64,000 bases of DNA, taken from assembly GCA_964016885.1 (NCBI GenBank), contig OZ024740.1, positions 399,466,001 to 399,530,000 of the forward strand. Direction: 5' to 3'. Positions 1 through 64,000 of this stretch are shown here, one piece after another (the stretch's first letter is position 1; every line of letters starts with the position of its first letter). The position numbers and the translations under genes are program-made. A model generated the notes under the pieces. That model was not told the DNA's origin. It did not search any database and was given only the letters and a program-made list of their open reading frames with translations. This DNA is from Eledone cirrhosa. Lineage: Eukaryota.

Positions 1-709
1 ATATGGATAATGTTCAATTTGAACTCATGCAGTTTATTTGTTGGAAGAAAAATAGGGTCATGGAGGAGGGAGAGGGTCCAGAAATGTGTAATCTGGAGAA
101 GAAGAATTGAGAAGGGTAAAGTAAGATACAATAAAAAGGTGGGTGAAGAGAGGAAGTAAAATTGAACCAAAAGTCAAATTACACATGCTGAGAATTTACT
201 GGTTCATCACCAATCAAAAAAACAATAACAACTAAGATTTCTACCATAAGTACCGAATATGAAGGAACATATATATAGTTGATTATATTCACATCAACAT
301 TTGACTAGTAACTATTCAATCAACTGTAAATGAATGAAAGGAAAAGTTGATCTTCATGAGATTTGATCACAGAATATAAATGGATGTAACTTAACACAAA
401 ACATCATAATTATCATCTATCATTATTGCCAGTCACCCTACTCACAATAACTTTTTTTTTGTTATGTTTTGCACAAGAGTACAAATTTCAGAGATCAGGC
501 GTTAAATATTTCAAGGCATTTAGTTTGGTGTTATTCATTCCCACCACCACCCATATTTCTAGATTGTATGTATGTATGGAACTGCAACTCCCGATGGAGT
601 CATAAGGATGCCATTTTGATATACGACGTGTCTTCGTCATTTTAATCCTGGTGGAACCTAGCAACCCAAGGATGATATTTAAACTAATGCATACACACAC
701 ACATATATA

Positions 710-1200
710 AGTAGAATGGCCAGAGTAAAAACAGGGTGAAAAAAATTCAAGGAGTTGTCACCTCCATTAGTAACAAAGTGTTTCTGTCTCAGATTGTATG
801 ATACTTCTCTATGAATTGCAATGCTGTATGATAGTGTGATATGGGCATTGAATGCAAAGGATTTGCAAATACTACTAGATGTGTGATATTAGTGTTTATG
901 AATGACAGAACATAAGTGAGGTGAAATATAAAGTGGATATAAGAGGAATCAGATGTAGTATGCAAGAGAGAAGACTGACAGGTGTGGACCTATTATATGT
1001 ACGGGAGGGATGGCAACTTTATAAAGTGTAAAGCATTCAAAGTGGATAGAACTGAGGAAAACACAGGATGATGTGGTGAAGACTGATCTCAGGATGCTGA
1101 AACTGATGGAGATGACAAAGGACTACAATGCATGGCAGCACATAATGTTGGAGAATATCTACCAATGCAAGCAGAGGAAAACAAATGTTAATGACAGAGG
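710..1200 (+). mobile_element. Highly degenerate RTE LINE 3' fragment
   Basis: Decayed similarity to the RVRTGWKKFREL...GSETW...IRGIRC..QERRL segment of the intact RTE at 38460-41579. Confidence 0.65.
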
Positions 1201-3054
1201 CTGAGATGTATAATATCTGCATTTGGATCTCTCATCTAATATATTGGTGTTAAGTCTATTTCTTACTCGCACCCACTTCTTTGATACTCTCTTACCACTC
1301 TATCCCCCTATCACCTATTGATTATGGAGCTACCTATGTAATAAGGGATAGCATTAGATATATCCATATCCAATCTTCCTACCATTAATCTTTATCATTG
1401 TACTCATCTCTTTCATCATGATAGTAACGTAGCAAGGGATTGCATCAGATCTGTTTGTATCCGATGCACCCAACAACCACCATTCAGTACTGGTAGCCAC
1501 CCCTCCCTCTCCTCTATGTCACTAATCAGTGACATCTATCACTTTGTCTTACAACAATTTATACTAAGATCCATCACTCACCCTCTCTCTTACCAGTAAA
1601 CAAGTAACTGTTATCATTGCTGCTTTGTGGACGCAGCATGGGCTGAATCATTAAGAAGCTTGCTTCTCAATCATAAGGTCCTGGGTTCAACCCAAACCTT
1701 ATGAGTGAAATTGGGTAGACAGAAACTATATGGAAGCCTGTGGGATGGATTGTAACCATATTTTAATAGACCAGCCATGTCACGCACTGTGTTATGTTGA
1801 ACCTTTTTGAGTTATATTAAGGGTACATGTCTCTATGGAATGCTCAGTCACTTGCATATCAATTTTATGGCTGTTCCATTGATCAAACAATTGGAATACT
1901 CATCCTTGAAACCAATGAAGGTTTATTCCATCACTACCTTTCATTACACCCTGCTATCACTGCTTCTCTTTTCTCTGATACCCCCTCAGCCCAATCACTT
2001 TGTTTCTCCCATCATACTCTTACTTTTTTAACCCTCTCACCCTAGAGTAGTGGGGCTCTTTAGTCTTGCAGAGTGCAAGGCAGCCTCCCTAGTGCTGGTG
2101 CCATGATAAAATGCACCCAGTAAATTCTGTAATGTGCGTAGCAAATGAGTATAAATAACATAAGTTTGAAAGAACGCTTTAGTTTTGTCGAGAACATGAC
2201 AACATTTCCAGAGCTGGTGCCATGATAAAATACACCAAGTACATTCTGCAAAGTTGTTGATGTTATGAAGAGCATCCAGCCACAGAAACTATACTAAAAA
2301 TGGAACATATGAGGGAAACTTAGCTTTCTGATTTATTGGTTTGAATCATGATGACACATTCAACCCATATGAATAATGATGATGATGAACATACAAACAC
2401 ATTATGAACATACTCTTAAAAGATGAAATATTTGGTAAAACACGGCTGACTTAATTTGAGAAAGAAATATTTTATTTTTAAGAATAAGAAGAATATTTTA
2501 GTATCTTTTCAAAAACACTATAGGCAAGATAGATTATAGAAGAAAGGAAGTATTTATATGTAAATTTCAAATATGAGAATACAACAAAAAAAACATGCAG
2601 CGTTCTACATATCTGTGCCATATTTTGCTTGTTTATATTTTTATTTTATATGAAAAGGCCAGCCTGGAAAAACAGAATACCACTTGCACTTAATAAAGGC
2701 AAAATTAACATATATAAAACTAGAGAATGAAAGCATACATAATTATGTTTTAAAATTAAGAATGATAGATTGGATGAGTAGTATTAACACATTGACCAAA
2801 AACAGTGTTACCAAATACTAAATGTAACTTGTGCATTTGACTTGAATGTAAACTAATTGAAGTGATTAAGGAAAGGTTAAAAATTAAAGTATTTATGATA
2901 ACACTAATAAACTTAATGACACTATATTGCCACAACATAGATTATAGAAAAAGGCTATAAATGAACACTTGAACCCCAGTACACAACTAGTATAAATCCA
3001 AAATGGATGCCTTAGTGGCATTAGAAATCAGATCATGAAGATGAATCTAAATAA

Positions 3055-3366
3055 GTGTTTCTACTTTTGGCACAAAGCCAGCAATTACCCCAGTGCATTA
3101 CTGGTGCTTTATTTTATCGACTCAATAAGGATGAAAGGCAAAGTTAACCTCGGCAGGATTTGAACTCATGAATCTAAATAACTGTTTCTACTTTTGGCAC
3201 AAGTCCAGCAATTATCCCAGTGCATTACTGGTACTTTATTTTATCAACCCCGTAAGGATGAAAGGCAAAGTTAACCGTGGTGGGATTTGAACCCAGATTG
3301 TAAAGGGCTGTAACTCTGTGCTGCAAAGCATGGCGTCCGATGCTCTACCGATACTGCCAATCCACT
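3055..3366 (-). mobile_element. tRNA-derived SINE family 1 (tandem partial plus full copy)
   Basis: Shares the gttaactttgcctttcatcctta..gggttgataaaataaagtaccag core with copies at 10995, 15049 and 53698. Confidence 0.85.
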
Positions 3367-3649
3367 GATCTTGAATCTAAATAATGAAAAGCATTTAATT
3401 CAATGCTCTAACTTTCCTACCATGCCATTAGAATATCAAGATGGCTGGCACTATAATGAAGGAATACATGGTGGTAGTAAGAATATGCATTAACCAAAAT
3501 TAGCCTGTGGACTTCCAGCCGGTGCATGGAGAGGCAAGTTTATGCCAGCTATTGTCATGGGTCACTTGGCCAAAGACCCTGTTAAGATGCTGATTGTCTG
3601 GTTTGGGTAAAACCTCTCATTGGATAAAAATTGAGACAAGTTTATGATC

Positions 3650-4500
3650 AAGGTGGCCAGTTCCACACAGAAATGGGTTAAAAGGAAGTTATCCTTGAAA
3701 GTTTAGACAGAAGTGATAAAAGCATATATTACTTGTTACTGTATGATCATTGTGCTCTGCATTAGGTTTCATCTGACCAGGATAGTGTGTATGCACCTTT
3801 AGATCTTGAGGAAGAGATAAATTCCACTGATCCAAAGGTCCATTTGTTATCAACATCTGTGCATAAGGCTTGATATATAGTAGCTGATGATGTGCAGGTA
3901 TGCACTGAGGCTGTGGCATCTACAGAGATAACTGGCCGGTGAAAAGGTTTGGTCAACATTTGTATGGCACATTTTCCTGCAGCTCATCTCTTTGATGAAG
4001 GTCAAATGGATATCAAGATTGGTCACCTGGCATCTAGAAAGTTGTCAGTTTTCTATGAGTCAGGTAATGCAGTTGGTGGTACTGCACACCCTGCATTCTA
4101 TAGAGGGTCAATGGTGTTCAAGATTTAAGGAGATTTTGCATATCAATGAATATCAACTGAACACACTATTCTGGAGTTCTTTCAACACAAGAACTATGTA
4201 AAAATCCTACAAATCTCTGGCCTGGGAGTGGAAGCATTGCTGATTCAGGACAAATTCTATAGGCATGGTAGTGCTGTCAGCTAGGCCTCTCTGTGATGTA
4301 TGCAGAGTGACAAAACTATCCTGCATGTACTTGTTTAGTGTCTGAGTATCACTGACTTGTGGATTTATGCTGAACAGCTGCTGTCGCATATAAGAAAGAG
4401 TTGACTATCAGCCATGGCCACTGAGAGAATTGCTTCAATACTTTTTCTTTAGTTAGGAAGGGCAGGCAATTTTCCCCTTTTTGGTGGTTATGGTGAAAGA
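3650..4500 (-). mobile_element. Very degenerate LINE remnant (CR1/Jockey-like)
   Basis: Minus-strand QWNLSLP resembles the LWNSLP C-terminal motif; no intact ORF. Confidence 0.3.
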
Positions 4501-4954
4501 GATTGTGTCGTGGACAAGATTGAACAGGCTGAAAAGAGGCACTTTTCTCTTCATATAAGCCTGATTAAATTATTCAAGTTCCATTTAAAGACACAGGGTA
4601 TATACAAGAGGGAATTTGCTGAAATGTGTTAGAGAATAGAGAGAAAAGAATAGTTCATGTGTTTGAGTCTATTCTCAGTAAGCACAGTTAGGAGAGGGCA
4701 CCTGCCTTTGGTAATCAGGATAATACATAATCTGTGGGGTTCCTTGGTTAGCCCTATGTGGCTGTCCTCCCATTTAAAGGCTGCATTTCATACATTTTAT
4801 ATACATTTGTTTTCTATGCCTGATTTATTCATAATTGATTCTGCATTATTCTCCACAAATTTTATAATTTGTCCTTATAATGTTTCTTCACCCATTACCC
4901 TTGTGGCAAATAAAATAAATTATCACCATTATTATTATTATTATTATTATTATT

Positions 4955-6937
4955 CTTTGAGTCTCAGTCATTGATGTTATTTAACTGGAAAGTTTATTGA
5001 AATGAATATCAAGCCGCTACCTGCAGCCCCAGATATTCAGGACGTATCGGAGGGTTCTTGCTGTTCCCAGCAAGCATGCCTTTTGAAGTGTTCCAAAAAG
5101 CGGGGCTGGACTAATCTTCCTTTATAGTGAGTCTGGGCTAGGTGTTTACACTCAGATACAATGTGAGCCACAGTCTCCTCTCTCTCTCTCTCTCTCTAGA
5201 TCCTACGCAGTGGGCTAGCCTCCTCCTTGTAAATATGGTGTTTCACCCACTTCATTCAGAGGGCCTGCTCTTGCGCAGCCATTAGCATTCCTTCTGTAGC
5301 CTGTTTAAGGTCTCCTCTTTTTAACCAGTTCCATGTTTGTGGATATCTAAATTCAGTTTTCTTAAAGAAGGTATAATGAAGGGATTTTTCATGAAGGTTG
5401 CTCTTCCTCCTTGGACATCCCCTGGTCTATTGTCTTCTCCTTCAGTACAATTTTGAACATTGGCTCCCTACTATCAGTCACGTATTTGTGCAGGTTGTTT
5501 TTCTCCATCTGAACACAGTCCTCTATGCTGATAAGACCTCTTCCACCTTCAGATCTCTTTAAGTAGAGTCTATCGACATCACTCCTCTTGTGAAACATGT
5601 TGTAGATAGTCAATAGCTTCCTAGTCTTCCTATCCATTTCTTTTTGTTCAGCAACATTCCATTTCAGATTCCCCCACTGTACCTAATAATAGACACAGCT
5701 CGGGAATTAACTGCACTTATGACATTCCTACTATTTAGATGTGATTTTAATACGCTCCTTACTCTCCTTATGTACTCAGATCTTATCAATTCCTTAATTT
5801 TTTTGTTCTTGATGTCATCTGCCTCCAGAACACCTAAATATTTGTATCCTTCTTCAGTGTCAATTTTCTTTATCATCTCACCTGTTGGTACCTGGATTCC
5901 GTTGCTTCTGCTCAATTTACCCCTCCTCATCACTAGGACTCCACACTTATTAATACCAAATTCCATACATATATCATTGCTGAAAATACGGACAGTGTCA
6001 ACAAGTACATCCAACTCCTTCTCACTCTTCCCAAAGAGTTTAAGATTGTCCATGAAGAGAAGGTGGTTGATTGTAAGCTCTCTTTTTCCCAACTTGTATC
6101 CTGCTCTCACTTTTCGCAATATAATGGTCAGGGGTATCAGGGCAAGGACAAACAGCAGAGGGGACAAACTATCTCCCTGGAAGATACCTCTCTTGATCTT
6201 CACGCCTCCCAAGGATTCTCCAGCCGATGTTAACTCTGTTTTCCAGGACTTCATACTTTTGTTCGACAACTGTCTGATGTTATCTGCCACCTTGAAGATC
6301 TTCTAGATTACCAGAACTGTGGTACCTTTTGTCAACCACTCTGGTACCTCACCCGACATCAAGCAGTCATTGAACATGGTTGTCAGTTTCGGGTGAAGGG
6401 ATGTTAAATTTTTAATCCAATAACCCTGCAGACCATCTGGGCCTGGTGATTTCCAGTTGGTTAGTTTTTTGGCCTGCCTTTTAAGAATTTCAATTGTGAT
6501 ACTCAAATCAGTTTGTTGGTGTGCCTGTTCACTATCTCCTTTTGTACTGTCTCAATCCACACTGCCTGACTATTATGTTCAACATCCTGCTCCCATATTC
6601 CTCTCCAGAATATCTTAGTCTGTTCCGCCTCGGGGATCAAGTTGTTGCCTCTTTCTTTCCCTTCAAGCTGTGCAAACAACATCTGGTTGTTGTCAAACAT
6701 GCGGTTCTGTCTATACTGACTGACTCTGCTCTCATACCGCCTAATCTTTGCACTTTTTGGTACAATGCGTTGCTTCAGTTCCTCTATGATAATATTTAGC
6801 TTTTCCCCCCTAGTTTTATACTTTATTTCCAATCTATTTTTAGTGTCTAAGTTTTGTAATGTCCCATTCAGTAGGGACTCAAGCTTTCCAATGTCTTTTC
6901 TCATTTCCTTGATTTGACCATTCAGTCGTTTCTTCCA
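4955..6937 (-). mobile_element. 5'-truncated, internally deleted R4/Dong-like non-LTR retrotransposon
   Basis: NWKSPGPDG, RGIFQGDSLSPLLF, HLLFMD, YKYLG, DVDRLYLKRSEGGRGL motifs across broken ORFs; (TTA)n at both ends. Confidence 0.85.
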
Positions 6938-6999
6938 TATTATTATTATTATTATTATTATTTATACTGCTGTAATTGCCTAAGACAAGCTCTTTGAAT

Positions 7000-9286
7000 T
7001 CAGTTGTGCCATGTTCTTTACAATAACATTGCTATTAATTCCTTTCAGGTTTTTTCTGTGCATATGCATGCATAGGTGTGTGTATGCTTAATGGCTACTG
7101 TATAAAAGTATTCTATTTTCATTTATTAGAAGCGAAGTAGATTTCGCATAAAGTTGACATATAAAAAGAGACCTGCATATAATAATTTTCATGAGAAAAA
7201 AAAATGATGTAATACTAAGGAAAAGGTGTGGTGGTGAAGCTAGTGGTAGAAGTGTGGGTTGCTAACATCTGTAATATGCAAGGCATGGTTGAAAAAGAGA
7301 CATTAAAAACAAACCCAGAATGAATGATTATTCTTCTCACAGAGTTAAAATATGCTTTGATTTGTTCAGTGCCCAATCTACAGAAATAATTCATCTTATG
7401 ACACAAAGGGACTCTTCTATTGAAATACTAACAGGTTGTATTAAATTTCAGAAATACATCTTTGTAAACATTTAAAATATGAGAAAAAAAAAAAAACAAC
7501 AATGTTTTTTCGTTAGTAGAAATAGAAAAAAAAAACAATAACAAAAAACAAAGAGGAAGAAGAAGAGCCAAGTGTTTAGAGGAGACAAAAACGTTGCTTC
7601 AGAGAAATACAAAAGAATGATAGAGAGAATACAGCAGATTTGTTTGTATTATGACTTTTTAGTTCTGTTTTACATTAATATATATTGTATTAATAGTAGG
7701 GTTAGTGGTGAGAGCTATATATATATATATATATATATATATAAGAATTGAATATTAGTAGAGAACAGTTAAAGCAGAGAGAGTGGTAAAGAACAAAAAA
7801 AAAAAAATGAATGCATTGGATATCATTAATTCTATAGCATCAGAAATGAAAACCCATTCAGTTAGATATTATTATTTTTATGATCATCATCATCATTATT
7901 ATTGTTAAAACTATGTAATACTATATAAAATACAGAACAATTTTTCTAACTGAAATATATTTCAGTTTGATATAAAAGCTTTTTTTTTTTGTATATAGGC
8001 ATGGGAAGAATGACAAAGAATCAGAAAATTATCTGATGGTTTTATTGCTAAAAATATAAAAAAAAGTGTGCCTATGTGTGTGTAATGGTGATGAGGGTGG
8101 TGAATGTGTGTGTGTGTGTACATGGGGGGGCACTATAAATAATAGGAATAAAAAAACTGTAATAATAACACATAAAAAAATATAATAAAGTAAAACATCA
8201 AAGGTTGATGTCAGGAAAATTGTGTAGAAATAGAATTTAGTCAAAATACAAGCTGGATAATATTGCATTTTTAATATTTTTTTGTTTATTTTTCTAATTT
8301 TTTTATGTATTTAAAAAAGAACACACACACGTATGTATGTATAAAAAATATATTCATTCTTTTTTAACTGACTACATTAAGGAAAGACATAACCCATATA
8401 TTTCCAACATGCTACACAACTTTCAGAGTAAAAAGCCTTACAAAGCTATAATAAAACATTGACAACATAATCAGAGATTATACAAAAATAAATATAAAGC
8501 CATAAAAAATATATATCGATATAAAAAAAAACATTAAAGAAAGGGGGGAAAATGGTATATATCATTTATTTTTTTGTTTTCTACCCTGAGTGAAAAAAAA
8601 ATTTTGTGGCAATTTTATGGTGCAACATTAACTATTTGATTTTAGAATTGTTCAAACACTTGGGTGGTGATCGTGGTGGGAAGAGATTATGATGATATAT
8701 TTTTTTTATATATATAAACACACACATATATATAAACGCAGTTTTTTTTTATACCTCACCAGTTAACGTCTAATCTTTGAACAGACACCTCTCAGATGTT
8801 TTACACTGCATACACACGTAGTGAGAGAAAAAAAATAAGACACTGCGTGGTGCAAGTATATTAAATGTGTGTGTAAAGACAGAGGGAATGAGTATATTGT
8901 GTGATCTAAAAATTGTATATAAACATGCAAGTGCACTACATATACACACCCATGCTCACAAAAAATACAGCTACAAATGCACATACACACACCTGGGCAG
9001 AATGAATGTCTTTACAGTATGGTGTGATTACCTAGTGGTTGCAGGGGAGTTAAGTAGTTAAATTGTTTTGGGGTGTTGTGTTCTGAATTACGTAAGTTAC
9101 TATAATGAAAAGTGAATGCGAAATTCTATAAACAATTACTTTTTATTTTATACTAAACAATCATGGATGTGGCATTAAAGAATGAGTCACTTTGGTTTTA
9201 GAGAAATTAACTCCAGTTATATAACCAAATCTCTCACATAAACAACAACAACTGTACATGCAAACACCTAAATCTTTATCCCATCA
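7000..9286 (-). other. Putative long 3' UTR / TE-depleted region of host gene
   Basis: No recognisable TE. U-rich on the minus strand, with minus-strand AATAAA (plus tttatt) near 9142, 8565, 8285, 8042 and 7122. Confidence 0.3.
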
Positions 9287-9475
9287 CTACAAACACAACA
9301 GTGTTCCTCTTAAAACTGGTACAGTCAAGTACCATACAGCAAAATTTAAGCTCCTAACAAATTGAAACTGCACTGCTTGGTTTAAACTCTCAATCAATGA
9401 TGCAAGATCACTTTCCTGATGCTGTTTTTGCCTTAGGAATGAAGCAGGGATGTCACAAAATCCAGCTAGCATCTT
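9287..9475 (-). CDS. SOWAH: Candidate terminal coding exon (KMLAGFCDIPASFLRQKQHQESDL...*)
   Basis: atattttag acceptor; phase-0 frame coincides with ORF 9287..9472. Followed by about 2.2 kb of TE-free, U-rich (minus) sequence with AATAAA motifs. Confidence 0.4.
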   Translation of the reverse strand, partial: KMLAGFCDIPASFLRQKQHQESDLASLIESLNQAVQFQFVRSLNFAVWYLTVPVLRGTLLCL

Positions 9476-10639
9476 CTAAAATATAAGGACCTTATGACTA
9501 ATATAAGGACCTTATGCACTCATTAACAATCTCTTAGTATTATAGGCAGTATTTACATTTTTTTATACTCATGGTTTTGAGCTTAGATCTAACCCTACTT
9601 AACTTTGGTTTTTATCCAGAAAGGGTCAATATTACAAGTTTACAAGATTACAAGTTTCCCTGAAAACAAAATGAAACAATATCAACACTTCTGCACAAAC
9701 TGATATTTAAACCAACTAAATCATGTGGATAGTATCCTGTTTCTTCCTCCTTTATCATCTCACGAATCATAACTAGATAAATACTTAAAGTTACTCAAAT
9801 GAGAATTACAATATGTGAGAAGATAAGGAATTAGTCTCCTATTTGAATTGTTAAAGGGAAAGATATACCTCTATCTAAAACACTACTTAGAAGTGAAATG
9901 GTCAAGTGGATAGAATATTGGTATTCCACTTCATAGATCATAACTTTAAATACACAACAGGTATTTTGTTATCTATTAGGACATTTTATTTCACATACCT
10001 CTAATATTTGGAGGGAATTGAGGTGGTAGGAACCTGTCAAATACATATAAGAATAGATAGATATTCATTACTAAAGTTGGCATAAGGAAGGGCATCTTGC
10101 CGTAGAAACCAAGGCAAAATTAGCCCTGCATGAATGAAACAAGGTCCTTTGACCATATCTCTCACAAAGGGACAGCCCATCCTACCCATGCTAGCGTGGA
10201 AAATGGACGTTAAACGATGATGATGATGAAAGCTAAAATTTGAAAATATAGATTAAAATCTTATGTAAAGAAATTGATAAATAAGGATTATAAAATATGA
10301 AATAGATATTAGTCTATCAAGTACATATCAAATAAGGTTAGTATTATAATATTGCTCTTGAGATATGCTGCTTTGGTGAGGAAGGTAATTTGTGAGGAGA
10401 TTCACGAGAAACAAAATTAATTTGAAAGACTTGCTGTACAGTTAGAGAACTTAGGGGATCAGAACCAACATCAAAAAAGAAGATAAAAAATATTCAATGC
10501 TCAAGGTTGAAATGAAAGAAAGTAAAATGATATGAGAGAAAGAGAGAGAGGGAGATGGTGATATAATCAGGTGGAGAAAGAGTTGATAAAAGATAAAGTT
10601 TGAAAACTAGATATTTATGATAAGGAAATCTAGACTTAC

Positions 10640-10677
10640 ATTTACATCAGGTGGTTTAATTCCTCCCCCCATTAAAA
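10640..10677 (-). CDS. SOWAH: Candidate SOWAH-like exon (LLMGGGIKPPDVN)
   Basis: tatttttctctatttttgtgataatag acceptor, gtaagt donor, 38 nt. Open in phase 1 and ends in phase 0. Confidence 0.55.
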
Positions 10678-10994
10678 CTATTATCACAAAAATAGAGAAA
10701 AATAAGTAAAAATACATTAATGAATAATTATACAATTATTAATTGGACTAGCTAAAACAAAACATAGGAAAGAAACCAATATTAAGATTGAACCATAGAA
10801 ATAATGTTTCACTTGGTCTTCCACTGCTTGTACTATCTGATGGTTGTGATTCCTAGCAGAAACATCATTGCTTCCAATGACAGGTGTGATTTGAACTCAG
10901 AACATACAGCTGAAATAAATACCACAAAGAATCTTATCTGACATTTTAACAATTCCATCAATCCACTACTTGCTGGCCTATTATTATATTTATG

Positions 10995-11168
10995 TTTCCA
11001 CTTTTGGCACAAGGCCAGCAATTATCACAGTGCGTGACTGGTACTTTATTTTATCGACCCTGTAAGGATGAAAGGCAAAGTTAACCTCAGCAGGATTTGA
11101 ACTCAGATCATAAAGGGTCGTAACTCTATGCTGCAAAGCATGGTGTCTGACTCTACTGATTCTGCCTG
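10995..11168 (-). mobile_element. SINE family 1 copy
   Basis: Same core and tail as 15049-15240. Confidence 0.85.
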
Positions 11169-13579
11169 ATGTATCATAAGGTACAAAGTTATACATTTAT
11201 AGAGAAAGGGAATTAGATTTTGTGTTGTTCAAGCAAGTGTAGTAGTGGAAAAATAACTTTTCAACTAGGAACTAGAACTGGATCAACACTCTACACAATA
11301 GTGTGTCACTTGACCTGCTAAAGCTAGCAGCCAAATTACCTCCACATTTACTTCAGATCCCATTCTTGAAAATAGAAAGATCACATTAGATAATGTAGTT
11401 CTACACACTGCTACAGAGAGAGGATGGGATCTCATTGATTACAAGTCAGCTCATTCAGAGATGACAACAGCAACACCAGTGAAACAAGTGAAATCTAATA
11501 GTTCTAATCAGGAATACTAGAACTGCCAATCTGACTAGCAGAAAAACCCAAAGAGATTGGAGAGAAATGAGTCAAGTATGTTTCTTTCAATTTAAAACAT
11601 TATCCTGCATGAAAAACAGAGCACAAATGAGCTGAGAGAAAGTCAGAACATTAATGGTATCAGACACTATGTGCAGGATGAGGTGAGATAAGAATGATTG
11701 AAATCGTGATATATCACACTGCAGACTATTAAACCAGAGCCAGCATGATGTAAAAAAATATTTAAAAAAAAATGTTAAAAGATGACAGTTTTCATTGTTA
11801 GGTATAAATCCAATGTTAATGACTCATTTCAAGACCTTCAAGACAAGTGAAATGGAGAAAAGTATCCTAAATACAGGCAACCTAGCTTGAATGCTAGCAA
11901 TAAAATGGACTGAGGCACTCAAAGGCAAGGTGGTGATGTTAAACTGGTAGATGGATTTAGTTTACTACTCAAACAGGCCACTGCAGAATCAAAACAAATA
12001 CTGCAAGGCATCTCACCTGACACACTAACAGTTTGAATTCAAATTGTAGAAAACCTAAATAATCACTGAAAGGTATTTTGTTATGTTATAATAACTTTGA
12101 CAATTTGGCACCATAAACTGTAGTTAACATCAGCAACATCTGTATATTACCGATAATTATTTTAACAATCTCAAAAATGAGATTCCAGTAATTGAAATTG
12201 GAACTGCAGAGTAAAAAAAAAAATTACCTTTTTATATTGATCTTTCCATCTCTCTGTAATAATACTGATTACTATAATAAGGATTTCTTATATTAGATTA
12301 GACCACAACATTGTAGACAATAAAATCATATTTTATCAAGCTTAGTATACTACTAGTAGGAATTATTATAAAGTCCAAAAGGATAAAATAGTACAAATGT
12401 TTAGGTGAAAGGTAGAATAGAGTGAATTAGCTTTTTGCCCTTCTAACGTTTCTGATACACAGCAATAATCATATTATAACAGTGAAACTTGCCTTTGTGA
12501 GTTGAATTCATAATGTAAAGAGCTGTAACCAAATATGGCAAGGAATATTGTCTAGGACTCTATTCGGACTAGTTTTCCTCTGAAGACAATGAAGTCTACT
12601 TTGAATGAAGAGGATATTGTTTTCTTTTAGAATTTACTGTTCAGTTTAGGAAGAAAGGGCAGTGTCCAAACTACTTTCAAAGGTCACAGGGACTGATAGG
12701 AGAGAGGGAGGGAGCTATAATCAAACCGTGGGGCTGGCGTGAATGTCTGCACCAGAATGAACTCTGCTAAAGTAACTCAAGGGACAGGTGGTGGCATCAA
12801 AACAGGCGACAGCCACTGTAGTATTCGAACTTAGAATGCATAGAGCTCAAACAATTACTATAAAGCATTTCATCTGACACTTTAACAGTATTTCTGTTAA
12901 TCTATTGCTTTGGATTTGGTACTGTATTTTATCAACCCTGGAAGGGTGAAAGGCAATGTTAACATTGCCACAATTTGAACCAAAGAGCAGAGAACCGGAA
13001 CAAATACTGCAAGGCATTTTGTCTCATGATTTAACGATATTGCCATTTAATACTGAATATATTACTATTTGTTATATCACCTTCTGGCGAGATGTCATGT
13101 AAACACAATTTCAACAGAAATCTTTAGTAATAAATAAACATGACTGAAAATATAACAAGAAAGATAACTGCAACAATTTTATCAAGAGTTATCTCCTTCC
13201 AAATTATGCAAATTGACTAGAATTACTTTGGAAACAAACACAGAATTAAAAAAAATTCTTTTAACATTCTTAAAAAAAAAAGAAAAAAAAATCCTTAAAC
13301 AAGGTAGTTAAATATTTGATTTATCAATGTTTAAATTTCTTTTCTTTACAATTTAAATGTAAATTATTTACTCAACATCACAGACTATTGTGTAACAATG
13401 TAACAATTCTAAAGCCATTTTCAAACTTTAAATGTGTGTGCTTATATATATATATGTATATATATATATGCATACATACACACACAACACAAGTAATAGG
13501 ATATATATATATATATATATAATACGTATGTTCTTTTAAAAAAAGTTACATATTGATAAAAAGTTTCAACAAAAAAAAA

Positions 13580-13720
13580 GTTTCTAATTTTAGGCACAAG
13601 GCCAGTATTTTGGGGGAAAGGGGAAAGTCGATTAAATCGACTCCCAGTACATAACTGGTCCTTTATTTTATCAACCAGGAAGGATGAAAGGCAAAGTTGA
13701 CTTCAGCAGGATTTGAACTT
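13580..13720 (-). mobile_element. SINE family 1-related copy
   Basis: aggatgaaaggcaaagttgac...ggatttgaac core. Confidence 0.7.
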
Positions 13721-13944
13721 CACACCAAAATAATAACAAATAAAAATTTGATTTTAAAATCTATTAATGGTCAATAAGTTTGTATGTGTATATATATATA
13801 ATTATTAGTAGCTAATGCCTATGCTTTAGATTTTGTAAGAAGCACTAGCAGCCAAAGAAAGATGTTGAATTTTATCCTTTATGTTTCCATGAGGAATAAT
13901 ACTACGGATTGGTGATACTGGATAAGTATCCAAAGATTGCTTAC

Positions 13945-14025
13945 GTTGGCACCGGGCTGATGCAGAACTGCTGAGATATTGCTTTGGTTTCTTACCACTA
14001 TGGTCCCGAAGATTTGGGTTGGCTT
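13945..14025 (-). CDS. SOWAH: SOWAH-like exon (KANPNLRDHSGKKPKQYLSSSASARCQ)
   Basis: ttttttaacag acceptor, gtaagc donor, 81 nt, phase 1/1. Joins the previous exon to give Y-K-ANPNLRDHSGKKPKQYL, matching the SOWAH RDYSGKKxxQYL signature. Confidence 0.9.
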
Positions 14026-14176
14026 CTGTTAAAAAATAAAAACAAATGTAAAAATTGAGAGAGAGATGAAGAAATTAGTATATGCCAAGTTGATTTTAGA
14101 TTCATAATCTACCAAAATTACAATTCATTACATAGTTGGAGAATTTCAAACATTTAATTTTTTGAAAAATGTTGAA

Positions 14177-14395
14177 TGCATTTACATTACTCAATATTTA
14201 CAATTATATTTTCACAATGAAAGCTTTACTTCACATAATCATCTCACATAATATCGAATCTATGAGATTTTGATATTATTTATTTTGAGAACAATACCTT
14301 AACATCAGTATGAGTGGCCTGTTACAGGTGGTTTGAACAGAAAAAGGTTAGAGAATTCTGGCCGGATATGGTCGGTTTAAATGCTAAAGGGTTAA
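14177..14395. mobile_element. piggyBac-like MITE, left end truncated
   Basis: Homologous to 23886-24085; ends taaatgctaaaggg-TTAA. Confidence 0.75.
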
Positions 14396-14559
14396 AGAAT
14401 ATATCCATAACATTTCTCGCAGTCAATCAGCCACATGTGAGTGTGTGTGTATTTATATGTATATATATATAAATACAAATATAGATATAGTACTATCTCA
14501 AATAAGCCTCAGAATTGACCAAAAGTGATAAAAGCTAACCTTGCACAAATATATCCCTC

Positions 14560-14970
14560 AAAGGTGATGACACAGGATTGAGATCTTTGGCATTATGCAG
14601 TAATACAGAAGACCTGCCTTTCCATATACCTCCCATGCCCTAACACTCCACTCACATCCTAATCAACCCACCCTTCTCCCACACATCACACACCCTGCCC
14701 GATCCTAGTCCACACTGTAAAGTTGTGTGGATGTCACCACAAAAAGCATCCAACCCACACTGTAAAATAGTTGTGTAGGTGTCACAACAAAAAGACCCAG
14801 CATACACTGTAAATGCGGTTGGCACAGGAAGGGCATCTAGCTGTAGAAACCAAACCAAAAGCTGTTCTGTATGAGCAAGGCATAGTCACCTGACCTGGCA
14901 TTTCTCACAACAGGACAGCTCTTCTAACCCATGTTAGCATGGAAAAATGGCCGTTAAATGGTGATGATGA
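14560..14970 (+). mobile_element. Degenerate RTE 3' end
   Basis: cacactgtaaa subrepeats, aggaagggcatctagctgtagaaa motif and (GAT)n tail. Confidence 0.75.
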
Positions 14971-14987
14971 TATATATATATATAAAC

Positions 14988-15018
<31 letters not shown>

Positions 15019-15048
15019 CACATGTACACACACTGTTATTATTGTTTT

Positions 15049-15240
15049 GGTAGTATCGGTAGAGTATTGGACGCCATGCTTTGCAGCATAGAGTTATGGC
15101 CCTTTGCAGTCTGAGTTCAAATCCTGCTGACGTTAACTTTGCCTTTCATCCTTATGGGGTTGATAAAATAAAGTACCAGTAATGCACTGGGATAATTGCC
15201 AGCCTTGTGCCAAAAGTAGAAACAATTATTATTATTATTA
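15049..15240 (+). mobile_element. SINE family 1 (tRNA-like head, Nin/Deu-like core, (TTA)n tail)
   Basis: B-box gagttcaaatcc; core ctttgcctttcatccttatggggttgataaaataaagtaccag; multi-copy in the window. Confidence 0.85.
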
Positions 15241-15378
15241 CTATCACTAATAATAATAACAATGTATTTATTTATCATTTTCTTAATATAAACACTCTGC
15301 CTGTGTATTGAATGCTTACTTTGGTACTACCACCAGTAATTTGCTGAATCACATACACTATACATATAAATATATATA

Positions 15379-15725
15379 TGGAGGCACATGGCTTAGTGGT
15401 TAGAGCATTGGGCTTGCAATCGAAAGGTTGTGAGTTCAATTCTGAGACCAGGTGATGTGTTGTTTCCTTGAGCAAGACACTTTATTTCACATTGCTCCAG
15501 TTTACTCAGTTGTAGAAATGAGATGATAGGGACTGGGGTCCATATCATTCCACTGCAAAGTGGTCGTGGAGGTGCCACGGCAAAAAAGCACCCAGCCCAC
15601 ACTGTAAATGAGGTTGGTGTTAGGAAGGGCATCCAGCTGTAGAAATCAAGCCAGCATCAATTCCCGTCCCACCCTTGCAAGCAGGGAAAAGCGGACGTAA
15701 AATGAAATGATGATGATGATATCAT
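15379..15725 (+). mobile_element. SINE family 2 (tRNA head plus RTE-derived tail)
   Basis: A-box tggcttagtgg, B-box gagttcaattc; the 3' half matches RTE 3' UTRs; (GAT)n tail. Confidence 0.9.
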
Positions 15726-15932
15726 CATTGTTTTTACGTCCGTTTTTCCATGGTTGCATGGATTCTCTCCACTCGTCGTGTGTGTGCCTATGTGTATGTG
15801 CATATGTGTGTGTGTGTGTATATATATACATATATATGTGTGAGAAAATCATCAGGAAAGAGCTTTCCTGATGATTTCTGTTTCATATATATATAGACAC
15901 ATAAATATATATATAAATAGAATGATACTCAC

Positions 15933-16005
15933 TATATGTTTGAATTAGCAGTTCAATGACATCATCATGGCATTGTATTGATGCAAGATGAAGTGGAGTA
16001 AAACC
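15933..16005 (-). CDS. SOWAH: Ankyrin-repeat exon of SOWAH-like gene (GFTPLHLASIQCHDDVIELLIQTY)
   Basis: ttattttctcccacag acceptor, gtgagt donor, 73 nt, phase 0/1. TPLH ankyrin motif. Confidence 0.9.
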
Positions 16006-16284
16006 CTGTGGGAGAAAATAAGAAATTAATTCTATGAAAACAACAAATGAAGCAAAATCAATATGAAGACTATATATTAACTACAAACTAAAAGAGAGAG
16101 GTTAAAAGGTTAAATGGTTATTGAAGGACTTTAATTATACCACTGACCAGTTAATGCTGCTATTCCAGCTTGACACCAATCGAGCCTTCTGTTAGTCTGA
16201 AATTTTAATCAATTTTTTTTTTTATCTTGCCTTAGAAAGTTGTCTTCTCAGAGTTATGAGACCTTCTCCTCAGTCCTGCTATAT

Positions 16285-16618
16285 CAGAGGTCCTCAAACG
16301 TTTTGGGTCACCGCTCCTCCTCACGGCCTCGTAATACCCTCATCCCCGCCCTATCTCCAGAGAGACCTGCCTACATGAAAATTGTAAATAATATATAATA
16401 AATAAAATCGTTAATTTATATATAATAAATATAATATATACTATGTATAAATAAGTATTATATATATTTTTTTGTTTTATTATATTTATATATAATATGT
16501 ATCATTTGATATCTAATATATTATTATATTATCTCTACCACTCCTTTAGGCTCCAGCGCCCTCTTGGACCTTCACAATGTCCCCCAAGGGGCGGTAGTGT
16601 CTACTTTGAGAACCTCTG
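16285..16618. mobile_element. hAT (Charlie-like) MITE
   Basis: TIRs cagaggtcctcaaa / tttgagaacctctg; 8-bp TSD tgctatat / tgcaatat (7 of 8 match). Confidence 0.8.
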
Positions 16619-17690
16619 TGCAATATTATAGCAGGTGACTTTTGGTCCTTCCAAATAGTATTCATTTTATAACATCCATTGGTAAGATACATGCCCATCT
16701 ACATAATACACTATTTAATCATTGCTACCTAATCCATGATCCTATACTGGGTTAAGGTGATTTAGTAATGCAGTGAACTCAGCAATTCTTGCTAACAAGT
16801 AACTCCATTCTTCTCAACATCTGAGTTTTCTTTATCCCTAGACCCTGACACCGAATGCTGTTTAAAAATTATGATAGAAGGGTTTTATATAAATATAAAC
16901 ACCTTAAAAACAAAAACAGTTTTACATAGTAAGTTGGTAGTGTTAATGCCACAAAAAAAGCATCCAGTCCACCCAGTAAGGTAGTTGTACTGGTGCCACA
17001 ACAAAAGGCACCCAGTCAAGCCTGAAAGGTGGTAGTGCTGATGCCACAACAAAAAGTACCCAGTCAACCCTATAAGGTGGCTGGTATTAGGAAGAGCATC
17101 CAGTCATAGAAAACTGAGTCAAAAACAGAACGAATGAGCAAAATATGGTCACTTGATCTGTCTGGGCTCATAATGTGAGAGCCCATCTATTTATTTTCCA
17201 TCATGGAAAATTAATGTTAAACTATGATGATGCTGATAATGATGATGAACAAGGGGTATTTCAGGTGATTGAATATCAAAAAGGTTAACAATTCAATATA
17301 TGTATACATGCACACATAATTGTGCGTGTGCGTGTGTGTGTATGTGTATATTCACACAAATGCACAAACACTGATATCACTCATTCTAGTTAACAATAGA
17401 AAAGCTGTTTGAATTTAGTTGACAAAGAAATATTTTCATGCAATGTTTTTTTGATATGCAAGACAACAGAAAATACATCAGAGAAACACTGACAGTTATC
17501 TTTAGAGATAACAAAAGGGGGTAAAATAGAGACTATATATATATATACACATTTATAAAGTTATTTATACTTACAGCCTTTGATCGAAAAGATGAGCAGA
17601 ATAAAATGCCAGAATATGGTGGATGACATGAAATAAAGAGAAAAAAATATACACATACGTATGCATATATATATATATATATATATATGC

Positions 17691-17762
<72 letters not shown>

Positions 17763-17811
17763 TATAGTGACGAAACATAAGTCAATTGCATGAACTCATA
17801 ATCCTTTATTT

Positions 17812-17863
17812 ACTGCTATATTTCGATGATAGCCATTGAATGGCTATGACCTCATCAGGCAGT
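17812..17863 (-). ncRNA. Minimal type I hammerhead ribozyme motif in a probable Penelope-like remnant
   Basis: actgc-CTGATGA-ggtcatagcca(ttcaa)tggctatcatc-GAAA-tata-gcagt; stems I and II pair. Confidence 0.65.
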
Positions 17864-18660
17864 TAGTCAGTTCTTAGATATGCCAGCTCTGTGTTTATGG
17901 TGTTGATGGTATCAGAGCCTTGGGACATATGAGCTTGTTAGGAATAATTTAATGTTGTCAGCAGGAATAGTCTTAATTCTCATTGGTCAGTTTGTAGATG
18001 CTAGTAGGGTTGGTATTTGACCTCAAAGAGGCAGGTGGTGTTGTAAAGTTCAAACCTTAAGGCAAGATGACAATAGTTCCATATGACTGATTTTCACAAA
18101 AAGCATTCCTGGTCAGATATATATTCAATTAAGGTTAATAGTATGAAATAGAAGCTACAGGTCATTCTTAAATTGAGGAATTTATGTGGAGTGGTGCTAC
18201 TGAAATTTATAGTTAGAGTAGAAAATTTACAAATAAAAAGACTTATGTAGGTTGGCTTGCACTACACTCACACCCACCTCCACACATACAAATTGAGGAA
18301 TTAATGTGGGGTGGTAATACTTAAAATAATGGTTAGAGTCAAATACTTAGATAGTTTAGAAAATTTAGAAATAAAAGGTTTATGTTGTACATACACTCAC
18401 ACCTACCCCCTCACACACACACACATCTACACACACAAATCCATATAGGTGTGTATATATACATAAGTACGCACAAGTATATATACATATATATAAAATA
18501 TATATATATATATAAAATACACATATATATAAAATATACACATACAAAAAATACACATACATACAATACATACATATATATAACATACGTATATATATAT
18601 AAAATACATATATATATATATATATAAAATACACACATATATACATATAAAATATATATA

Positions 18661-18692
<32 letters not shown>

Positions 18693-19531
18693 TTAGAGAA
18701 TTGTTTAATAACTGCTTGCTTCGCTACTCTTTATATATATCTCTCGTCCACGATTTCACAGAACTTATGTTTACCGAATTCGCAAACCAGACCCCTTCTT
18801 CCTCCCGTTAGACCTGTGCGAAATTCCTTCCTTTCTCACATTTCAACCAGGTTTGATGGTCTTTATTCTCTCGTTCACGATTTCACCGAACTTAAATTCA
18901 TAGAAATCTGGGACTTGTCTTCTTATTCCTCACTTTCTGTTGCCTCACCATTTTGTTTGTTTACCCTCGCGTCCCCTTTATCTACATGTCCCAACGACTT
19001 TTTTTAGCCGTTGCTCGCACCAACCGGAGGTATATGGTCTTTAAAGCGATGAAATACCTATGATAGTTGGAAGATCACTGATGAAGGACAAACTTTTTTT
19101 ATATGTAACCCATTTGCAACTCTGCAGCGCCCTTATTATCATATATTATTATATATATATATATATATATATAATCAGGTTCAATAAAACATGGTTTTGA
19201 TGACTCCTAACCAGTAGAGGATCCGGTGGACCATCCACCACAGGGACCCGAAACTATGGGTGGTTGTTGTTGTCCATTGGTACGGGGTGTAGGGAACCTA
19301 CAGGGGGAGGGGCGTTGTGGGAGGACTTAACCAGGGTTTATCCATATAGCTTGAGGAAAGTTCCCGTCCTTAGGTGTCTGCAGGCACCGAATAAGTCGGC
19401 CCTTCTGTTTAATAGCTTGGTTCCGCCATGAATATATGCATATATATATATATATATATATATATGTAAGCATGTATGTATACATACATACATATATGTA
19501 TACAGACGTACAGTAGCATGTATATACATAT

Positions 19532-19994
19532 ATCATCATCATCATCACCGTTTTACGTCCGTTCTTCCACGTTAGCATGGGTTAGACGGGTTGTCCTGTT
19601 GTGTGCAGTGTCTGGTCGGCTGACCATGCCTTGCTCATACAGGAACTGATCTGGCTTGATTTCTACAGCTGGATGCCCTTCCTAACACCAACCTCATTTA
19701 CAGTGAGTGCTGGGTGCTTTTTCGTGGCGCCTACACGTCCACTTTACAGTGTGGGCTGGGTGCTTTTTTGCCGTGGCACCTCCACGACCACCTTGCGGTG
19801 CGGGGTGTGGGGGCATATTGTTTATATGCTTCAGCATGTACCCATGGGAGTTCGGGTACTCTGTATTACTGCGTGACGCCAGAAGTCACGGTCGTGTGTC
19901 ATTGTCTTTGAGAGGTGTAATTGGGTAAGGTCGGCTTTTATCACCTCATCCCAGGTCATCTTGGGTCTCCCCACTCCGCGGTTTCCATCAACTT
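19532..19994 (-). mobile_element. RTE family A 3' fragment
   Basis: Near-identical reverse complement of about 41416-41878. Confidence 0.92.
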
Positions 19995-20107
19995 ATTTTT
20001 ACGTCCGTGCGTAAGTGGGTGAATGTACGTGAATGTGTGTGTATGTGTGTATGCATATGTATGGGTGTGTATGTGTGTGTGTATATGAAATTATAGTCAC
20101 GTGCGTG

Positions 20108-20324
20108 ATATATATATACATACAGGCACACATATATATATGCACGTATCAGTTTACCGAACATTTATTATAATGTTCGCTTTGTTCGTTTGTAAAAAAG
20201 GTGACATGGTTGCCTAAACACTGTACGGCGTAAATCAGGCTGTTCGTTTGTTTACAAACGAACAAAGCAAACATTATAATAAATGTTCGGTAAACTGATA
20301 TGTGCATATATATATGTGTGCCTG

Positions 20325-20340
<16 letters not shown>
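20108..20340. repeat. Foldback/MITE-like inverted repeat (about 89-bp arms, 54-bp spacer)
   Basis: Arms 20108-20196 and 20251-20340 are reverse complements, embedded in (TA)n. Confidence 0.8.
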
Positions 20341-20361
<21 letters not shown>

Positions 20362-20494
20362 GCTACTGTACGTCTGTATACATATATGTATGTACGTATA
20401 CATACATGCTTACATTTAAGTAAGTGCCGTACTAAGAGTGAGAAATGAAATTTCGTTTCATTCTATTCTATATATATATGCATATATATATATA

Positions 20495-20572
<78 letters not shown>

Positions 20573-20574
<2 letters not shown>

Positions 20575-21090
20575 TATGAAAGTCGATAGCTGTATAACAA
20601 AGTGCAGGGCAATAAAGATAGACGGTAGTCACGGAATAGGCAGACCTAGAAAAACCTGGGACGAGCTGATAAACTCCGACATCACACACTTACACCTCTC
20701 CAAGACAATGTCACTGGACCGAGACCTTTGGCGGTACTCAGTAACAGAGAAGACCCGCCTTACCTAAATATATAGTAAAACCTACTCCAGCCAGTAGGCA
20801 TCTCTAACAAAATACACCCCGTCCCACCACCACCCCCACCCCATCCACACCACCCCGTTCTATGTAAAGTTATGTTGGTGCCGCTGTAGAAATGAGATAA
20901 TAGGGACTGGGGTCCATATCACTCCACTGCAAAGTGGTCGTGGAGGTGCTACGGCAAAAAAAGCACCCAGTACTTACTGTAAATGAGGTTGGTGTTAGGA
21001 AGGGCATCCAGCTGTAGAAATCAAGCCAGAATCAGTTCCCGTCCCACCCTTGCAAGCAGGGAAAAAGCGGACGTAAAATGAAATGATGAT
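20573..21090 (+). mobile_element. RTE family B 3' end fused to SINE family 2 body
   Basis: [17 protein letters not shown]...EKTRLT* then switches at about 20883 to SINE sequence ctgtagaaatgagataatagggactgggg. Confidence 0.8.
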
Positions 21091-21550
21091 ATATATATAT
21101 ATTATATGTGCATATGTGTGTGTGTGTGTGTATATGTATATGCATGTATTCAGATACCCCCTTTGCCAATCATTATGACCCGTAAAGCCCTTGCTATCGA
21201 AATATGAAACTACCCACCTTGAACCTGCCCCACACATTAGTCATGTCAGCTCCCACAAAGTGGAGTATCTTGGCTATGTTTGCACCCACTAATCTAGAAT
21301 GTATATAAGTGAGACACAGCTCCCTGACCCATCAAAGAAGACAGTATGGAAAAGTAGATGTAAAATGATGATTATATACATATATATATGTAAAAGGTAA
21401 ACAGAAATAACAACACAATCAGTACAGTATATAGAAGGAAAATATTAGGTTAATGCTTGAAATAGCAGAAAGAGGGTCTTAACGTTTTGGACGCTTATAT
21501 ATATATATATATATATAGTATATTGAATATATTGAAATGATCCATCATCA

Positions 21551-21822
21551 TTCATCATCATCATTTCATTTTACGTCCGCTTTTTCCCTGCTTGCAAGGG
21601 TGGGACGGGAACTGATGCTGGCTTGATTTCTACAGCTGGGTGCCTTTCCTAACACCAAACTCATTTACAGTGAGTGCTGGGTGCTTTTTTTTTCTACAGC
21701 TGAGTAAACTGGAGCAATGTGAAATAAAGTGTCTTGCTCAAGGAAATAACACATCACCCGGTCTGAGAATTGAACTCACAACCTTTTGATTGCAAGGCCA
21801 ATGCACTAAGCCATGTGCCTCT
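21551..21822 (-). mobile_element. SINE family 2 copy (internally deleted)
   Basis: Reverse complement of 15379-15725. Confidence 0.85.
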
Positions 21823-22879
21823 ATATGAATATTACTGATCCCTAAAAAGTTAAACAATTGGCTTCTTTTACATACACATGTGTCAACATGTGTATGTTAA
21901 GGTATTTTTGTGTTTCAAAATATGTATAGTTTACACCAGTTTGACTAGCTGTTATTGTTCTACAGCTTTAGCCATTGGACTTCGGCCAATCAATCATATT
22001 GACCCCAGAATTTATTTCAGCCTGGTACTTTTATTAATCAGTTGTCTAGTTTATATTTTGACAAGTCCAGCTTTTTGTAATAGGTAACTAATAGGTACAG
22101 CTACTCAAGTTGTCAACATAGCCCAATGAAGGAGCTTTTTTGTGGATGTTTGACTTGCTAGAAATAGTAGCAAATTTCCCATTACTATTAAATCATTCTC
22201 GCTTACACACTATACCTGAAAAAACAAAACAAAACAACAATAAAACCAATAAAAAAATGATATGGTATGGTGAAGTTCAGGTTGTTGTTATTCATATCAA
22301 ACCTAGGGTTAAACAGAATGAATAACAACAACTCAAACACACATGCACACACAAACTGATACAACATACACATCTTGTCTCTCTGGTGAAGCACCCTGAA
22401 GTGCTATATGTACACATAAATTGATACAACATACACATCTAGTCTCTCTGGTGAAGCTCCCTGCTAGACTTTTTTGCTAATGATGACAAAATAATTTGTT
22501 CTGTTTTGAGAACTTTTTATGCTTACCACTTGCATACAGACTACCACAAGTTTGCTCATAATTCTGCTGTTTTAGGAAGGAGAAATGAAATACTGTAATG
22601 TAATGCCTTTCTTAAGTCAATATAATGGAAAGCTATATGAAGTTTGAGGGACTGAAGAAGAAACCTAGAGTATAAACTGTCACAGTATACTAAATCAGTC
22701 TTGTACTTATACTCCACCAGGAGCAGGTGACCTCTAAAAAGACGTCCCCATCCTCGGTCTGCTGATCCTCCTGCCTGCTATTTACTCTATCCTCAGGTCC
22801 AGGATATGTCAGCTAGAAACTCTGTACAACCAATGTATAGAAGATCCTGTATAGAAGCCTGACCACTTAGTTAATCTAA

Positions 22880-23540
22880 ATTTCAGTAAGAACTTTGTCA
22901 GCCACTTTCCAGCTATCTATTTAAAGCTGTATATAGCTATGGTAAGGCCACACTTAGGAGTTGTATCACCAGTCTGGAATCCCTATCTTTCTCAGAATAC
23001 TGACCTCCTGGAAACTGTTCAGAGACGTGTAACCAAACGAATAGCCTCCACCAGGCATCTGCCATACTCTGAATGCCTTGCTTCCCTGGGCATGGATTCA
23101 TTAAAGCTCCAACACCTGGCAACTGACTTGATAGACACAATATTATTAACCATCTTGCCAATAACAACCCTGAGCACCTTTTTAAATTCTATGTCTCACA
23201 CCCGTGGACATATTTACAAAATCAGAAAACAGTACAGCTCTCATGACTTTCAGAAACATTTCTTCACGCCCAGAGTTGCTGAAGTATGGCACAAACTACC
23301 TGCATCTGTTTGCTGTTGGGACACTGCATCCTTCAAAACTTCTATGCTTCCTGAAACTCGCCAACACTACACCTGATATTCCCTCTCCATACATACGCTT
23401 GCATGTATTTATGTGTATATCATGACTCATACACCGTTCCCTTTCCTGATATTTGTACATTATTCTATGTACTATACATGCACCTTTGATGAGTTGCAGT
23501 GCACCTGAGCACTGTACACAATCATTTTCATTATTATTAT
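22880..23540 (+). mobile_element. CR1/L2-like LINE 3' fragment
   Basis: VRPHL..VWNPYL...LETVQRRVTK...HTRGH...VAEVWHKLP; (ATT)n tail; short sister copy at 33520-33860. Confidence 0.85.
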
Positions 23541-23759
23541 TTATGTGATCATAGTTAGAGTCACATACAATAGGCAAACAACAATGTTGTATACTACAGT
23601 ATTTTGCATGATAACACATGCTTTCATTCTTTTTTCTTCGTGATAATTTAAAAAAATACTTTTTAGAAATATTTAATAATAATGAATGGGATAAAAATCT
23701 TTAGAATAGATTAGAAAGAAAAAGAAAAGCAAAATGTAATGAATTTTAGTAATACTTAC

Positions 23760-23762
23760 AAA
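23760..23762 (-). CDS. SOWAH: Possible further 3-nt microexon (TTT) between QKA and GFTPLH
   Basis: ttgactaccag|TTT|gtaagta with U-rich upstream sequence. Lies where ankyrin spacing predicts about 2 missing residues; no partner residue found. Confidence 0.3.
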
Positions 23763-23885
23763 CTGGTAGTCAAATTACAATATGAAAGAAAATATAAATA
23801 AAATTTATTAGGAAATGGAATATAAAATTTAAGTTAAAATTTAAATGTTCAACATATTCTTTATAAACATTTCCTTATATGTTAA

Positions 23886-24085
23886 CCCTTTAGCATTTAC
23901 ATTACTCTATATTTACTGTTATATTTTCATGATAAAGGCTTTACTTCTCACATAATATCGAATCTATGAGATTTTGATATTATTTATTTTAAAGAACAAT
24001 ACCTTAACATTAGTATAAGCAGCCGGTTTTTCAGAAAAAGGTGAGAGAATTCTGGTCGGATACGGACGGTTTAAATGCTAAAGGG
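23886..24085. mobile_element. piggyBac-like MITE
   Basis: TIR ccctttagcattta / taaatgctaaaggg flanked by TTAA on both sides. Confidence 0.88.
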
Positions 24086-27000
24086 TTAAACTACAATGAA
24101 ATAATAAAAACATGGATGTAAAAAATATTGATTTCTTGCACAGAATTATATAAGAACGAAAGTCTGGAGTTTTGACATTCATGCCTTTCTGAAAGATAAA
24201 TGAAAAGGGATAGCTACATTTGGGAATTAAAACTGACTTGCAGAAGAATACCTACATTTTATTATACATGTCACAAAAGATGTAAAAATATTAATTTTTA
24301 TTTTCTTTCTGCAAAGCCTGAACAAATTCTATAAAAGGGAGTTTGGTCATTTGTATTGATTACAATATATTACAAGTATCTATTTTAGCAATATATGTGA
24401 ATAAAAAGTAAAATCAATCCTATTACGATGATTTGAAATTTGAAAACATGAGATGAATAAAATATAATCTTTCATCTCTACCACTAAACAAAGATATGAG
24501 TTGCTTCCCTTGGCCAGCTCACGTTTATTTCAAATCTGGAAAAGTTGCATGTTTGGAATCAATATTTAAGAAAGTACAACAAAAAGATGAGAGGACTATA
24601 TTACTCCTAGGTAAAATATGCAGGTTACGTAGATTTTCAAATAAAATAAATTAATGTTTAGTATTAACTTTTCTCCAACCTAAACAGAAACAAACTTTTG
24701 GAAAATAGCAATCTATTTTGTATAAAAAATGTAGACTGTAACAGCAACAATATTGTCAAGTGATATGTGGGAGTCATGTCAAAATATACAAGCCCCGGAA
24801 CTGTCAATCATCAGCTCAATTTTATGGATTCAGTAACTGGGGCTGCCATAAAATATGTGGTGTCAATGTGGAAAGAAGCAAAAGACAGGAAGAAGAGTGG
24901 CACTTATGCTATACTTCATGGTTATTTTAGGGGCTTATGAAGAAAAAGAGATAATGTTGCAGATTTAAAGATAAGTTTTTAAAACGGTGATGATGAGAAG
25001 TATATAGCACTTCGATTAAACTCATCAATGTTGCTTTTAGTTACTTATCTTATGGAAAGAGGGAGAGGGACAGAAAGAGCTGATGTTTTCAATAGTGATT
25101 TTTTTATTGGGGCACAAGATCACACATTTGAAGGGAGATGTATAGTCAATTATATCAGCCCCAATACTTCATCGGTACTGATTCTATTGATCTCCACAGA
25201 AGTTTGAAAAGCAAAACCAGCTTCAGCAGGATTTGAACCCATAGCATCTTGTTTGTTACTTTAGCAGTTTTGTCAATTCACTGCCCTATTATTTTTAATT
25301 ATGAAGAAAGGACAAAGTGAAAGTAGTTCTGTTTATGTGGGATGTAAACAAATATTATTGCATGCATTTGCGATTGTGCAAAGTGAAAGGAAAAGACAGA
25401 GACAAACAATCACACCAGCATACACACACACATATATATAGGCTTTGTTTGTGGTAGATACTAAGAAGCAGTAAGTAGCAAGCGTTGACATGAAACAAGC
25501 TCTATCAAATACTAAGATGGCTCCCTAGAAGTAGTTGACAGCTTCTATTGCCTGTTTGAGTTAACTGGTGACATGTTGTACTACAGAAGACTTGCCATCC
25601 TATGTGTGTGGGGTGAAATGAACAATGAGTGGGTGGTAGTGAAGCAGCAGTATGGTGTAATGACATTTACATTCCTATTTGTCAGTATGCACTTCACTCC
25701 CTCGTCTACCTTCATCTCTCCTTCTTCGTCCAAACTATGCCAAATCCCTTTCCTTGTCCAACCCATGTTGGAATGGAAAGTTGGGCATGCCCCACAATAT
25801 ACTGCCAGACATCAGTGACTCACTTTAAGGCCACCTCCAAGCCAAGACCTCTCAGAAAACAATATGTAATTTACTCCTTCTCTCACCTTACACCCCAATC
25901 TCATAACTGCAGAGGACACTGTAAGCACCCTAGTGTTGGTGCCATGATAAAACACACCCAACCTATTACACATATTGTATCCAACACACCAGACCCTCAC
26001 TAACCCTTACAGTCAGTATTTCCTGCCAAGAACATCAACCCTCTGGAGCTCCTTCCCTGCTCATGTTTTTCATACTGATGCCGACTTGTAATATTTTAAC
26101 TCTGTCATTGTTATATTTCTAATGAAAAACCCTGCTTATGATTTAAAATTTTTTTTTTATATAAGTCTAGCTTTAATTTTTACTTTAATATTTTATTATA
26201 TATCAGTACTGAAGAACCAGTGGTGGTTTCAGGCAGTTAGATTTTAGGAGGGTTAAGTGGACAGCATTACTTTCACACAATGAGACCCCAACACTGAAAT
26301 ATGAAGTAGTTTGTTGTTTCATTCACTTTTGGGAAAAAAAAAAGTGTTATTGCTACTTTAACAGTGAAGAGATTACTGATAGAGAGAATGACTGGTTTGG
26401 AAATACGGTAGTAAGAGAAACCTTTTGAGCACACAAGTAAGAGATATTATATATTTATGGCATTCAAGGAAGCTTACTGATATTGTAATGATTACTAGAG
26501 ACAAACTAATTCCTTGCCAGAAGCTGAAGCAGGTAGCAAGAAATACCATGTGAAAAGCAATGATTAAGAAAGAGCTGAATCAAAGAAGATTACACACAGA
26601 ACAAACAGTATATATCCTTAATAACAAATGATATGCCTGATTCATTGTTATTGTTGCTGAGTGGCTGTGTTAAGAGTAAAACAATAAGCTTTGGGGTAAA
26701 TAAATAACCATAGCATTACTTAAATATGAGAGAAAGACAGGAAGGTAGTATAGCTAGATTGTGAGAGAAGGGGTAGATAGAGAGAGATGGGGAGAGAGAA
26801 AGAGGAAGTAAAGAAAGAGGGAGAGAGAGGAGGGTTTCTTACAAGTAGTTATCACAGTGACTTGCAAAGGTCCAAAACAATTCTGATAACATAATGATGT
26901 TAGACTGTAGTTAGCCGTATCTTTGGCAAATAGTGCAAACCAGTTATTTTGTATGAGTAGTTAATAGAACTGATGAAAAGATGCAAAGCCAGAAGGTTTT

Positions 27001-27762
27001 TTTTACAAATGGAAAAGAAATGAATAATTAAATATTGAAGTTTTGAAGTACTGCTAAACTAACAAACTGAAACTTGTCAATATGGTAGTTACAGACAAGA
27101 AAAACATCCTCTTACACTTGAGGTGATATACTAAAATATGAATAATGTTTGCTGTTGTTTTCTCTCACAAATAAATAGGTAACAAATAAGAAACAAGAGT
27201 CAATTTCAGTTGTTTTTATTTCTTTTTATCTTTTCATCTTTTTCATTTTCTTTTTTTTTGTGGTTGAGATAATTATAAGCTTGACAAATAATAGTCAGAT
27301 TTCTCTAGAGGCAACCAAAAGATATGTTTAGCAATAGCTGTGAATTTTTATATCTTTCTTTCTTTTGTTTTTGTATTCTTTTTTGCAATGTGAGAATCAA
27401 CAAATACACTGTAGCATGCAGGTTTTCAGTGTATCTTAGATAGAAATCAAATTGTTTTATTTTTTAGAGAAAATCTGGATGAGCAGAGTTATGGTTCTTG
27501 TTTAGCCCCAGGTTATGGGTTGGCTGGGTTATCACAGTCTGAGACTAGACAAATCAGAAGACAATGTCTTGCTCATATGCTCCATTTTGACATAATTTCT
27601 ATGGTTGGATGCCATTCTTAATGGCAACAGCTTTACAGAGTACACTGGATACATTTTATTGTGGCACCAATACTATCACAGAATGTCCTAGGTGCATTTT
27701 ATCATGGCATCAACAGTGGTAATCAGTGAGAGTGTGTGAGTGTGTGTGTGTGTGTGTATATA

Positions 27763-29199
27763 TATCATCATCATCAGGTTTAGCGTCCGTGTTCCACGCT
27801 TGCATGGGTTTGGACGGGGGTTTTCCCACTTGAGGCAAGAGTGGTTGTCTTGCTCGCATAGGACTGTCTGGCGGGTTTTCTACAGTTGGATGCCCTTCCT
27901 AACACCAACCACATTTACAGTGTGGGGCTGGGAGGTTTTTACCGTGTTGCCTACACGGCCACATTACAGCGTGGACTGTCTGGCGGGTTTTCTACAGCTG
28001 GATGCCCTTCCTAACACCAACCACATTTACAGTGTGGGGCTGGGAGGTTTTTACCGTGTTGCCTACACGGCCACATTTACAGCGTGGACTGTGTGTTTTT
28101 TGTCGTGACACCTACACGATCTCATTTGTTTCGGCCTGGATGTTGTGGGACCAACATAACTTTACATTGAAAGGGGCGGTGTGGGTGGGGTGGAGGTGGT
28201 GGGACGGGGGTGTGTTTTGATAGAGGTGCCTACTGACTGTAGTAGGTTTTTACTTTGTATTTAGGTAAGGCGGGTCTTCTCTATTACTGAGTACCGCCAA
28301 AGGTCTCGGTCCAGTGACATTGTCTTGGAGAGGTGTAAGCGTGTGAGGTCGGAATTTATCAGCTCGTCCCATGTTTTTCTGGGTCTGCCTACTCCGTGGC
28401 TACCGTCTATCTTTATTGCCCTGCACTTTGTTATACAGCTGTCGTCTTTCATGCGCATCACGTGACCGTACCAACGTAGCCTTCTCTCGAGTAAACAACA
28501 TCTGATCCCTCTTATTTCTAATTTTTTCCTTAGTTCGTTTATGCTTTGCCGTTCACGTATATTACTATTGCACATCCAGCGGAGCATGCAAGCTTCGTTC
28601 CTCTCTAGTCTGCGTATATCCTCTGCACACAATGCCCAGGTCTCACTGCCATGCAGCATTGCTGTTCGTATGCAGGCATCGTATAACCTGCCTTTCATTT
28701 TTAGGGAGAACCCTCTAGCGGCTAATAGTGGTATAAGCTCTCTGAACTTTTTCCATCCAGTTCTGACTCTAGCTACTGTACTTTCAGAGCACCCTCCCCC
28801 ACTGCTGATTTTGTCACCCAGATAACGGAAGCTGTCCACTATTTCTATAGAACCCTCTGCGCAGTTGAAGGAGCTAGTATTTTGTGGGCACTTGCTGCTA
28901 CTTATTGCACCAGAGCACCGGCCACATGTAAAATCTATGTTCTTAGTTAGCTTACCTGTGATCCCACTACATCTTTTATGCACCCATACTTTGCATTTGG
29001 GACATAAAATGGAGTTTCTACCTACGCCTTTCCTACACACTGAGCATGGCCATTTCCCCGATGGGACCGCCGCCTTATTTTCTTTCCTACAAACTAGAAC
29101 TTTAGTCTTAGCCAGGTTAATTTTAAGGCCTTTTGATTCTAGGCCGTGCTTCCACGTTTGGAATTTCTTCTCTAGTTCGGTCATTGATTCAGCTATGAG
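27763..29199 (-). mobile_element. RTE family B, 5'-truncated (ORF 28261-29184)
   Basis: 307-aa ORF homologous to the C-terminal third of the intact RTE, including the PHD-like finger; duplicated 3' UTR unit; (GAT)n tail. Confidence 0.92.
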
Positions 29200-29209
29200 T
29201 ATATATATA

Positions 29210-29871
29210 TATAAAGAATTAGTATATCTACCAACATATTTATACAGATGTATACTTACACTAGCAAATATATAGGTTTTGTCTTAGTAACTTTGTGGTT
29301 CAATACAAAGGGATGCAGAACAATTATATGAAAGACGTAAAATAAGAAAATTATATAATTGTTCTGCATCCCTTTGTATTGAACCACAAAGTTACTAAGA
29401 CAAAACCTATATATTTGCTAGCATAAGTATACATCTGTATAAATATGTTGGTAGATATACTAATTCTTTATAATTATCTCCAAATTATTTTGTTGAGCAA
29501 AAATCTGCCAAATTACTACTGTGGTTCATAGTATTAGCCTGGCTACTGTCTTTTTAACACCCCACTCCTCACTGATTAACCTCAATGTCACGTGATTGAT
29601 TCTTTTGAATTTGCCACCAACCAAGAAGGCAGTGATTTTTTCAATGTCTTGGAATTTAGTCCCCGCTTGCTCTTTTCCATCCACTGAATTATTTTTGTAT
29701 AAGTTTCCTGTGTCCGCGCATCGCCAGGAATCTTAGCCGAGAATGACTTCCTGCTGAAGAAAGGTTTCTCCATGATCTCCATTTGAAGACTATGTATATC
29801 CCCTTTCAGAAACTAATTAGTTGGAGTGAAATTTAAGTAAGTTAATTACTATAATTTTCTTATTTTACGTC

Positions 29872-29880
<9 letters not shown>
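29210..29880. mobile_element. Rearranged Penelope-like terminal fragment with inverted repeats and hammerhead-like core
   Basis: 120-bp inverted arms (29210-29329 / 29353-29472); 31-bp inverted repeat (29325-29355 / 29850-29880); CTGAAGA...GAAACtaattaGTT at 29754-29822. Confidence 0.55.
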
Positions 29881-29912
<32 letters not shown>

Positions 29913-30444
29913 CACACACAAGCCTTTTCAAGGGTATAGTGATATTTGTAGGGTGTGTAAAAATAGGTAACTAGTCTTGGTTGAATTTATCCTAGTAGTA
30001 AACTGGGCTGATGGAAAAAGCTGGGGTGTCAAAGAATAGTAAGTGTATCTGGACAGGCAAGGGGTTAGGAGAAGGAAGTGGTGAGGGTGGTTAGTGGGTA
30101 GAATGAAGTAGAGGGAGCAGGAGCATAATGGTCATAGGAATAGAAGGTTGGAGGGGTGAGGAGTAAGCCTATTTATAGACGGGACTTAGAGGCTGAAGGA
30201 GTATTTTTAAGTAATAAAATAAAAAATAAAAACAATGGGTTATATAGAAGTAAATGAGCAAATTGTTAAGTGAATTAGTAAATGGGATAAAATCCAATCC
30301 AATAAGATCAGGTAAAATATAAGGGTTTAAAAATAGGTAAAGTCGGTAAAATGGGTTGGTAACCAGTGATAAAGTCTATGTATTATGTGTATAAATACTG
30401 CATATACACACAAGCATACACAAGTATACTGGGGAGTTTTGAAA

Positions 30445-30945
30445 GCTGCATAAAAAGGTGCAGAGCACTAAAAGTCAATGGAAGCCTTGGAGTGGGGAGA
30501 CCCAAGAAGACCTAGGATGAGGTGATAAAAGCTGACCTTGCCCAATTGCACTTCTCAAAGGCAATGACACAGGACCATGACCTCTGGCGTCACGCAGTAA
30601 TACAGAAGACCCGACATGCTACAGGTTCCAAGCCGAAGCTGAAGCATATAGACACTATGCCTCCACTCCCTCCCACTGCAAAGTGGTCGTGGAGGTGTCA
30701 TGACAACAATCACCCAGCCCACACTGTAAAGTGGTTGTGTAGGCACCACAGTTAAAAAGCACCCAGTATTCACTGTAAATGAGGTTGGTGTTAGGAAGGG
30801 CATCCAGCTGTAGAAATCAAGCCCAAATTAGTTCCCGTATGAGCAAGACAAAGTCAGCGGACCTGGCATTGCCCACGAGAGGACAACCCGTCTAACCCAT
30901 GCTAGCATGGAACAATGGACATAAAACAATGATGATGATGATGAT
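30445..30945 (+). mobile_element. RTE family A-like 3' fragment
   Basis: SCIKRCRAL...GRPKKT*DEVIKADL, followed by UTR and (GAT)n tail. Confidence 0.88.
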
Positions 30946-31064
30946 ATATATATATATATATATATATTCGTTGCACTCATAAGGTAGGTAGGGAAAACTA
31001 TGTATGCAGTAGATGTACAGGGAAAGTTGGCAGTAGTAATCGCAGTGATAGACACATTTTTCCA

Positions 31065-31697
31065 ATGCAGGTGGGTTCTATAGAAGTAGTTGATAGCTTC
31101 CGGTAGCTAGGTGATCAGATTAGCATGGGAGGGGGATTCCGAGGCCATAGTATCTAGAATAAGGACGGGCTGGAAGAAGTTTAGTGAGCTGCTTCTTCTG
31201 TTGACAAAGAAGGGTTTCTCCCTGCGTATGAAAGGATGGTTATATACTGCCGATGCGCGATGCTGCATGGTAGTGAGACATGGACAGCAACTGCAGAGGA
31301 TATGCGACGGCTGGAGAGAAATGAAGCAAGTATGCTCCGTTGGATGTACAATGTCAATGTGCGTGAACAACCAAGCATGGACGAGTTGAGAAAGAAACTG
31401 GGTATAAGAGGAATAAGTTGTGGTGTGCAGGAGAGAAGGCTGAGATGGTATGGACATGTGATGAACATGGAGGATGACTGCTGGGTAAAGAAGTGCCAAG
31501 AAATCCCAGTAGAAGGAAGACGCAGTAGAAGGAAGACCACGAAAAACATGGGTGGAGGTGGTGAGAGCAGACCTCAGATCGCTGAAACTAACCAAGGAGA
31601 TGACGAAGGACCGTGACAAGTGGAGAGATGCTGTGCTGAATAGGACCCGTCCAACCCTTGCAAGCAGGGAAAAGCAGACGTAAAATGATGATGATGA
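31065..31697 (+). mobile_element. RTE family C 3' fragment
   Basis: RIRTGWKKF, AMLHGSETW, ERRLRWYGHV; short distinct tail cccttgcaagcagggaaaagcagacgtaaaa(tga)n. Confidence 0.88.
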
Positions 31698-33307
31698 TAT
31701 ATATGACAGGCTTCCATATAGTTTCTATCAACCAAATTCACTAACAATATATTAGTCAGCCAGAGTCTACTGTATACAAGGTGCCATACAGAGTGATAGA
31801 ACCTGAAACAAACACCTTTCTTCACAACACAACCATGTTTGCATCTGTAATGGTCTAAGCTGAGTATCCTGATGCTAAGACAGAGAACAATGAAGAGCAG
31901 ATACTCTTGCAACCAGTAATATTGAAGAGGCATGGTTAACATAGATAAATAAATGCTGCATGTATTTAAAATGTAACATATGATATATTGAAGATCAATT
32001 CAGAAAAATAAATTCTGTTGTGAAAACAAAAATGACTTTTTCAATGTTGAAATAAGATAAATTTGGTTTGCATTGCTTATCTCTAAACTCAGAACTTTAT
32101 CTCATTATTTAGTTATCACTTGGCAATATTTTACTCTTTTTTATCTTAGGAAGTCTTTTTATTGTTGTTATTAATGTTGGTTTTTATATAAGGTAGTTAA
32201 TTTAATGTTTATACAACTTATGTAAAAAAGCTTTATTCTTCCATGCTCTTCTTCAACAGAAGCATGCATACACATTTAGATATTAATGGATACACATGTA
32301 CATATATAACACATACATGTATATACATAGGTCAGTGAACTCTTCTGAAATAGTTCAGATTCTGAGATGAAGACTACAATAACCTGTATATTTAACATCT
32401 CAATTTTCTCCATTATTACTATTGCTGTTGTATGGAACACAATAATGAGATGGTGATGGGACTGTTAGGTGTAGTTCAACAATGGTATCAGATAAGAAAA
32501 AATAACTAAATGTGTCAGCAGATTGTCAATAGTAGTTCACTGATTTCAGGTGGAACCAAATGAATCTGCAGAGATACAATGGCTCCAGTTGTGACAGTAG
32601 TGACACTAAATTTATCAACTAAGGCCAAGTAACACCAGATATGCTAGCAGTGATGCATGCCAATAATAATAGCATATAGATAAGTAGTTGCAAAGTCTCT
32701 CAGGCCATAATTATAGTGGCACAAGATCTAATGGTTGTGTACTGAGTTCAGATGAGTCACCTGCAGTACCAAATATATCAGAAAGTAATTCACTACCTAT
32801 CACATTCTAACTGGCATATACCTATCACATTCCACACTATATGTACTAATACTGGTATATTAACTTTAGATAATTCAACAGTAATACATGAGAAAGGCAA
32901 AATAGGATATTTTAGTGACTAGGAAAATCCCAATCATAAAAATCTGTCCACAGGGAAAACAGACATTGAATTATGATGTTGAAGATGATACATATCATTG
33001 AAAAGTTATAACGATGAATAGAGGAAGTTTTACATTTTATGTTATTAAAGTCTTTTCTAGTGCATTTAAAACAAGTCTACCTGACAAAACCTATTGTTTT
33101 CTAAGCTAAAATAGAGGGACGAAAGCTGTTGTATGGATACGTTTAGTCAATACCAGCATGGATATGCAACATGTAAAAATTGACATGTATAAGAAATGTG
33201 AGAACTGTGGGAAAGTAGAACTGTGATATAACTGTGTTTATGTTTTTTTTTCTTCTTCAAGCGTAATACTTCCCATTTAAACAAACTGCAAAGCATACAA
33301 TACTTAC

Positions 33308-33397
33308 TGCTTTTTGGTCTACATTAACACCTGGCTTTCCACACAAAAGCTTAACAACATCAGGTTTGCCATGTTTTGCTGCCCAGTGAAGTGCCGT
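33308..33397 (-). CDS. SOWAH: Ankyrin-repeat exon of SOWAH-like gene (TALHWAAKHGKPDVVKLLCGKPGVNVDQKA)
   Basis: tttgtttacag acceptor, gtaagta donor, 90 nt, phase 0/0. TALHWAAKHG is typical of the first SOWAH ankyrin repeat. Confidence 0.9.
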
Positions 33398-33519
33398 CTG
33401 TAAACAAATTGATTTAAACACATAACTAAAAATAAGTAACATTATACTTTTATTTACATTATTATAATTCATTTTGATTTAATGTTTCTAACTAAGCACT
33501 GCCATCATTCAAAACAAGT

Positions 33520-33860
33520 TAACACATGTGGTTATGCCAACAAAGTCAGAAAACATCACAGCTCCCATGACTTTCGGAAACATTTTTTTATGTTGCTGAA
33601 GCATGGAACAAACTACCTGCATCAGTTGTTAGCTGTCGAGACACTGCATCCTTTAAAACTTCCATGCTTCCTGAGATTCGCCAACACTATACCTGATATA
33701 CCCCTCCATATACACGCACACATGTATATCATGACTCATACACTGTTCATTTTCCTGACATTTGTACATTATTCTATGTACTATACATGCACCTTTAATG
33801 AGTTGTAGTGCACCTGAGCACTGTACACAATAATTTCATTATTATTATTATATTATTATC
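33520..33860 (+). mobile_element. CR1/L2-like 3' fragment
   Basis: Homologous to 23195-23540. Confidence 0.85.
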
Positions 33861-34324
33861 ACAGGAATGTTTTGATCATAGAAATGTATACAAGCTTATT
33901 GCTGACTGGATTTTCCTTTGGACTGCTGAGTCCAAGACACTAATGCCAACATCACTCATAGCATCAAGCCACTGACAAAACAAGCATCATAATCAATACA
34001 TAACAGCCTAAGTATCTAATTACACTGATACGCGTGAAGGACTGTGTGTGCACACACACATAAAGAACAACAATATCAGAAATATATAAAAACTTATTAC
34101 CAACTACATTTTTCTGTTAAGTTAAAGACATAAACATCAACTTATTATCACAGGATATCAGCAAAAGTACATATATAAAATAAATATATATTTCTAATAG
34201 TAGTCTACAGCATGCCAGAAGATGCTAGGCTACTAAGAGTTTGTTAGCTTAGCAAGATTATTTGGAGAATTCTAAAATTACAATTTTTCAGCATTGTTTC
34301 AATTTTACACAACAGTATTCTGCT

Positions 34325-34671
34325 TCATCATCATCATCATTTCATTTTACGTCCGCTTTTTCCCTGCTTGCAAGGGTGGGACGGGAACTGATGCTGGTTT
34401 GATTTCTACAGCTGGATGCCCTTCCTAACACCAACCTCATTTACAGTGAGTGCTGGGTGCTTTTTTTTGCCGTGGCACCTCCACGACCACTTTGCAGTGG
34501 AATGATATGGACCCCAGTCCCTATTATCTCATTTCTACAGCTGAGTAAACTGGAGCAATGTGAAATAAAGTGTCTTGCTCAAGGAAACAACACATCACCC
34601 GGTCTGAGAATTGAACTCACAACCTTTTGATTGCAAGGCCAATGCTCTAACCACTAAGCCATGTGCCTCCA
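34325..34671 (-). mobile_element. SINE family 2 full copy
   Basis: Reverse complement of 15379-15725. Confidence 0.9.
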
Positions 34672-36253
34672 TATATATATTTTCTTGACAAAATAATCTT
34701 GATCGTTTATCTTTCACTGTCAGTCATTCCTTTCTTAAATGACCAAACACAATTGTTGGTATTTCTCAGATAGAATTTATGAAACAATTGATATCCGTTT
34801 TGATACCACTCATTTTATATGAAGGCAGCACATGAGGAACCAATTCTCTCTTTTCCTTGCATCTACTACACAACTGTCATGTTCCTTTTCTTACTCTCAA
34901 TGTTAAACTACTTTTGATAGTGACTAATGTTAAAAATAATAACAGGGAGAATTTTTTTTAGATCACATGTGAAAGTAGGATACAGAGAAAGAGACCACTT
35001 ATTGCAGTTAACACAAATGTAAGATGCTGGAAAAAATAAATATTGCAAGATGTAGAGATTGTTGGATTATGATCAAGAAACAAGAAAAATTGAGAAATAT
35101 CAGAATTTCAAATGTTAGGTTGCAACTACATCATCATAGATGCACTAGAAACAATCTCTAAAATTCATATTTAATAAATTATAAAAATGTTTAGGTAAAA
35201 TAAAAACAGCACTTCTTAAAACTTAATCATATTATAAAATGTTATGACACTGATAAGGATTTTGGAAATCTAAAGTAAATGGTGAGAACAATTAAAGGGA
35301 GTTCCCAAAACTGAGTAAACTGACAAAGAAAAAAAAAGGGGGAGGGGGAGAGAAAGTATGTGTGCGCGTTGTCATTTTAGCCACAAGTTACTAAATTACA
35401 CTTTATTTTCCTCTCTTTTAGACAAAGAGCATAACACCAAAATGTTAAATGTTTTCACTTCTCAAATCAAGTTGAATACAAACTCTTCTACAAACACTTG
35501 TAATAATAATAAAAAGGAAATACATCAGAAACCAAACTCTTACGAGAACCTCTTATGTAATATATGAAAATCTAGGAAGAAAGGAAATACTAATAATTCT
35601 TTCTAACATTGGCACAAGGCTAGCAATTTCTGGAAAGATGAAAAACGATTATATCGACCTGCATACTTTATGGATATCACAAGAATGAAAGGCAAAGTTG
35701 ACCTCAACAGATTTCAAAAGAACATAAAGGACAGTAACTAAATGTTACAAAGCATTTTTACCAATGTTCTAACAGTTCTGCCTTCTCAACACTGTCAGAA
35801 ACACTACTAATAATGACTTCTGACTTCTAGTATAAGCTCAAAGCTACACATTTATGGGGAAAGTGGGAAAAGATGTAATTAAATTTATCTCAGTAATTTG
35901 AGCCCTAAACGTTAAAAGACAAAGTTGACTCTTGTGATATTTGAAACCACCCTATCTAAATACAAAGCAGTTTGTCTTTTGTTCTACCACCATCAATACT
36001 ACCATAAATAATCTAATCTAAAATATTTCATGTGTATTGGTCACTTGGTTTGTCCATCTGTCATGTTTGATAACATAGAAAAAAGAGGAAGATAAAGAAA
36101 GAATTATAATATGGGTTGAAGGAGGAGTTATACAGAGTGTGTGCGAAGTAGGGTTTCCTCTATTCAAAATTCCAGAGTATAGTAACAAAAAAAAAAAAGA
36201 ACCAACAAAAAATAAAAACAACAGCTAGAACTGTATTCTTTTACTGGTTTCAG

Positions 36254-36790
36254 TTAGAGTGAATTTGATGTGTGTTTATTTGATGAGTTTGGCCTGCACC
36301 TGCTGTCATGCTGCCAGAGCATAGGCTGGTTCCACCGACATGCTGCTCTCAACGACATATTGAGGAGCCTGGATGCTGTCGGCTTCCCTTCACAAATGGA
36401 GCCAGCAGGCCTTGACTGCAGAGATGACAAATGCCCCAACGGGATTACTCTTTTCCCATTTGAAGGAGGTGAATCCCTCATCTGGGATGCAACATGCTGT
36501 GACATGTTCTCTGCCTCCAGCTTAGTCACTTCAGTCACAAACCCCAGTACTTCGGCCTACAATGCAGACGACATAAAAACAAGCAAATACCGGGGCTTGT
36601 CTGGTCGTGTCCTCGGACCCCATACAGCCAAGCTCCTCTGTAAAATCGGAACATCAGCAGCCTGTCTGAGGAAGGAGCCACATGAGGTGGGTTGGATGGT
36701 GCAGCTGGTGTCGCTGGCTATTGTCTGTGGATATGCCTTTGCAGTTTTGTCTGCAGGGTGCAGCCGAAACACCTCTCTAACCTAAGCACA
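36254..36790 (+). mobile_element. CRE-like non-LTR retrotransposon C-terminal restriction-like endonuclease fragment
   Basis: GLHLLSC..RHAALND...EP.GL...PNGITLFPF.GG.SLIWDATCCD (decayed RPDG...WDAT motif). Confidence 0.75.
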
Positions 36791-37797
36791 GAGTCTGTCC
36801 CCCTATTTGTCCTAGCTTCTTCCCTTCTTTTCTTCACATTTATAGCATTTATAGTCTTTTCCTCTTTCCTATAGAGCCAAATCTGACTTTCTTTACCCTT
36901 TCCCTCTTGTTTTTTCATTACTTAATTTTGTTTTCATTTTTTTTTTAATATTTCCATCCTTGTATGACTTCTGTTTGTAAAATATAGTTCCCAATAAATT
37001 GTAAATGCACTTTATGAACTAGTTTTAATTTCTCAATAAAACAACTTCATTTAGTTCAGTGAAGTTCAAAGAAAAAGTAAGAATAAAATGCTACAAGAAA
37101 TCTAGTTTAAATCTTAGGTCAAATCATTTATTTTCTTTCTTTTAAATGTCTGTATGGATGTTTTAGCAAAACAAAATCAATGTTAAAAAGAATAGAAAAT
37201 GTTTGGAAAAAGTTTTTTTCATTTTTATTTGACTATTTTGAATTGAATCTGAATTGAATAATTTTTTTTTTTCCAGAAAAATTAAATGACCAAAGCTGGA
37301 TAGAGATGACAGCTAAGACATGCTGTTAGTAATAACAGCAGCTGGGGGCTAATGTTGACACAAGAGAAAAGGAGAAGTAGAGATGAGGAAAATGGTATTA
37401 GAATTAAGGAGTATAATATATCAAGAGCCTTATTCTTGTATATAAATAATAAAATAAATAATAAATATTTAGAATGAAATCTGAAAAAAAAAAAAAAATA
37501 CCAACCCCGATCCCACCCCACCCAAGGAGAATAAAACCCTCTTTTCAGCCTATAACAATGAATGTTGTATGAATAGAATATTTAACCTTAACTCACCTAA
37601 ACTGCTGCCATTTTAACAACAGCTTTTAGACTTGTCTGGTTCTTTAAATGTTGTTGTGTGTGGCCACATTAAATTAGATTTCATTTTACAACTACAACAA
37701 TCCTTAAGTATTAAGGGGCTTCTACCTTTGGATTCATTGTAACTAAAGGGGTCTATGATAAATAGGAAGGAAGTGGGGTGATGAGCAGGAAGAGTTA

Positions 37798-37945
37798 ATC
37801 ATCATCATCACCGTTTTACGTCCGTTCTTCCACGTTAGCATGGGTTAGACGGGTTGTCCTGTTGTGGGCAGTGTCTGGTCGGCTGACCATGCCTTGCTCA
37901 TACAGGAACTGATTTGGTTTGATTTATACAGCTTGATTTATACAG
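37798..37945 (-). mobile_element. RTE family A 3' tail fragment
   Basis: Reverse complement of about 41745-41870. Confidence 0.88.
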
Positions 37946-37985
37946 TTAATATATGTATGTATATATATATATATATATATATATA

Positions 37986-40900
37986 AATTTTTCCCTGCTG
38001 TATTAGCGATAAATTTTCGAGGGTTTCTCTTAGTAGCTTTTTCATGTCGTTAATATTATGATGTTCCCTGCTGTATTAGCGTTAAATTTTCCCTGCTGTA
38101 TTAGCGATAAATTTTCGAGGGTTTCTCTTAGTAGCTTTTTTCATGACGTTATTATTGTTAATTTTACTGATGTAGTATTAACTTGGATATTTACCATGCG
38201 ACCCTCAGTTCCTACCTCACAATTTCCCTCCCCCCCACCCCCACTCACCACCATAGTCTATTCGACCAATCAAACCTAGCATGCCATTTCCACTGCTGCT
38301 GCTGCTACTACCTGCCTAACTAACTCTCTCCTCCTCTGGCGCATCCCAACACACCCTGCCATTACCCCACCACCACTGTCCTTCTAGCCCTCAATTTTCC
38401 CACCGTTATGGATGGATGAGCTGGGAATACACGAGCAACTCTGAATCAATAGATGAAATATGAATCTGCGAGCTACCAAGCACCCACGTGAAGCGCCAAC
38501 CCAGAGACCCTCCCCTACGAGTGTCGACAAATGCCCAAAACTCCGAGTTGGTACCATCAATGTAGGCTCAATGAAAGGAAGAGCAGGAGAAATCGTAGAA
38601 ATGCTAGAGCGAAAGGAAGTTGATGTATGCTGTGTGCAAGAGACTAGATGGAGAGGAGGGTCTGCTAGAGTCCTTGTAGGAAAAAGCCAGTGCTACAAAT
38701 TTTTCTGGGTGGGAAATGACGATGGGATGGGTGGTGTAGGTATACTATTAGCTGACAAGTGGGTAGATAAAGTAATCTCAGTGTACAGGGTAAATGCAAG
38801 AATCATTAAACTCAGACTAGTCCTGAATAAGACAATTACCACAATAATATCAGCTTACGCACCCCAATCGGGGCTGCCAGACGAACTTAAGGATAGGTTT
38901 TACGAGTCCCTAATACACACTACTGCTCTAACAGACGACAAGGACTTCCTAATCATTGCAGGAGATTTTAACGGACACGTAGGTAAACACTGCGACGGCT
39001 TCAATAGAGTACATGGAGGCCATGGAGTTGGCACAAGGAATGAGGAAGGATTCAGACTTCTAGAATTCTGCGACGCCAATGACATGTCGATATGTAACAC
39101 AAACTTTAAAAAACCCGACAACCACCTGATCACCTATAGATCAGGGGAGCACTCTAGTCAGTTAGATTTTATCCTCATCAGAGGACGTGACAGATGGACG
39201 GTCGTAAACACAAAAGCCTTCCCTAGTGAGGAATGTACATCCCAACATAGCTTAGTTGTCAGCGACCTCACGGTCAGAACTAGACGAGCCCTGAAACAGA
39301 GGCCAACCTGGAGAAGAAAGATCTGGAAGCTGAAAGTCCCCTCAACCAGTAACAGATTTAAAGATATTTTACTCAACGCCTACGACAGTAAAGAAGAACA
39401 GATAGAGACATTTAACGTAGAAGAGAACTGGGAGTTCCTAAAAAATAACTTACTAGAGGCGACGGATGAGGTTTGTGGCTGGAGTAAGACCTCAAGCAGG
39501 AGGAGAGTGACTTGGTGGTGGAACAATAAGGTAGATGAAGCAGTCAAGGCCAAGAGACAGGCATGGAAAGAATGGAAGAACGGGGGGAGCAGGGTACATT
39601 ACATAGAGACCAAGAGGGAAGCTAGGCGACAAGTATACTTAGCTAGGAGGGAAGCAGAGGATAGAAAATTCAAGCATGTTTTACAACGTGAGGACCAGAA
39701 ACAGGAGGTATTCAAGATTGCGAGGCAGTGTGTCAGAGATAGTTGTGATGTCATTGGAGAGAAGTGTATCCGGAATGATAAAGGTGAGCTTGCCCTCACA
39801 AGTGCTGAGAAGAAAGATGCATGGAAGAGTCATTATGATAGATTACTAAATGAGGAGAATGCATGGGAAGAAGAGACCCTACCCCACGTAGACCCTATAG
39901 AGGGACCAGCAGTACAAGTCAGCGGCAGCGTAGTAAGTAAGGCAATCAGAGATATGAAGATAGGGAAGGCAACCGGTCCATCGGGTATAGCTGCCGAGAT
40001 GCTGAAGGCATCTGGGTCTGTAGGTCACACTATAACCACACGTATCGTTAACCAGGTAATACTAGAGGGGGCCATACCAAAAGATTGGTGCAGTAGCATC
40101 ATTGTCAACTGCTACAAAGGTAAAGGCGATGCACTAGATAGAGGAAACTATAGAGGTATAAAGTTGATGGACCAGGTCATGAAAGTAACAGAAAGAGTTA
40201 TAGCACAGCTGATTAGGGACCGGGTGAATATAGACGAGATGCAATTTGGGTTTGTTCCAGGGAAAGGCACCACTGATGCGCTCTTCCTTGTGAGGCAATT
40301 ACAGGAAAAGTACCTAGCTAAAAGTAAGCCACTCTACTTGGCATTTGTCGACCTTGAGAAAGCCTTTGACAGAGTTCCACGTGCAGTAATCTGGTGGGCT
40401 CTTAGAAAACTAGGAGTAGATGAATGGCTTGTGAAAGCGGTACAAGCCATGTATAGGGGAGCAGTCAGCAAAGTTAGGATTGGCAATGAGTATAGCGAGG
40501 AATTTAGCGTACAGGTTGGGGTCCACCAGGGCTCTGTTCTTAGCCCTCTCCTGTTCATCATAGTCCTGCAGGCAATAACGGAGGAGTTTAAGACCGGATG
40601 CCCATGGGAACTCCTGTATGCTGATGACCTCGCACTCATAGCTGAATCTATGGTAGAACTAGAGAATAAATTCCAAACCTGGAAGCAGGGACTAGAGAGA
40701 AAGGGCCTCAAAGTCAACATGACAAAGACTAAGGTCCTTATAAGTAGACGAGAAAACAGAACCCAGATCCCCTCAGGGAAATGGCCTTGCTCAGTATGTA
40801 GGAAAGGTGTAGGTAGGAACTCCATTCTCTGCCCCAAATGCAAACAATGGGTACACAAGAGATGTAGCGGGATCTCAGGAAGCTTAATTAAGAATGTAGG

Positions 40901-41880
40901 ATTCACATGCAGCAGCTGTGCTGAAACAGCAAGCAAACAGCCACAGGAAACAAGTACCACCAATCTCTGGGAGGGCCCTGTAGAAACAGTAGACAGCTTC
41001 TGCTACCTAGGTGACCGAATTAGCAACGGAGGTGGGTGCTCAGAAAGTACAATAACTAGGGTAAGAACGGGATGGAAGAAGTTTAGGGAACTACTACCAC
41101 TGCTAGCTGCAAAAGGCTTCTCCCTCAGAATGAAAGGCAGACTGTATGATGCGTGTATCCGAACAGCGATGTTGCATGGTAGTGAGACCTGGGCGCTGAA
41201 GGTGGAAGACTTACGTAGATTAGAGAGAAACGAAGCCTGCATGCTCCGATGGATGTGTAACAGTAATATACGTGAACGACAAAGCTTAAATGAATTGAGA
41301 GAGAGACTGAGCATAAGAGGAATCAAATGCTGCGTGCAGGAGAGGCGGTTACGCTGGTATGGACATGTGATGCGTATGAAGGATGACAGCTGCATAAAAA
41401 GGTGCAGAGCACTAGAAGTTGATGGAAACCGCGGAGTGGGGAGACCCAAGATGACTTGGGATGAGGTGATAAAAGCCGACCTTACCCAACTACACCTCTC
41501 AAAGTCAATGACACACGACCGTGACTTCTGGCGTCACGCAGTAATACAGGGTACCCGACCTCCCATGGGTACATGCTGAAGCATATAAACAATATGCCCC
41601 CCCCCCACCGCAAGGTGGTCGTGGAGGTGCCACGGCAAAAAAGCACCCAGCCCACACTGTAAAGTGGACGTGTAGGCGCCACGAAAAAGCACCCAGCACT
41701 CACTGTAAATGAGGTTGGTGTTAGGAAGGGCATCCAGCTGTAGAAATCAAGCCAGATCAGTTCCTGTATGAGCAAGGCATGGTCAGCCGACCAGACACTG
41801 CCCACAACAGGACAACCCGTCTAACCCATGCTAGCGTGGAAGAACGGACGTAAAACGGTGATGATGATGATGATGATGAT
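37986..41880 (+). mobile_element. Full-length RTE-clade LINE
   Basis: Duplicated 5' motif, single intact ORF, 3' UTR and (GAT)n tail; (TA)n on both sides. Confidence 0.95.
38460..41579 (+). CDS. RTE ORF: APE endonuclease + reverse transcriptase with PHD-like finger (1039 aa)
   Basis: GTINV, VQETRW, SAYAP, GDFNGH and LDFIL (APE); NYRGI, FVDLEKAFD, GVHQGSVLSP and YADD (RT); C4HC3 insert. Confidence 0.95.
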   Translation: MNLRATKHPREAPTQRPSPTSVDKCPKLRVGTINVGSMKGRAGEIVEMLERKEVDVCCVQETRWRGGSARVLVGKSQCYKFFWVGNDDGMGGVGILLADKWVDKVISVYRVNARIIKLRLVLNKTITTIISAYAPQSGLPDELKDRFYESLIHTTALTDDKDFLIIAGDFNGHVGKHCDGFNRVHGGHGVGTRNEEGFRLLEFCDANDMSICNTNFKKPDNHLITYRSGEHSSQLDFILIRGRDRWTVVNTKAFPSEECTSQHSLVVSDLTVRTRRALKQRPTWRRKIWKLKVPSTSNRFKDILLNAYDSKEEQIETFNVEENWEFLKNNLLEATDEVCGWSKTSSRRRVTWWWNNKVDEAVKAKRQAWKEWKNGGSRVHYIETKREARRQVYLARREAEDRKFKHVLQREDQKQEVFKIARQCVRDSCDVIGEKCIRNDKGELALTSAEKKDAWKSHYDRLLNEENAWEEETLPHVDPIEGPAVQVSGSVVSKAIRDMKIGKATGPSGIAAEMLKASGSVGHTITTRIVNQVILEGAIPKDWCSSIIVNCYKGKGDALDRGNYRGIKLMDQVMKVTERVIAQLIRDRVNIDEMQFGFVPGKGTTDALFLVRQLQEKYLAKSKPLYLAFVDLEKAFDRVPRAVIWWALRKLGVDEWLVKAVQAMYRGAVSKVRIGNEYSEEFSVQVGVHQGSVLSPLLFIIVLQAITEEFKTGCPWELLYADDLALIAESMVELENKFQTWKQGLERKGLKVNMTKTKVLISRRENRTQIPSGKWPCSVCRKGVGRNSILCPKCKQWVHKRCSGISGSLIKNVGFTCSSCAETASKQPQETSTTNLWEGPVETVDSFCYLGDRISNGGGCSESTITRVRTGWKKFRELLPLLAAKGFSLRMKGRLYDACIRTAMLHGSETWALKVEDLRRLERNEACMLRWMCNSNIRERQSLNELRERLSIRGIKCCVQERRLRWYGHVMRMKDDSCIKRCRALEVDGNRGVGRPKMTWDEVIKADLTQLHLSKSMTHDRDFWRHAVIQGTRPPMGTC

Positions 41881-41994
41881 ATATATATATATAATATATA
41901 AGATCAAAAGATGGTTAAAAGAGTTCCATGTATTTTATTATGCGCATTTCAAAAACAAATATCATCATGCAATAATATTTGTGTTTTCATCAGA

Positions 41995-42240
41995 TATGAG
42001 CGTTAGATCATCTGGGTATAGGAGTTCCCATGGGCAGCCAGTCTTGAACTCCACTGTTATAGCCTGAAGGGCAATAATAAATAATAGGGGGCTAAGAACA
42101 GAGCCCTGATGAACACCAACTTTTACGCGAAAATCTTCACTATATTCGTTAATTCTAACCTTGCTGACTGTTTCTTTATACATGGCTTGTATAGCTCTCA
42201 CAAGCCATTCGTCAACACCTAGTTTTCTAAGAGCCCACCA
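41995..42240 (-). mobile_element. RTE family B internal RT fragment
   Basis: WWALRKLGVDEW...GVHQGSVLSP...ELLYPDDLTLI. Confidence 0.88.
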
Positions 42241-42309
42241 GGATATATATATATATATACATACATACATATATATATTTACATACATACATATATATAT
42301 ATATATATA

Positions 42310-44096
42310 CAACGAAGGAAATGTGGTAAGGAACCAGGTGGACCATAACGCACCAAAGTACTCAATACTTGAGGTAGTAGAGTGGGTAATAGGAACCAGT
42401 AAGACCCCGACAGCTGAGCTCAAGCCGTTTCGACGGCTAATTCTGGACTAAATGAAAATTTATCCTGGTATTTAAATAGCCGATCTTCTCAAGGGGTAAT
42501 TCCATATATGGTCAAAGTGATTGTCAAAAATCAGTAGTAATTCTGTGGTTGCAAATTAGTAGGGGAGATGGTGGCTAAACCTGCCAGTAGGAGAAAGAGG
42601 GGAGGGGGTGGAGTAGACCCAATCAAGCGTTGGTAGTGCCAGCTACAGCTGGGCATGAGGTCAAAGAAGATACAGGGGAGGGGGAGGGGGGGGAAGTCGG
42701 AACGGTAGGTAGAACAATGGGGGGTAGAAATAGGAAAGAAAAAAAAAATACTGAGAGTGAAGAAAAGCAAATAAGTGTAAAGAAAAGTAAAGTAAATTAA
42801 ATACTACGACCTAGGTGTCAGGCTATTGTTAGGCTAGAATAAAATAAATAAAGAAAGAAAGAAAGAAGTAAAAAAATAAATAAATGAATAAATAAGGAAA
42901 TAAGTAAGAGAACTAGGTGGGACGGATAAGGCAAGGACCCTTTTAAGAGGTATAAGTACGTAAATGATACGGTGACGGGTCAACAAAAGGGGCCAAAATA
43001 CTAAAGAGACTACCACGAAATAAACAATAAAGGTTTCCATCCCGGGCCAGCAACGACCCAGTGCAGCAAAGTGAACTTGTACGAGATAATAATTCTGAGT
43101 CCCGAGAAAAATATATACTAATGCTAACTCTAAAAGATCTAAAACAAGCTACATGAAAGTTCTTACGAAATAAAGGTAGAATACGGAGAAATAAATTCAG
43201 AATCCACCCCGCCCAGAAGAAAAGCGAAGCAAGAAATACTGAAACAAAAAAATAAGGCATGTGCCACTAAGAAATATAGAGGGCACAGAGAATAGTGGGA
43301 GCGGTCGGAAAAAGGGGGAAAGTATCCGGGGTCTAAGCCAGCTGCTATAAAGGGCGGAGTCCGCCAAATCTATCAAAGACTAGGGGAGGGGGGTGGGGGT
43401 ACTAAGGCTACATGGGGCCAAAGGGCAGCCTCGGGTGGGCGAGAAAAGACGCCGACAAAGGAGAAGAGCTGGGGTAGAAGGACAAAGGGGAGAGGGGGGA
43501 AGGAAATAAAGGAAGCGATAAAAGAATACAAAGAAGATCTTACGTCTTCCTTGGCAAGCAGGGGTTACCTATTGCAAAATCGGCAACTGGGGTGTTATAG
43601 CCCTAGTCTACCCCCCCCCGGGTCATTATGGGGTTTGAGGGCGAGGTAAGTCCTACGCAATCTATGTTTACATGCAGTAACCAGTTCATCTTTCTTGTTT
43701 AGGAGTTGGTCCGTCGAAAACAGCATTTGTAAAGTTTCCTCCGAGCATAAATTGCACGGACGGCGTCCTCCCGTGTAAGAATTGGCTCTGGACAGTAATC
43801 TCCAAGTGAGATCATAGGTGATGTTGTTGTCCTTGAGGTCCCATATGTGGCCCGAAAGTGTAGTGGCGTGACGCCGGGCCGGGTTTCGGAAGGTATGTCT
43901 ATGTTGGTATAGCCGGGTCTTGAAGTCACATGCGGTAAGTCCTATATAGGCTTTGTTGGAGGTATCCGTCCTCACGTTGCACTGGTAGATCACATTACGG
44001 TCTCTGCATCTATTGTCGAGTGGGCAAATAGATCTATCCGGGCAGTTACACCTCCTGGTCGGTTCTCCACTGCTAATTAGGTTATTTCTGCCATCG
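42310..44096 (-). mobile_element. Penelope-like element, 5'-truncated (left arm of palindrome)
   Basis: GIY-YIG ORF 43595-43993 (VIYQC...YIGLT...FKTRLYQH...CNLC) preceded by a CxC..CPL...C linker; long 3' UTR with hammerhead. Confidence 0.9.
42404..42497 (-). ncRNA. Type I hammerhead ribozyme, U3-A8 core variant
   Basis: Reverse complement of 45723-45816. Confidence 0.72.
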
Positions 44097-45831
44097 TCTC
44101 CTCTAACAACAAAAAACTCAACCCCGATGGCAGAAATAACCTAATTAGCAGTGGAGAACCGACCAGGAGGTGTAACTGCCCGGATAGATCTATTTGCCCA
44201 CTCGACAATAGATGCAGAGACCGTAATGTGATCTACCAGTGCAACGTGAGGACGGATACCTCCAACAAAGCCTATATAGGACTTACCGCATGTGACTTCA
44301 AGACCCGGCTATACCAACATAGACATACCTTCCGAAACCCGGCCCGGCGTCACGCCACTACACTTTCGGGCCACATATGGGACCTCAAGGACAACAACAT
44401 CACCTATGATCTCACTTGGAGATTACTGTCCAGAGCCAATTCTTACACGGGAGGACGCCGTCCGTGCAATTTATGCTCGGAGGAAACTTTACAAATGCTG
44501 TTTTCGACGGACCAACTCCTAAACAAGAAAGATGAACTGGTTACTGCATGTAAACATAGATTGCGTAGGACTTACCTCGCCCTCAAACCCCATAATGACC
44601 CGGGGGGGTAGACTAGGGCTATAACACCCCAGTTGCCGATTTTGCAATAGGTAACCCCTGCTTGCCAAGGAAGACGTAAGATCTTCTTTGTATTCTTTTA
44701 TCGCTTCCTTTATTTCCTTCCCCCCTCTCCCCTTTGTCCTTCTACCCCAGCTCTTCTCCTTTGTCGGCGTCTTTTCTCGCCCACCCGAGGCTGCCCTTTG
44801 GCCCCATGTAGCCTTAGTACCCCCACCCCCCTCCCCTAGTCTTTGATAGATTTGGCGGACTCCGCCCTTTATAGCAGCTGGCTTAGACCCCGGATACTTT
44901 CCCCCTTTTTCCGACCGCTCCCACTATTCTCTGTGCCCTCTATATTTCTTAGTGGCACATGCCTTATTTTTTTGTTTCAGTATTTCTTGCTTCGCTTTTC
45001 TTCTGGGCGGGGTGGATTCTGAATTTATTTCTCCGTATTCTACCTTTATTTCGTACGAACTTTCATGTAGCTTGTTTTAGATCTTTTAGAGTTAGCATTA
45101 GTATATATTTTTCTCGGGACTCAGAATTATTATCTCGTACAAGTTCACTTTGCTGCACTGGGTCGTTGCTGGCCCGGGATGGAAACCTTTATTGTTTATT
45201 TCGTGGTAGTCTCTTTAGTATTTTGGCCCCTTTTGTTGACCCGTCACCGTATCATTTACGTACTTATACCTCTTAAAAGGGTCCTTGCCTTATCCGTCCC
45301 ACCTAGTTCTCTTACTTATTTCCTTATTTATTCATTTATTTATTTTTTTACTTCTTTCTTTCTTTCTTTATTTATTTTATTCTAGCCTAACAATAGCCTG
45401 ACACCTAGGTCGTAGTATTTAATTTACTTTACTTTTCTTTACACTTATTTGCTTTTCTTCACTCTCAGTATTTTTTTTTTTCTTTCCTATTTCTACCCCC
45501 CATTGTTCTACCTACCGTTCCGACTTCCCCCCCCTCCCCCTCCCCTGTATCTTCTTTGACCTCATGCCCAGCTGTAGCTGGCACTACCAACGCTTGATTG
45601 GGTCTACTCCACCCCCTCCCCTCTTTCTCCTACTGGCAGGTTTAGCCACCATCTCCCCTACTAATTTGCAACCACAGAATTACTACTGATTTTTGACAAT
45701 CACTTTGACCATATATGGAATTACCCCTTGAGAAGATCGGCTATTTAAATACCAGGATAAATTTTCATTTAGTCCAGAATTAGCCGTCGAAACGGCTTGA
45801 GCTCAGCTGTCGGGGTCTTACTGGTTCCTAT
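44091..45831 (+). mobile_element. Penelope-like element, 5'-truncated (right arm of palindrome)
   Basis: Same GIY-YIG ORF (44228-44611), open upstream through IVSSNNKKL..RCNCPDRSICPLDNRC. Confidence 0.9.
45723..45816 (+). ncRNA. Type I hammerhead ribozyme, U3-A8 core variant
   Basis: acccc-TTGAGAA-ga(t)cggcta...tagccgtc-GAAA-cggc(ttgagctca)gct-GTC-ggggt; all three stems pair. Confidence 0.72.
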
Positions 45832-46241
45832 ATATATATACATACATATATATATATATACATATATATGGTTTGTATATCTCTCTCGCCATGAAATCCA
45901 CCCAGCTTATGCTGACCGGATTACCATGTTGCTTGTTTTTTGCTATCTTTGCATTGCTTTCAGCCTTCTATGTTGTTTACTTGTCTCACTCGCTTTACGC
46001 GATTTACTTGTCCCAATAGCTTTATTTAGCTATTGCTCGCACCAACCGGAGGTATATGATTTTTAATGCGATGAAATACCAATGAAGGTTGGAAAATCAC
46101 TGACGAAGGACTATTTTTATCATATGAAACCCATGTGCAACCACGCAGTATTCTTTCTTCTCATGTTTTTTATATATATATATATACACATACATATATA
46201 TATATATACATACATATATATATACATATATATATACAAAC

Positions 46242-48780
46242 ATGACTGTGGTGTTGCTGGACTATCAAAAAGCATTTGATAGTGTACCTTATGGGTGGAT
46301 TGTTAAGGCTTTACAGTTAGCCAAAGTCCCACAACCACTGGTAGCTGCTGTTGAACGTCTGATCAAGAACTGGTACACCAATTTGATCCTTAGAGGTGAG
46401 AAGGAGCAAGTTAAGACTGATAGGATACATTACCAGAAGGGCATCTTTCAGGGTGATAGCTTGTCAGTGCTACTCTTCGTTCTCTCACTAAATCCACTAT
46501 CTTACCTACTCAGGAAACAAGATGGACAAAGAAGTGGGTCCAGAAGTATCTCCCATCTTTTCTTTGTTGATGACCTGAAGTTGTATGGGCCAAATATCAA
46601 TGACATCAAGAAACAATTGGACCTCATTACACAATTTTCAACAGATATCAAAATGAAATTTGGTGAGTCCAAGTGTGCATATTTGGCAGTAAAACGTGGA
46701 AGAGCAGTGCCCTCCTCTAGAAATCTAGAGATGAACAGCCTGACAATACAACCTCTACAGTCAGGTGACAACTACAGATATCTTGGACAGGATGAGAATG
46801 TCAGATATGATGGACCCATAAATAAGGAGAGAACCAGAACTGAATACCTCATCAGAACTGTCAGCGTACAACAAATACATTGCCCACAATACTTATGCTG
46901 TGCCAATTCTAACGCCAACATTTGGCCTGCTGAACTGGTCATTGCAAGACCTAAGTGAGATGGATGTTAGAACTCGCAAACTTCTGTGTTACTGGGAACT
47001 TTAACATCAATGGTGATGTGGATAGGCTATACTTCTCACGCAAGGAAGCTGGCCGGGGTCTAAAATCCATATTAACATCATATGAGACCTGGATAGTAAC
47101 ACTGAAGCAACACCTGCAACAGAGGAAAAAGGTTGGCAACCATCTTGCCCAGGTTTATGAGCATGAAAAAAAAAATATCATTAGAATAGCCACGGATCTG
47201 GAGGAGAGATATGGAATAAAGTCTGATATAAATTTCTCACCCAGAGAAATCGGAAGATCCTATTCAATGTTCAAACAAGATGAAAAAATTGACCAACTTA
47301 CAGAAAAAGTTGTACACTTTTTTCAACATTCTATACACTATCCTTAGAATCTGCTGTATAGATTTCACTTTCAACGCTTGACTGGGTTTCCCCCACTCCC
47401 TCTTTGTTCTACCAGTAAGTTCAGCTACCCCTACCTTCCACTAAATACCATGATAGAATCATCTGTCTTTAGAACAAATTTTTGACCAATCTTTTTGACA
47501 ATTACTATCTTCCCACATATGGAATTACCCCCTGAGAAGTTCGGCTATTTATTTACCAGGCTAAAAATTCTTATTTAGTCCAGAATTAGCCGTCGAGACA
47601 GCTTGAGCTCTGCCGTCGGGGTCATACTTGTTCCTATTACCCACTCTACTACCCTAAGTATTGAGTACTTTGGTGTGTTATGGTCCATCTGGTTCTTTAA
47701 CACATTTCCTTTGTTATATATATACATTTATATATATATACATACATATATACATATATACATACATATATTTATAAATACATATATATATACATACATA
47801 TATACATATATACATACATATATTTATAAATACATATATATATACATACATATATATTAAAAAATTGACCAATTTACAGAAAAAGTTGTGCATGGATACT
47901 TGAGATATAAAAAACAGACCATAGAGGGGATAAACCACTAAAAAAGCCTGGCATGGAGTTCCGACAAGTTTATGACATCACACCTTGAGGGATATCTCTA
48001 TGCAATACAGGAACAAGAACTCTCTACCAAATATCTGCTGCACAAAAGAGGAGGGCCAGCAGCTGACAATAAATGTAGGCTATGTAAAACAAAGATCGAG
48101 GATGTAAGCCACATTGTTGCCAGCTGCGAAAGAATGTCATCTCGCTACTACCTGCCCATGAGACACAATGGGATAGCTAGAACCATCTGGAATGCACTTC
48201 GGAAAACAAAATTAACAACAAACGAGGAAGAATATATTGAGACTGATGGCACTAAGGAATACTGGTGGAACCTGAAAATAAAAACTGCTACCAAATTAAA
48301 GCACAACCGGCCTGATATTGTTGTTTGGGACCACACATTGAAAACGTGTTCTGTTGTGGAGATCAGCTGCCTACTTGATGTAAACGTTGTCAGAAAAATA
48401 CAGGAGAAGGAGGACATCGACGGACCATTGATGAGGAGTTTACAAATCCAGTATCCAAGATACACCTTTAGCTTCATACCCATCATTATTGGAGCTACGG
48501 GTTATATACCAACCTGCTTGGACCAAAGTATGACTGAACTTGGATTTGCGGACAAAGAGCGCAGCTCCCTAATTCATAGTCTACAAATGGCTGCGATAGC
48601 TGGCACCTTCAAAATTTGCAAAACATTCTTGCGATTCAAGGGATAACAATTTCTTTTCTTTTACAACCTTGCCACCAGGAAGGTGGCCGGTCAAAAAAAT
48701 ATACTCGAAATTAAGAGAAAGCGATAACATATATATGATGATGGCTGCCCCCTCGTTATCGAGTATGGCCATTGCACAAT
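46242..48780 (+). mobile_element. R4/Dong-like non-LTR retrotransposon (RT + CCHC + restriction-like endonuclease), 5'-truncated and interrupted
   Basis: LDYQKAFDSVP, GIFQGDSLS, HLFFVDDLKLY, CRLC..E...HIVASC, RH, RPDIVVWD...VVEISC; poly(A)/(TAA)n tail. Confidence 0.9.
47314..47858 (+). mobile_element. Penelope-like 3' terminal fragment plus (TA)n inserted in the R4/Dong element
   Basis: Diverged copy of the palindrome terminus; 31-bp direct repeat at 47283-47313 and 47859-47889. Confidence 0.8.
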
Positions 48781-48825
48781 AAAAAAAAAAAAAAAAAAAA
48801 AAAAATTTAAAAATAATAATAATAA

Positions 48826-48868
<43 letters not shown>

Positions 48869-48885
48869 AAAAAAAAAGGGAAAAG

Positions 48886-48916
<31 letters not shown>

Positions 48917-49036
48917 TACACATATATATATATACACATACATATACACACACACATACATACACATACATACATATATACACACACACATACATACACA
49001 TACACTCACACATATATACACACATACATTAATAAC

Positions 49037-49079
<43 letters not shown>

Positions 49080-49158
49080 GCAATAATAATAATAACGACA
49101 ACAACAATAATAATATACATATTCATATATATATACACACACACGCACGCACATAAGC

Positions 49159-49195
<37 letters not shown>
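48781..49195. repeat. Compound microsatellite block: poly(A), (TAA)n, (TA)n, (CA)n
   Basis: Directly visible. Similar (TA/CA)n tracts at 17660-17760, 18400-18690, 20465-20570, 47715-47858 and 51481-51732. Confidence 0.95.
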
Positions 49196-49199
<4 letters not shown>

Positions 49200-51545
49200 T
49201 GATAGCAACTAACAGTGCTGCGATCGAATGTGGCTTTTTAGCCCAGCCAATGATCTAAAATGTCTTGCACAGAGTCGGCAACCAAAACACTTACTGGGAA
49301 TAGTCGGCTGTGGTTGGAGTTCGTGTACTTTTGCATGTCGCTTGAGTCCTCCTGCTGATTTACATTCTCTACCACATGTTTGACAAGCATGATGAGTAGC
49401 ATCTCCAACAGCAGCCTGGTAGTCAACCACTGGTCTTACTTTATGACTGCGAAGATGACTTTCGAGTCCAGCTTTGCTTAGGCAGAGTCTCGCACAGACG
49501 CTGCATGTCAGAAACATAGGAGGACCCTCGCCGTCTGGAAGTGCAACAGCAATACCCTTCCTCACGTCCCGCTTTACTTTCTCGTGTGCGATTCGAGATG
49601 CCTCAAAGGCAACTTTTCCCTCATATACAGTCTTTCTCCATTTATTACGATCAGCAGCAATATTTTCCCATGTATCAGCAGAGATGTTAGCGTCCTTCAG
49701 AGAGGCCTTCAAGGAATCCTTATACCTCTTTTTTGGTTTATGTGGCGGTCGTTTTCCTTTAACCAACTCTCCATAGAAGAGTTGTTTTGGTATTCTAGAA
49801 TCCTTCATCCTGGCAAGGTGACCACTCCAACGGAGTCGCTGCTTAAGCACAAGAGCTTCTATACTGTCACACATAGAGCTTTCCAAAATCTCGACATCAC
49901 TGATGTGGTCCCTCCAGCGAACGCCATGTATCCGTCTGAGACACATCTGATGGAAACGCTCCAATTGCTTAAGGTGGCGTCGATATGTGACCCAGGTCTC
50001 GCAGGCATAAAGAAGACAAGAGAGTACACATGCCCTGTACACCCTTACCTTTGTCCTCCTGCATATGTCTCGCCGACCCCAGAGTCGCCTTTCTAGCTTT
50101 CCGAAAGCATCACTTGCTTTCCTAATCCTAAGTGAGATTTCACCGTCAAGGTTGCCGCATCGACTGACAGTGCTTCCCAGGTAGACAAACTGATCAACCA
50201 CTCCAAGTCGTTTGCCATACACATAGATGTTTGGTTCAGTGTACTGCCCACCAGGTGCAGGTTGGTACATGACGACGGTTTTCTTGAGACTGACAGTCAA
50301 ACCCAGGGCAGTGCAAGCGTCAGAAAATACATTCAAAATGTGCTGCATATCACTCTCTGTGTGCGCTACAAGATCGCAATCATCTGCATACAAGAGGTCT
50401 CTTATGACTGATGTAAACACTTTTGTCTTCGCAGCAAAGCGCCTGATGTTAAATATGCTGCCTGAGGTTCGATATCGGATGTAAACACCATGCTCGCAAT
50501 TCCTGAATGCAATACAGAAAACCATTGCAAAGTATATGGCAAACAGGGTCGGTGCTGGAATATCCCCCTGTTTCACTCCATTTTTTACTGAGATAGGCTC
50601 CGACATGTTACCTCCGACATTAACCCAAGCCTTCATGTCGTCATGGAAAGACCTAACTAAAGCAAGGAACTTATCAGGGCAACCAAGTTTCTGGAGAACC
50701 TTCCATAATGCATCTCTGTTGACAGTATCGAAAGCCTTTGTCAGATCGACAAAAACCTGATACAGATCCAAGCCCTGTTCAATGCACTTCTCCTGGAGCT
50801 GTCTAGCTGAGAAGATCATATCAGTAGTGCCGCGTCCAACACGAAAACCAGATTGACTTTCAGGAAGGACACAATCTGCAATGTGTGTCAGCAGACGGTC
50901 CAGAAGCACCCTACATAAAACTTTCCCCACGACAGAAAGCAATGATATACCTCTGTAGTTCCCACAATCATTCCTGTTACCCTTTCCCTTGTACAAGACC
51001 ACCATTACTGCATCTCTCCAGTCCTCAGGCACGGATTCATTAGCCCATATCCTTCCAAACAGAGAGTGAAGATGTTGCAGGAGTCTCTCACCACCATATT
51101 GTAGGAGCTCTGCATGTATGCCATCCATACCTGGAGATCTTCCACTGTTCAGCTTCGAAATAGCCACTGCAACCTCCACAAGTGTCGGAGGTTCTGCGAG
51201 AGCTACTTTCACAGGACTTTCCGGAATGAGATTGAGGAAATCTTCACTGACGACAGACGGCTGATTCAAAAGATCATCAAAGTGCTCTCGCCACCTTCGT
51301 AGAATTCCCTGTGAGTCACGAAGAAGTTCTTTGCCATCCCTGCTGCGAATCGGTGTCACCAGAGAAGAAGACGGTCCATAAACCTCACGCAAGAGACTGT
51401 ACAACAGCTTTGTGTTATTGCAATCAGACGCAGTTTGTATCTCACCAGCCTTCTCACTCCACCACTGATCCTTCATCCAACATATATATACATACATATA
51501 TATATACATACATATATATATACATACATATATATATATACATAC

Positions 51546-51578
<33 letters not shown>

Positions 51579-52345
51579 CATACATATATATATACACATA
51601 CATATATATATACACATATATATATACATACATATATACACATATATATATATACATACATATATACATACATATATATATACACATATATATATATACA
51701 TACATATATACATATATATACATACATATATATGGTGGCTGCCAACTCGTTTTCGAGTACGGCCACTACTTTATATCCATGTAGGAGAACCCCTACCGAT
51801 GCGCTGAACGAGTGTGACATTTTAGTCCAGCCAGCGACTTGAAAACTCTGGTACAAACACTACACTTGTGACAATTATTGACACATAGTGCTGAGCCCAT
51901 GGTTCCATGTGACGACAAGTGCAGAGAGATCTCTAGATATAAAGCAATGCCTGTGCCGTGAAACTTTTATAGTGAGCAAAGGCACTGCACAAAGCCAGTC
52001 CCACTCTCTTAACCAAGATGATATTTACCAAAAAGAAGAACAAGTCAACATCATTGGATACCGTCAGGGTTGCAGGTGTTATATCAGAGTTTTCCTTCTC
52101 CTAGAATTCTGCCTTTACAAAGGCTAAGGGGTCATCTCTCCCGGTGATTTTGGATGGCCATTGACTCTTAAGAGCTCCTTTGCCCTTTGACAGGTTTTGT
52201 TTTTAGTCCTGCAGGATGTCCAAAGTCACCCTCCTCACCAAGAAACCTTGGTGGGGTTGCCAGTTTAGTCGCCAACGACCCGACCATGAGACAGGTTGTA
52301 CTGGGATACATGTTACCAGTAGCACCAACTGGTGACCTGACATCA
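49200..52345 (-). mobile_element. BovB-like RTE LINE lacking endonuclease, with three C-terminal C2H2 fingers
   Basis: Open RT from about 51480 to 49209 (GNYRGISLLS, FVDLTKAFD, GVKQG, LYADD); three CxxC...HxxxH motifs; GC-rich 5' UTR-like segment 51733-52345. Confidence 0.88.
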
Positions 52346-52454
52346 ACATACATACATATATATATATATACATACATACATATATACATGATGGTTGCTC
52401 CCTCGTTATCGAGTATGGCCAATACACGAGAACCCCCCCCCCCACAATAATAAC

Positions 52455-52486
<32 letters not shown>

Positions 52487-52492
52487 TGTTCA

Positions 52493-53222
52493 TATGCAGG
52501 TATCATACAACCTGCCTTTCATTTTTAGGGAGAACCCTTTAGCGGCTAATAGTGGTATAAGCTCTCTGAACTTTTTCCATCCAGTTCTGACTCTAGCTAC
52601 TGTACTTTCAGAGCACCCTCCCCCACTGCTGAAGAAACAGTCAGCAAGGTTAGAATTAACAACAAATATAGTGAAGAGTTTAGTGTAAAAGTTGGTGTTC
52701 ATCTGGGCTCCGTTCTTAGCCCCCTACTATTTATTATTGCCCTTCAGGCTATAACAGTGGAGTTCAAGACTGGCTGCCCATGGGAACTCCTATACGCAGA
52801 TGATCTAACGCTCATAGCTGAATCAATGGCTGAACTAGAGAAGAAATTCCAAACATGGAAGCACGGCCTAGAATCAAAAGGCCTTAAAATTAACCTGGCT
52901 AAGACTAAAGTTCTAGTTTGTAGGAAGGAAAATAGGGTGCCGGTCCCATCCGGGAAAGGGCCATGCTCAGTGTGTAGGAAAGGAGTAGGCAGAAACTCCA
53001 TTTTATGTCCTAAATGCAAAGTATGGGTGCATAAAAGATGTAGTGGGATCACAGGTAAGCTAACTAAGAACATAGATTTTACATGTGGCCGGTGCTCTGG
53101 TGCAATAAGTAGCAGCAAGTGCCCACAAAACATTAGCTCTTTCAATTGCACAGAGGGTTCTATAGAAATAGTGGACAGCTTCCGTTACCTGGTGACAAAA
53201 TCAGCAGTGGGGGAGGGTGCTA
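52493..53222. mobile_element. RTE family B copy with internal inversion
   Basis: Minus piece 52493-52630 (SSGGGC...YDTCI) abuts plus piece 52631-53222 (ETVSKV...YADD...ISSGGGC). Confidence 0.85.
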
Positions 53223-53697
53223 TAATAAAATAAACTCACAATATATCTTCTGTAAAAAAAATGAAAAAGAGATATTGAAAAGTAAAGCAAGGAAGGAAGT
53301 AAGGAAAGAAGAAAGAACCATAAAGAATTATGCCAGGTATAAGTGTTGTAGTGCTAATTTTTTAAACATTTGACTAGACAAAGAAAAAGCAACTGAGAGA
53401 CTAAATAAATGATGGTAAACTCACCACATTACAAACCAGATAAGAAAATAGGAATCTAGCATGCAAGATCTATGGTTGATGCATGGCTCAATAGTTTACT
53501 CCCTCTTTAACTATTTTTGAGATGAAGTCCAATCATGTTCCTATACTGAACAAGACAAGCTCAGTTTTATGGGATATAAAAAGAGTATTGATACCTAAAT
53601 CCTGTAAAATAAAAAGCAGCTGAATCACAACAAAAATTATTTTCACTGTGACTGCCTTTTCTAGTACAAATAGCAGCCCAATAGATTAATCATTTGT

Positions 53698-53880
53698 TCT
53701 TATTTTGGCACAAGGCCAGCAATTATCCCAGTGCATTACTGGTCCTTCATTTTATCTACCTTGTAAGGATGAAAGGCAAAGTTAACCTTGGTGGGATTTG
53801 AACTTAGACCGTCAAGGGCCGTAACTCTATGCTGCAAAGCATGGTGTCTGACCCTCTACCGATACTGCCAATCCACCGCC
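53698..53880 (-). mobile_element. SINE family 1 full copy
   Basis: Matches 3184-3366. Confidence 0.85.
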
Positions 53881-55719
53881 ATTAATAATGATGATTTTTC
53901 ACATACCTTATACAATTATCAGTCAATAAAATACAATTCATAAAATACATACTCTATAGAATTACCCAACAATAATGGTATATAACCCACACAACATATT
54001 CTCTGCACAACCACCACCCAGTATGAACAACACAACTTTTCATAATAGACACCTATTACTCTAACACCTCCCACAAACAAATGTAGTATAGAAAGACAAT
54101 TTTACATTCCCAAAGATATTGCTGCACACATCACCGGAACATGCAGGTGCACCTAGTGGTGCAATAGAAACTCATTCTATGGTGACAAGGTTGTTGTTGA
54201 TGATGATGATTATCTAGGGGTAAACGAAGGAGATAGCATACAACACTCTGCTATGAAAAGGAAAATCTGCAAAGAATACTCTGGAGAGTAAGAACAGTAC
54301 TAAAGACAGAACTAAATTAATCAAATTGAATTTGAAATGTATGAGAAAGACATGGTTCCTCAACCTATCTAGTTTCAGATCATGGCAACCCATCCAGCCC
54401 ATGCCAGCATGAAAAATAGACATAAAATAATGATTATGATGAGTGAGTGCTATAGAATAAAAGCTTTAAGGAACTGAGTTAGTGGCATGGTTTCAATTTC
54501 GAGTTGTTGCTATTTCACTTCAGTTCAAGCTGTACTAGTACTCTTCAGAGAAGAATGGATATGGCAGAACTTGCTTGCCACTTTCTCCTGATAAACCTGA
54601 GGCTTTTTATGGAAAGAAACAAACCAAAGTGTCACAAATATGGCACATGACAGTCAGATAAGCAAGTTTTCAGAAATTTATCAATTAGAGGGGGTTCTTA
54701 GAACAGCTTCTGTAATAACTATCAATCAATATGGAAGTCAGTGAGTGTATAATAGCAGGTGGTGGTAATAGTGATAACATTACAGTGGTCTTGGTGGTGA
54801 GATGAGGGCTGTGAGGTAATAGTATTAGTGATAGTAATAGTAGTAGTGGAACAATAGTAACAGTGAGAGCAATAGTGCTGATAGTGAGGGCAATAACAAT
54901 GAGAGTGATAATAATGGTGGTGGTGGTAGTAGTTACAATGGCTAACAGTAGTGGAAGTGGGTGAATTGGTGAGAGTGGAAAGGATAGCCGTGGTGAGGAT
55001 GTTAAGTACACCAGAAATAAAAAAGACAAAACCAAAGAAATAACAATAAATGTAGGGAGCAGTGCTGTGTTAACTAACAACAGTAGTGTATTGATCTTAA
55101 GGCTTGAGCCAGTAACTCAGAAAGTATTTCCTAAATTATTTATAACAACAAAAGCCATAGGTCACGTGAACTATTTGGGTGCACTAATCGACATATGGTG
55201 AAGAGACAACATTGTTTGAACTTCCAGTTTGAAAGTACAAGAGAAACACTGAAACACTTTGTTTACATTTGCAGGAAAGGTGACAGCCTTAACTTTATGA
55301 AGTAGATTGCTGTCAATGTGTATGGCATAATTGATTGTAATGATGATGGAATATTCTAGAAAAATTTCTCAGTCAATTAAAATGTCTAAAATGCAGAAGT
55401 GGAAAAAAAAAATGAAAAGAAAATACAGAAGACAATAGTTAAAAAGTTATGTAAATAGGATAAATAGTAACTGGTTGAAAGTTTTCATAAGTTTAATTGT
55501 AATTTTTGAATTACACTGATGAGGCACAATTAAGTATGTTTATCCTCATGATTGTGCTAAACTTAATACTGTTACATTAAGTTCCAAATGTAGGACGTTG
55601 TTAATCACTAAGTCAAATTGAGCAGATCTATGATCAAAGGTGTTTTAGCAGTGACAATTCAGTTTATTTTCAAGCATAGTATATCTAGGTCAACATAATT
55701 GAATATATCTTTTTACTTT

Positions 55720-56900
55720 CCACATCCACCCAAATATTCACACTGCAGCAGATTTTTGAGAAATTGTGGGAGTATTGCCAAGAGGTGTAGTCTAGTTTCA
55801 TAGACCTCGAAAAGGCATATGACCACATTCCATAGGACTTGCTGTGGAAGATTTTGCAGGAGTAATGGATAGTTTCTTGTTGCCCTGATGCCTCTATATG
55901 AATGCCCTAGTATGTATGTTTGGATAAAAGTTGCTAAGTCAAAACCATTCAATGTGGGTGTCAGACTCTGCCAAGTGTGCATACTGCCACCCCTCCTGTT
56001 TATAATCTTCATGGACAGGATTAACATGCACAGCTAGATTAAAACTGGTGTCAAGACTGGCGGATGTAGGATCAGTTGGCTGGAATTTGCAGATGACATG
56101 TTACTAAGTAACTTGTCAGGTGATGTCTGACATACACTTGATAGGTTTGCTGTCAACAGGAATGAAAATCAGTGCTGCAAAAACTGAAACACTCATCCTC
56201 TCAAGGGAGCCTGCGCAGTGCACTCGACATGAGAGTGGAGTTCCACTGAAGGAGGTGGAAAAGTTCAAGTAACTTGGGGCTGTGTTCACGAGTGGTGGAA
56301 GGCAGGAGCTGATGAAGTAATGTACTAGCTCCAGCATTCGGTCATCAGATGAAGTGAGGTATGTTTAAAAGCCAAACTCACTATCTTCAATTTGGTATTC
56401 ATGCCACCCTTTACCTATGGTTATGAATCTTAGGTAATGACTGAAAGAATATGATCGCGAATACAAGTGGCTAAAATGGGGTTCCTCCGAAGGGTCTTTG
56501 GAGTAATGTTATTTGATAGAATATGTAGCTCAGAAATCTGAGAAATGCCCCAGGTAGAGCCACTACTTTTCTGAATTAAGAGATCACAGCTCTGATATTA
56601 TAGACATGTGGTTAGAATGTCTAAGGAAGGAATTGCTGGACAGATTTGCGGGTAAAAACAACTCGTAGGAAACCTAGGGGTAGACCCTGAACAATATAGT
56701 TGAATTATATCCATGAGCATGGCTGGTCTCATTTGGGGACCCAGCCGGATCAGTTGGAGATGGTTGCTTCTGACAGGACCTGCTGGGAGGTGTGCTTGAG
56801 GACCATACCCACATGACCCTCTTGGGAATAAGTGGGCAAAGAAGGAGGAGGAAGAGAAAAAGAAGGATAGAAAGAAGAAGAGGAAGAAGAAGAAGAAAGT
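55720..56900 (+). mobile_element. Old degenerate RTE-type LINE fragment with (GAA)n tail
   Basis: DLEKAYD, SKPFNVGV...PLLFIIFMD, FADD and EKFK.LG remnants with stops. Confidence 0.75.
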
Positions 56901-59589
56901 CTTTTCTATGATATGGGAGATCTGACTGCTATTTCTAGTTGGTCAAACAACCATGTATAGGCTTCCTTGTTAACCTGATTTATGTGCAAATCTAACACTA
57001 ACTTACCAACCAATTGCTTTAGTCTTAAATTCATGCCAAACATATTTGGACTGGTAGTGAGTCTTGGTTAAACAGGATCACAGTTGAAGAATTAATTATA
57101 GCTCAGGTCCAGAGGAGGACTTGCAATAAAAACAATAGTGAACTGGACAATAGCCTGATAATTTATTCATAAATAAGTGACTAAGCCAATGAGAGCTGTC
57201 TTTGTCATGGATATTTCATCCGACCAGTTTGACTTAACTAACATTTATATAGTTAAATGAGTGTAAAAAAAAAAAGAATACATATTCAATGTACTGTGGT
57301 TACCATTAAATACTTCATTGGTTCTCCTGCATCTTAAGTGTGCTTTATAAGAACTTCTGGAGTGTAAGTGAGGAATTATCCCCACTACTACAGCTCTACC
57401 AATATGAATAAAACACAAGATATTAACTGACCACATTTAGATATTACTAATAAAAAATGCAGCTCATGACCCAACTATAATTTAACCCCATAAAAATGTT
57501 AGAACTGAAAGATATCTTAAGCATGCAAGAAGTGCAATAATCTTCAATCCAAACTACTGCAATAACTTCTTCAACCAATTATAAAAAAATTACACACTCA
57601 TCAGCAACACACCAGAACATTACTACAACATCATTTGAGAATCAGTTACTTATACCTACCAAAACAGCAACAACATTGAATAGAACAATTATTATATTGT
57701 GTTGAACCCTTTTAATAAATCCCATGTGATATAAGAAATCAAATAATAACTGACTCAACCCTCTATTACCATCAAAACAGATTGGTAAGGAAACTAAATT
57801 GAACATGTAAAACAATGGATATAGAAAGTTCAATGTGGTTCTAAATTAGACTAAAGTTTTGCTTCTCTAATTAATAAGACTAGAATTCCTAGTTCTAGAC
57901 TGGAAGGCTGAATCTTATTTAATTAAAAGACTATTAGCCTACATACTGAAAAATTTAACATATACAACAAAATATCAAGTTTTATTTACATAATTTAATT
58001 AAATTAAGCTAATGTACAAGTGTTTATAATAAAATAACATAATAAAATCCAGAAATGCAATAATTCTTTAGTATAGTCAACAATGAAAATAATATGAAAC
58101 CATCTACTAAAACAAATGATTTAAAGAGTCTTTTGTAATTAATTATTGTAAAATAAAAATGTGATATTTGGTCTTAGCATTTATTCACAAAATATTTTAT
58201 TAAGGTTGCATTCTGTGAGGATGTGAATTCATTTAGTTTTTAAAAGTTTATTAAATGAATTTTACCAACATAAACTATCATTAATTTCCTTGGTGTTTTT
58301 GTTTTTAATTTCATTGTTGATCATAATCATAGATTTAAAGGGACTATGAGGTGAACGATCATTATTTGAGATTTGAATCATGCTTAAAAATACTGATTCA
58401 TAATAGTAGACAGCACAGTATCAAAACAAGATAAACATCAGATTATGTCATCATCAGTTATTTTCATTTGATGCTCCTTTTTCCATGCTGGCATGGGTTG
58501 GACAGGTCACCACAGACCAGGTTAATACATATTTGCGGCAGTTGTCTCAGACAGGTTCTGCTTATATATGTTTTGATTTAGGCATGATTTCCATAGCTGG
58601 ACGCCCTTCCTATCACCGACCACATTACAGAGTGTACTGGGGGTATTTTGTCATGGCACCAGCACTAAAGTTGTCATATCCTTGATGTGACAAACAGAAT
58701 CTTGAAATATTTAAATTACTGCAACCCTTGTTCTAGAACACTCAGTCCGATGCTGTATCAACTAAAAACCAACTAAATAAAGAAGTTATATTAAACTTGT
58801 CATTAAATATTCTAAATATTCTGGAGTTTATTATTTGTGCCATGGTTTTCTGAACAGGAATATACAATGAGAACAATAACAACATAAACATTTTCAGGAA
58901 ACTGTTCTAAGGAAGAAATTTAAGCATTTTTTTTTTACTTTACTTCATTCCCAAATAGAGTACCTGGAGCTTAAATGAAATATTAAATGCAACAAGAATA
59001 AAACTATTTATTTTTATAAACAAGAGTACTAAAGAATTATCTCTAAGAAGAGCACTTTTGATTTCTATTCAACAATACATTTAAATTGTATAATTTTAGA
59101 AGAATCATATATGCTATTTATTAGATATATGTATTATTGTATTCAGTTCTTTGTTTCCTTTTACAGTTAATGGCAGCAACATTAATCTGGAATGTGGTCT
59201 TTGTTATTATATTCCAATATATCTCAGTGATAAAACATGTTTATTAAATAGATAATATGACTGTCAAGATGCAAAATATATGTTTCAATGCATAATGTTA
59301 GATAAAACGTTTTGCAAAGAATTCACTAAAATATATATTTATAGTAATCCAGGAAAGGAAAAAACCATATATGAAAATAAATGAGATACCTGTTAGAGTT
59401 TTGAAAGCAAATTCTAAAAATAATTTTATGCCTTTTTTCTATGTTAGCTTAAGTAGGATATTTGCTGTAAACTGTCTATGGGAAATTTTATTTTTACACT
59501 TAAATAAAAATTAGCTGTTTCTTTTTTCTTTTATACTCAAATTAGCAGTTTATCAAACATAAGTAATTAGCAGTTGAAAGATTAAATGA

Positions 59590-59857
59590 AAAGAGTCTTA
59601 AGCCAGGAGGCTTGTCAGGCCAGTGCTTATCCTGGTTTATGACATGAAGCAACAGAGTACAAGACTTCCCTCTGGACAGGATGTCAGTCTATTGCAGGGT
59701 TAAACCCCCAGCTATTGCTGGTACTCATTTTCAGCTGAGTATACTGGAACAACGTGAAATGAAGTGTTTTGCTCATGAACGCAACAGCCCAGGAATCGAA
59801 CCCATGGCATTATGATAATAAATCCAACACCTTTACCACTAGGCCACAAGCCTCCAC
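59590..59857 (-). mobile_element. tRNA-derived SINE related to family 2
   Basis: Head tggcctagtggtaaagg...ggttcgattcc; body ttcacgttgttccagtatactcagctgaaaatgagta. Confidence 0.7.
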
Positions 59858-60686
59858 TAGATGAAAAGAGGCAAATTTCTTTTCTGTTCTATGTTAGTCA
59901 ACCAAGGAGAGACAGTGCTTATGACTTTTCTATGTTTTCTCAGACAGTTGATGTTCATTTTGAACATTTGCAGATGAGTGTTGACAAGAAAAATATAGGC
60001 AGAGAGGTATTATAGAGAGTTGTATTTCTGGGAAGGAGAAACTGAGTAAAGTATTTAGTGCAAAGTGAAACAGTAGAATCTAAGCAAACTAATGAAAGTC
60101 TGCATCAGAAGTCCAAAAAGTTCACAAAGGGAAATATATTACTTTGAAGAGAGAAATGCATTTCAGGCAAAATCCTTCACTATTTAGTATAAATGACAGA
60201 GTGAGTGTGATGAAGGAAAAAAGGGGTGGAATGATCAAGTGACCAGTGTGAAGATGGTATACAGCTACTTCAGAAAAGCAGAAAGACATCATTATAGAAA
60301 AAAAGGAGTGGAGAATGAGGAAAGCAAGGAAATCAAAGTAGTACAAATGTAACAATGAAAATCTTAAGAAATTATTCTGAAAAGAATATTACTATTCTAA
60401 AATATTCTCTTAATTAGTTCTTATTAAAAAACTTTATTTAAATGTAAGATCCCATTAAGCTAAGAATATTCTGGCGAAAAAAGTATTTAGCCGTGTTAAT
60501 GCCTGTCTGATTTTATATGTACTATAAAGCTAGAGGAAATATTATATACTGCTTATTCAACCAGGACATTTGTTGAAGAGATCTGATGTGGTTTCTATAA
60601 TATTCTTGGCAATGGTCCTACATTAAAACACATGTTAAATGCCTAAACAAAAACAAATATTGTAAATAAATATATATTTTACTTAC

Positions 60687-60689
60687 AAA
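60687..60689 (-). CDS. SOWAH: Candidate 3-nt microexon (TTT, Phe) of SOWAH-like gene
   Basis: Minus strand reads ...ctctccggtctccactaacag|TTT|gtaagt. Supplies the F immediately before TALHW, phase 0. Confidence 0.6.
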
Positions 60690-61729
60690 CTGTTAGTGGA
60701 GACCGGAGAGATATTCACCAAGATTCGGAATAATTCAATATTTCATTATAAAATGGGGAAAAAGAACAAATGAGATAGTATGAAATACATTTGAAAATTA
60801 ACACAAAATGCACATGCATGGATACATACATATATACAAATTTGTTTAATTAAATACATGGAAGTCGCTGAAAATTATAGGATATAAATTTAAACTGTTA
60901 TATACAGAACATTGTCACTAGGCACACTACTTCATTTTCGTTGCCATATAATATTTTAAAATATATTTGGGTGTTATTGCTTACAACCTCTTCTAGCATA
61001 TAGTTCGCTTAAAAACAATCACCAGATATCTATTTCAAGCTTTCTTTTTAGTTGGTATCTACTTCAAGAACTGGATGTCCTTCCTTGGTTATACTCTTTT
61101 TTTATGGTCTTGCAGTTGCGAAGATAGAACTTGCCTTGTGAGATTTGATTTAGGATTGCAGTGTGCAACTAATCTGAAGTGTTCATTGATTACTCTTTAA
61201 AACAGTTCTGTATCATAGTATCATGGTTTCTGGCAGTTTACTGTGTGCAACACACTCCTCCCACAATAAATCTCATTTTGAGAAACCATATAAAATTGTT
61301 TTAAAGTGTTTGTATTTATCCAAAAACCTTCTATCATAGTTTTATGAATGAACCTTTATGTTCCAAACATCAGCTTGAAAATTCAAAAATTAGTTATATT
61401 ACTAAATTCTTGATTATGTTTTGAAAATGGTTTGAAAATTATAGGTAGTGCCTTTCATGAAAAGTACGGCAATGAAAGAATTAATAGATAAATATTTTTG
61501 TGACACATAGGAACACCATTCTGCTTACAATGACCTATTTTCAGGAAACCTGTCTGAGATTGAACATAATACAAATTAGATAGTTTCAATAAATTCTGCA
61601 GTTAATCTAATAAATGCTTTCCTATTGGCAACAACAGACATTCTGTAACAGGAATTCTGTTAATGCAAGAAGTTCTTTCAAAACTTTACATATCTTAGTG
61701 TAAAACATCAGAAAAAGAAATTTACTTAC

Positions 61730-61732
61730 ACC
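61730..61732 (-). CDS. SOWAH: Candidate 3-nt microexon (GGT, Gly) of SOWAH-like gene
   Basis: Minus strand reads ...gacatcacttcag|GGT|gtaagt, with a pyrimidine-rich upstream tract. Supplies the G of the ankyrin G-F-T-A-L-H motif, phase 0. Confidence 0.6.
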
Positions 61733-61902
61733 CTGAAGTGATGTCAAATTCAGAAATTCAACGGTAAAGCGAAAATATGAAAGAAAAAAGACATTACATT
61801 ATGTATTACTAATTTTGACAGATGATTTGCTTTTCCTATATATATACATACATATACATGCACACATGTACATACACATAAACATATATATACATACACA
61901 CC

Positions 61903-61954
<52 letters not shown>

Positions 61955-63239
61955 GACTGCTTAATCATACATGTGCGATATTTCCAGCTGTCATTACATG
62001 ATCAATTTTTCTAGGCTGACACTCTTGACAGCTGATAAATGGCATATGTCATTCTAAACTATAGAACTATCTGAAAGCATTGAGTGCCATCATTCACCCA
62101 TTAACACTTCTTTCTTCTTGTGGCACCAGTACTAGGGAGGCTGTCATGCTCTTGACATAATTGAAGAGTCCTCTCAACCCTTCTTAATAACAACCATTTT
62201 ACAGAGTGTACAGAGTGAATATAATTGTGACACTAAGGAGATTAACATGTCTTTGACACTGTTGAAGAGTCCTCTCAACCCTTAGTTTGGCTTGGTATCA
62301 ATAGTTTGGTGCCCTTCTTAATAGTAACCACTTTCTACTGAGATGGTATAAACTGGAGCCTAGTTTCTATCTCAGTTATTTGAGCCAGCTTTTTACACAT
62401 GCTCTTTGTACCTCATTATATTATCATAATTTAGGCATGTGGTCTTGTAGTTACAGCGTTTGGCCCCCAATGATGGGTTTAATTAACAGAGCAGGTGACA
62501 CATTGTGTACTTGAGCAAAAACCTTTCATTTCATGTGACTACAGTTCACTCAGGTGAAAATCATTACCAGTGGTAGCTGGGGAGTTAGCCCTGTGACAGG
62601 CTGAAATCCAATCTGAAGTTAGAGGTGGAAGTCTGTCTGCATCCCCAGTTACTTAATACTCATCAAACCAAAATAATTTCTAGGCTCTGCCCAGCCCATG
62701 CAATCATGTATAAACAGATGTAAAAACAATTCTCTTATATCCAAACTATTTCATCATCACTACCACCATCATCATTATCAAATTCCTAACATCATTCTTC
62801 TTTATACATACAGGCATATATATAGTTATACGCATGCACACACATATACATAGATAAAGATATCTCGGTACTATTTCTACATGATTATTATTGAAATTGA
62901 AGAATTGTGTATTGGAGGAGATGAAAGAAATTATTCATTCTTAATTGAGAGACCCACTTTCTCCCTGACCACTTTTTGATAAAATACTGGACGATTATAT
63001 TTCAGGAATCAATTCTTTGAAATTGAAAACAAGATGATATATGCTGGAATACGTTTGAATGAAAAATAATCTATACATAGGTAATTTCAAAAGCAATTAA
63101 TTAAATTTTAATAAAATGCTTTCTTCAAACTCATTTTCGATTCTTGAAAAGTGAAAAAATTAAATTTACCCTGTCAAGAAAACACATCTGTTAGTGGCAT
63201 AAAACATTCTAGCTTTTTTCTTAAAATCATTTTGTAGGT

Positions 63240-63390
63240 CTGGGAATCAGATTGGTAGAATCATTTAAATATTGGATAGCATACTTTGTGGTATTCGCTC
63301 ATGATCTCTGTGGTCTGAGTTTAAATCCCACTGAGGTAAACTTTGCCTTTCATCCTTTAGAGGTCGATAAAAGGACAAGTTCAGTACAGG
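63240..63390 (+). mobile_element. Degenerate SINE family 1 copy
   Basis: ctttgcctttcatcctttagaggtcgataaaa core. Confidence 0.7.
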
Positions 63391-63716
63391 GATAGATCCT
63401 TTATAGCTCTTTCTCACGTCTCTCTATTACTCTCCCTTCTTCTCTGGAAGAAACTGACTGTGTTCAGACTTGGAGAGGAGATGGGCTTCACCATGTTTTA
63501 AATGCCCCAAAATGACCAGATGTCTGTTTGGCACTCCTATGACTCTACCAGAAGTTACAAGTACATATATACATTTAGTAGGTCTGGAAAAAAATGAGAA
63601 TGCTATGGGCTACACTCATGCTCTTGCCTCAGACCAGCGAGTTTGATGCAGTTGATGTTTCATTTACTGTTGCATTAATTTATTTCAGTAAAATTTTAAA
63701 TTTCATAATAAATATT

Positions 63717-63750
<34 letters not shown>

Positions 63751-63751
63751 G

Positions 63752-63784
<33 letters not shown>

Positions 63785-64000
63785 TCAGGTTTGAGGTTCA
63801 CCACTGTATAGAGCTGGTCTATTCCGTATGGTCAATCGTAATGCAATAATATAGAGAGTACTCAACGTAAAGCAGTTCAACCGTCTTTGTTTTTGTAGTT
63901 GGTGGTGCTATTACGGAGTTAAATATTATAATGAAATGACAGGAGGCTGGATTTGTGTAAATCCTTGAAAGGTTTATTATACTATGATCATTTCAATGAC

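Follow-up and report, generated by a model that had tools for sequence, protein, structure and literature searches.

Homologues of the microexons considered here are annotated in FlyBase for the sowah gene of Drosophila melanogaster. Table S4 of Pang et al. 2021 (PMC8042270) gives five sowah microexons: a 12-nt exon (ME119), two exons of a single codon each, GGC (ME3) and TAT (ME2), a 6-nt exon (ME19) and an exon of 27 nt. All five are classed as constitutive with PSI = 1 in Table S5 of that work, using data from fly head, body and gonad. The sole sowah row found in the supplementary data of Torres-Mendez et al. 2022 (PMC8797185) concerns a different, 46-nt eMIC-sensitive exon, and the fly homologues of the octopus microexons are not among the sowah rows found there. 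For short human microexons a sequential order of splicing, downstream intron first, has been proposed (PMC10250204), and the same sequential removal of introns was seen for most of the plant microexons tested (PMC8831610). Ancestral microexons are a subject treated in bioRxiv 10.64898/2026.09.05.749416. A search confined to main texts found none that names microexons of sowah or microexons of one codon, and deep conservation of the sowah microexons may or may not be in print. Sowah introns are reported to contain Iroquois enhancers, and tetrapods to have swapped Sowah for retrocopies (PMC12311624 and PMC5803294, reporting Maeso et al. 2012).

The window, that is the whole stretch of Eledone cirrhosa DNA analysed, is 64,000 nt long (G000:C1:399466001-399530000, contig OZ024740.1). 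The best animal matches of its TALHWAAKHG exon were the SOWAH proteins of Octopus sinensis (91%) and Argonauta (87%), and the TALHW exon was 97% identical to O. sinensis SOWAH. With its short ankyrin domain, in which TALHWAAKxG and TPLH repeats occur, the gene belongs to the SOWAH (sosondowah) family. Exons matching the O. sinensis SOWAH protein lie in the order of that protein along 287 kb, between window coordinates 243,281 and -43,275. An N-terminal winged-helix domain (PF25877) is carried by protein P0003 as a precomputed annotation and is absent from the local Pfam scan list; residues 1-43 of P0003 match the first exon of the E. cirrhosa gene at 79%.

An earlier note on this DNA had described the minus-strand sequences cag-GGT-gtaagt and cag-TTT-gtaagt as two exons of one codon each, about 1 kb apart and 27 kb from TALHWAAKHG, which would supply the two missing residues of an ankyrin repeat. 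Both sequences were checked and found as described, and the measured introns agree with the spacing. The features of the region, in the order of transcription, are as follows.

Upstream of the hairpin, minus strand: exon ending in ...AKER, followed by gtaagt; ends in phase 0 and encodes no G-F
Intron from the AKER exon to the SFIN exon: 125,873 nt
65369-65358 (L002:1369-1358, window numbering continued), minus strand: 12-nt microexon S-F-I-N, phase 0/0, 1.4 kb past the window end
Intron from the SFIN exon to GGT: 3,625 nt
61732-61730, minus strand: 3-nt microexon GGT (Gly), cag acceptor, gtaagta donor; read from the sequence, counterpart of the fly GGC exon ME3
61729-60690, minus strand: intron from GGT to TTT, 1,040 nt
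60689-60687, minus strand: 3-nt microexon TTT (Phe), cag acceptor, gtaagta donor; counterpart of the fly TAT exon ME2, Tyr in O. sinensis and D. melanogaster
57945-57943, minus strand: candidate 3-nt exon TAT (Tyr), GTAGGC donor; a possible alternative to the Phe exon, or chance
Intron from TTT (60689-60687) to the TALHW exon: 27,289 nt
33397-33308, minus strand: 90-nt exon, phase 0/0, TALHWAAKHG...VDQKA; encodes the body of ankyrin repeat 1
Intron from the TALHW exon to the second TTT: 9,545 nt
23762-23760, minus strand: 3-nt microexon TTT, the Phe of the second hairpin; corresponds to F in the KT-F-A-GF of O. sinensis
Intron from the second TTT to GCT: 6,182 nt
17577-17575, minus strand: 3-nt microexon GCT, the Ala of the second hairpin; AAG acceptor and TGC at -21; corresponds to A in the KT-F-A-GF of O. 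sinensis
Intron from GCT to the GFTPLH exon: 1,569 nt
16005-15933, minus strand: 73-nt exon GFTPLH...IQTY, ankyrin repeat 2
14025-13945, minus strand: 81-nt exon (K)ANPNLRDHSG...ARCQ

The flanking large exons leave exactly six residues open at the first hairpin and two at the second. All four RefSeq isoforms of O. sinensis SOWAH, X1-X4 (XP_029635954.1 and XP_036359357-9), read AKER-SFINGY-TALHW at the first position. At the second, KT-F-A-GF is present in X1, X2 and X4, with the Ala missing from X3. The identity and the order of G and F fit the proposal of the earlier note; its count does not, as the gap holds six residues (SFINGY in O. sinensis) rather than two, and the 12-nt exon, the second 3+3-nt pair and the candidate TAT triplet had been missed. 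The end of the upstream exon at AKER, the SFINGY-TALHW protein and the fly exons together support the reading that the G and the aromatic residue of the first SOWAH repeat are encoded by single-codon exons. The possibility that G-F is encoded in the upstream exon was ruled out, since this exon ends in ...AKER before gtaagt in phase 0. All microexon boundaries are in phase 0, so that any combination of inclusion keeps the frame, and the GTAAGTA donor is common to all five microexons (SFIN, G, F, F, A). They have AG/GT boundaries and encode residues present in the homologous protein. Judged from these sequence features, the triplets are very probably real exons.

The likeness to the fly gene is close. 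In D. melanogaster sowah, exons of 12, 3 and 3 nt also precede TALHW in the same order, G before the aromatic residue and in phase 0, with introns of 3,079 and 1,081 nt by the table coordinates (PMC8042270) against 3,625 and 1,040 nt in E. cirrhosa. The fly differs in having a single 6-nt exon (NG) at the second hairpin, where the octopus has two 3-nt exons (F, A), and in having Tyr in place of Phe; the introns flanking the group in E. cirrhosa measure 126 kb and 27 kb. The novelty implied by the earlier note was overstated, because the homologous exons are already in FlyBase. With those exons annotated and the residues present in the RefSeq protein of another octopus, a specialist would be only mildly surprised. 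The intron between the G and the aromatic exon, 1,040 nt in E. cirrhosa and 1,081 nt in D. melanogaster, is about 1,180 nt in metagenome locus L112 and about 90-135 nt in L055, L087 and L109, and the similarity of the first values may be a coincidence.

In O. sinensis SOWAH the SFIN-G-Y and F-A residues were read from the protein sequences. This protein differs from the E. cirrhosa gene in having Y where the latter has F, and its isoforms X1-X3 carry a seven-residue insert, KHSLKIL; no 21-nt exon encoding KHSLKIL was found in the E. cirrhosa SOWAH gene. The SOWAH models of O. vulgaris and Argonauta are without all eight microexon residues. A search for shorter proteins found no cephalopod transcript across the first junction, and the search of protein representatives returned mostly long ankyrin proteins and no information on SOWAH. 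Hairpin loops of ankyrin repeats are part of the binding face. In P0003 the Pfam Ank profile begins at N282, with G283 at profile position 2. An AlphaFold model of P0003, built from 73 sequences, had pLDDT 97-98 over the block of repeats and was matched in Foldseek by DARPins and other ankyrin domains; in it a bridge between R278 and T285 encloses exactly residues 279-284, the six microexon residues. A model without the eight residues (P0011) kept its high confidence and lost this bridge. Since the alignment behind it consisted mostly of included forms, the P0011 model says little about stability and is weak evidence either way.

Conservation of the layout was assessed in a scan of metagenome contigs. 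It gave 80 loci, from which nine generic ankyrins were dropped; 21 loci had an intron before TALHW and 50 were contiguous there. Nineteen loci were inspected in detail, namely 17 of the 21 with the intron together with L104 and L119. Separate exons for G and for Y or F were present in five of the 19 (L055, L087, L091, L109 and L112). The full chain was seen in L109, with a 12-nt exon (DFTS), 3 nt for G and 3 nt for Y, followed by a 3-nt exon for H. G and Y triplets were found in L055, L087 and L091, to which springtail proteins are closest, and L055 and L087 also scored for a 6-nt NG exon. L112 has triplets for G, F and later another G, and its exon matches Exaiptasia SOWAH best (76% identity). 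Other loci showed partial forms: G-Y is fused into one 6-nt exon in L063, L119 has a fused first chain with T and G as 3+3 nt at the second site, L079 has a Y triplet and the 6-nt NG exon only, and L104 is contiguous at the first site. In L046, L056 and L057, which are insect-like and have enough flank, a G triplet was found and a canonical Y/F triplet was not. The remaining inspected loci had too little flank or showed no such exons. From these sequences, fusion of the exons probably happened piecemeal in several lineages, and the exon layout appears to be old and shared by octopus, insects, other arthropods and a sea-anemone-like locus.

Around the TALHW exon of six insect-like loci (L046, L047, L051, L054, L056 and L057) there are exon-like elements, 6 and 9 nt long on the upstream side and 3 nt on the downstream side, common to several of the six, with no canonical Tyr/Phe triplet; Bradysia models have G-D or Y at the hairpin position. 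On the long contigs of L045, L068, L083, L084, L101 and L107, SOWAH is without introns across the hairpins, which suggests several independent intron losses or retrocopies outside tetrapods.

The residues themselves are kept where they need not be spliced in. G-Y/F was found in 48 of the 50 contiguous loci, many of which are redundant and some of which may be transcripts. SOWAH proteins were also sorted by source label, with generic ankyrins excluded and with the included form as query, which favours included matches. Among 52 assembly-derived ORFs, two without a motif match were dropped, and 49 of the remaining 50, which are contiguous, kept G and an aromatic residue (one of the 49 being G-H); the exception, Logan ORF P0072, is shorter by one residue and has no G. 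The pair was kept in all 17 tetrapod- or coelacanth-type proteins. Among SOWAH gene models it was present in 25 of 62, and the lack of it in the other 37 agrees with the remark in the earlier note that gene models often miss such exons. The losses in gene models are mostly in exon units, database isoforms losing 1, 2, 5 or 6 residues, and RefSeq models of several flies and mosquitoes are without G or without G and Y.

The number of motif matches says nothing in favour of the exons. The bare motif YAGNNNGTAAGT was found three times against 1.27 expected, three or more being reached in 13 of 100 shuffles, and the count was therefore rejected as evidence for microexons. This chance-level count, together with the O. 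vulgaris and Argonauta models without all eight residues, would fit a reading in which the triplets lie in accidental occurrences of AG-NNN-GTAAGT within long introns, the residues being encoded by other exons or missing from E. cirrhosa. However, the context of the triplets is above chance and lifts the observation beyond the motif count. When the 32-kb interval was shuffled by mononucleotides 2000 times, a site with a G codon followed by one with an F or Y codon, each with YAG and GTRAG, arose in 8 of the shuffles. The AG-free zones ahead of the 3-nt sites for G, F, F and A are 74, 176, 94 and 215 nt (74-215 nt over all five microexons), and a zone of at least 74 nt precedes 2.5% of the minus-strand AGs in the window. 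The 287-kb gene has five AG-NNN-GTAAGT sites on the coding strand against one on the opposite strand. Four of the coding-strand sites give G, F, F and A, which is the order along the O. sinensis protein, and all four minus-strand sites in the window fit the residue class and order. The one AG-NNN-GTRAG site found in the 126-kb intron encodes Ser, and a genome search with 230-300 nt around the GGT and TTT triplets matched this locus alone. Given also that the layout recurs in distant animals, an accidental origin of the triplets is very improbable. At position -1 of the G and F donors stands T, which makes their exonic side less than ideal, and words resembling branch points lie unusually near the AG (-15 and -7).

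If the exons are real, their use could still be regulated, and the earlier note had suggested that combinatorial skipping tunes the hairpin. Under tissue control of the SRRM3/4-eMIC type, such skipping would tune ankyrin binding loops. Phase 0 throughout would allow it, every combination being in frame, and database isoforms do drop residues in units of 1, 2, 5 or 6. The octopus exons resemble neural eMIC microexons in being tiny and frame-preserving, in a predicted protein-binding surface and in long AG exclusion zones, an eMIC-type feature, as are strong donors in mammals (PMC8797185; bioRxiv 10.1101/2024.09.17.613571). TGC is present at -18 in SFIN and at -21 in the Ala exon, which also has an AAG acceptor and is skipped in one isoform. 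On the other hand, three of the five exons (G and both F exons) have no TGC within 40 nt of the acceptor, although the UGC motif is not universal among eMIC microexons either (74-79%, bioRxiv 10.1101/2024.09.17.613571). The fly homologues are classed as constitutive in the tissues covered by PMC8042270, the sowah row found in the PMC8797185 supplement concerns another exon, and the residues are retained in nearly all contiguous loci and ORFs. The suggestion of tuning by skipping was thus not upheld for the chain, and we regard it as quite unlikely. A second possibility is that TTT (60689) and TAT (57945) are mutually exclusive aromatic exons giving Phe or Tyr, or that TAT alone is used and TTT is minor. 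The TAT follows a CAG acceptor with a U-rich tract and a 61-nt AG-free zone, its flanks are nearly unique, and it would give the Tyr of O. sinensis isoforms X1-X4. Compared with the GTAAGTA of the five other microexons its GTAGGC donor is weaker, and an AG-free zone of at least 50 nt with a weak donor is not rare, being found at 4 of 87 minus-strand sites outside G, F, F and A (TAT included) and at 5 of 97 plus-strand sites. Exchange of F and Y by a point change is moreover common in the SOWAH family, and we consider an exon switch, or the use of TAT alone, unlikely. With its AAG acceptor and the one skipping isoform, the Ala exon (17577-17575) is the best candidate for real skipping or regulation. 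A mixed arrangement, in which an ancient, possibly pre-bilaterian constitutive scaffold carries one-residue regulation in octopods through a Phe/Tyr switch (60689/57945) and a skippable, possibly eMIC-controlled Ala exon (17577), is rather doubtful.

The best explanation is that both triplets are constitutive single-codon exons in an ancient chain of 12+3+3 nt predicted to encode the six-residue loop into repeat 1, and that a second 3+3 pair does the same before repeat 2; from the sequence evidence we give this a probability of about 0.78. The order of the microexons, their phase-0 boundaries, the GTAAGTA donors, the long AG-free zones and the match to the annotated octopus protein are direct observations. 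Each triplet would be picked by its strong donor and by the first AG after the long AG-free stretch, a combination which probably allows recognition without full exon definition. Because U1 pairing would cover the whole of a 3-nt exon, the flanking introns are probably removed singly, the downstream one first, and the sequential model described for other short exons probably applies to the octopus triplets. The working form is probably the mRNA with every microexon included, and annotation misses or leakage probably account for most of the "skipped" database isoforms. Annotation misses with some leakage fit the pattern of database losses better than a regulated code does, and RefSeq skipping models could reflect real minor reads. 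Several observations run counter to a constitutive chain: O. sinensis has Y where F stands here and the TAT candidate lies 2.7 kb downstream of TTT; O. sinensis X3 lacks the Ala, ORF P0072 the G, and fly and mosquito models G or G and Y; and L046, L056 and L057 have the G triplet without the canonical aromatic one. A constitutive chain of this kind would offer a natural system for studying how the spliceosome manages to include 3-nt exons in succession across introns of 1-126 kb, apparently without neural enhancers. It may rank among the oldest microexon chains in animals, and it is an annotation trap, the hairpin G and aromatic residue being lost from more than half of the SOWAH models.

Three further exon-like candidates were seen on the minus strand. 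A 10-nt candidate at 53249-53240, between the Phe exon and TALHW, has a strong pyrimidine tract and a GTGAGT donor; it would shift the frame and is a possible poison exon. A 9-nt candidate with an in-frame stop and a GTAAGC donor lies at 22215-22207, between the F and A exons, and could alternatively be a 3-nt TGT (Cys) through a second AG; neither form has a counterpart in the O. sinensis isoforms. The third, a 4-nt exon CTTT at 8445-8442, has a GTAAGG donor, a long AG-free zone and no protein support.

The locus may also resemble the Sowah-Iroquois regulatory block, in that an intron-rich Sowah gene with very large introns has a TALE homeobox exon on the opposite strand, 2.19 Mb from the SOWAH start (G000:C1:401.895 Mb). 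By its motif this homeobox may be Irx (Iroquois); a PDB search with it returned other TALE proteins only. Four TALE homeobox matches with near-identical scores were found (G000:C1:401895032, C3:224402858, C25:8752471 and C1:161931784), dispersed and unclustered, and one alone is near SOWAH.

Most of the 126-kb intron is filled by a tandem array of about 100 kb with units of about 48 bp, running from L002:1680 to L011 (about 65.7 to at least 164 kb in continued window numbering). The array ends about 310 nt before the 12-nt exon and yields long spurious repetitive ORFs. Within the window a long inverted duplication at about 42,200-45,900 shows the same translated stretches and donor contexts on both strands, and the GC skew flips inside it, at 44 kb. 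Decayed intronic fragments at about 5,200-7,000, 28,260-29,280, 39,900-42,450 and 48,100-53,200 resemble elements of the reverse-transcriptase (LINE) type.
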